Shown here one piece after another: positions 1 through 64,000 of a DNA stretch of 64,000 bases. Numbering within the stretch: the first letter of the stretch is position 1; each line of letters begins with the position of its first letter. A program made the translations under genes and the position numbers. The notes beneath the pieces were generated by a model, which saw only the letters and a list, made by a program, of their open reading frames with translations, did not search any database and was not told where the DNA came from. The stretch covers positions 16,120,001-16,184,000 of the forward strand of contig OZ286460.1 in the NCBI GenBank assembly GCA_965644265.1, read 5' to 3'. The DNA comes from Glycera tridactyla (Eukaryota).

Positions 1-1072
1 GAAAGCTAATGAAGTGATCATTGCTAATAAAATTTGCTTATACCTTAGTAAATCTTCTGAAAACATGGCAAATGAAGGTTGGCTGCATAGCAACTGAGCT
101 GTAATGAGTTGAAATTACACCAACACTTGTCGTACGCAGGACTTGTACTAAGCATGAATTTGTCCTCAACAACAAGTTTGGGTTCACACCACAACAATTT
201 TCTCATTATATTTTTTCTTTCCTAGCTATTAACTTTCCCTTAACACACAGTTTCATCACTTTTAGTAGCTTCATGCTCAGGATGAGTTTGAACAAGCCAT
301 GGTTCGTTATTGTTTGGATTTCCTTAAATGTGTCTGCAGGGCTAGACATTACTACCTGTGGGTAGGTGGGCACTACCTACTTGCACACTGTCTACAGAAA
401 GTGAACGGTCTGGCGGCAGCAATCTGTTGAAATCGAGAGACTGAGTAATCATGGTCTAACCTTTTCAAGAGGCCACTGTACAAAGCTGCCACCTGCCCTA
501 AGCAGCTACATGTACTTATGAATTTTCCACTATAATTCACCTGTGCAAAGCAGCCATCAGACCTAAGCAGTCTCATTTTACCTCCACATAGGGTTGCTGC
601 TTAGGACATGTTTGACTGTAACTATTAATTGAATAAACTATTCAGATTTGGCTCTCAAGTTGTGACGGACAAAAGTCCATCTAGCTCCAACTCCTGAAGA
701 TTTTGATCATCATTAAGCCCTGGATTGTGCTTTATTACCTACTCAGGAATGGCCTCAATGGTATGATTGGATCGTATAGCACCTACGCCGATCATCAAGC
801 CTGATGTCAGATACTTCAAATGCTTTTAATGAAACATCACCGGTCAGTTGTAGTATGAAATATCTGGAAATTCTCCCTTACTGACATAATGAACAAACTC
901 ATCCTGAGCCTGAAGTCATCAAATATGATAAAAGTGTGTGCTCAAGTTCATGTTTATTATAGATCAGTTATAGTGAAATAACATCTAATGAGATGAACAG
1001 AACACTCCTGCTTTGGGCAAATTCTTGCTCAGTACAAGTCTTGCTTTGGGCAAATTTAGCACTACCTCTATA

Positions 1073-1251
1073 TAGTGTAACCTGTGATGAGAGACCTCCC
1101 TGAATGTCACCAAAATGTGGTCTCAAAAGGGGTGGTCTCATATCAGGTATATTTTACTGTGACAAAACGGAAAGCTGCCATGTGGAAGCAGACTCCCATT
1201 AGAGTTGGTCATATTAGAGTTGGTCTCTCATCAAGGGGACAGGTTTTACTA
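1073..1251. mobile_element. Tc1/mariner-like MITE, subfamily B (GAGAGACC motifs)
   Basis: TAGTGTAACCTG..CAGGTTTTACTA ends, TA flanks, internal GAGAGACC/GGTCTCTC repeats. Confidence 0.75.
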
Positions 1252-2973
1252 TACCTGAAAATATGGGTACAAGATAGAATTTTGGTTTGCTGGATGTGTA
1301 ACCTGAGTTACGAGTGGATTTGTCTTACCAGCTGCGGGTTCATACAACCGCGGATATGTTTTATGTAGCGAGAGAAATACGGTTGTAAGCCCCAAGCAAA
1401 CAGCAAGCAGAGCTGGCAGATGAACCTTGCAGGTCGCTCCACACGAGTTTAGGATCGCATCATCGCAAGCCGTAGCGGTGTCATAGGCAGTAGCAGCCAT
1501 ATTGGATACGTCTCTACGCATCAATGAATGGGCCCCAGGTGTGGAGATGTTTGATTTAGAATGTGTCATTTTCATAGAGAGCAGTTATATTAAGACAGGG
1601 CTTCTACTTGTGTTGACAACTCTCATGTCCCGGCATGCTGTACTCATTTGGTCTGAATGCAGGTGGATGATATTCAGTGCAACCTGTTTACAATGACCAA
1701 CCATAATCACTGTAGTCATTGGTGCAATATAGTAGGATATAGTTGGTTTAACGGACATGAGCATGTGGGTAGCAGGGATAATTTTGCGCTGTGCCCTGTG
1801 GCAAATTGCACATAAAGTCGTGAAAGGGCACATTAAACCATATATCTTGTGCCCAGAAGGCACATGGATTTTCCATACTTTGATATGATTACATGGTTTG
1901 AGGCACACACAAATCCGAAATGGCACATGAAATCTGCATCAATGTGCCCGAAAGACCCATACATATTCCTGAGCAAGAAGATCCCTGGGGTAGTCAGGTG
2001 ATAACGCATTTCGCAGGCAACCCACGATTCAAAGTTGAGGGCCATCTGGCAAAATTGTCATAACTTTTGATCACCCTATGAACAGGCATATGAGCTGACT
2101 TGACTTATATGTTGACCTAACAATTTCACTTTCAAAAGTTCACAAGGACCAACCATGGTCAGTTAAGACAGGCCTGCACATAGAATAACATACCACACAG
2201 ATTGTTACTAATAACAGAGCTACTTATACCTGATCAGTCTGCTCTAATCTGATCATGATATTCTATCCAACTCAGTCCTCTGTTTCAAATATATCATACA
2301 TATTGTACCATTTACTTGCAGTTGATATGGACCATGAAGTTTATGGGCAACCAGCCAAGCTCTCTGCATGTAAAACCAAGCTATAAATTCTGCTGGTTTT
2401 GTAGTTGTGCTCACATGTGAACACTCCAAGGGAGGGCACTGGCAATTTCAAAATGTGGAGCTGGTCATATTTGAACAGTGCAGTTACTGGTTCACTCATC
2501 TTGCATTCACAAATTTCCTGGTTTTGATTGATTGAGTAATGATCAATAATTCTTCAACAAAACATAGAAGAATGGGTCACTTCTTTTTGAGGTGTGTTTG
2601 AACTGTCAGCTACTTCCACTTCACAACCTTTCAGGTGCCCCATCATCTTGTGTTCAGGGTTTGTGGTAGTGATGCCTGCAGCATCTAGCTTTCATGTACC
2701 AGGAACACAAGGCATATATAATCATCTGGATTGATTCTATCTTATCAAATCTTAATCAAACTAAAGCAGTATATATTTTCTAGATAATAATTGAGCTGCG
2801 AAAGATGTTGTATGATTAGTCTTTGACTTGATGAAAAATATTTTGCCACTTTTTTGCAAAATAAGAGGGTGGATCTTCATCAAGTATGCATCACTGACAC
2901 CAATCCACACTGCTTACCTTCTGTTATCCAGTCAGCAGCACTTGATAAAAATGTACCACATTCATTGAGTGAT

Positions 2974-3150
2974 AAGTCAAACTTGTCCTAAGCAAGACTT
3001 GTACTAAGCAAGAACTTGCCCTAAGCAACAGGTTTTTGATCATCCCGCCAGAGTATTTTTCATCATAATTGACTTTTCTAAGCATGAACTTGCCCTAGGC
3101 ACACAGTTTTTTTGCTTCCCTTGCCTTCATGCTTAGGACAAGTTTGACTG
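2974..3150. mobile_element. Tc1/mariner-like MITE, subfamily C (CTAAGCAA motifs)
   Basis: 20 bp inverted termini AGTCAAACTTGTCCTAAGCA / TGCTTAGGACAAGTTTGACT(G)TA; three CTAAGCAA repeats at the left end. Related pieces at about 116-170, 595-620 and 1005-1060. Confidence 0.85.
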
Positions 3151-3192
3151 TACTGACCATGTGTTTTTTTTACAGTAAGCAGGTATGAAGTA

Positions 3193-3437
3193 CAGTCGAC
3201 CCTGCCTATAAAGACCGCCTTCGGTTGCATCCAAAAGCGGCCTTTATTGGCAGGTGGTCTTTATAGAGAGGTCATTCACTGTTGAAAATACTACCACGGT
3301 CGCAGCTCAGGTGGTCAAAAAGCGGCCTTTATGGGCAGGTGGTCTTTATAGAGAGGTCATTTACTGTGGAAAATACTACCACGGTCCCAGCTCAGGTGGT
3401 CTTTATAGAGAGGTGGTCTTTAGAGCAGGTTCAACTG
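3193..3437. mobile_element. MITE subfamily A (TATAAAGACC motifs) with internal 85 bp tandem duplication
   Basis: TA-CAGTCGACCCTG..CAGGTTCAACTG; unit AAAAGCGGCC..CAGCTCAGGTGGTC repeated at 3233 and 3318. Confidence 0.9.
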
Positions 3438-4209
3438 TGTTTTCTGCATTGAACAACCCCTCTGAAGATCACTGGTGTATAAGGATAACTTTCAATGCAA
3501 ACAAATGGTGGTCTTTGTAGTCAGGTTTGACTGTAGTTGATATGTTTACTCTACCCATCTTATACCATTTAGCCCATATTTTACCATTGTAGAGAAGGGA
3601 CGGATAAGGTGATGTAAGCAAGTGATACACAGGGGAATGATGTATGATGAAACTGGACACTTACTCAGCCTTGTTACAAGTGATATATCATCGAGAAATG
3701 AGAAACGGAAATTGGCCACCCAGACTGACTTTTACACTTGATGTAGTACTAGGTGACTGGAACGACCACACAAAAAGGACAAGAATGACTCCCCTCTGCC
3801 GTGTGCCGTGTGCCTTGTGGTGAAAAGTGCACCTTTTCCCGCACCTTTTGATATCACAATATGGAAATCAACAGGGTCACCGATGCAAGCTGCATCCAAG
3901 ATAGTGGTTGTTCACCTAATCAGCTCAATCATATGGAACATTCAACTAATAAGGCATGTGATTTCTCTGTACTATGAGACTTGCAATTCACTGGGAAATG
4001 GACTTCTATTATTTTGTGTGTTTCATCCTATGTTTTGCCTTGATAATTGTGCACATTGTTGAATGGTTGTCTCATATGTGTACAGCCTTTTTTACCTTAA
4101 AATCATTAACCGGGTCTCTTTGCTAGATGGTAAATCATGCAGTTATCAATCACTCTACATCTCTCCTTCTCTCTGTTTGACCTTTCGACCTGTTTGTCAT
4201 CTTGTTCAG

Positions 4210-4338
4210 CTCACATATATTCAGTCAGTAGGAAGAATTTCTCAACACATAGTAGGCTTTGCCGGTATTTACTCTCAAGTAACAAAGCTATTGCCTCGAA
4301 ACCCAGAAGAAGGAATTAGCCTATGCCCAAGAAGGCAG
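4210..4338 (+). CDS. Candidate internal host exon (phase 0-0), LTYIQSVGRISQHIVGFAGIYSQVTKLLPRNPEEGISLCPRRQ
   Basis: Pyrimidine tract + CAG acceptor (..TGTCATCTTGTTCAG), 129 nt stop-free frame, CAG/GTATTG donor. Confidence 0.55.
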
Positions 4339-4695
4339 GTATTGCTTATGGGATGGGCCAGTAGTGGGACAGGGAAGGATATATTGGTTGAAGATAGACA
4401 TACACATAGTATGAGGTCATTCATATATTAGATGTGAACAAATGACTCAGAAGTGAGAACTCAATTTCCTCAGCTTTGATATGCAAACATTCCAGATCAC
4501 TCATTACATTCGTTCATCATGTCATTCGTGGGTAACGGTACTTGCTCATCTTATTCATTGCTTCTGAAAGCCTATCTTCCATGTGACTTGGCCCTATATA
4601 AAAATTAGATGTATTGATGTAATGTACATTTTGTATTATGTACATGCAGGTTTGAGAGTGTTCTTAATTGGCTACTTCTGTTCTGTCTGCCTTAG

Positions 4696-4744
4696 TTGCT
4701 GATGGAAATTAATATATCCTGGGATGGACTCAAAATGAGAGGAA
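4696..4744 (+). CDS. Candidate host exon, LLMEINISWDGLKMRG
   Basis: Strong acceptor CTTCTGTTCTGTCTGCCTTAG and donor AA/GTGAGT; phase-compatible with the 4210-4338 exon. Confidence 0.55.
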
Positions 4745-6086
4745 GTGAGTTGGTGCATCTAGGAGCCATATATAATGGCTGGAATACTTCGATGCTTCAA
4801 TTCAATTAAAAGATTTATTTACTTCACAGATATACGTTTATGTACATACAATACAGGATTTCTATGTCAGTCGTGCAAATAAAACATCAGTAAATACTCC
4901 TGTTTTAAATCGTAAAGAAGTGAGATAATGCGATCACTCTTTGTTAGGATGTAGGAGACAATGAAAATGGTAGGATAATGTCAGAATCTTTATTGGCAAA
5001 AACATTGCATTTCACAATCATGAAATAAATTCACACAAATTCATCTGCGATCAGACCCTTCAGTATATTTATACTGCTGTTGCCAATCTCTACTGAAATC
5101 ATGCAAAAATATTTTATGGGATACATTGACTCTTTATTCAAGCTCACAGGAGCATCTGGTTATCTGATAGCTGTAGCACATTGCGTACTTAATCCTTTGG
5201 GTTTTTATGTGCCATTAAACTCCTGTCAATCAATCAATCATTCAATCAGTCAATCAACCAATCGATCAATCAATTCCAGTAATCCACTCTAGTCATGCTC
5301 AAATATAGAGAAACTTGCTGATGACTTGTAGGAATTATCTGGTCCTACATGGGGGCCATAATGAAATGCTCGCATGAGTTCAGAGAGTGGAGTATGACAC
5401 TGTCACTTCAGAGCCTCGGACATACAAAAACACAAACAGCATGAGTTGGAACTCATTTTTAGGCAAATAAATTCATGCTCACTAGGACAGTAATTAGGAA
5501 GGATGAATTCTTCTTGCATATTGTACATTCACACATTAGTGAGAAACTTGAAACTCAAGTCCATTTTTAACACTGCACATGAGCCATGCCCTGTCATATA
5601 CTGTTTCACTTGCTACATAATAAGGTATGTATGTTTTCTGTTAAAAAGACACTGTACACTTCATAAACATATTTCTATGCATCATTCACTAACATGACAG
5701 TTGATTTTTTTCTCCTATTATGTCTTGGAGTATATATTGTATGTGTGACTTTTGTATCATATATTGGATGGACCATTGCTCAAAGTGTCTTGTCATTCCA
5801 GTTTTTAAGGCTGTTTTCATCAAAAATGGCAACTTATTGCCACGATGATGAGCACAGCTGGGATGTGCACTTGCCATGACTACATTTTGACAAAGATGGT
5901 GGTGTGGAAAGGGAGGGAAATTGAGAAGCAGAAATGCCGGGTGCCTGTTTTTCTGAGGCATGAAACATTGAAGCTTCAAAACTCTCTCATCTGAGAATTC
6001 ACCGATACCTGTTTCATTTCCTGGACTTGTATGATGACTATGTCTGAGGAATATACATTAGTGAATAAAGCATGAGGCACATTATA

Positions 6087-6243
6087 CAGTCGAACCTGCT
6101 CTAAAGACCACCTCTCTATAAAGACCGCCTGAGATGCGACCGTGGTAGTATTTTCAACAGTAAATGACCTCTATAAAGACCACCTGCCCATAAAGACCGC
6201 TTTTTGAAGCGACCAAAGGGGTCTTTATAGACAGGTTCGACTG
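6087..6243. mobile_element. MITE subfamily A, complete (157 bp)
   Basis: Perfect 12 bp TIR CAGTCGAACCTG/CAGGTTCGACTG, TA on both sides, multiple TAAAGACC motifs. Confidence 0.93.
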
Positions 6244-7535
6244 TACCTTGAGAATGAGCCTGGAAATACAAGTAAGGAGAGGCCACATTTGTTGATGAAC
6301 AGGATTGAAAAAATACCAGGTGCATGACCTTCATAAATTTCACCTTATGGTGCATGAATTGCAGAGTTTCAGGATTACGGAGTAGGGGATGACTGCTCCA
6401 AAAGTAAAATCCCTATGATTCAAATGATGGGCTCATGTTAGTCATTATTATATTTATGTGATTTATGAAAAATGCTAATGGTGCAGTCAAACTTGCAACG
6501 AAAAACCCACCTTGAAGTGGTCCTTCAAATGGCATCATAGGTGTATATATTTAACTATGAGAAATGCTACCCTGAGAACTGGTCTCGTGACATAGGTTTC
6601 ACTGGATGATGGTGTTACACCCTTTTATTGTCATCCATTCATGTGTCATTGTTGTTGGACAAAACATCTCGAATGAAAAATGAAAGTATTTTAGCATTCC
6701 CGACATGATGTGGGATGCATTAAATGAAAAACATACACACATCATATTACAGTAAGACAAACATGTTACATTTATTTAATCCCTAGTTCCAACATCACTC
6801 AGCCTGTTGCTGTGCAGCCTGCTGACTTCTGTATTCTGAAGCAATTTGACTCATCTGTGCTGCTTTCTCTCTTGTAGTTTAGGGGTATTTGTCAATGAAG
6901 TTGATATTTCATTGACAACAGTAGCAATGGTACAGATTTACATACATTCTATCATTGATAAACCAGGCAAATAACTGAACAAACCAATTCCTGAATTCCT
7001 GTTACATTTCGGGGGGGGGGGGGGGGGGGGGGGGAGGAGGAGAGAGAGCTGCCCTTCATGCTTTAGTCTGTTAATATATACAGGAAGAACACATGACTTA
7101 CATAATGATCTGGGTTGACATTGAACCTCTACCAAAACAAACTGCAGGAGGTCCAGTGGAAATTTGGGGGAGGGCAGCTGAAAATACCACTTCAGCTGCC
7201 CAAAGCATTGTTGAAGAAAAAAATTATGTAAAGCCTTCTTCCACTAAAAGTATAACTCTCATTAGGAATCTAATTGAATTGAGATATTTTGAGTTTGTGA
7301 TTATTCAGTCTTTTCAAGTGAGTGTCTTGAATTGGTGGTAGGCTGATGACAGTTTCCCACACATCATGACAAGCAGAGGGTGGTGGTGACATATAGAGAA
7401 GGGTTGGCTGTATAAGCCGATTGACATGGTTCCCTACTTACGTCAGTCAATGTTTTTCAATGTTAAGCATCTCGACCAGCTTGCAGAGTTTGCCAGGGAT
7501 ATTTAGGTTGGTGAACCCTTCAACTTTCTGTACAG

Positions 7536-7660
7536 GCAGAGAAAACTCCAAATTTGAGATTTATAATTGTGAACCCAATTAAGCAGTTGAACTTCAACTT
7601 TGGATTCGATATTATGAGACTATCGCATACATTCATCGATGCCGCCATCATCAACCTGAA
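7536..7660 (+). CDS. Candidate host exon, AEKTPNLRFIIVNPIKQLNFNFGFDIMRLSHTFIDAAIINL
   Basis: Acceptor CAACTTTCTGTACAG (alternative AG at 7538-7539 gives a phase-1 start at 7540), stop-free frame, donor AA/GTATAA (moderate). Confidence 0.4.
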
Positions 7661-8300
7661 GTATAAAATGAACTGGAACTACAATTTGTGCATGTACTTG
7701 TGCTACAATAACCATCTGTAGAAGTGAGTGTAGGATAAGTTGTAGAGGATGCGCCTAAAATGGGCTCAGAGATTCAAATTGGTCTTGGCCACCCTGAGAT
7801 GCAATCCTAAGAGTATTTCCTACTGTAAACAACCTCTTTTTTTCATTTTCATTTTGATGATTTATGGTGTGGTCACTGAACCACTATACAAATGTTGTGC
7901 TAGGCTATAAAGGACACCTGTCTAGAAAGGCTTGTTGATCACATGGATCTATATACTTGCTATCTTGGCAATATGTATGTATGAATAAAAACTTTCATCT
8001 TTCTGTCTTATTGAATTCATTCCAGGTGTAGGCTCTCAGCTGTATCAATATTCAGCACAAATATAAACTCTCATGTGGTGTAACTGTTTGTTCAGACAAA
8101 TGAGAAAAAGTAAAGGTCACTGTCAAAAGTCTGCTTATATTTTATCAACTCTAATAAACACAACTTTGAATCTGTCATGTCCATTCTAGAAATGATGGTT
8201 CTGATTTTGTTCTAAATTTGGATGAAGTCACATCACCAGTAGCTTCAATCCAGGGCTTGATATCCCCATTTTGTGGTTAAGCCTTATGTGTGATGGAATA

Positions 8301-8504
8301 CAGGGCTATACATCAACTTTTTTCTTCTGCTGTATTTTGGGCAGGTGAAGAGGGACTTTCATCTGCCCACCTACATATTGGGATATATTAATTAAATAAT
8401 GGTTGTGTACCTGCGCATTAGGTAGGTAGATTGAAAACATCACCTGCCCTAACAGTGAATCTGCCTGTCTGTACCAGAAGGGCAGCCCTTAGTGTGAAGC
8501 CCTG
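8301..8504. mobile_element. hAT-like MITE (CAGGGCT..AGCCCTG) with GGCAGGT/ACCTGCC subterminal repeats
   Basis: Inverted termini CAGGGCTATACA / TGTGAAGCCCTG; same family at 50767-50979 and partially at about 14530-14640. No clean 8 bp TSD. Confidence 0.65.
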
Positions 8505-8955
8505 GAATACAGTTGACACCTGCATCATGGAAATGGGTCCTTCAAAAGAGGTGGTCTTATTGAAGATGTGTATGACCACTGTCGAACATGTCAAGATCCA
8601 TAAGTGGTCATTGTCGACAGGTGGTCTTTAAAGAGAGAATTTCAACTGTAGAAAATGCTCTCATGGTCATGGGTCTTTTGTGGCATGTGGTCTTTCTATA
8701 CAAGAGTCCTCTTGAGCAGGTTCAGGTTCGACTATGTCAAAAAAAGAAGCAGGTCTGAGAATATGGTCTGTGGTTGAAGGTCGTTATCGTCACTGGTTTC
8801 ACTTTGGAGCTTCCTGGTACCTGTCCTCACTGACCTTGAGTTCACATCTCATGTAGGTGTGAATAGTGGTCACTGAGTGCACTTGAACATCTGGGACAAA
8901 CTGAATGATTGGCCATGTGGGCATTCTGAAGTGGATTCAGTAACTGTTAAGGCAC

Positions 8956-9093
8956 GAAGGCTAACACTTAGGACCTGGTTTATGGACTTGAAAGTTTGCA
9001 AGAAGGCTAACACTTAGGACCTGGTTTATGGACTTGAAAGTTTGCAAGAAGGCTAACACTTAGGACCTGGTTTATGGACTTGAAAGTTTGCAA
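8956..9093 (+). repeat. Perfect 46 bp x3 tandem repeat
   Basis: GAAGGCTAACACTTAGGACCTGGTTTATGGACTTGAAAGTTTGCAA at 8956, 9002 and 9048. Confidence 0.97.
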
Positions 9094-9209
9094 ATCGGGG
9101 CTTGACACCATCGATTCTACCTCACTTGCCTAGTTGGAGGAGTGCTTAATGTAGAGTACCTGCCATTGTAATGAACCTCCACGCACCCATTACCCGCATT
9201 ATTCATATA

Positions 9210-9546
9210 CAATCAAACCTGTCTATAAAGACAGCCTTGGGTCACATAAATAATTGGCCTTCATATGCAGGTGGTCTCTGAGAGATCAGTCACTGTTAAA
9301 ACTACTACCACGATCACAGCTCAGGGTGGCCTTTATAAACAGGTGACCTTTAGTGGTCTTTAGAGCAGGACAGTGAAATCTGTGATGAGAGACTGCTCTA
9401 AATGTCACCAAAATCTGGTCTCTCATAAGAGGTATTCTCTTGATGGAGACGTATTTGACCTTGTCAATTAGGAAAGCTACCCTACAGAAGTAGTCCCCTA
9501 TCAGGGGTGGTCTCTCATCAGATGACTCTGTCCACAGGTTTTGATG
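9210..9546. mobile_element. Abutting MITEs: subfamily A (9210-9369, right tip lost) and subfamily B (9371-9546)
   Basis: CAATCAAACCTGTCTATAAAGAC..GGTCTTTAGAGCAGG immediately followed by CAGTGAAATCTGTGATGAGAGAC..CAGGTTTTGATG-TA. Confidence 0.75.
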
Positions 9547-10129
9547 TATCCTCGAAATATATATCTGATGTTTGGGTAAGTGGGCATGAAAATACACTTG
9601 CTTGGACATATATTTTACTTGCTTCAGGCAATGATGCAAAACTAAGACCAGAAATCAAGCAGTTTCATCTTGAAACTCACTGCAGAGAAATGGATAGGCA
9701 TGTCAATTACTGTACTGTGCCCAAACAGGCAGATCCAGGCTTGGTAGAAAATAATGTAAGAATTGAGCACCTGCAGTTTTGGAATGCACTGCCGAGAAAT
9801 GTCACCTGCGTGGCTATCCTCATACACTGTGTGATTTATTGTCATTAATATATAATCACAGAAAGTAAACTCCCCCTTCCCTTTGTTCGATAGTGAAATG
9901 CCTGTATAAAGGATGGTGAGTCAAAGGGCTGACTTTACGGCGGTTTAAGTGGTGATGGTGACCTTAGCTGTGAGATGTCTTTTAACCACACTGTAGCCAG
10001 ATCAGTCCACACTATTTATTGGGCATGTGGCTAGTTTACACTTTCTTATTGAAGCTCTGTATGAGTAGGAACCCATTCTCCCTTCATGTTATTTGGAAAC
10101 TTTTTGGAAAAATTCCTAAACTTTTCTAG

Positions 10130-10169
10130 GTTCAGTTATACTGGGCCTGATATTTGCTGTATTGCCGGT
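10130..10169 (+). CDS. Candidate 40 nt host exon (FSYTGPDICCIAG or SVILGLIFAVLP)
   Basis: CTTTTCTAG acceptor and GT/GTAAGT donor; two of three frames open. Confidence 0.35.
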
Positions 10170-13099
10170 GTAAGTGAAATTCATAGTTGAGCAAATAGAT
10201 GACCATGACCACCTGCTCAATGAAAAGTATATCTCAGAAATATTAATGCATTTCAAATTAGTCGTGTGGGGATATTCACTATTTTGGCAAGTATGTTTAC
10301 TCACTTATGATCTATTTGCGTCATGATGCAGTATTTTGAGGTCCCTAGTGAGAATGAGACCATCAACGTATCAGCTATCCTGGGGGTCAGTACATAGTGG
10401 TCACTGCCATCCCAGAGGTCAGCACTTGGTCAGCACTTGGTCCCCATGTTGTCATTTCTGGGGTCAGTACTTGATGGCAATACATACTCTTCCTTCATGA
10501 TAATATTGAACATTTGCAATCATCACATTGGAATTGAAGACCAATATATCCAAAGCGATTATCAATCAAACTTTTAGCAAGGGAAAGTTTCTTTATTTTA
10601 CAAATCCACTACAGCAAAACCTGCAATAGTTGACTTGATAGATACACTGATGAGAGGCAATCTCTTTTGAAGGAAAACTTTTTGAGCACTATTTGGAAAT
10701 CAACAAAACTTTCAAAACTCATGATGTGAGTTAGAGGGGTTAAACCCTAAACACTCGAAGAAATGATATCAAAGTTGCAAAAATAAGTGAGGAAGTAACA
10801 CCGTTGCACATGGATGATTTTTACAATCACCCATTTAGTTGCGCCTTTTGAATGCTTTTGTGTCGGAATCACCAACGTTGTCATCGTACAACGCCTGCCT
10901 GAATTTCCAGCAATGGTGATTCATTTCCTGATGGCTATTCGATGTCATGCATTCACGCACAGGAAGTACAGAAATATTTTCTTGAGTTTTTGATATCATT
11001 TCACAGACTATGATGAATGTGCTTCTAGCATTTCTTCAATTTACAGCTTATGCCTTAGATTTAAAATTCAAATTATATTGTCAATATGAATTAATCGTGT
11101 TGAGATGTTCCCAGATGAAGTAGTTCATTACTTTTGGGCTGCTGTTTTCCACTTTGAATTTGACATTAATTGCAAAATGTTGGCTCTGAGGTGCGATCTT
11201 CTCCTTTTCAATTTGTGCAATTGGTATGCAATGTAGAGGTCGTATATACTGTAGCATTTTTTCAGATTTCATACATATGTATTTGACTATTTCTGTTTGA
11301 GCAGGTATAGTGGAACCTGCTATGAGAGACTGCGCTAAGTCTCATCAAAATGTGAGCTCTCATTAGAGGTATATTCAAGTATATTGATAGAAAAGCTGCA
11401 GGTTTCACTGTACAAGGATCTCCCTATAGTGTGTTGTCATGCCCAGTGCACATTATCTTCACTACTGGAGTATAGATTATTTGGAAAGTCTCCTATTGGT
11501 CCACATTTTCGAAAAGAATCGCACGTGCCGCTGCCACCTCTGTCACCATCACATGTAATTTAGCCTTGATTTGAATGTCTTAAAACATTTCTCAAACCAA
11601 CCAGGGCAACCACCATGATCACCACCATAACATCTTTCACCACATTTATCACCACAATCATGTGAAATGCATATTAGGAAGGGTAGAAAAAAAGGACAAA
11701 CTTCGATAGTCAGCTTGAGAAAAGGGAAATGGGGGAGTGTGGTATGCCCTCCAACCACCTGTTTTGTATCAGCTGTCTAGATCTTTTACCACAGCTCGAC
11801 ATGGCTTTGATAAAAACTGACCTGTGTACAGATGGAAATTATTCAAGAAGTACTCATTTTTGTCTTTGCCTGTGATTGAAGACATTTCTTAGGTGGGTTT
11901 CCTGGGGATCATTCCACAGCAACCATGTTAGATATCATCCTTCTGAAACAAATTTCTACCTAGTGACTCACCCACTTAAAACCATATGTTGGATATTAAC
12001 ACATTCTGATGGTAACTTCATTATCAATGCTCCCTTCAATATGTGAAGCAATATTCTTGATGCAATGGTTTTTGCATATTATGTCACCAGAATGTGAAGG
12101 TTTAGAAAAGTGGCATGAAAAACAGCCTATTTGTCACATTTAAACCTGCTGTTTCAACCAATGATACGGTTCCCAGTGTTTTCACCCCTGCTCAGATTTT
12201 GAAATGTTCCTTTTTGATTGATGTTTATAGCTATAGTTAAAAATGCAGGGAGAGATTACCGCATATGCCACCAAAAAGTGGTCTTACAATAAAGTGGTCT
12301 CCCCAGCCATACCCCTTGCATGGGCATCCCAATATAGCCCATATGGTGCTTATGGGATCTACAACAACCAACCAACCAACCATCACCTCAGAGGTTCATT
12401 TTATTGCATCAAACAGAAGAGCTACACTGGAATACGGTACTTGTTTCCCTTCGAAGGTTCATCTCTTTCTGGGTGTCTCTTGTGGATTCCACTATGGTTA
12501 GATGCGGGAGTACCAAAAGAATACCTGAGGTTCCAGGGTCAACCTCAATACCAGCTTCACGTCTCTAGAGTACTTACACTGAGGGTTGTATTGAATGAAG
12601 CGGCTGGCCGGTTTTTGAAAGAGGTTGCCCTAGGTCAAGCCCCTTGATCTGTCTTCCAATCTCTCCGATAAGTACCCCATTATTGAAACTGTCAAGGACA
12701 TGGTCATCCTTTGATGATAAAGTAAACCAGCCATTATCATAGATCAGGCATAAATGGTTTGGATCCACGCATTACTGAATATACTTGTCCTGCCTATTTC
12801 CTCGGCTCTTATCATTGTCATTTTGTAATTGAAGATGGTAAGCACATTTTCATGACACTTGTTGAACAGGTGCCCCCCCCCCCCCCTGTCACCAATAAAC
12901 CCCTATATAGCAAGATACCCAATTTGTTTTGGAAAAGAGAGAAAATATTACTGTTTCCTTGTCTAGTAAAGATGTATGAATTTGTCAGATTTGTTTCAAG
13001 TTGGGTATTCAGACAAATGGTTATTATTGAATTCACATTTTCAGAGTCATCAGTAAAACCTGCAGCTTGTGTTTGATTTCGATCACTGATACTTGATTG

Positions 13100-13450
13100 G
13101 AATACAGGTCAACAATCCCCATACTTGACAGACTACTACAACTATCACAGTTCAGTTGAATCAACTATGGAGTTCCCATGAATGCTGAGAAAAATCTTTG
13201 CCAATGCACAATTGAACTTTTCCATTTCCATTTATCCGTTCGAGATAAATTGGTAGGCTTTGCGTCCATCAGCCATGGTCATTCACTCGTCCATCTCCAC
13301 TGGATTCCAGTCAAGACTGAGGATTCCTCGAAGTGGCTTGACAATATCTCCAACTCTTAAAGGCATTTGAATTCCTCAGGACTGAGACCAAACATTTCAG
13401 GTCCCAGTTGCATAGTTTCTGAGTGCGAGCAAGGCTTGATGACCCAGTTC
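13100..13450 (-). pseudogene. Possible decayed RTE-type APE endonuclease fragment
   Basis: Minus frame reads ATGT*NVWS at about 13384-13415, resembling the GTWNVRS start of APE domains; otherwise degenerate. Confidence 0.25.
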
Positions 13451-26504: not shown

Positions 26505-29500
26505 TGAGTCTCTTTAGTATTTTTCATGTCCTCCTCCCCAAATCTGGGGCGGTACTTGTATTGACATAACTCAATCACTTTGGTGTTTTCACCTGCGAGT
26601 AGCCCTTTTCCCCTACCCTTTGGTGGGAGAAATATTGTATACCTGACACATCGAGAAATAACAGTTTCCATACTACGCAGACATTTATGTCTGTCCTTGG
26701 CTAAGAATACTACATCTGATGTCATTTTCCCAAGCGAATATTTGCATGGTGTACTAATACGTAGCGGGGACATAGAATTGAACCCTGGTCCTGACTTGTT
26801 AACTAATACCTCAATCTCTCCAAATTCAAACACCTTTGATGATATAGCAAAGTACAAAGGCATCACCACGGCTCACCTAAACATTTGTAGTCTGGTAAAG
26901 AAAGTTGACCATGTACATGGCATCCTTCACAGAAGTAACATAGATATTTTGTTTTTATCTGAGACATGGTGTAGTCCTGATGTCTGTCAGTCCGAAATTT
27001 CAATCCCTGGCTATTTTATTCTGAGACAGGATAGAAAGTCTTCCACCAGGAAAAGAGGGGGAGGCATTTGTGTATACATAAAGGACAAATACCGATGTGC
27101 TCTGAATGATGACCTATGCTGTTCTCTGGATGATCTTGAAGTTCTTGGCTGCAATTTGCTACTACCCAATACTAGGAAAATCTTCTTGCTGGGTGTGTAC
27201 CGTCCACCATCAGGGAATATATCTTTTGCCATTGAAAAGTTGAATGATCTTATGAATGTAACCTTGGAATCACCAGGTGCCGAAGTAAATTTTCTCGGAG
27301 ACTTTAATATAGATATTTCTAAGATAAGGCAAAATGATACCCGATCCATCAAGCTCTGGGCATCAACCTTTGGCCTTTCCCAAATGATAATGGATCCAAC
27401 CAGAATAGGGCTGGGTGGAGAGACCCTAATTGACCATATATATACCAACAGAACTGATTATGTGACAAATGTAGGGAATGTTTCGCATGGCATTAGTGAC
27501 CACGATTTGATATTCTATGTGAGAAAAAAACCTAAAATTAAATGCGATGTCACTTATATCTATGCAAGAAGTTTTATTCGTTTCAACCCCATAGATTTCT
27601 GCAACGACGTGTCTCAAATAGATTGGGGTACAGTCATAGATAGCACACAGGTCAATGAAGCATGGGAGCTTTTCCTGGGACTTTTCATACCAATTTGCGA
27701 CAAACATGCACCTTTCAAAAAAATTAGAATTAAAGGAAATCTTCCTCCCTGGATCAATCATGAATATTTTTCTATAGCTGATGAGCGAGACTATTGGAAG
27801 CGTAAATACAAAAGAAACAAGTGTGATTTATATCATGAAAATTTCAAAAGACTCAGAAATTTGGCCACTGATTTTAGTAGAAATCTCAAGCGAAATTATA
27901 TAATGACAGAATTGGAGAAAAGCAAAAACGACTCTGGTAAAGCCTGGCGTATCCTGAATAATATACTACCAAATAAGAAAAAGGTCAATACCATCCCAAA
28001 TATTGTAAATGGAAACACGGATCCTAAATTTATTGCGGATGAAATGAATGATTATTTTGCAAGTGTTGGCCGAACCCTTGCATCCAAAATTCAGGCAGGA
28101 AATCATACTGCAGTACCGGAGATCCCTGAAGTAGCTGAGAAATTTACCTTTTCATTAATTAGAAGGGACGACTTGCTGAAAATGCTCCAGGGGATATCTA
28201 CTTCTAAGGCAACAGGACTTGATGGATTGAATCCAAAGTTTATCACACCAGCAGCAGAACAAATTATTGACCCTATATTGCATATTGTAAATAGTTCTCT
28301 GAGTTCTGGTGTTGTTCCAACTGCATGGAAAAGAGCCAAAATTACTCCGTTGTTTAAAGAGGGTGATAGGGATGAGCCCGTAAATTATAGGCCAATCTCT
28401 GTTCTCTCGATTCTGTCAAAGATTATGGAAAGGACGGTACACAACCAAGTTTATACCTTTCTGACAGTCAATAATTTGCTCCACGAAGCCCAATCTGGTT
28501 TTAGGAAGGGACATTCAACTGAAAGTTGTGCTCTGAATGTGATTGATGATGTGTTATCTAGTATGGACTCAGGTCTACATACGGGTATGATCTTTTTAGA
28601 TTTTAAAAAAGCCTTTGACACTGTCGACCATGCCATACTGTTACAGAAATTGGAGCGGTATGGCATGAGCGACAGTGTCGTCAAATGGTTTCAGGACTAT
28701 TTGTCAAATCGAGAGCAGTATACATCTGTCCGAAATCACTTATCTGAGTCAAAACTGGTGTCATGCGGAGTGCCCCAAGGGTCCATTCTTGGGCCTTTGT
28801 TATTCATATTGTACATTAATGACCTACCAAACGTGTTGATGCATTCCAAAATTGTATTATATGCAGATGACACCGCAATTTATTATGAATCGGATGATTT
28901 GGAGGAGATAAACACTATGCTACAGGCAGATTTGACAAGTATTGATAATTGGATGAAAGTGAACAAATTGTCACTAAACACTTCAAAATCGAAAAGTATG
29001 CTGTTCTCGAGGAAACAAACTGTTCATCTCCTGAAACTTAATGTAGGATTGAATGATGTATCTCTGGAACAGGTTGATCAATTTAAATATCTTGGCCTAT
29101 ATCTCGACCCGAGACTTGATTTTGGTAAGCATATCACAAATGTCTGTGTGAAAGGTAAACAAAAACTTGCTGCTCTAGGGAGAGCCAGACCTTTTGTTAA
29201 TGAGAAGACAGCTTTAACCATGTATAAAGCACTTATCCTGCCAACGGTTGAATACTGTAGCGTAGTATATATGACAGCGGGTGTGAATTTTCTCCAGAAG
29301 CTACAGAAAATTCAAAACTCAGCGTTTCGTATTGTTTTGAAAGCAGAGCGTCTTACTCCATCTATAGATTTGCACAACAGGGTGAATATGTTCCAACTTG
29401 TTGATCAAAGGAAGCAAAAACTTCTCACTTGCATGTATAAATTTACCCATAGACTAGGTCCAGAATATATGACCAGAAGATTCTCATATGTAAGAGATCA

Positions 29501-29994
29501 TCACCAGAGAGAGACAAGAGCAGTTGCCAATGATGATCTTTATGTTCCCACTTTTCGTTCCAAGGCTGGTGAGCAGAGGATTAGTATAAGAGGACCCAGA
29601 GAATGGAATGTTTTGGACAATACAACGAAAGAAGCAAGAAATATTGACATTTTCAAGAAGAGTTTATTAGACAATCTGCAGCAAACATACAACTTCGAAC
29701 GAAACAATGAGTAGAAATAAGTACCATCTTCAAGAAGAGCATTTCGATATATTAGAAACTAGAAAGAAAGTATATCTTGAGCTAATGTCTGCCTTTGATG
29801 TATTTTCCTGTCTGTTTCTCTCTTCCCTTTATTTGTCTCTTTTTTCTCTTTTTTCTTTTTCTCTTTCTTTCTCTTTTTATTTCCATGTATGAACCAGGTG
29901 GTATCTATGTTATGTATTGGGCCAATTTTATGGCAGCCATTGGCTGATTTTGTGTTTCCCAATTCAAATAAACAATTACAAACAAACAAACAAA
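26505..29994 (+). mobile_element. LINE copy 1 (ORF2 + 3' UTR + (ACAA)n tail); 5' boundary uncertain
   Basis: ORF2 is followed by a pyrimidine-rich 3' UTR, AATAAA (29967-29972) and an ACAA tandem tail (29978-29994), typical of CR1/L2-group 3' ends. No ORF1 and no TSD seen upstream. Confidence 0.85.
26580..29714 (+). CDS. Intact non-LTR retrotransposon ORF2 (APE endonuclease + reverse transcriptase), CR1/L2-group LINE, with N-terminal 2A-like peptide
   Basis: 1044-codon open frame. APE motifs HLNICSL, FLSETW, YRPP, GDFNID, TLIDHIY, SDHDL; RT motifs NYRPISVL, QSGFR, FLDFKKAFDTVDH, GVPQGSILGPLLF, YADD (28860-28871), KYLG. GDIELNPGP at 26766-26792. Confidence 0.97.
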   Translation: MVFSPASSPFPLPFGGRNIVYLTHREITVSILRRHLCLSLAKNTTSDVIFPSEYLHGVLIRSGDIELNPGPDLLTNTSISPNSNTFDDIAKYKGITTAHLNICSLVKKVDHVHGILHRSNIDILFLSETWCSPDVCQSEISIPGYFILRQDRKSSTRKRGGGICVYIKDKYRCALNDDLCCSLDDLEVLGCNLLLPNTRKIFLLGVYRPPSGNISFAIEKLNDLMNVTLESPGAEVNFLGDFNIDISKIRQNDTRSIKLWASTFGLSQMIMDPTRIGLGGETLIDHIYTNRTDYVTNVGNVSHGISDHDLIFYVRKKPKIKCDVTYIYARSFIRFNPIDFCNDVSQIDWGTVIDSTQVNEAWELFLGLFIPICDKHAPFKKIRIKGNLPPWINHEYFSIADERDYWKRKYKRNKCDLYHENFKRLRNLATDFSRNLKRNYIMTELEKSKNDSGKAWRILNNILPNKKKVNTIPNIVNGNTDPKFIADEMNDYFASVGRTLASKIQAGNHTAVPEIPEVAEKFTFSLIRRDDLLKMLQGISTSKATGLDGLNPKFITPAAEQIIDPILHIVNSSLSSGVVPTAWKRAKITPLFKEGDRDEPVNYRPISVLSILSKIMERTVHNQVYTFLTVNNLLHEAQSGFRKGHSTESCALNVIDDVLSSMDSGLHTGMIFLDFKKAFDTVDHAILLQKLERYGMSDSVVKWFQDYLSNREQYTSVRNHLSESKLVSCGVPQGSILGPLLFILYINDLPNVLMHSKIVLYADDTAIYYESDDLEEINTMLQADLTSIDNWMKVNKLSLNTSKSKSMLFSRKQTVHLLKLNVGLNDVSLEQVDQFKYLGLYLDPRLDFGKHITNVCVKGKQKLAALGRARPFVNEKTALTMYKALILPTVEYCSVVYMTAGVNFLQKLQKIQNSAFRIVLKAERLTPSIDLHNRVNMFQLVDQRKQKLLTCMYKFTHRLGPEYMTRRFSYVRDHHQRETRAVANDDLYVPTFRSKAGEQRISIRGPREWNVLDNTTKEARNIDIFKKSLLDNLQQTYNFERNNE

Positions 29995-30097
29995 TATATG
30001 CCAAACCTGCATTTCACCTCTTTGCTCAAGTATGTTGGAAGACTGATGAAGAATCAATTCTAAATTTGGATTCTCTAAATCTGTCCATGGCATTTTC

Positions 30098-30139
<42 letters not shown>

Positions 30140-33100
30140 AAGAAAATACAATACAACAATACAACAAAAAACAATACAATGGAGTAGACCAGCATTAACT
30201 GCTTTAATGCTAAAGTAATGCGTATCAATGCGGGTGTGTGTGTGCTGAAAAATGAATCATCTCTGTAGGAATGGAGGGGGGCTATGGGAAGTGGATGCTG
30301 CAGACATTGCACCTACAAACTTTTATAGTGGCTATCCCTGGTGCAGCCTTGAAATACAACTTTCTGAGATGGTGTTCTCTGTGGAGCAGATAATGGTGAT
30401 ATGATAGCCATGTAGTGATGACTGTTTATGGCTATTAGTTGATGAACTGAGCTGCCATCTAGTGGTAAGATGAAACATCAGTAGTTGCTACTTCTTAACC
30501 ATAGGTGTCAGGTTGTCCACTGCATAACTCTGAACCTTCACAGTGCTCCCATGTAGAGTTTGTGTTTTCAGTCAGGTTCTGGCCAAACACACCATGATTT
30601 GTCGATTCTGCAGAGGTTGGTTTGTAATCAACCCAATGGATTGTGTATGCTTTGTCTGAGATGAATGTTCAGTCCCCTGCTAGGTTAACACTGCTGTGCT
30701 ATCCACTGATCATTTGGACTGCCAGGAGAGGACACATGAAATAACCAAGTTGATTCATTTATGACTCAGCAAGTCCTGGCTGTCAGAAAGGTCATATAAT
30801 TTGCACCCTCTTCCACCACCAATGCTAATTTTCCTGTGCTTCAGAAGTGATCATAAAAGAATTGATTTTCTGACGAGAGATCAATATTCTTCCAGTCAAA
30901 TGTGAGACATATATGTTGGTACCACATTTGATCAATACATAAATGCAATATTTTCTATGGTAAGCAACCTTTCTGCAGAGGCAATCTGACTACAAATACC
31001 ACTTTTTGATGCATCTCAGGGTGGTCTTCATAGACAGGTTTGTCTGTAGTTCTGCATCAAAAATTGACAATGTATCTGAAATATTGGTTGTCCTGCAAAG
31101 ACCCCCGGAGTAGGCGCAGACAGAGTGGGGCAATTTATCCAGCATGACTGTCCTCAATAAAACAGTTGGGGAATTCAGGCACATAATTCATAATACAGTG
31201 GGACATGTCTTCAGCAGCCATCTCTGATTTTCTGCTAGGGTATCTTTAACTACAATGTCCCTCTGTTCAGCAACCAAATGTTTCAAGCAACCACTTTTTG
31301 GATTCCATGGCTGGTTGCTTGATACAGGATCGACTGCATTTGTTTTCTTTATTGGTATTGTAAATATCTTACCAGTTCTGTTGTACTAGAGCTTGCAGGA
31401 ATTTTCAAGAGAGTGCGTCTATGATGGACATTTTGCCTAGATGTTATATTTCTGTGGGAGTTCATCCTAGGTTCCATGTCAGTGATTCAGTTCAGTACTA
31501 CTGGAAATGATTAAAATTGTCTTATCTTGATTATTTTCAGGTGAGTAATTTATGAGGGATAATGAGAGTCAACTACTTTACTCCAAGGTAATTCATTCCT
31601 CCTTCAATTTGGGTGATCATTTTAACGCTGTCTCAAACATGAAAACTGAATAATTCTGATTTGAGCAACTTTAACAAGAGGTGATCACCTCTATGAGACG
31701 TGATCTTCTGTTACCCAGCAGCATGTCTGGTTGTTTTCCCTATTTTCAGTTTCTTCCCCTCCCTCCCTCCCTCCCTTCCACCCTCACCCCCTCCCCTCCC
31801 CTCTCTCTCACATCTCTTATGCCCTCAATTTCTGTCTGTATGTCTGCCTATCTGTCTGTCTNNNNNNNNNNNNNNNNNNNNNNNNNNNNNNNNNNNNNNN
31901 NNNNNNNNNNNNNNNNNNNNNNNNNNNNNNNNNNNNNNNNNNNNNNNNNNNNNNNNNNNNNNNNNNNNNNNNNNNNNNNNNNNNNNNNNNNNNNNNNNNN
32001 NNNNNNNNNNNNNNNNNNNGTTCGTTATTTTGTTCATCTGTCTGTCTATGTACCAGCCCATGATTTTGAGTGGCAATTAACAACAATGATACCATGAAAT
32101 GTGATACTACATTTTTGTCAGAGTGTCTTCAACTGTAAACCCCAGCTGTTAATTCAACCAGAAACCACCGTACAGACCTGTTGACAGGTTCCATGAATGA
32201 GTGAATGGAGAAAATCAAAACTTTTTGTCATCCCCAATGCACTCAGACCTATCAGGAGCAGATGGCAAAATAATTCAACCACGACCACTTACATGGAATC
32301 ACCCATGTGGAAATGAAATGCTATATTGACACAAAGGAGCAGAGTATCTGTCGGTATATTACTGTGAATTCATCAGTGACACAAGGGGCTGAATATTTGT
32401 CCATATATTTGAATCGGCAGGTTAAAGATGGGATATTACTTCAGAATTGTGTCATGGGAGTTGGAGAGATAATATGCTATTGCCAAAGATATTTGTGTCC
32501 AGAACTGAAATGGAGCCTACCGTAATTCAACCCCCTTCAATGAAGGCCACCTGCCTACAACTACTACCTATAATGTTGACCATCATAGTGTGCCTGCCAT
32601 GTGACTTTTGTAGCAATACTGCTACTGGTAAACCATCAGTCACCTACCTGGGAGACCATTTTTCAAATAAATTGAGGTAGAGGTTAGAGAGATAGACCAG
32701 ATGCGAAGTAAGAAACCGAGTGATAGTCAAACCTGCTTGAGACTTTATTAATGACGCCCGCCTACAAAGGCTACCCTGAGCTCTGACTGTGATGGTATTT
32801 TCGACAGTGAATCACCTCTCTATAAAAGTCACCTGACTACAAATGACACTTTTAGATGTGGAAGAAGGTGGCCTTTATAGACAGAGTCAACTGTACAGTG
32901 CGCATTATGATTGCATCTTCATTTGGCTTGAATATCAGCTTCCAGAGGTTATACAGTTGGAGGGGGTCTCTTATCAGAGTGTCTCTTGTCAGAGGTTCAC
33001 TGGAGCCATATGCAAAAAAACCTACAAAATAAACATTCAAAGAAGATCACATGGTAAGACACTGGGCCTGATTATGAATAATTGTACGAATGGTTGTACG

Positions 33101-33712
33101 TCTTGATAGAGCCCACTCATACCGATCTGTTTCCACAAGTTTATTTGAGGATTTCTTGGGTAGGGTTTTCAATGCATGAGGGATCATCATATTCATGAGC
33201 AATCATCTCTGTATATTTACAAGTCTTATATGCTAATATTTTGACACCTGTGCATATTGTGTTTGCTGACTGCAGAGTTTTATTGACAGGTTCTTATATT
33301 ATGTACAAGTTGTCTCTATCTATCATCACTCATATTGATTTTCATGCCTGTGGAAGTACATTCTAGTTGTTGTTTGTTCTTTTCCTAGTTGAAATTGCAT
33401 TGCTCTGTTCTAGATGAGCAATGGGAGAACTGGGTGTTTGTTCCCATTTCAGAAGTTTGTAGAAATCAGACTGGCATGATCAACTGTTGCACAATTCGTC
33501 CCACTATTCCCTCTGAAATTCTGTCCTCTGATACTGTGAAACCCATGATGAGCAGTAGCATTGTCTATCTGAAGTGTCAAGGGTTGATTCAAGATCATGT
33601 TCAATGGTACATACTGGTTCAATTCCTTTCAACATTGTCAAGAATAGAGGTCAAATGATATGTCACAATCCAATATGTTCCACAATACGCCACTCATGAT
33701 ATCATATTGCAG

Positions 33713-33825
33713 CAGTGCAGCCACCAATGCTGCAGCCACTACCACCACCTTCACCACCCTATTGCTGCTTGAATGATAATGATGGGGACCAGCAAAGTCA
33801 TGTGCAGGCCACCCAAATACTGAAG
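33713..33825 (+). CDS. Weak candidate exon, Pro/Gln-rich (VQPPMLQPLPPPSPPYCCLNDNDGDQQSHVQATQILK)
   Basis: TTGCAG acceptor with poor pyrimidine tract, stop-free frame, AAG/GTATTG donor. Confidence 0.25.
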
Positions 33826-34007
33826 GTATTGCAGTCCAGCTGACTGCTTTTGAATTCTGATACATTCAACAAATGTTTTGTGATTGCCAACATTGAAGCC
33901 ATGAATTCACTGATTTCTGAGGAGATATTTGCGCAAATAAATGTCAAAGCAAGGCAAATTCACAGTTTTTCACAGTGATGTGAATGAATATAGTAAGAAG
34001 TACCGGC

Positions 34008-34216
34008 AGGGTGTGATCGGCATTTTTCCCAACGAGTTGTGACAACGGCCAGCTGGAATCCCGAGGCCGCAGGCCGAGGGATTCCCGATGGCCGTCGTCG
34101 AACCGAGTAACTTCACCATGGCAACGATTGTTTCAACACGCTCGGCGATGTTCGGCTCACGCACGGAAAGGGTGTGATCACAGTGATCACCCCCCCCCCC
34201 CCCACGATCATACCCT
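34008..34216. mobile_element. GC-rich palindromic interspersed element (unclassified non-autonomous transposon-like)
   Basis: AGGGTGTGATC direct at 34008 and about 34169, inverted (GATCATACCCT) at about 34206; 59 nt hairpin at 34041-34099; CpG-rich against a depleted background. Confidence 0.6.
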
Positions 34217-37200
34217 CAAAATGACATTGGTCGTGAGAGAATACAAGAGTAATCACCAACCCCTGTTTCACCAAATTTTGTTCATATATGTGCAGTTATT
34301 CTCATAAGCAATAGGGCTTGTTGTTAGTGGAGTCAAGATGGTGGCATTCCCTTTTCAAAGTGAATTCGTAGCTTTCTCTTTTGATAATACATTTTACATT
34401 CCTTATGACTAATTTGTGTTTCTCGCTAATATTCACTGGAGGTGTCTCATATCTCACAGAGTAAAAACAAAAGTTTGTTTCTTCCATCCATCACAAAGAT
34501 GGGTACAGTGTAAGGTAAAGTTTTTGTTGTAGTCATGGGTATGGGGTACAGCTGGAGGCCAATCCAGGGACTGATATAGATGCTCTTTGTTGTCATGAGC
34601 CGTAGATAGGAATTGACAATCATCAGGAGCGAGTCAGTCCCACCTTTGTTGTGATGTCTGATCCTTGAGATAACCACCATCACATGTCTGCTTAGACACA
34701 TTCCCGGCAATAACCCTGGCTCGGTTGGAAGTTACTTCAATGTCATATACAATTGTAAGGTAGTCCTATTTCATATCTTTTGATATGAAACTAAAATATA
34801 CTGAAGTCCAAAGATAATGGTTATTTTTTCACCTTAGCATTGGTAATTTGCATTGGATTGAAATGAAACTCACTGTCAGAAGTTGTTGACATCTCTGACA
34901 GCTAGAATTGCAATTTAGAGTTTCAGATTTTCAGACATGTTACTGGGCCCATACAGCCTATGAGTTAGAGATACCATGGGCCATAAGTCAAGATAACGGG
35001 TCATCATCAATTCATCAATGCTTGATAGGGACAAAAAGTTGGGCTAATGGACCCATAATAGGCAATATCAATGAGCCAAAAAGGCAAAAAATGGGGGCCA
35101 AGGGCCCTGGCCCACCAACAATCTCAAGATCTGGTAATCATAATGTTCACTTGTATATTTCAACCCAGTGCCCATGGAATGTCGATTTCTCATTGCTTTC
35201 ACTATTAGGGTGGTGACTGTACAGTGAATTCTGTGATAAGAGACCCAGGACAGCTTTTCTATTTGATATAGTCAAATATGCCTCTGACGTGAAACCATCT
35301 CTATTGAGAGACCACTTTTTGGTGACATTTAGGATGGTCTCTTGTCACAGGTTTCACTGTATCACATTGCTTCTCACATCAGCAGATGATAACAGTAGTT
35401 TCATCACCTTCTGAGGGCAGCTTCTCTTTTTCATAGTCAAACCTACCTCGGACTACGTACCACCTCTTTTTAGAGATAGCTCTTGGTGGCATTCAGAGCA
35501 GTCACTTGCTGCAGGTTTCACTGTATCATTAAAACATAGTTATCAAAGTGGAAAATAATAAAGAAAATCTGTTAATTTATCCCAAACGGGGGACCTCCAC
35601 TTGATATCTTTGTGTAATAGCTAGATGAAAATTGAATTTGTGCACCAACTAGCAACTTTACAATAAACCCACCCATTTGTCAGACCAGGCATCTGACTTC
35701 TGGCTCAGCTTTGATGACATTCCAGATATAGTGAGTGATAGAGCAGCCAACTTGAATGTATCACCTCTGTACATTCATCATTATAATGGGTAGTCTAAGG
35801 TGGGTACTTCACCATGCATACTGATTGCTGTCTCTCCATCAAGTTACAAGTGCCCACCCTTTCAATGGCAGGTATAGCCAGAAAGACTGTAAGACAAAAT
35901 CTTTATTTAGATAGTCGCAGGGTCATAACATGCACATGAAATTGAATCGGCAGTATGCGCTTTCTTACAGTGGAACTCTCATATTGTGGCAATCAAATTG
36001 GAAAACTTATACTGCCAATTTGATGTTTGTGTTCAGACATAACAAGCATTTTACCTTTATTGAATGGAGTGTAGAAATTCTGCTGTGAAGTGTTGGCTCA
36101 TATTCTAGTCATGGACCAGTTATTACTCTGGTTTACTTTATCAGGCTAAACCACAATACCAGGGGTAGTTAATTATGTGTTGGAACTTGTCCTATCAAGG
36201 TTTTCACCAAACTTTTAAAAACCAAGCACTAGATTTTGAATCTTCTCATCAGGGTATTTTTCATGATAGTTTCCCTGCCCATAGCAGGAACCTACCCTAA
36301 AGCTAGAGGTTTTGTTTCTGATCTTTCCCAAGCACACAATTACATTACAGAGGCTGGGTACCTGTCTGTTTTCATCACTTCTCTCAACATAGAACAAGTT
36401 TGATTGTAAATTAACACATGGCTTGAGGGATGAGGGTATTTGGTCATGCGTTCCATCGTCCATTTGTGGCTTAGTCAGATCAGGTGTGTGATTTGTGAAT
36501 CAGCGATTCACGAGGTGTGCGCAGTACACCGTGAAAGAGGCTTGGCTCACTGCTACTACTCGAAGGGGGAGGAGGAGGAGGAGGTGAACACGACAAAAAC
36601 AGTCCAATCCCACGAGCGCCATTAACTCCGCAGGTCGACAATACGTGAAGGGGGTGCGGGGATGAAGTTGAGCAGCTCTCCATCAGTGTTACCCTCACAT
36701 TGGGGTACTCAACCACCGCTCATGACCACCCAGAGAATGAGCAACAAGGAATGAGCATTGGTGTGAGGAAGGTATGCTCAAATCATCATTGGCTTTCGGA
36801 ATTAACCTGTAGCATAGGTGAATACACCTACACGCAATCAACGAAAGCATCTTGGTCTCCAGCAGGGATACATGCTGTGATTTATTCTGATACACTCTCT
36901 GGATTTATTGAAACACATGTGAATACCGACATGCGAGGATATTTTTAGAGGGTTGGCGATGTTTCGGTCACCATTGTTGCTTAATTGCCTACAGCCATCT
37001 TGAGTTACTAAGTGGATAATTACGCTATGGTTATTCATGGACTTTAGGAATAGGTGATGTCATCCCATCAGGCTTGATTATGCATCACCTTCACCATTTA
37101 AATCTGAATTCCTGAATACTCAATATTCAAGTGCCAGTTCATGAATGGAAATCTGATTAGTGTCTTATCCTGTGATGAGAACATGCGATATTCTGTCCCA

Positions 37201-38904
37201 AGATTTTCCTAAGCTAGTTGTAGGCAATGTTTCATATCTTAAATTCCCTCTTCAGAAAAGCCACTCTGGATGAGTCTTGTCAATAGGGAATACCTAGGTT
37301 GGACATCTTCATGAGATGCTCTTTACTTTGAGATATGGCTGTGCCAAAAACAGGATCGGATTGCTGCTACAAGATAGATGGTGGTTGTTTAAGGGTAGCT
37401 GATTTTTATTGAACGGATGACATGAAGGTTATCATAATTTAATAATGTAATATCTATTCACAATGTTGAGGGTGTGGCTGAGAACATGAAGATTGCCATG
37501 ACACAGACAGTAGAAAAACTGTATCTTACGTCATATATGGCTACATATATCTGGAGTAGGTTTTATGTGGTCTCTCGATGAAAGTAAGAACAATTCACAC
37601 CATTTCAGGAGTGACCATTCATTGCTGGGAACCTACAAATCACTAGTAGGCAGCTCTGGCCCAGTATCTGTCCAGTTTCAGATTATTTATGGTTGAATCT
37701 TGGACGTAATGTAGAATCTTCACGGTACTCACAGTAGTGTTTTGAAAGTCATTCAGAATCTTGGACAGTTACATTGAATGAGAATTATAAATCTTGATAA
37801 GATCCGTGAGGTCCCTTGATGAAAACATGTAAATTTTGGACCTTCTTTGAGGCTATACATTGAGGAAATGATACAAAGCACTGGCAGCTAGCACTGGTCC
37901 AGTATCTTGTCCAGTATCAGATTGTTTATGGTTGATCCCAGGTGGGGTTTTGTCAGATGTGGATGATCAGGGAGTTATCAGGCAGTAGAAGCACCTGCTG
38001 AGATATGTGTGTACACAGGCTGTGTATATGCAAGCCCTGATAATACTTGGTAAGCAGGTGTTACTGCCTGTAGTATCTATACTCACCTCTGTTTGATCAG
38101 CCTTGGGGGGGATGCATGCTAGCAAACTGGGCAAATATTACCATAAACAAAAGCAGCATGTAGCCCCAGGGATGGGTTGATATTGCTATGATCAAAGGCT
38201 AACCCATATGGGAGAACATGGGCTGAAGGGCCTAACTGAAACCGGCTTCCATTGTTTTGCAGTTGAAATATTACTTTTGGTCTCAAGCCCACAAACATTA
38301 GAATAAGATTGACTTTGAAACGTGATGTTGGGATTCTCTACATCCCAATAAAGATCATCAGCAACTTATTTATTGAACAATAGTGCAATGTTTTCTAGTT
38401 GGATCTACCTTCTTTTATCATGAATAATGAGTGGTTATTATATACTACATAATTGAAGACTTTCTCCACCTGACAATTATAACATCACTTCAGTCATTGA
38501 AGGGATGAGGTTCCTTGATATAGTGAAACCTGCGAAGAGACCCCTAATGAGAGACTATGTCTGATCGCAGACCTCTTCCGTAGGGCAGCCCTCTTATTTG
38601 ATGTGGTCGAGTATGCCTCTGACAGATGGCCACCTCTTTTTAGGGAATGCTTTTTGATGACATTCAGGCTGGTCTCTCATCACCAGTTTCACTGTATCTG
38701 ATATTTTCTTGCAGTATCCCTTCAAAGATCTTTGTGTAAAACTTTCGAGCAATTTACTTTCGTAAGGTGCAGGGTACCTAGGCCAGAAGATATACTGTAT
38801 ACCACATACTATAATATGTGCATTGGAGAGAATTATTAAGAATGGCTCATTCTCAAGTGATTGGATAACTGGGGGGTTAACCCCTGCGGATAGACTGTGA
38901 GAAA

Positions 38905-39232
38905 ATGGAGGGACAGAGGGGACATCATCATCATCATCATCATCCACATCAACATCATCCACATCAGCATCATCATCAACAGCATCATCATCGTCCTCCT
39001 CTGCCAGCTCCCCCACCTCCATCCTCGGCCCAGCCTCGCCGTGGACATCCCAGTGATCAGAGTGTGAGGATACCAGCCAGTGTTAGTGATGGTCATTCAT
39101 CAGCTGCCAGACTGCACCTGGCAAGTGGTAGTCTGTTGACAATGGGTGGAGGGAGTGGATACCATACTCAACAGCCACCCTACTCAATATATCACCCTTC
39201 CACATCTCCAAGTAAAGCTGCTGCATTACCCC
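38905..39232 (+). CDS. Candidate first coding exon of a His/Pro-rich protein (MEGQRGHHHHHHHPHQHH...AAALP)
   Basis: ATG at 38905 after an in-frame stop at 38878; 109 codons of compositionally varied low-complexity sequence open up to a consensus GTAAGT donor at 39233; possible upstream acceptor at 38857. Confidence 0.55.
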
Positions 39233-40121
39233 GTAAGTTACCTTTTCTCATTTGTAATCATTCCACAACTCTAAGGGGATTTCCAAGTCCTCAAAGGAAA
39301 AATCCAGCCCCTCCAGGAAGAATTGGTGATATGGAATTCACCGACTTTTGAATGTGATTTGTAATTTCCATTTTGGTTGTATGATTATTGTTTACACTGG
39401 TATATTTGTATATATTTATTGTTCATACTGCTCTCCTTGCTTAGTGATCGGATATTGGTGGTGGTTGGGAACAGTTGACTTTCGACAATTATTGAACCAG
39501 CATAGGAGGAATCTCAGGTTTAGACAAAAATCAGCGTCTCTTAATGTACACTTGCGTGGTTTGAGAGACCACCTGTGAACAAAGACCACCAAAAGCAATA
39601 TTCATCATACATAGTAAGTTACCAGCCAACAAAGGTCTCTTTGTCATGTGCTCAAGGTTTGTCTGTAGAGAGTTTAGTATTTCAGAGGCCTACGTAGTTC
39701 AGAATGCAGAATAAGTACAAAGAATACAAAATGTGGGTGATGAATACACACATTATTGTTGAGGTATTTCATATTCATGAGGACAAACAAGAATAATGCA
39801 GTGTCCCAGATGACGGTTGACAGATTTATGGCTGGCATGGCTGGCTCTTGTTGTGGAATCACACCTCATTCTGTCAACTGTCTGACATTGATAGGTGTAG
39901 AGATATAGCAGTTAAATGCCTGTTAATTGGTATCAGTAGTCATTATTAGAGCAATCATGAGGTGGTTGAACACAGCTGATACATGATTTATCAACATCAG
40001 TTCTGCGTACTGATGTCACCGGGTCATAGCTGAATGTCACCGGGTCACAATGTGAGGTCACAGGTCACAGCATCATTCAAGCTTTGATTGGTCCTCTATA
40101 CAGGACCAATATGGGTCCCTG

Positions 40122-40157
<36 letters not shown>

Positions 40158-40220
40158 GCTGTGATGAGAGACCCCCAAAGAGAGACCACCCTTAATAGGA
40201 GACCACATTCAGAGGTATTA

Positions 40221-40398
40221 CAGTAAAACCTGTCTTGGGAGACCCCTCTTTTGGGAGACCACCCTCTAATGGGAGATCGCTCTTCATGGGCTCTTCCCTA
40301 TTTGACATAGTCAAATATACCTCCAATGAGAGACCACCTGTCTTGAGAGACCGCTCTTCATTAGCGTTTGCGGCGGTCTCCCAAGACAGGTTTTACTG
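40221..40398. mobile_element. MITE subfamily B, young copy nested in an older B copy (about 40158-40488)
   Basis: Perfect 24 bp TIR CAGTAAAACCTGTCTTGGGAGACC/GGTCTCCCAAGACAGGTTTTACTG with TA duplication; both flanks are halves of a diverged B element. Confidence 0.95.
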
Positions 40399-43300
40399 TA
40401 TTTGTATTTGGCTTAGTCAAATAAACCTTGGATGAGAGATCATCCATTTAGCGAGACCGCTTATTGGTGACATTTGACGATTCACTGTACAAGTTATAAT
40501 TGGGAACAAAATCACCTGAAATGATATCAAGGTGACAGTGCGGGCCTTCCTTCAGATCTATCAGCTGATTATATACTTACCAGATAATTATGATCCCATA
40601 GCTTTCATTTCTTGTACTCAACTCTCTGGCTCTGAAGTAGTGGGAAAGCTGAAGTTATTACATGAGTCATTTCCTTGAGCTTTCACCCATTTCATCTTCA
40701 GCAGGGCAAGAAAAGATAGCCTTCCACCTGCCTGGGGCCTGGTGGATTTCGGAGTTGGGCAGTTGGATCTGCCCAGCAGATGGTAATAAAAATGATGATA
40801 AATGCAATGAACACATAATAGGGACCGGTTGAATTTTTAAGGGGGAAGGTAAATTTGAAATATACCTGCCCGCTGGACGATTGGATATATTTCATGTCTT
40901 CTTGCTCTGCTTCAGTATCATTTGAATCGGGTACTGTCAACGATATAGATTTGAACTTCCATGTGATCCTTTCATGAATTGTATATGATCGATGTCATAA
41001 CTGCAATTGTATCCAACAACAAAGACTTGTGAATGAGAATTGTGTGAATGAGAATTTGGTGATGAATACAGCCGAACCTCTCCACAAAGACTACCTATGG
41101 TCGAATAGAAAAGTTGCCTTTATACGCAGGTGGTCTTCATGAGAGAGGTCATTTACTGTTGAAAATACTACCACAGTCACAGCTCCTGGTGGTCTTTATA
41201 GATAGGTGGTCTATAGAGAGGTGGACTAGAGGTGGTTTGACTGTATATGACATGGCATGTCAGTTGTGGATTGAAACAAAACTAATATCAGCCATGAATC
41301 CATCCAGCATTTAAGAAAAACTGCATTATACTGCCCAATCCAGCAAATGCTGGCAATCCATCTTGTCTTATATGTCGGAGGATTATAGGCTTGACCTTTA
41401 CTCCTTATATTCTGCTCTGTCTCAGTGCTGTTACATTTTTAACTGTATATCAAAAATCAAAAAGAAAATATGTGATCCTATGTCAACAGACAGTCACTAG
41501 TTTTTGGTTCTCACTTAATCCCTGTTTATTCTGTAGTACAGAGTACTTCAATATCTTTTTACTATGAATTATGCTGAGATGGGATAATGCACTTAGAAGT
41601 TTTTCCTCACAAACACCAACTGACATTAATTTTTATTTGCATCAGGGCGCATATTCTAATGTTGAATTCAGGAAATAAATCAGAGGATGAGCCCAGTGTG
41701 AAGGAGTGCACTCATAATGAGGGTAGAAGATGGTGGCAAGGGGCTGTGCTGATCTGTAATGAATGTAGATTGTTTTGGAGGGGGTTAGCTTACCAGTGCT
41801 TCATGTACAGTTGAACCTGCTCAAGAGACCACCTCTATAAAGGCCATCCTGGGCTGTGACCGTGATTGTACTTCCAACAGTAAATGACCTCTCTATGAAG
41901 GCCCCCTGCCTATGAAGGCCACTTTTTAATTGTGATCGAAGGTGGCCTTCGTAGATTCGACTGTACTATGTAATGTACCTTCTCTATACTAAGCATAAAT
42001 CGTTTCGTAAGCCACCATGCTGTATTACATCCTGTGAGCGGATCCTTGATTCAATTTACTTGCACGAAACATGGACCTATTCTCTCCATGCACTCTCGCC
42101 CACATGATTATGACAGGTTTGACTCTAGATTGATTAAACTCTGTTTGATACTGGGCCAGAGACTCCTGTGGTTGCATGAAAACATAACTTTTGTAGATAG
42201 GCCTTCCAATGGAAGCAGCATTTCAAACTGTATNNNNNNNNNNNNNNNNNNNNNNNNNNNNNNNNNNNNNNNNNNNNNNNNNNNNNNNNNNNNNNNNNNN
42301 NNNNNNNNNNNNNNNNNNNNNNNNNNNNNNNNNNNNNNNNNNNNNNNNNNNNNNNNNNNNNNNNNNNNNNNNNNNNNNNNNNNNNNNNNNNNNNNNNNNN
42401 NNNNNNNNNNNNNNNNGGGGCGGCGATAGTAAAAGGTGTTAGCTCTAATTGAATGCAATCTCACTAATGTGCACGATGCACTTTTTCAATGTTATTTTTC
42501 TCTTCCGTCTCCATTCTATGAAGATCACGCCAGAATAATCACATGTCATTTTTTCATCAAGTTGGAAACCTGTTGACATGAATTGTGGATGAGAATCAGG
42601 TTTCTTGATGTGGCCAAGTGATGCCATAGATGATACCTGGCACAAACATATCTGTTATGAAGGTGCAGTCTTTGCAGTTCTCTTTTCTATGCAATAAGCT
42701 CATTGCATTTTCTTGCAAGACCACCTGTTCTGTTTTGTCTTAATTTAGCCAGTGAAGCTAGCTGATGCAAGCACAACAAATAATTATGATGACAATTTCT
42801 GAGGGAATACTGCACAAAAATATCACAAGTAAGCCTCGAAAGACTCCAAACAAAAATCTATAATCAGTGATTTTGTATCCCGGCTTTCAAAGAGATTGTA
42901 CAAGAAACTATGGCAGTTTTAAATCTAGGCTGTGAAGGAGCTCACCAGGTTGTGAAGCTTTGCCATCCAACCTCTTTATTTATTGTGATGCTAATACTCC
43001 CATGTTATTGATAGTGTTCAACAGATGAGATGGATGCCTGGGGATTGGTGTTTTATTGAAGCAATACACTGGCCACTCCGCATATTGAGGCCTTTGATGA
43101 CCACCTGTCAACTTCACAAGGTCAAGGGTCAGTGTTTGATGCTGAGACTGAGTCCGGAATGTAACTTGATGTGTCTATTACTCAGGGAGAGAAAGCAGCA
43201 GGTGCAAAAACACAAAGGAACTTGTTACAATACTGCCACAGATTTTCATTTCACTGGTGTCTAGCAAGATTTGGAGAAAGCTGATTTGTTTAAGAGGGAT

Positions 43301-43936
43301 ACACTTGCCACAAGTTCCCTTCTATTATTCTCGTAACAATTTGTTACAATTTCGCCTGCACAGAGCATATTCATGTCTGGTACTTCTTCACTGATACTTG
43401 TCGTTGATTCAATCCAAAATGGGGGAGAAGTCCCCATATATAGTGAATCCTGTGAAGAATAGAAAATCTTTATACCATTCAATCGATATTCCTGGCCTAT
43501 GAAAACAAATTCCAAGAAATTTCAGGTGATTGCTTGTTCCATGTTTTTCCTTACAACACAGAAATATATTCATAAGTAATCCAGGTAAAGGGGCATAATT
43601 TTGAATTCTCAGCCAGGACACCCATGTTTGAAGCATGTCAGGTACAGTTTGATCACCAAGTGTGCAACAGAGAGATTTTGTCTCATAATAATTGCAGCAT
43701 GGAATGAAGAATTCAGTTCATCTTATGAAGATACTCTGGTGATATTCATCTCATGGAAATTTTTGAAAGTGCTCGGAAAAATAGATCAGCAGATTCCTCC
43801 AAAGTTGATACAATGGTGGTAAAAGGTGATTGCTATACAATTTATATCACAGTAGTCTTGGTTTACTAGTAAATATACTGATTCACTTGAAGATTTTATA
43901 CTGAGATCACAGAGCACACCTCGGTATAAAGACCAC

Positions 43937-45352
43937 TTGGAAGTATCTGCTCGAGAGTTTTTCCACGAAGAATCTGCTATTCCTGCCAGTGACTCTAGTG
44001 TGTACGAAGAAATATCTGGTTTATTTGCTGAAGCATCCAACCCTTCTTCTAGGAGGAGATCATTTTATCAATTAGAGAGTGACATTACAGATCTCCAGAA
44101 GAAATTTTATAGGGAAATTGAAGAGCCACCAAGTATCCCAGAAGACTGGCCTTTTGATTCCGAGAATAACTGGTTCGCATGTGTGAATAGTGACTCCAGG
44201 TCTTCCATAAACAGCATTAAGTCTGAGGTACTGAAATCTATATCAGAAAGTAACCTTGACCAGCAGAGTCCCTCTGTAAAAATGTCTCAAATACAAATTG
44301 ATCCAGATCAATTCATGAATCTTTTCAACACTGCCTTTAAAAGGATGGTGTCTTCTGAAGAACATAAATCCTCAATGGTTGATATTGTAACAGAGGTTCT
44401 CTCTACCACTGAAAAAAGAATTGAAGATGTTGAGATGACTTTGAGAGCTCAAACTCAAAAGCACAATGCCATGTCAGACTGGATTGCTGATGTGTCGGCA
44501 AATGTTAAGAGCTTGGAATCCAAATATGCTAATCCTGACATCATGTTGAGCACCATGGAGGCTTCTATTAAGAAAATAGCACTTAAATGTGATGCTACAT
44601 GCAATCAGTCCAAACAAGTATCTGAACTGGATGCAAAGGTCCAATTGATTTCAATACAATTGAATGAATTATCAAGTGACATGAATGGTATAAAAAGGAT
44701 GGATGATGGTGATATGACTGAAAAGCTGAAAGATGCATGGGTGAAGCTTGATAAGGTTGATAAGGTTGCGAGAGATGTCGAAAATAGAGCAAGTGCTGTG
44801 CCACAACAACAACTGGGTGCCCTGACTGAGAAAGTGAGACAATTGGAATCAACATCCAATCAGAAATATCTGGTGTTTGATGGTGTCCCAGAGGCACAGA
44901 ATGAAAATACTCCTGAACTGCTTGTTAATACTGTTGGTGTACTATTGAGACCTCAATTGAGGCTAGCTGACATTGAAAATGCCAGGAGAATTGGTAGAGT
45001 GTCAAATAGACCAAGAACAATTCTGGTGGAGTTTGTGCATACTAGCAAAAGCCAATCTGTGTATCAAGGGAAAATGGAGCTTGCCAGACTCAAAACCCAT
45101 TCTTATATTGGTGAATATCTGTCCAAAGAAATTGCACATCTATTTTTCCTGGCCGGGCAATTAAGGGGTGAAGGGAAAGCACTTTCAAGGGCATGGACCT
45201 TTAGAGGCCAAGTTTTTGTGGCTAAAGGAAAAAATGCAAGAGGAACCCCTGTTAAAACTGAAAGGGAATTGAATGAATTCATTCGCATTGGTGTGGATAT
45301 TGTTGAACAACCACCAAATATGAATCCCCCACAACTTATGCAAACTAATTAG
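43937..45352 (+). CDS. LINE ORF1p-like protein (acidic N-terminus, coiled coil, L1-type RRM and C-terminal domain)
   Basis: 471-codon frame (open from 43856; first ATG at 44282). Heptad-rich central region, then YLVFDGVPEAQNENT...IENARRIGR...RPRTILVEF...AWTFRGQVFV, the pattern of L1-like ORF1p found in CR1/L2/Crack-group LINEs. Lies upstream of, and co-oriented with, an APE-RT ORF. Confidence 0.85.
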   Translation: MEVSAREFFHEESAIPASDSSVYEEISGLFAEASNPSSRRRSFYQLESDITDLQKKFYREIEEPPSIPEDWPFDSENNWFACVNSDSRSSINSIKSEVLKSISESNLDQQSPSVKMSQIQIDPDQFMNLFNTAFKRMVSSEEHKSSMVDIVTEVLSTTEKRIEDVEMTLRAQTQKHNAMSDWIADVSANVKSLESKYANPDIMLSTMEASIKKIALKCDATCNQSKQVSELDAKVQLISIQLNELSSDMNGIKRMDDGDMTEKLKDAWVKLDKVDKVARDVENRASAVPQQQLGALTEKVRQLESTSNQKYLVFDGVPEAQNENTPELLVNTVGVLLRPQLRLADIENARRIGRVSNRPRTILVEFVHTSKSQSVYQGKMELARLKTHSYIGEYLSKEIAHLFFLAGQLRGEGKALSRAWTFRGQVFVAKGKNARGTPVKTERELNEFIRIGVDIVEQPPNMNPPQLMQTN

Positions 45353-45599
45353 CTTGTCTACTCTCAGTCTTGTTGAACAACTGCTACGCTAAGAGTTTTT
45401 CTCTGTTTTTCACTGGTCTCGTCTGGAAAGTTTATCACATTATTTATGTATTAATCCCTTATTACTGTTCTATTTATGTGCAAACTATCACTCCTATGGT
45501 TGTAGTATACAGGTGTTGAATTGAAGATGATCAATGATGGGGGAATCATGAGAGTTGCTTGTGATTCACCAGTCACCTGGTCATAATATAACATATGTA

Positions 45600-46300
45600 T
45601 ACTGCAAGGGGGTGTGTTCCGAATCAGCTGATCGATCGCCAGCTTGGCTGAACCGGTTTTTACGTGTGAGCGCGAGCATTCACTCTCGTGATATGAATCC
45701 TTCATGAACAGCCTTTCAACGTTAGCGATTGATTCGAATTTTTGACCATTAGTATAAAATCATATATTGAGCATATCAAGCTGGGCGATGGCATGCATTG
45801 AAGGCCTTTCTCTAAGAAAAAATTGGAACTTTTTTACTGGTCCCGGTTTCGAGAATAGAGAAGTAGTCCCGGTCAATTGTCGAACCTTGGAGGCCGTCGC
45901 GGTTCCTGATTGGCTGGCAGGCTCACGTGATCAAATATGACCAATCGTATGGCGTCTAACACTGAGGTACAAGCTGGCTACCAAATATGGAATTTAATCC
46001 AGATAAAGATGCCTATGAGGCCGTCGCGCTCACTGATTGGCCAATTGTAAACCAACGGTCTTCTAAGCCAATCAGCAATACGGATACATGCGGCATGTAG
46101 GCTGGATGGCCAAAATGGCGAACCAGTTGTTCTTGTTAGAAAATTACCAAGAAATTGTGGGCCGAAATAAATAATCCTCGACATTTATGATACTCGACCC
46201 AGGTCTTATTTGCTGAATTGAGGTGGGTTGAAGGCTGCGCGAGGTCCGTCTTGTTTCGTAGATGCCGGTGGCACGCGAAAACAAAAAGTTTCGTGTGCAC
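45600..46300 (+). promoter_or_regulatory. CpG-rich promoter-like module inside the LINE inter-ORF spacer
   Basis: Two copies, 127 bp apart, of GAGGCCGTCGCG-N5-TGATTGGC (45890-45914, 46017-46041), each followed 32 bp later by CCAATC (45941, 46068). TCACGTGA at 45923-45930; YY1-like CAAAATGGCG at 46111-46120. Confidence 0.65.
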
Positions 46301-46432
46301 AAAAATGAATGGGAAACTGATTGTAACTATACTGGTAGACCCAAGCTAAACGATCCAATGATAAGACACAGGTGTTCAATTTATGATATTTATGTATGAT
46401 ATCTAATGTTGATGGGAAGTATGAGAGTTGCC

Positions 46433-46821
46433 TGAAATGAAACTGCGGAACCAAGTAAGATGAAACAATGATGTTTTGGTACTGACTGTGAAATGTAAAT
46501 AATTCTGTTGTTATCAATTGGCTATACACCAGAATATCCCTGGTCCTGTCTCGAAACTTTCTTTATTTCCTTTTAATACAAACTCTTCTCCTCTTCAACT
46601 AAAGTGACATTTGATGTGGTTGCCTTGGCTGAATGATCTACGAATGTTCTGTGTATAAGAAGGTAAAGGTGACACTGATTGAAATGAAACTGTTGCAACA
46701 AAGCAAGATGAAACAATGATATTCTATTGACTTGAAATGTAATAATCCAGTTGTTGTCAACTGACTATGTACCTGATCACAGTTGGTCCTGTCTCGAAAC
46801 CTTCATTTCCTCTTTTTAATA
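46433..46821 (+). repeat. Diverged direct duplication (about 145 bp units, 247 bp period) just upstream of ORF2
   Basis: 46433-46578 and 46680-46821 share TGAAATGAAACTG..AAGATGAAACAATGAT..TGAAATGTAA..TGGTCCTGTCTCGAAAC..ATTTCC..TTTTAATA. Confidence 0.85.
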
Positions 46822-49734
46822 TATACCCTCCTCCTTACTAAATTTTCTTTCACTCCTATCATGATTGAACTTCATGAACTGAAAAGGTTAAATGGACTTG
46901 TATTCGCACACTTAAATGTGTGCAGTTTGAAGAATAAACTTGATGATATATTTAGATTACTTGACTGCAGTGATATTGATGTTTTAGGAATATCAGAAAC
47001 ATTCCTAGATGATAGCCTTGACTCGATGTTGTTTGACATTGAGGGGTATAATTTATACAGATTGGACCGCAAAGACCATAGTGTGAGACAGAGTGGTGGA
47101 GGAATATGTGTATACAGTAAATGTTCAATTGTATGTGACATGTCACCTCAACTATCTATGAGCAATAGGGACATAGAAATACTTGGACTCTGTATTTGCC
47201 TGAAAAACTGTAGGCCTATATATGTGTTTAATATCTATAGGCCACCATATGGAAGTATGAAAAATGCTGTACAACTGATGTCTGGGATACTAAATGATTG
47301 TCAGGTGAATCCTTTGAGTGAATTCCATTTGCTTGGTGATTATAACTGTGACTTACTGAAGTCAAATCACCCAGATTGCAGATCATTGAAAACAATGTGT
47401 TATTCCTATGACCTGATGCAATGTGTGAAAGAAGCTACTAGGATTACCACAGGAAGTTCAACGCTGATTGACCATATATATTGCAATAGAGACATTGTCG
47501 TTGCAAGTAGTGGAGTGGTCCCTTTGGGTATTAGTGATCATTCACTGGTTTTTATTCAGCGTAAGTTAAATAAATTGAAGCCAAAAGCACTATTTGTTAA
47601 CTGTAGATCTATGAAACATGTGAACCAAGAGAGCTTCTGTGATGCTGTCTCCCGTATAGACTGGTCTGATGTGTATTTTGAATTGAATCCTGATCTAGCA
47701 TGGATCATCTTCAAATTTGAATTTTTGAATATATGTGACTTATTGGCCCCTTACAAATCTATGAAAGTTAGAGGCAGGCCACCTCCATGGAATACTGATG
47801 ACATTGTCTCCTTAGCTCATCAAAGGGATAATGCAAAGAAGAAATCTGATACAACAAGATCTGCCATAGATAGATATGAATATACCACCCTTAGAAATCG
47901 TGTCACTACTATGGGCAACCATTCTAAAAGGAAATATATTGCAAACACTCTGAATGAAAATAAGGGGGATTTACGTAAGATTTGGCGTACTATTGCTCTC
48001 CTTATTCCGAAATCTAAGCAAAACATGAATGCTGATATAGATATTGGAGGTTTCAACTCAAATGTTGATATAGCAAATTGTTTTAATGAGCTTTTCTGCA
48101 CAGTTGGAGACTTGTTAGCTCAGAAAATTACCTATATATCCATGCAAGAGCTACCTGGTATAGTTAGTAGTGGAAACTTGTTTTCATTCATAAGAGTTCC
48201 AATCCTCGATATATACAAGAACCTGTCAGCTATGAGTGTGAACAAATCTACAGGTCTTGACGGCATAAATTCTAAGTTTCTCAAATGGTCTGCAGTGGTT
48301 ATTGCCCCTATTGTTTCTCATATTGTGAACAGCTCTCTCTGTAACCAAATTGTACCAACAGACTGGAAGATTGCTCGTATCTCACCTTTGTACAAGGACG
48401 GTCCCAGGACCGATCCTGGCAATTATAGGCCAATATCAGTTCTGCCAATCATGGCCAAGGTACAGGAACGCATGGTACATGATCAATTATACAAGCATTT
48501 TACAGAGAACGATCTATTTGAGGCATGTCAGTCTGGTTTCAGAAGTGGAATGTCCACTATCACTTGCTGTACTACTGTTCTACACGATATATATGTTGGC
48601 ATTGATTGTGGGAAGATGACTGCAATGGTATTTTTGGACCTGAAGAAGGCGTTCGATACTGTCGACCATGGTATTCTTGTCCAAAAATTGAGAGACTATG
48701 GAGTGGTCGGCAGTTCGAACGCCTGGATCAGAAACTATCTATCTAATCGTAAGCAAGTGACAAAGTATAAAAATGCACTTTCGAATCCGGGGAATGTCAC
48801 ATGTGGTGTCCCGCAGGGATCTATTTTGGGGCCGCTCTTATTCATTATATACATTAATGATCTGTGCCTTAACGTTAAGCAGTCCCAAATTGCTATGTAT
48901 GCTGATGACAGAGCTTTATATGCCAGTGGCACTAGTATTATAGAAATCAGGGATAAGCTTATGTCAGACCTTGCCGAAGTGGACAAATGGCTTATGGCAA
49001 ATCGATTAACACTAAATGTCAAAAAAACAAAAGCTATGCTTTTTCATAGCAATATGTATAGAGGTCAAAAGCAACTTGATCTGAGCATTCATGGTGAAGT
49101 TATTGAACAAGTGCTAACATTTAAATATCTCGGGATGACTCTGGATAGTAAACTGACTTTTGATGATCATCTGAGTATCACTGTTTCAAAAACCAGAAAG
49201 CGTCTGGGTGCCATAAGACATGTCAGGAAGTTCATAGATGGTAATGTCAGCCATATGCTATATAAGACACTTGTCATTCCACATTTTGACTATGGTGATT
49301 TGTTATACATGCATGCATCAGATACATCTTTGAATAAGTTGCAGATCATGCAAAATGCTGCCTGTCGCCTAATTCTGAAGGCTGAATGGTTAAGAAGTAG
49401 TGATAGCATGCATTTAGCCTTGAAAATGCCGAGACTCTCTGAGCGAAGGAGGTATCACATTGCACTTTTTGTATACAAAGTACTTAACAATCATATCCAG
49501 TGTGTCAAGACTAGATCACTCTTTGAGTGGGTGAGTGATTCTCATAACGTAAACACCAGAGCAAGTAGAAATCTAGATCTTAAAGTACCCAGAACACATA
49601 GCAGATGTCTGGATAGAAGTGTCTATGTTCAGGGGCCACATATATGGAATAGTCTATCAGCTGAAGTGAGAGGAAAACCATCTTTAGGTTCTTTCAAGAG
49701 TGCATATATTAAGATGTACATGAATTTTGATTGA
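46783..49734 (+). CDS. Intact LINE ORF2 (APE + RT), likely start ATG at 46861
   Basis: 983-codon frame. HLNVCSL, GISETF, YRPP, GDYN, TLIDHIY, SDHSL; NYRPISVL, QSGFR, FLDLKKAFDTVDH, GVPQGSILGPLLF, YADD (48898-48909), KYLG. Confidence 0.97.
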   Translation: MVLSRNLHFLFLIYTLLLTKFSFTPIMIELHELKRLNGLVFAHLNVCSLKNKLDDIFRLLDCSDIDVLGISETFLDDSLDSMLFDIEGYNLYRLDRKDHSVRQSGGGICVYSKCSIVCDMSPQLSMSNRDIEILGLCICLKNCRPIYVFNIYRPPYGSMKNAVQLMSGILNDCQVNPLSEFHLLGDYNCDLLKSNHPDCRSLKTMCYSYDLMQCVKEATRITTGSSTLIDHIYCNRDIVVASSGVVPLGISDHSLVFIQRKLNKLKPKALFVNCRSMKHVNQESFCDAVSRIDWSDVYFELNPDLAWIIFKFEFLNICDLLAPYKSMKVRGRPPPWNTDDIVSLAHQRDNAKKKSDTTRSAIDRYEYTTLRNRVTTMGNHSKRKYIANTLNENKGDLRKIWRTIALLIPKSKQNMNADIDIGGFNSNVDIANCFNELFCTVGDLLAQKITYISMQELPGIVSSGNLFSFIRVPILDIYKNLSAMSVNKSTGLDGINSKFLKWSAVVIAPIVSHIVNSSLCNQIVPTDWKIARISPLYKDGPRTDPGNYRPISVLPIMAKVQERMVHDQLYKHFTENDLFEACQSGFRSGMSTITCCTTVLHDIYVGIDCGKMTAMVFLDLKKAFDTVDHGILVQKLRDYGVVGSSNAWIRNYLSNRKQVTKYKNALSNPGNVTCGVPQGSILGPLLFIIYINDLCLNVKQSQIAMYADDRALYASGTSIIEIRDKLMSDLAEVDKWLMANRLTLNVKKTKAMLFHSNMYRGQKQLDLSIHGEVIEQVLTFKYLGMTLDSKLTFDDHLSITVSKTRKRLGAIRHVRKFIDGNVSHMLYKTLVIPHFDYGDLLYMHASDTSLNKLQIMQNAACRLILKAEWLRSSDSMHLALKMPRLSERRRYHIALFVYKVLNNHIQCVKTRSLFEWVSDSHNVNTRASRNLDLKVPRTHSRCLDRSVYVQGPHIWNSLSAEVRGKPSLGSFKSAYIKMYMNFD

Positions 49735-50766
49735 TATATACCATGTTTCTCCTTCTCCATAGTTATAATACTGTGAAATACAACTGGGAATACGAAAAAT
49801 GCTAGACGACTGAACTGAATTTTTTTTCACATGTTTTATTTATATGATACAACATATGTATGTACAATTGTTTGACATTTTTGATACAAGCAAAGCAATT
49901 TTGGGTCACAGCTGAAAGAACAGACCCTGAGTCTGACTTTATGATTAATACTGGACACCATATATGAACTAAGCTGTTTGTCGCCTATTTTATTACAAAA
50001 TAAAAGATATTGTCATTGTCATTGTCATGTAATCAGGATGGGCGTTGTGTGTTGCTGCTGTTTTTCTTAGAAAACCATAATGACTGAGAGGTCTCACTCC
50101 AATTCTAAGTGCATTTGATTGGAGATGGAGTCTTTTCTAAATATTTCCCATGGTGGATGGACAGTTTCCAGACTCACATACCTGTGACCAATAAAAATCA
50201 TCCCCCTAAACAGCTCGGTGGTCATGCCAAATGAGGACACTATCATAACTGTTGACAAACTTGGTTTTGGATTCCCTCCAAATTATGATAGTGTCACTCT
50301 GTTTGCCAACAATATTTGTGGAACAGACTATTGGAATGTATATCTGCATTTGAACAATCATTTTCAACAAAGCTATACTAGTTCATTCCAAGTATTTCAT
50401 ACCTGAAATAGAACAAGACAGAAGTTACTGAGAAGGACCTAGAACCAACCGAGTGATACCTGCAACAAGGAATCACCGCTAGTTTCACCAAAGAATCGTA
50501 CCTGAATAGAGGTATATCTGACTATGAAGAATGAAGGAGCTGCCCAGAAAATGAGGTCTCCCATTATAACTGGACTCTCGTCAGGGGACTCCTTACCACT
50601 CAATCAGTTTGCTGTTTCAGTGAAATCTACGATAAATGCTGACAGGAGACTGCTTTTGAGGTAGCTTTTGTATTTAACATACATGTAGCTGAATATACTT
50701 CCAACGAGACACCTCCTCTTTTGAGAGACCACTTTTGCTGACATTTAGGTATAGGTCTCACATCGC

Positions 50767-50979
50767 CAGGGCTCTACATTGACCTTTCGATTCAGCTGTC
50801 CTTCAGGCAGGTGTAGTGGGTTTTTGACCTGCCCTACCTGCCAGTTTCAGGTGCTCTCCTGCATATAACCATGGACTGAATAATGCTACCTGATGGGCAG
50901 GTGGACCAATAAAATTACCTGCCCTAATGACAAATCTGCCTGCCAGTGCCATTGGGGTCACCTGCAGTGCAGAGCCCAG
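50767..50979. mobile_element. hAT-like MITE inserted near the right end of a subfamily B MITE (about 50690-51003)
   Basis: CAGGGCTCTACA..TGCAGAGCCCAG; left flank GAGAGACCAC..GGTCTCACATCGC, right flank GCAGGTCTCACTGTA. Confidence 0.7.
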
Positions 50980-51111
50980 ATACATGTAGCAGGTCTCACT
51001 GTAGATTTCACAACCTAGAGAATACGGTGGATAAAATCACGGCAAAAATCAGTGTGAGCAATATTCTACTGTGAGCATGACTTGATATTATTGTGAGCCT
51101 GGTGAGCGGTG

Positions 51112-51276
51112 TTCATTGAGGCGTGACCATCAGGTTTATTACTCATGCTCATCATGGAGCAATCAGCATGAGCAGTATTCATTGAGGCGTGACCGTGAGC
51201 TTTATTGCTTATGCTCATCATGGAGTAATCATCGCAGGATGAAATGAATGGTGGCGGGATGAAATGAATGGTGGCG
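51112..51276 (+). repeat. Small tandem duplications: 66 bp x2 (51112, 51178) and 20 bp x2 (51237-51276)
   Basis: TTCATTGAGGCGTGACC..ATGCTCATCATGGAG repeated; GGATGAAATGAATGGTGGCG x2 perfect. Confidence 0.9.
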
Positions 51277-51374
51277 ATGGCGGCAGTGACTGGGTAACGA
51301 CTCTCTGACACGCCTGATTGATTGCATTAGTCATTAATATTATCTACCATGCATCTCAAGTCTCATGCATTATG

Positions 51375-51463
51375 CATGCACCCCCCCCCCCCCCCCACAC
51401 ACACACACACCCACCCATCACTCATCTCCTCCCTGTTAATGACCCAGATAGTTACCTGGCTGG

Positions 51464-51505
<42 letters not shown>
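51375..51505. repeat. Poly-C, (CA)n and (GT)n simple repeats
   Basis: Read directly; other poly-G/C runs at 7011-7034, about 12875, 34188-34203 and 52018-52036; (TCAA)n at about 5225-5275 and 19052-19087. Confidence 0.95.
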
Positions 51506-54017
51506 AGTGCATGTGTGCATGCGTGTGTGTAGTGGATGCCTCTCTCAGAGTTGATGGGTTCAACCTCGATGAGATGCCCAAAAGTTGGGCTTGAGAATTT
51601 GACACATTTGATGGACCTGATGTCCAAACATCATGTCACTGGTCTGAAATCAATCGAAAAAGTGTNNNNNNNNNNNNNNNNNNNNNNNNNNNNNNNNNNN
51701 NNNNNNNNNNNNNNNNNNNNNNNNNNNNNNNNNNNNNNNNNNNNNNNNNNNNNNNNNNNNNNNNNNNNNNNNNNNNNNNNNNNNNNNNNNNNNNNNGCTC
51801 TGGCTTAACTGCATCCATAGTGAATCCATTTTTGTGGATCCTCCTAGGGACAAGAGTGCTGGCAGTTTGTTGCTGGCAGGGTGCCAAACTGGAAGGGTGA
51901 TGGCTCAAATCCCATACAAGCCAGAAATAATTTGGGCGTTTGGAACACATTTCTTGGACCTGTTACCAGTACAATCTGGAAATATGTCTGACATGATCAC
52001 CAAAAGAATGTGTGTGTGGGGGGGGGGGGGGGGGGGCTGTAATATTTTGGCCCTCTGAGGAAGATAGGCATTCAAAATTTGGCTTCATAGTTGAGCTCAT
52101 ATTCAAGATGGCTCGTGTTCTTTTGGAGCCGGTCCTGCTTGGCAGATTTCCAGGATCGTGCAGTGCATTTCACCATGATTAGAGGATATCAATAAATTGG
52201 GAACGACGCCAATCAGCATAGTCCAGCCATGATTCTTCGATACCTCATGCAATTTCTGTTATCATGCTACCCTGAAAGGTAACTTTCCTGCCATACAGGA
52301 TGCCTTGAACTTTAATGAAATGATGCCTATGACCTAGATTAAATTCGCTCATGAGTGAATTCTGCCTTGATTCCTTTCATCACTTAAGTGCTAATGAACA
52401 TTGCTGTATTACATACTCACATGCTCCACTGCCTCGACGCCACGGCTACCAGTTGCCAAGAAATAATGGAATCTAAAAGTGTCCAACATTGCTTTCTTCC
52501 AGGTGATTTTATTCAAGTGAATGTCTCACCTTGTTTGTATACTAACTCAAAAGAAAGTTATTGATGATGAGCCACTCAGTATAACAACTAAGATCAAATC
52601 TAATCATTGATTCAATGACCAATCTGGTCTTATGGTCCACCCGTGTTGAATGTGCCTGATCACTGTGTGTGGATTATTCATCTCTTCCTACTTGTAACAG
52701 AATAAATTCAAAATTATTGGATATGGTACTGCAAAATTGTGAAAATATTGCTAACATGAAAATACCTGCTTACTACCATGCGTATATAATGACTAATAGA
52801 ATATGAATTTCTGAATATGGAATACTGATCAATAGTATTACAAGTCTAGGGAATTATCTATTGTATCTCATTTTGTATGTTATTTATTATCCATCGAATA
52901 AATTGAAAAGTAAAATTAGATCACGGAATGCGAACAAAGGCTAAATAATCAGGTTGTAGTGACATCATCATCATCAGAAGGAGAGCTTACTGATTGGCCG
53001 ATTGCATGCTAGATGGTTATGAATTGCAGCCAATAGCTGCCCACACCTGGGACAGACTCTATAATGTTGCTAATTTGGCTCTCTGTCTTCCAATGTTATT
53101 GTTTCATGGAAGATACAGGCCCAACGAAAACATTCTTATCTGATCGCATGATAATCATCAAATTCTAGTAGATTGTAGGATATCCGATCTAAATTATAGC
53201 TGAGGCATAAAACATGTCAGTACAGTTTTAATCTGATCATGTTTGACATCTATGGCAGGAAGTGCTAGGATAACATGACTTAATGTACTGTGCTAAGAGG
53301 CACATCCAATTGAAAAAGGGCACATACAGCCATATATGATGTGCTCAAAAGGCACTGGCAATTCAGCATTCTTCGATGAGATGACATGGCTCAGAGTACA
53401 GAGAAATATGAAATGGCACATTCTCAAACAAATGTTCGAAACTGCCAGTTGAATAATTGTTCATAACTGCATTTCGACCCTAGTGTTCAAAACCAAGCAT
53501 TTATAACTAAATGGTCATAATTGCCTATCAAGCTAGTGTTCATGTTTGCCTGCTGACTAAATTTTCATGAATGCTTGTTAACCAAGTGTTCATGAATGTT
53601 TGCCAATTGAGTGTTCACAACTACCTGTTCACTGAGGGGCAATGCAGGAGTTAGGTGACAGAACAATGGTGATCTGTTGCTTTTTCTTACAAAACGATAT
53701 ACGATCAAGTGGCCTAATATAATTGCACCTTATCACACAGATGAGCATTGTCAAGTACATAACAATTGAAATGTCTTTATCAGAGGTAACCTCATACTTC
53801 TTTGTTTGAGATGGAAAAAATCTCTATGATGCCTACGGGGCTTAAACAGTTTTTAGGAAAATTATATGTCTCATTGGCAGGTGAAGATCCTGATAAGTCG
53901 GATATTGGTGACAGTAGTGGTGGTTGTCATCATCAGAAATATATTCAGCAATCCTACAGACTGGTGTACAAGAGCATTGTATATATGCATATGCTCTAAT
54001 GCATTTATTATTATATC

Positions 54018-55920
54018 AGGGCTCTGAAGGGGCAATGAAGCGTGACCTCAGGAAACTAGAGCGAAAGGCCAAAATGACTGGACTCACTATTGACATCGAA
54101 TTACACAAAACAAAGTCCTTTGCATATAACAGGTGCCTGATCGAGACCAAGACCACATACTACAACAACTTGGTCCAGGAGAGTGCAGGAGACCAGAGCG
54201 CACTGTTCAATCTGGCAAATAAGCTTCTACCTCGTACAGCCACCATGCCTCTCCCATCCCAAAAGTCTCCTGAAAATTTGGCTGATGACTTTGCAACAGC
54301 CTTCACTAATAAAATCGACAAAATTCACAATACTCTTACCCTAGCAAGAGATTCTGACCTGCCCCAGCAGCAACACTCTGAACCAACATCTGATGTTTTC
54401 TGCTTTCACGCCCGTCACCTGCCCTGATATTTCGAAGCTGATCTCCACTTCACCCTTGAAGTCATGCTCACTTGACCCAATCCCTGCTAGCCTTTTTAGG
54501 CAGTCCTATTCCTACCTCTGCAACACACTTACTCACCTGATCAATGCCTCACTTGATCAAGGCATCATCCCTGACCAACTTACTGAAGCCATGCTCAGCC
54601 CCATACTGAAAAAAAGCCCATCTGGACCCCAATGATCTCAACAACTACCGCCCCATTTCTAATCTCCCTTACATCTCTAAGCTCTTAGAGAGGGTAGTTA
54701 CCTCCCAGCTAAACTCACATCTGTCCAAAAATTTCCTTCTGTGAATCACACCAATCAGCTTATCGTATGCATCACTCCACTGAGACTGCCATCATCTATG
54801 TCCTAAATGACATCCTCATGGCCTTGGATGCCAGAAAGGCAGTCTGCCTTGTTCTGCTGGATCTGTCTGCTGCCTTTGACACTGTCGATCATACCATCTT
54901 ACTGGACAGACTGGTGAACAGGATTGGTCTCAGTGGCAGAGTTCATGGGTGGTTTCGTTCTTACCTCCTCTCAAGGTCTCAATATGTATCCCCTCCTGGT
55001 TCTCAGTCCCCTAGTCAGAAACTGACCTGTGGTGTCCCTCAAGGATCTGTCCTTGGCCCCATCCTTTTCACTATTTACACTCGGAGACATAGTACGGAGA
55101 CATAGTACGGAAACACAATCTAAACTTTCATCTCTATGCTGATGATACACAGCTTTATTTAACCTTTGAGTGCCAGGATCAGCTGTCAAAATCTGCAACA
55201 ATCAATGCCCTTGAAGAATGCATTGCGGAAATCAGGTCATGGATGTTAACAAATAAACTTAAACTCAACGATGCAAAGACTGAGTTCCTCCTCTTTACCA
55301 ACTGCAATATCCTCAATCCCACATCGAGCCCCCAGATCAAAAATTGGGAGGATACCATTTGCGCTGACAGTTCTGCAAAGAATCTTGGTGTCATCTTTGA
55401 TGGTGGCCTCACCCTCAACCCCCATGTAACTGCTATTTGCAAGTCTACCTTTTTCCACCTGCACAAAATCAGCCGCATCCGCAAGTACTTGACACCAGAG
55501 GCCACAAAGACCCCGATTCACTCTTTGATCTCATCCAAACTTGGCTATTGCAATAGTGCACTCTTTGGCCTCCCTAAATCCCAAATCAATAAACTCTAAC
55601 ATGTTATGAACTGTGCGGCTCGTTTAACAGTGTTCTGCAACCACCATCAACATATCACCCCTATACTGAAGAAACTCCACTGGCTCCCCATCGAGCACAG
55701 AATAACTTTCAAGATCCTATCCCTAACCTACAAGGCCCTCAAGGGCTTGGCCCCCTGCTACCTGTCGCAACTGCTCAATCACTACACCCTGGCTTTCCCA
55801 CCATGACTTTTCGACCTGATGTCTTTTTACATGTTTTCAGGTACATGCCTCTGTGAAGCGCCCTTGAGCTCCTCGAGGAAAAGGCGCTATATAAATGCAC
55901 ATTATTATTATTATTATTAT
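54018..55920 (+). mobile_element. Decayed, 5'-truncated L2-clade LINE (RT pseudogene) with (ATT)n tail
   Basis: Frame fragments with L2 signatures: NYRPISNL, HQSAYR.HHSTETA, VLLDLSAAFDTVDH, GVPQGSVLGPILF, YADD (55135-55146), KLNDAKTE, LHWLPIEHRITFK. Stops and frameshifts include a 13 bp duplication CGGAGACATAGTA (55082-55107). 3' end GCGCTATATAAAT..(ATT)n is the typical L2 terminus. Confidence 0.92.
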
Positions 55921-56863
55921 GATGCTACCTGCGGGTGGCCAATGGCTACCAGATTTCCCCTCTGTCAAACTATATTTCAAAAGTTAGGAGCAGCCTACCC
56001 TAAACTTTCGAGAGGTTGTAATTTATAACCACTGATGCCCTGTTGAAACCTGATGAAGATTATAAAGATTGTTGATAAAAATTGAATTTTAAATGGTTGA
56101 TTTTAAGCAGAAGTAACTGATATGAGGCAAGTGATAGAGGTCAAGAAAACAGTCATGACTTGCTGTATTACACACGAATATCAATCTGGAATAAAATTAT
56201 GAATGAAGGAGCACTCTCCCAAGAATGTTTCTCTAGTATTCCTTTGGAAATATGCTTGTGATCGACAAGCATCTGTCGGGAGGGGCTAAATATGAGTTAG
56301 AAGGCATTTTCAGCCAACCTGCCACACTGATGAAAGTGGAATCTTCAAAACTGCACCTACAATGTTGTAATCATCAAGGTTGATCATGATGGACATGATA
56401 TTCATTCAAAGAGATGGGTGGTTGCATAAATATTTGATTTATAATGAGTGAAGGTGACCTGGCAGATGGTGTTTGCACAGGCTGCTATCTGAAGTGACCC
56501 CTTGAGGACAATACCAGTACCACTTGTTGATATAAGGAATAGTTGGAGTTGAGTAAGTGCTTGAATGTTGTCTGAAGTTTGGGTAGGAATGTATTCTGAG
56601 ACTGACATGATTGATGACATGTTACATACCTGAAACATGGCACTTGATCCATGTAAAATATGTCTACTATATCATAAAATAAAGAATATCTTCTCTGATT
56701 GTATTATATCATCACTAACAGAACAAAGAGGATCTTTCAATAAATGGATTGCTACAATCGCGGGACATGAAATGTATGCCAGAAGTTTTCGATTTGAGCA
56801 AGCATTTTCACTAAATCCTTCTATATCAACCCATTTTGAATATATGTGTGACCTGCAACAACC

Positions 56864-57009
56864 TTTATTATTATTATTGTTATGATAATAATGATAATCA
56901 TGAACATTTATATAGCACCTTTTCCTCATTGAGATCAAGGGTGCTTTACATGGATATGTACCTGAAAGAAAGGAAGTAGAAAAACATGAAGTCAAGATGG
57001 TGGGAAAGC
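56864..57009 (-). mobile_element. Short L2-tail module (SINE-like or heavily truncated L2) in inverted orientation
   Basis: Reverse complement reads GCTTTCCCACCAT..TTCAGGTACAT..GTAAAGCACCCTTGA..GAGGAAAAGGTGCTATATAAAT..(ATT/AAT)n, homologous to 55793-55920. Confidence 0.8.
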
Positions 57010-58357
57010 AATGTTGAACAAATATGTTTTTATTAAATATCATTATCAACACCATTATTATTCCAGCCACCCTGGTTGTTTAGGTTGCTCTACATAGAAC
57101 CAACAAGTACCACCTGATGAAGATCGCTCCTGATCATGAGGGCCCTCACAGGTTATTGTTGTTATTGTCATTGTTGTTATTATTATCAATAAGGTATGGT
57201 AGTCTTCATTTTATCCATCATTCCATCTAAGTTCGTTTAATTTAGAATGGCTGTTTGTTTGGCTGGTTTTGCATCATTGTTAATCACAGGTTATTGTATC
57301 ATTGCAACACTCGAGTAGCTTGAAAGAAAACTGGGTGATGTGTATGTAAGATGATTTTGAGAGTGTTAAATGTATATTGCAATCGAAGGGTCAGTACTTG
57401 GCATCTGGGTGAGTCCAGTCCACGAGGGAGATTGTTAAGCGGTTCATTGCATGTCTGGGGTTCACATGGCAACCCTAATTCATGCAGAACACAACTCAAT
57501 GCCCAGCTCATTCCCCCGTTATACCATGACCTTCACATTGCAATATATACAGCTGTTACAAACTACTGAAACTTATCTGAAACTTGAATGAATTTGGTAT
57601 TCTTTCATTATGCAACATCATCAATTTCAGAATCTGAAGCAATAATGAATACGGGAAAGAGGGGAGGGTATTGGTGAGAAGACACTTATTAAAACTTTGC
57701 ATCTTAACGGTTTTAAAGGGACCTTTTCACTAATAAGTCCACTATGTATGCTGAAAATTGGAATAGGCACTCTCAGCCACCATCCATTTTAGAGGAAATC
57801 ATTTTTGCAAAATGAATCAAAATGAGTCTTCTTTACTTTGGTGAATTGTGCCCCTGGTCACACATGAGTGCTCATGCTTGTTGCTGCCATGGAGACTGCT
57901 GCTGTCGATAATGATGGAGCTGTCATAAAAGAGCTACTGATGCTAGCCTGAGATGCTGCTCCCCCTCATCCCACCCATCTTCCTCCTGGCATTCATGATG
58001 AGCATGTACACCTTTCATGTTGTCAGACATTCAGTATCATCATCCCCACTAACCTCATCAGCTCTCATGTAGACACATGTTTCTGGACTACTATCTCCAC
58101 TACATACACTTTGGATAGGCGGATGGATTTACCTTTATTTTCATGATGAAATGACACCAGTCATGAGGTGAGTGTGTGCATTGGGAGGAAGCCTGAAGAA
58201 TGATCCTGTAGGATGAGGATAAGATTCTTTATCAAACACATTGCCCATAGTAGCTGAAAATCAGGTCTATTGTCTAAGAAAGCTATGATGAACACATAGA
58301 AACAACTGAAAAAAGCACTGAGAAAAAAATGAATGAATGAATAATCAACAGTTTGCC

Positions 58358-58358
58358 G

Positions 58359-58446
<88 letters not shown>

Positions 58447-58672
58447 CTTACCCGCCCGTCCACCTACCTACCCCTTCACTCACCTACATACCTTTCCACC
58501 TACTGACCGACTTACCACCCACTGACCGACCGACCGACCGACCGACCGACCGACCGACCGACCGACCGACCGACCGACCGACCGACCGACCGACCGACCG
58601 ACCGACCGACCGACCCAGAATCCCAAACACCAACCAACCTGCCTAATTGCCTGCCTGCCTGCCTGCCTGCCT
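58358..58672. repeat. Compound microsatellite (GCCT)n - degenerate - (GACC)n - (GCCT)n
   Basis: About 22 GCCT units (58358-58447), about 23 GACC units (58524-58615), short GCCT tract to about 58672. Confidence 0.97.
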
Positions 58673-61600
58673 ACACATTTCCCCACCTGCCTGCACATGC
58701 AGGATGCATCAATGGGGGATAAAACCTCCCACCAAGGCTGAGTTGGAATGAGAAGGCAGTGATTGTGTATATTCCGTAGATGGAGATATTGATACCCTTC
58801 ATGTGATGGAGGTGGGCCTCACCTGGAGCGCGGCAGGTGAGAATAAAGCCATCAATTAATCAGCCCCAAACTACGGCATACCATCTGTTCAACTAGTCAC
58901 CGAGTCCTTTCTCACACCATCATTATTTTACGGGGCAAGAACCTACGCTTACGATTTGATTCCCGCCAGTTTTATAACTGCCAACTTGGTTTCGATCTCG
59001 TTGATTGTCACCCAGTGATAACAACGCATTGATGTATATGTGTTAATTCTGTTGCAATTGTCCGCTCTCGTGGATGCAGTAATTGTGTCATTACCCAAAG
59101 CGGGATAGGAGGAAATACCGCCGTGACGATACCGTTGGGTTGACATGTCAAACTGGGTCATCGTCAGTCAAGTGTGTCCTTGGCTGTGTGGTCGGGTGTG
59201 TAGGTTTGCCCAGTAAACCCATTGTAGTAAAGCTTGGAGGAAGTTTGGACTGGGAGTAATTCGGGAATGTTATAATGATGTATGTGAGCAACAGGTAGGT
59301 GTGATTGTTTGGATGACTTCATAAACATGTACTGGCATGTTAATGGTGGGAACTGATTCGTAACTCTGTATTTATACAGCAGCGGGTTTGCTGGGAGTGA
59401 GACTTGACTTAGTTGGCTCCAGTCAACGGCCCAATCTGACAGCTGTCAGCGTGTTATACCGGACCACTTCTACAGAATGGCCAACGTATTATGATTACAA
59501 GCCTGCAACAAGCAACATACCTGTGGCAACAGTCACTGTATTGCATATGTGAGGTGGTTCAAACACTTGAAAGATGTCCTGCAAGCTTTACATTCAGTGA
59601 TACTGAACACAGATGATGGCTGGGGAGAAAGTTCATCGAGGGTCAGTAGCAGTGTCACGCCTGTAGTTAGTTCATTCCAAGAAGCCTGAGATATTCTCGA
59701 AGTGGACATGTGGTACATGCATATGAGCAGTTGGTTTGGTCTGTGATAGGGTTTTCCATACACTGAAAACAAGGGCAAATTTCTTATAAGCGACCATCCT
59801 CATAGAATTTCTTGTGGGAGTCCACGTTAGTATTGCCAAGTGGACATTTGCATAGAATATACTGTTTATTCTGAGGAACTGTCTGCCTGTCTGTCTGTCT
59901 GCCCACTGAAATCTCTCACCAATAAGGTTATTCAGAAACATTCTGTTGGGATGTCTAAGGTTTTCATTCAATCAAATCAGAGATCAAAATCACAGTCCTT
60001 TGCAAAATAGATTGTGGTTAAAAGTAAATCGCAAATTACTGTCGGCCTTTCAGAGAATAAACAAAAATATGACTGTGTATCTTCCATGAGCTATGAAGAC
60101 AAGGATTATGAATAATAGAAGTAGATGAAAACAGATGAAATTATCAAGATAAAACATAGTACAAATGTGATGTACAGTAAATACATGCGATTTCAATCCG
60201 ATAATTTAGATGATTTCTATCTCATGAAGTTTTTTCTTTTACTAATATTAGCAGGTGCATCTTTTCAAGAAAGAACAGTTTTGGATTGTACATTAATTTT
60301 GACAGATATGACATAAATCTGTGGTTACAATGGAAACAGTATGCCCACACATACTTGTCAATCTCTGTCACCAACTTCAAAATGGGGATATCAGATTAGG
60401 TGTGTTTTTTTTTTCAAAGGAGCTGTCAAGTTTTATTGTATCTCCAAAAATACATGATACAAATCAGATTCACAGAGATTTTGAGATGACTGTCATCAAC
60501 AGCCATTCATCAGTCAAATTTGCTCACTTTTTGAGGTAAAACCTCACATCTCTTCAATTCTGTGGTATTTGATACATATGGATGTTTTTAAGAAAAAATG
60601 GGTAAAAAATTGTGGAATGTCTTTGAGCTTTAGATTAATCAAAATAATTCATAAAGGTTTCTGAATTCCTTATTGCTTTCAGGAATGTAGACAGACGCTC
60701 AGCGATGCTCCCAATTAGGATTACTTCACAAATCACATGTGGACATTTCTTGGGTTTATATACAACAGTGTACCAATGTTGCCAAAGAAAAATATATGTA
60801 TCGATGATATAGTGCTGTGCAGTGAAAACTGAGATGAGAAACTGCTCTCAACTTCACCAGCATTTCAAAAGGACTTTTTTCATCCTGGCTATGATTTGTT
60901 GCATGCTGCATCATGTGTGAAAATATCCTGCAACTCAGGCAGGTGCTGGTCTCAGATATATATGTAAGAAAACTTTCCTTAGAAGCCCCATGAACATATT
61001 CAAAATGGGCTATTCATGGGCTGCTGGATTAGTGTTTTTACTGGCAGTCAGTAGATGGTGTTTCAGTATGCTAAATGGCTCAGTTCAGGCAGACTTCAGG
61101 CAAGCTATGTCTGGACTTGGAACCGGCAGCCATGAATGTGCCATGTGAGGCACTGAATGGCAAATGATTCGTCTTCATTATTATTTCTTTCCTCGGAGGT
61201 TGGTACCACATATTCATTTTCATTGAAAGCAATTATCAGAGACCATTCATTTTTAGTAACCACTTCTCAAATTATGAGAGCCTGCCTTTTCAATATGGAG
61301 TTGTTATTCCACCTGTTTCATCATGGTGCTTTGAATTTTGGACAAATGTGAACTGATGGAAGTTGGGAGGAGGAGGGTTATTCCACATGATGAGTTGCCT
61401 AGAAACAGATGTATTGGCCACCTATATCAACTCAAATACACCCCCACATATGATTAACCCTTCATCCCCTGTCGAATGCCTCTCATTCTATGACATCCTT
61501 GATAATTCATCATCCAAAACTGCAGAATTTGGCATAATACTAGCACTAATTGAATATCATTGCTGTTGGAGTTTCATTCAGCACAACATGCGAGATGATG

Positions 61601-64000
61601 AACATTAGCAAACTTCAAATTTTGAAAATGTTCACCATGAGAATGAGCAGGTCATTATGAATTATGATTTTGTATAGAATTTATGGCTGTTCTGTATGTG
61701 AGCCTTCATTTCTTTCACAGTCTACTTCCTGTGATGAATTATGGTATTATAGGGGTTGAATAGATGTGACTGAATGCCTTCATCAGGTATAATGAAATGA
61801 ATTATAACTTTATATGAATACATTTTCCCTGGTAATCCAGCTAATAATCATGACCCCAAGTTGCCATATCTGATGGTTTTAACCGCTCCTCTCTTCACTC
61901 AATCTTCCAACCTTCCTTATATCCATCTGTCCATCCATCCAAACACAAACACACACACACACCTAGCTCTGTCCATCCATCAGTCTGTCCGTCTGTCCTT
62001 CCATCCGTCTGTCTGTCCTTCCTTCTAATAGAATTTCTCTATGCAGAATGGGTGACTCAGCCTGGACAATTCCGGTCTGATCATTCTCTTGGTACGGGAG
62101 ATAATTCCACATTGGAAACATGACACAATGGTCAAATTGTATGTTCTTTTGAATGCCTTCTCAGTATTGTTGCCTAAATCATGGCTTCTGCAACAGCCTA
62201 TATTCTTTAAGAAGGAACAATGATGTTTATCTGTTATAACATTGAATACTCCCGCATCCGCTTGCACATTTCAATCTTCTGTCCCCAGATCTAGTGTTCT
62301 CAAAAAGGCAATAAATTGTGAGCACATGGCTCCCTCCCACCGTTTGATTAGATTGTGTTGCCATGATATGAATAGGTGCATGGGAAGAAAGGAAACTGTG
62401 TGTGATGTGTGGGTGTTGTGTGTGTTCTGTATTGGTATTCAGAGGACTCCTGATGAGAATCTCCCAGTGTGATGTCTAAACTTATTCATCAAAAGTCATG
62501 TACAGTCATACAGTCCTGTCAAACCCATGCAGTAAGCTGACTTTTGTAGCTGACTTTCGATGCGATCAAAAGTGGTTTTTATATACATATTTAACTGTAT
62601 GTACAACTAATTCCTGAGTTTTCTGAAAAATCATCCAATTCTCCGTTGTGATTTTGAACCTGCAGGGCTGTTATAATTATAGGTAATATAATGGGGTAAT
62701 CAGTTTCATGAAACATGTAGTTGTTAATGGTATACATCTTTTCATATTTGTGTCAACCGACAGAGTGGCCCATTTGAGGAATACATCAACATTGTACAGC
62801 CCCTACTTTGTCAAGTTGAAGTGGTGTTCCTCCGCATGTATAGCAATGGTCTGATTCACTCCTTAGAACAGGCACAAAGAGGCATTGTTTGTTACTGGTT
62901 GACTCTCTTCATTTTTCTCAATGTTAAAGTAAAGATAAACCATGCTCTTGATAGTATTAGTGGAAATAAAGACAATGGGCTAGAACATTTTATATTAAGG
63001 ATTTGATTATTTGGTAAGACATATCTTACAAAGAGGATGGAGATCTATAGTCACCCTTGTGAGATACCAAAAAGAGGTATGCCTTGTGGTACAGAATTTG
63101 TCTCTCCCATTAGCATGACTTCACGATTCAATACAGTCAAACCTGTTTTATGTATGAGAGATTGATGAGTTGATTAAATGGTATCCTCCAAGTATGTTCA
63201 TTGTGAGTACAGGTCCAGCCAGACCACCAGACATGACTAGCCATTCTTGGCAATGTTTATCAAATGGTCATCACTGGTTTCACTGTATTTTGGACTCTCC
63301 TAGAGGCGGCGAGCATGGGTGATGGTGTACTCAAAGAAGAAAAAATATAATTGATTGATTACTGGAATAATGCCATAGTGTTCTCCAAAACTGACCAACC
63401 AACAGTCTGGCATACTTTCAGCCAACACCACTTGCCTGCCTCTGGCTTACATATTGCCATATTAACCAAATAGTGTAGAATTTTTCAGGGAGATTTGGAT
63501 TCAATGTCAAGTCTTCCTTTATCCTCTTCTTTGGTACAAAGTCTGCATTATTGCCTTCATTTGTAGGAGAAATATATGTTTGCTCAGTTATGTACATGAG
63601 CTGTATGTACTGTCAAACCTGTCTACAGATACCACCTTTGGTCACATCAGGAAATGGACTGCTGTAATCAGGTTGCCTTTGTGTAGAGGTGGTTTTTGAG
63701 CAGTTTGGCTATACACATAAACACAACCACCCCACAGTTGATTATGTTCTTGATGTTGATGTTCTCCATCTTTGTGTGGAAGGAATGTGAACAATAAGTG
63801 ATGCGAGACGGGTGTGAGTACAAGTGTTTGGATGGCAGCCATGGCAACCTGTTACAATGCAGTGCAAGGAGTCAGTTGATCGGTGGTCTGACCCCCTCCC
63901 CCCCCCCATGCTGAATGCCCTTTGGGCAAAACTCCTTTTAATGAACATGTTCTCCTGGCCCATCATTACTTCTCATCTGGACTGGTCTGCCACACAATAA

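Follow-up and report, generated by a model that had tools for sequence, protein, structure and literature searches.

LINEs are thought to rely on one internal promoter at their 5' end, and their ORF2 protein is obtained from a bicistronic RNA by means that are poorly understood. A LINE copy on the forward strand of a Glycera tridactyla contig (OZ286460.1), lying in the stretch of 64,000 nucleotides that was analysed (hereafter the window), raises the question of whether a LINE can also carry a promoter between ORF1 and ORF2. This had been proposed in a first-pass annotation of the same DNA, which described a CpG cluster and paired transcription factor motifs in the spacer between two ORFs and suggested that ORF2 might be transcribed separately. 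Here, we consider what this spacer is, how old it is and what it might do.

The copy occupies 43866..50028, the positions at which homology with 20 or more family copies begins and stops. It belongs to a rare long-spacer lineage and is both mosaic, as is visible in sliding identity, and 5'-truncated, the full length of the family including a further 1.4-1.5 kb on the 5' side. Of the first 20 copies retrieved, nearly all extend to window position 50028, and their 5' ends are scattered over many positions. This common 3' end with variable 5' truncation, together with the endonuclease and reverse transcriptase that are encoded, identifies the family as an APE-type LINE (non-LTR retrotransposon). 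The 3' UTR (49735..50028) terminates in (ATTGTC)3, and this (ATTGTC)n tail is the only hint as to clade, CR1/L2-like or other; the closest ORF2 relatives in the database are unnamed and share 36-37% identity.

Both ORFs had been regarded as intact, which is correct for ORF2 and not for ORF1. ORF2 (46861..49734, forward strand) encodes 957 aa from the ATG at 46861, with Pfam matches to an apurinic-type endonuclease (PF03372, 8e-09) and a reverse transcriptase (PF00078, 1.4e-36), and the ATGA start/stop overlap at its beginning is conserved. The frame assigned to ORF1 (43937..45352, forward strand) lacks a start codon and contains no Met before codon 116. Compared with the full ORF1 of copy L015 (671 codons), it is a remnant of the C-terminal ~471 codons from which the ATG and ~200 N-terminal codons are missing. 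Of the coiled coil, RRM and C-terminal domain that make up an L1-type ORF1p, Pfam returned only coiled-coil-type matches for ORF1 and none to Transposase_22, there was no relative in the PDB, and no homologue was found among 8000 candidates scored out of 5.8 billion proteins. Its AlphaFold model (pLDDT 51.7) was too poor for a fold search. The C-terminal domain of ORF1 shares ~30% identity with the ORF1 of a second LINE family.

The spacer measures 1508 bp from stop codon to ATG, somewhat more than the 1.43 kb first reported. Long-form spacers span 1.3-1.7 kb in the family and the short form has 347 bp. All parts of the spacer of the window copy are given on the forward strand. A 5' part (45353..45561), of which the first 138 bp are also present in the short form, is followed by the non-coding CpG-island module (45562..46367) that is found in ~19 copies. 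Downstream lie a first copy of unit U, the ORF2 leader, of the L001/L009 type (46368..46604), and a second copy of the module 3' end plus U, of the L006/L010 type (46605..46860). The latter is unique to the window copy and is likely its recombination joint. An ORF1 3'-end relic occurs downstream of the module in L003, L005 and L009 only. It is absent from the simpler L006, L007 and L010 and is therefore secondary, so that a long LINE duplication flanking the module, which would have marked template switching at its origin, was rejected.

Within the module, conservation among copies delimits the blocks CAGCTGATCGATC and GTGAGCGCGAGC (45625..45680). They are followed by composite 1 (45890..45946), which consists of GAGGCCGTCGCG-N5-TGATTGGC, the E-box TCACGTGA (45923-45930) and a CCAAT box (45941-45945), and whose runs do not vary among 10 deeply diverged copies. 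Composite 2 (46017..46075) has the arrangement GAGGCCGTCGCG-N5-TGATTGGCCAAT ... AGCCAATCAG, and the YY1-like box CAAAATGGCG (46111..46120) stands in sense orientation, always 75 bp past the second ATTGG. The motif map of the first-pass annotation was thus accurate: GAGGCCGTCGCG-N5-TGATTGG is found at 45890-45913 and again 127 bp further on at 46017-46040, a CCAATC lies 32 bp past each ATTGG (at 45941 and 46068), and the E-box and YY1-like box are both where they had been placed. With up to three mismatches allowed, GAGGCCGTCGCG-N5-TGATTGG has 2 matches in the window vs 0.00 expected from shuffles. The distance of 127 bp is a derived deletion common to the window copy and two sister copies; across sublineages the units are 127, 244 or ~270 bp apart, the last being the spacing in most copies.

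The CpG cluster is equally well founded. The module has an observed/expected ratio of 1.03, compared with 0.33 in the window as a whole and 0.18-0.38 in ORF1 and ORF2 of the window copy. All 8 copies with a whole module reach 1.0-1.2; in a long-form copy, the ratio is 0.0-0.5 over the greater part of the ORF bodies. The ratio of 1.03 holds over 806 bp, but the GC content of 45% (genome 40%) falls below the classical definition of a CpG island (ratio > 0.6 over at least 200 bp, GC at least 50%). At a background identity of ~50%, invariance is confined to the flagged motifs and their spacings. Nine invariant runs of at least 6 bases were found within 791 columns, compared with a mean of 0.06 in shuffled alignments, where nine were reached in 0/5000 trials, and seven of the nine correspond to the GAGGCCGTC, ATTGG/CCAAT, CACGTGA and ATGGCG blocks. 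The ATTGG-N27-CCAAT spacing and the E-box at +15 are identical in every copy that retains composite 1. Further upstream, CAGCTGATCGATC and GTGAGCG are invariant across the 8 closer copies, and the second block of 45625..45680 is partly retained in the deep subfamily. Judged from these alignments, the module is under purifying selection at the flagged motifs and spacings, with CpG retained. A coding function was rejected because a conserved ORF is absent on either strand, and no Rfam family matched the module near its gathering score.

The module is also old. It is carried by ~19 long-spacer copies, including a subfamily only ~80% identical in protein, and the linkage of ORF1, module and ORF2 recurs in independent insertions with unrelated flanks. 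A one-off insertion of unrelated DNA is excluded by these ~19 copies, which include the deepest branches. With midpoint as with outgroup rooting, the tree places the module in every basal lineage and nests the short-spacer form, which is abundant, inside the rare long forms; the short form has therefore lost the module. By this phylogeny, the ancestral ORF1-ORF2 spacer of the family already included the module, which is older than the common short form. An origin by copying from the 5' UTR of the family itself or of the second LINE family was rejected, the matches being limited to 16-40 bp at the level of motifs.

The motif set recurs at the other end of related elements. In the short form and in the second LINE family it lies within the 5' UTR and points in sense, in the latter upstream of the ORF1 homologue, and it is present once per element. 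Short forms, in which the module is gone, have a 780-bp 5' extension bearing the motif set, a majority of the 40 scored copies having a sharp 5' end. L003, the full-length long copy that was scanned, has a 5' CpG island devoid of CCAAT, E-box and GGCCGTC motifs. The full-length long copies (5/5) all begin at one base, 2.3-2.5 kb upstream (TATTCCTACGCC...), and have no upstream promoter sequence. This shared base implies that the RNA that is copied starts at the 5' end and not in the module. The pile-up of 5' ends predicted at 45.6-46.2 kb did not materialize: only 3 of ~15 copies begin there (at 45793, 46017 and 46035), at three different bases, none of them the predicted start, and about as many as expected from random truncation. 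The idea that an ORF2-only RNA retrotransposes as a shorter autonomous unit fared no better, as there is no ORF2-only subfamily among the family copies, and the ORF1-less "copy 1" offered for comparison belongs to another family (39% identity) and has a 2A peptide. Of five small contig sets, none on record as RNA, the four that were compared with the family are of uncertain kind and covered its ORFs and the short spacer and not 45400-46400, which says little, as the sets were tiny and ~19 copies carry the module.

Because its motif set is the same as in bona fide LINE 5' UTRs of this genome, it is very probable, as far as can be read from sequence, that the module functions as promoter-type DNA. 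The explanation we favor, to which we give somewhat less than an even chance, is that the module is promoter-type regulatory DNA of the LINE itself, with sense RNA polymerase II starts inside it. It would act as a CpG island of two composite units, each with a GAGGCCGTC box and an inverted pair of NF-Y-type CCAAT boxes 32 bp apart, the first unit being followed by the CACGTGA E-box and the second by the YY1-like box; NF-Y and YY1 are the factors that the consensus motifs suggest. The long-term retention of CpG against depleted flanks suggests, indirectly, a module that stays unmethylated in the germ line. RNA polymerase II would begin sense transcripts in the module, with a start predicted near 46.09-46.11 kb by analogy with the geometry of NF-Y upstream and YY1 downstream and with the start of human L1. 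Such transcripts would carry ORF2 and be spared the crossing of the 1.3-1.7 kb spacer, and the module may additionally boost the 5' start site. Separate transcription of ORF2 from the module is plausible. The age of the module, the selection on its motifs and spacings, its CpG retention, its lack of coding capacity and the single motif set per element are observed, whereas the factors bound, a start of transcription in the module and a use of the ORF2 RNA are inferred.

Several known systems offer partial parallels. Mammalian L1 elements in general have CpG-island 5' UTRs, and the human L1 5' UTR promoter with its YY1 site is likewise a Pol II promoter-type CpG island inside a LINE, with a sense-oriented (C)AA(G/A)ATGGC(G/C) box and high CpG in the island next to depleted ORFs. 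However, the island is at the 5' end in human L1 and between ORF1 and ORF2 here, where paired CCAAT boxes and the GAGGCCGTC box dominate and a start site in the module is a prediction. The monomer promoters of mouse and rat L1 resemble the module in their two tandem units with the same set of factor sites, and the spacing of the units, which varies here between sublineages, is a further likeness; unlike them, the module has just two units, alike in motifs only and internal to the spacer. Vertebrate L1 intergenic regions between ORF1 and ORF2 are 26-1032 bp long, mostly AT-rich or repeat-rich, and IRESs have been proposed in them (PMC5381506). They share with the present case a long, fast-evolving non-coding spacer that is kept in one lineage and lost in a derived one, but here the spacer is longer and includes a CpG island whose DNA motifs are under selection. 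A second promoter within the LINE body is also known from the antisense promoters of human L1 and mouse L1 ORF1 (PMC3985663); these are antisense and lie in the 5' UTR or ORF1, whereas the oriented motifs of the module are in sense and upstream of ORF2.

The module could instead be an intragenic enhancer or an anti-silencing CpG island that drives or protects the distant 5' start, with any ORF2-only RNA a by-product, a possibility that we consider doubtful but serious. It would account for the common 5' base of the five long copies in spite of the missing upstream promoter, for the 5' island of L003 that lacks the motif set and for our failure to find a common start site of ORF2-only copies. 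The loss of the module coincides with the gain of the motif-bearing 5' UTR and a much higher copy number, and this coupled exchange fits an enhancer as well as it fits a promoter. Yet CpG islands with NF-Y and YY1 motifs normally start transcription themselves, the sense YY1-like box fixed 75 bp past the CCAAT pair resembles a start-site arrangement, and the start of ORF1 has a 94-bp insert, containing AAGATGGCCGCCAT, that could itself serve as the 5' promoter. An antisense or bidirectional promoter, as in human and mouse L1, yielding antisense RNA through ORF1 or precursors of regulatory small RNAs, appears improbable. CCAAT boxes do occur in both orientations, the E-box is palindromic, bidirectionality is common among CpG-island promoters and mouse L1 ORF1 has an internal antisense promoter that is documented (PMC3985663), but in all three contexts the YY1-like box and the GAGGCCGTC-TGATTGG composite occur in a single orientation, that of the LINE sense strand, and a conserved antisense ORF is absent.

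Less probable still is an element acting at the RNA level in the bicistronic transcript, as an IRES or an aid to re-initiation for ORF2 translation. The IRESs proposed in long vertebrate L1 spacers (PMC5381506) and the conserved ATGA overlap would suit it, whereas the conserved blocks are motifs of double-strand type, palindromic or present in both orientations, and CpG retention is a property of DNA. Moreover, short forms, which have no module, still translate ORF2, Rfam matches are absent, and in 22/23 copies the ATGA is not the end of an upstream ORF that begins with AUG. The least probable reading, which we consider very unlikely, is that the module is passenger DNA: the LINE would have picked up part of a promoter on a single occasion, from a host gene or a different element, and have no function for it. 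The abundant short form thrives without the module, which also has no long stretch of homology to the 5' UTR of its own family, as would be expected of a passenger, but motifs and spacings would hardly be invariant in functionless DNA at ~50% background divergence, nor CpG retained in all sublineages, and no basal lineage lacks the module.

Carrying the promoter reading further, it is possible, although rather less likely than not, that an old LINE lineage had its main Pol II promoter between ORF1 and ORF2, with a subgenomic ORF2 transcript of its own and an internal enhancer of the distant 5' start, and that a daughter lineage placed the motif set in a new 5' UTR instead, shortened the spacer from ~1.4 kb to 347 bp and then amplified. 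If true, the family would document how a promoter changed its place within a retrotransposon. A selected island in the spacer, exactly where the 5' UTR is without the motif set, would mean that the regulatory modules of LINEs can sit and move within the element, and it would offer a natural test case for the expression of ORF2 from its own RNA. Several LINE families of this genome have this defined set in common (GAGGCCGTC, CCAAT boxes in pairs, E-box and YY1), and searches with it could reveal active elements as well as the host factors that they exploit. The composite itself has ~400 genomic sites vs 0 in the reversed control.

The spacer between the two reading frames of the LINE copy at 43866-50028 (+ strand) very likely contains a working, LINE-owned, promoter-type DNA module, when all transcription-related readings are taken together. 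The module is a CpG-rich non-coding stretch (45562-46367), and the motif positions claimed for it in the first-pass annotation were all correct. Two composites of the type GAGGCCGTCGCG-N5-TGATTGG begin at 45890 and 46017 (two window matches at ≤3 mismatches, 0.00 expected), both with CCAATC placed 32 bp past the ATTGG, and they are accompanied by the E-box TCACGTGA at 45923 and the YY1-like box CAAAATGGCG at 46111. CpG observed/expected (o/e) is 1.03 in the module compared to 0.33 in the whole window and 0.18-0.38 in the flanking ORFs. Both ORFs had been reported as intact. This is true of ORF2 (ATG 46861 to 49734; 957 aa with endonuclease and reverse-transcriptase domains) and not of ORF1, whose frame (43937-45352) has no start codon; full ORF1 in family copies is 671 aa long (1095-3110 in L015, a full-length short form). 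The family 5′ region reaches 1.4-1.5 kb beyond 43866, the first homologous base of the window copy, which is thus 5′-truncated. Of the 64,000 window positions, 1241 are N (62,759 letters counted), none of them within this LINE copy.

The genome was searched with the whole spacer and also with the CpG core alone, which located the module at about 19 places, including the window copy and the same-genome LINE copies L001-L010, L038/L055 and L045-L048. As the reading in the first-pass annotation requires, ORF1, module and ORF2 are repeatedly linked (L003-L008 and L045-L048), and because flanks are unrelated between copies, these are independent insertions and not segmental duplications. L045-L048 form a deep subfamily of four copies, with ORF1 and ORF2 proteins about 80% identical to the rest and module DNA about 70%. 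Long forms are rare, with spacers of 1.29-1.67 kb (1673 bp in L003) and a CpG module of 0.8-0.95 kb bounded by ...GAGAGTTGCCTG and TGAAA(T/C)GAAACTG. The short form is abundant; its spacer of 347-360 bp consists of the stretch corresponding to window 45353-45490, then about 25 bp, then unit U, the ORF2 leader, adjoining ORF2.

Most copies do lack the module, as had been foreseen for a one-off insertion of unrelated DNA, but they do so through loss, since short forms are nested within long forms. In a maximum-likelihood tree of 26 copies (ORF1 3′ end plus ORF2 5′ end) the basal branches are long forms only, and all 10 short forms fall within one derived clade (support 100/100). The order is the same in a protein tree that takes the other LINE family of the window as outgroup, where the clade holding the short forms has support of 95/87. 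Judging from these trees, the module is ancestral in the family. L038/L055 (G000:C29:24808521-24811048), a long-lineage copy and sister of L007, has kept the first ~80 and last ~100 bp of the module around a deleted core, and so shows that core deletions do occur. The window copy is itself a mosaic: over the 5′ half its ORF2 matches short-form clade A (L012-L014) at 97-100% identity, and its ORF1 3′ end and module are of L001/L003 type (87-97%). Positions 46605-46860, found in this copy only, are a second copy of the module 3′ end plus U, of L006/L010 type. Recombination or template switching among family members best accounts for this tandem joint, which also shows that copying of long forms had not ceased by the time clade A was being copied.

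The composite occurs at about 400 genome sites at ≤2 mismatches, with none in a reversed control. The bases between its two boxes are repeated across sites, a sign of repeat families. Short forms carry it in the 5′ UTR, in sense orientation; the 5′ UTR of L012 and L015 contains CACGTG, (C/G)AGGCCGTC..G-N5-TGATTGG, more CCAAT boxes, a YY1 site, TCGCGAGA and CCGGAT. In a second LINE family (L021-L028), a 5′ region of about 1.1 kb common to eight copies (e.g. L022:650-1755) has two GAGGCCGTC-TGATTGG composites 358 bp apart. The same region also has CACGTGAC, TGACGTCA and CCCGGAT, and downstream of it lie variable tandem GTGAAACAC-type repeats and an ORF1 homologue; in L024, a 2A peptide (..AGDVEMNPG) is followed by ORF2. 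Nothing beyond the motifs could be aligned between the module and the 5′ regions of short forms or L021-L028.

Within the family, the 780-bp 5′ extension of short forms, which have neither the module nor a 94-bp insert confined to the long lineage, carries the motif set. The 5′ island of L003, the full-length long copy scanned, contains no CCAAT, E-box or GGCCGTC; its YY1-like AAGATGGCCGCCAT lies within the 94-bp insert. Located exactly at the ORF1 start (L003:735-828), this insert includes a palindromic YY1-like CAAGATGGCCGCCATTG and is present in just five copies genome-wide (L003, L004, L005, L008 and L055), all of the long-spacer lineage. Each element thus has the motif set once, and this complementary distribution between spacer and 5′ UTR suggests functional equivalence of the two locations; promoter function may have moved from one to the other.

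All five full-length long-lineage copies begin at one base (T(A/G)T..CTACGCCTGA...) adjoining unrelated DNA. Among short forms, the 5′ start lies no more than a few bases from position 166 of L015 in most of the 40 copies scored. A variable poly-G run (6 to >25 G; L015:~945-985 and equivalents) lies 21 bp inside the long-form 5′ end. The area, where a number of short-form copies end as well, is a possible second start site or a point where reverse transcription stops. The predicted pile-up of 5′ ends in the module did not appear: of the copies whose 5′ end is known, three start there (L002 at ~45793, L009 at 46017 and L010 at 46035), which is roughly what random truncation would give. The proximity of the L009 and L010 ends is not significant (estimated chance of some pair that near among seven truncated ends, ~0.2), and none of the known 5′ ends coincides with the start site predicted from motif geometry (~46.09-46.11 kb). 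No ORF2-only subfamily is seen that would match the proposed shorter autonomous unit, and the ORF1-less LINE adduced for comparison (26580-29714) belongs, by its 39% ORF2 identity over 948 aa, to another family within the same broad group. A single search of sequencing runs turned up none on record as RNA; contigs of four small runs reach the ORFs and the short spacer but not 45400-46400, which is uninformative either way.

Ten module copies aligned across the deepest split (791 columns) share about 52% pairwise identity, and about 48% outside conserved blocks. They nonetheless contain nine invariant runs of at least six bases, a count that none of 5000 shuffles of the invariant columns reached (mean, 0.06 such runs). 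Of the nine, seven are GAGGCCGTC (twice), ATTGGC / TGATTGG, CACGTGA, CAATCA and ATGGCG; GAACTT and ATTGTC make up the remainder, and the fourth CCAAT box is an invariant run of five bases. The ATTGG-N27-CCAAT spacing is constant in both composites in every copy keeping them, the E-box lies 15 bp past the first ATTGG wherever composite 1 is kept, and the YY1-like box 75 bp past the second across copies. Only the distance between composites varies: it is about 270 bp for the majority of copies and 244 bp for L008, and a 145-bp deletion has reduced it to 126-127 bp in the window copy, L001 and L002. No ORF is conserved on either strand of the module. Passenger DNA is the least probable reading of such a module. 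An RNA-level element is scarcely more probable: there is no match to Rfam families, and the CpG retention and the motifs, which are palindromic or occur in both orientations, suggest that the module is recognised as double-stranded DNA and not as RNA. All eight copies holding the module whole, the most diverged included, have CpG o/e of 1.0-1.2. L003 has two CpG islands, its first ~600 bp (5′ UTR and ORF1 start) and the module, with values mostly of 0.0-0.5 elsewhere; L015 has the 5′ island only. Long-term CpG retention in a CpG-depleted genome is expected of DNA unmethylated in the germ line, and the module is probably kept in that state.

NF-Y/YY1 CpG islands normally act as sites of transcription initiation, and here the oriented boxes face in the sense direction. 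For these reasons the single most likely reading, which we prefer tentatively, is an RNA polymerase II sense promoter that would produce an ORF2-containing RNA. A strong rival, if a less probable one, is an internal enhancer or anti-silencing element acting on the 5′ start, which accounts at least as well for the coupled gain of the 5′ UTR sites and loss of the module. An antisense promoter is unlikely with boxes so oriented. The second promoters already known inside LINEs are antisense ones (PMC3985663). L1 spacers of up to ~1 kb have been described in vertebrates and discussed as IRESs (PMC5381506), compared to 1.29 kb or more in the long form. In a literature coverage that is incomplete and does not prove absence, we came across no account of a CpG-island promoter module under selection that lies between ORF1 and ORF2.

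The ORF2 start is a conserved ATGA in which start and stop codons overlap (ATGATTGAAC; all copies, at 46861-46864 in the window), and an AUG-initiated frame ending there is absent in 22 of 23 copies. Upstream, unit U has several mini-ORFs of 1-8 codons each. The 671-aa ORF1 had no match among 8000 candidates scored from a search of 5.8 billion proteins, and its Pfam matches are of coiled-coil type only. Over the C-terminal ~200 aa it shares about 30% identity with ORF1 of the second LINE family, and this part by eye resembles an L1-type RRM plus CTD, the structure model being too poor to use (pLDDT 51.7). Among the nearer ORF2 relatives, protein P0008 (32% identity) is filed under the bacterial metagenome-assembled genome Candidatus Thiodiazotropha taylori; being a eukaryote-type LINE, it looks like contamination from the animal host.
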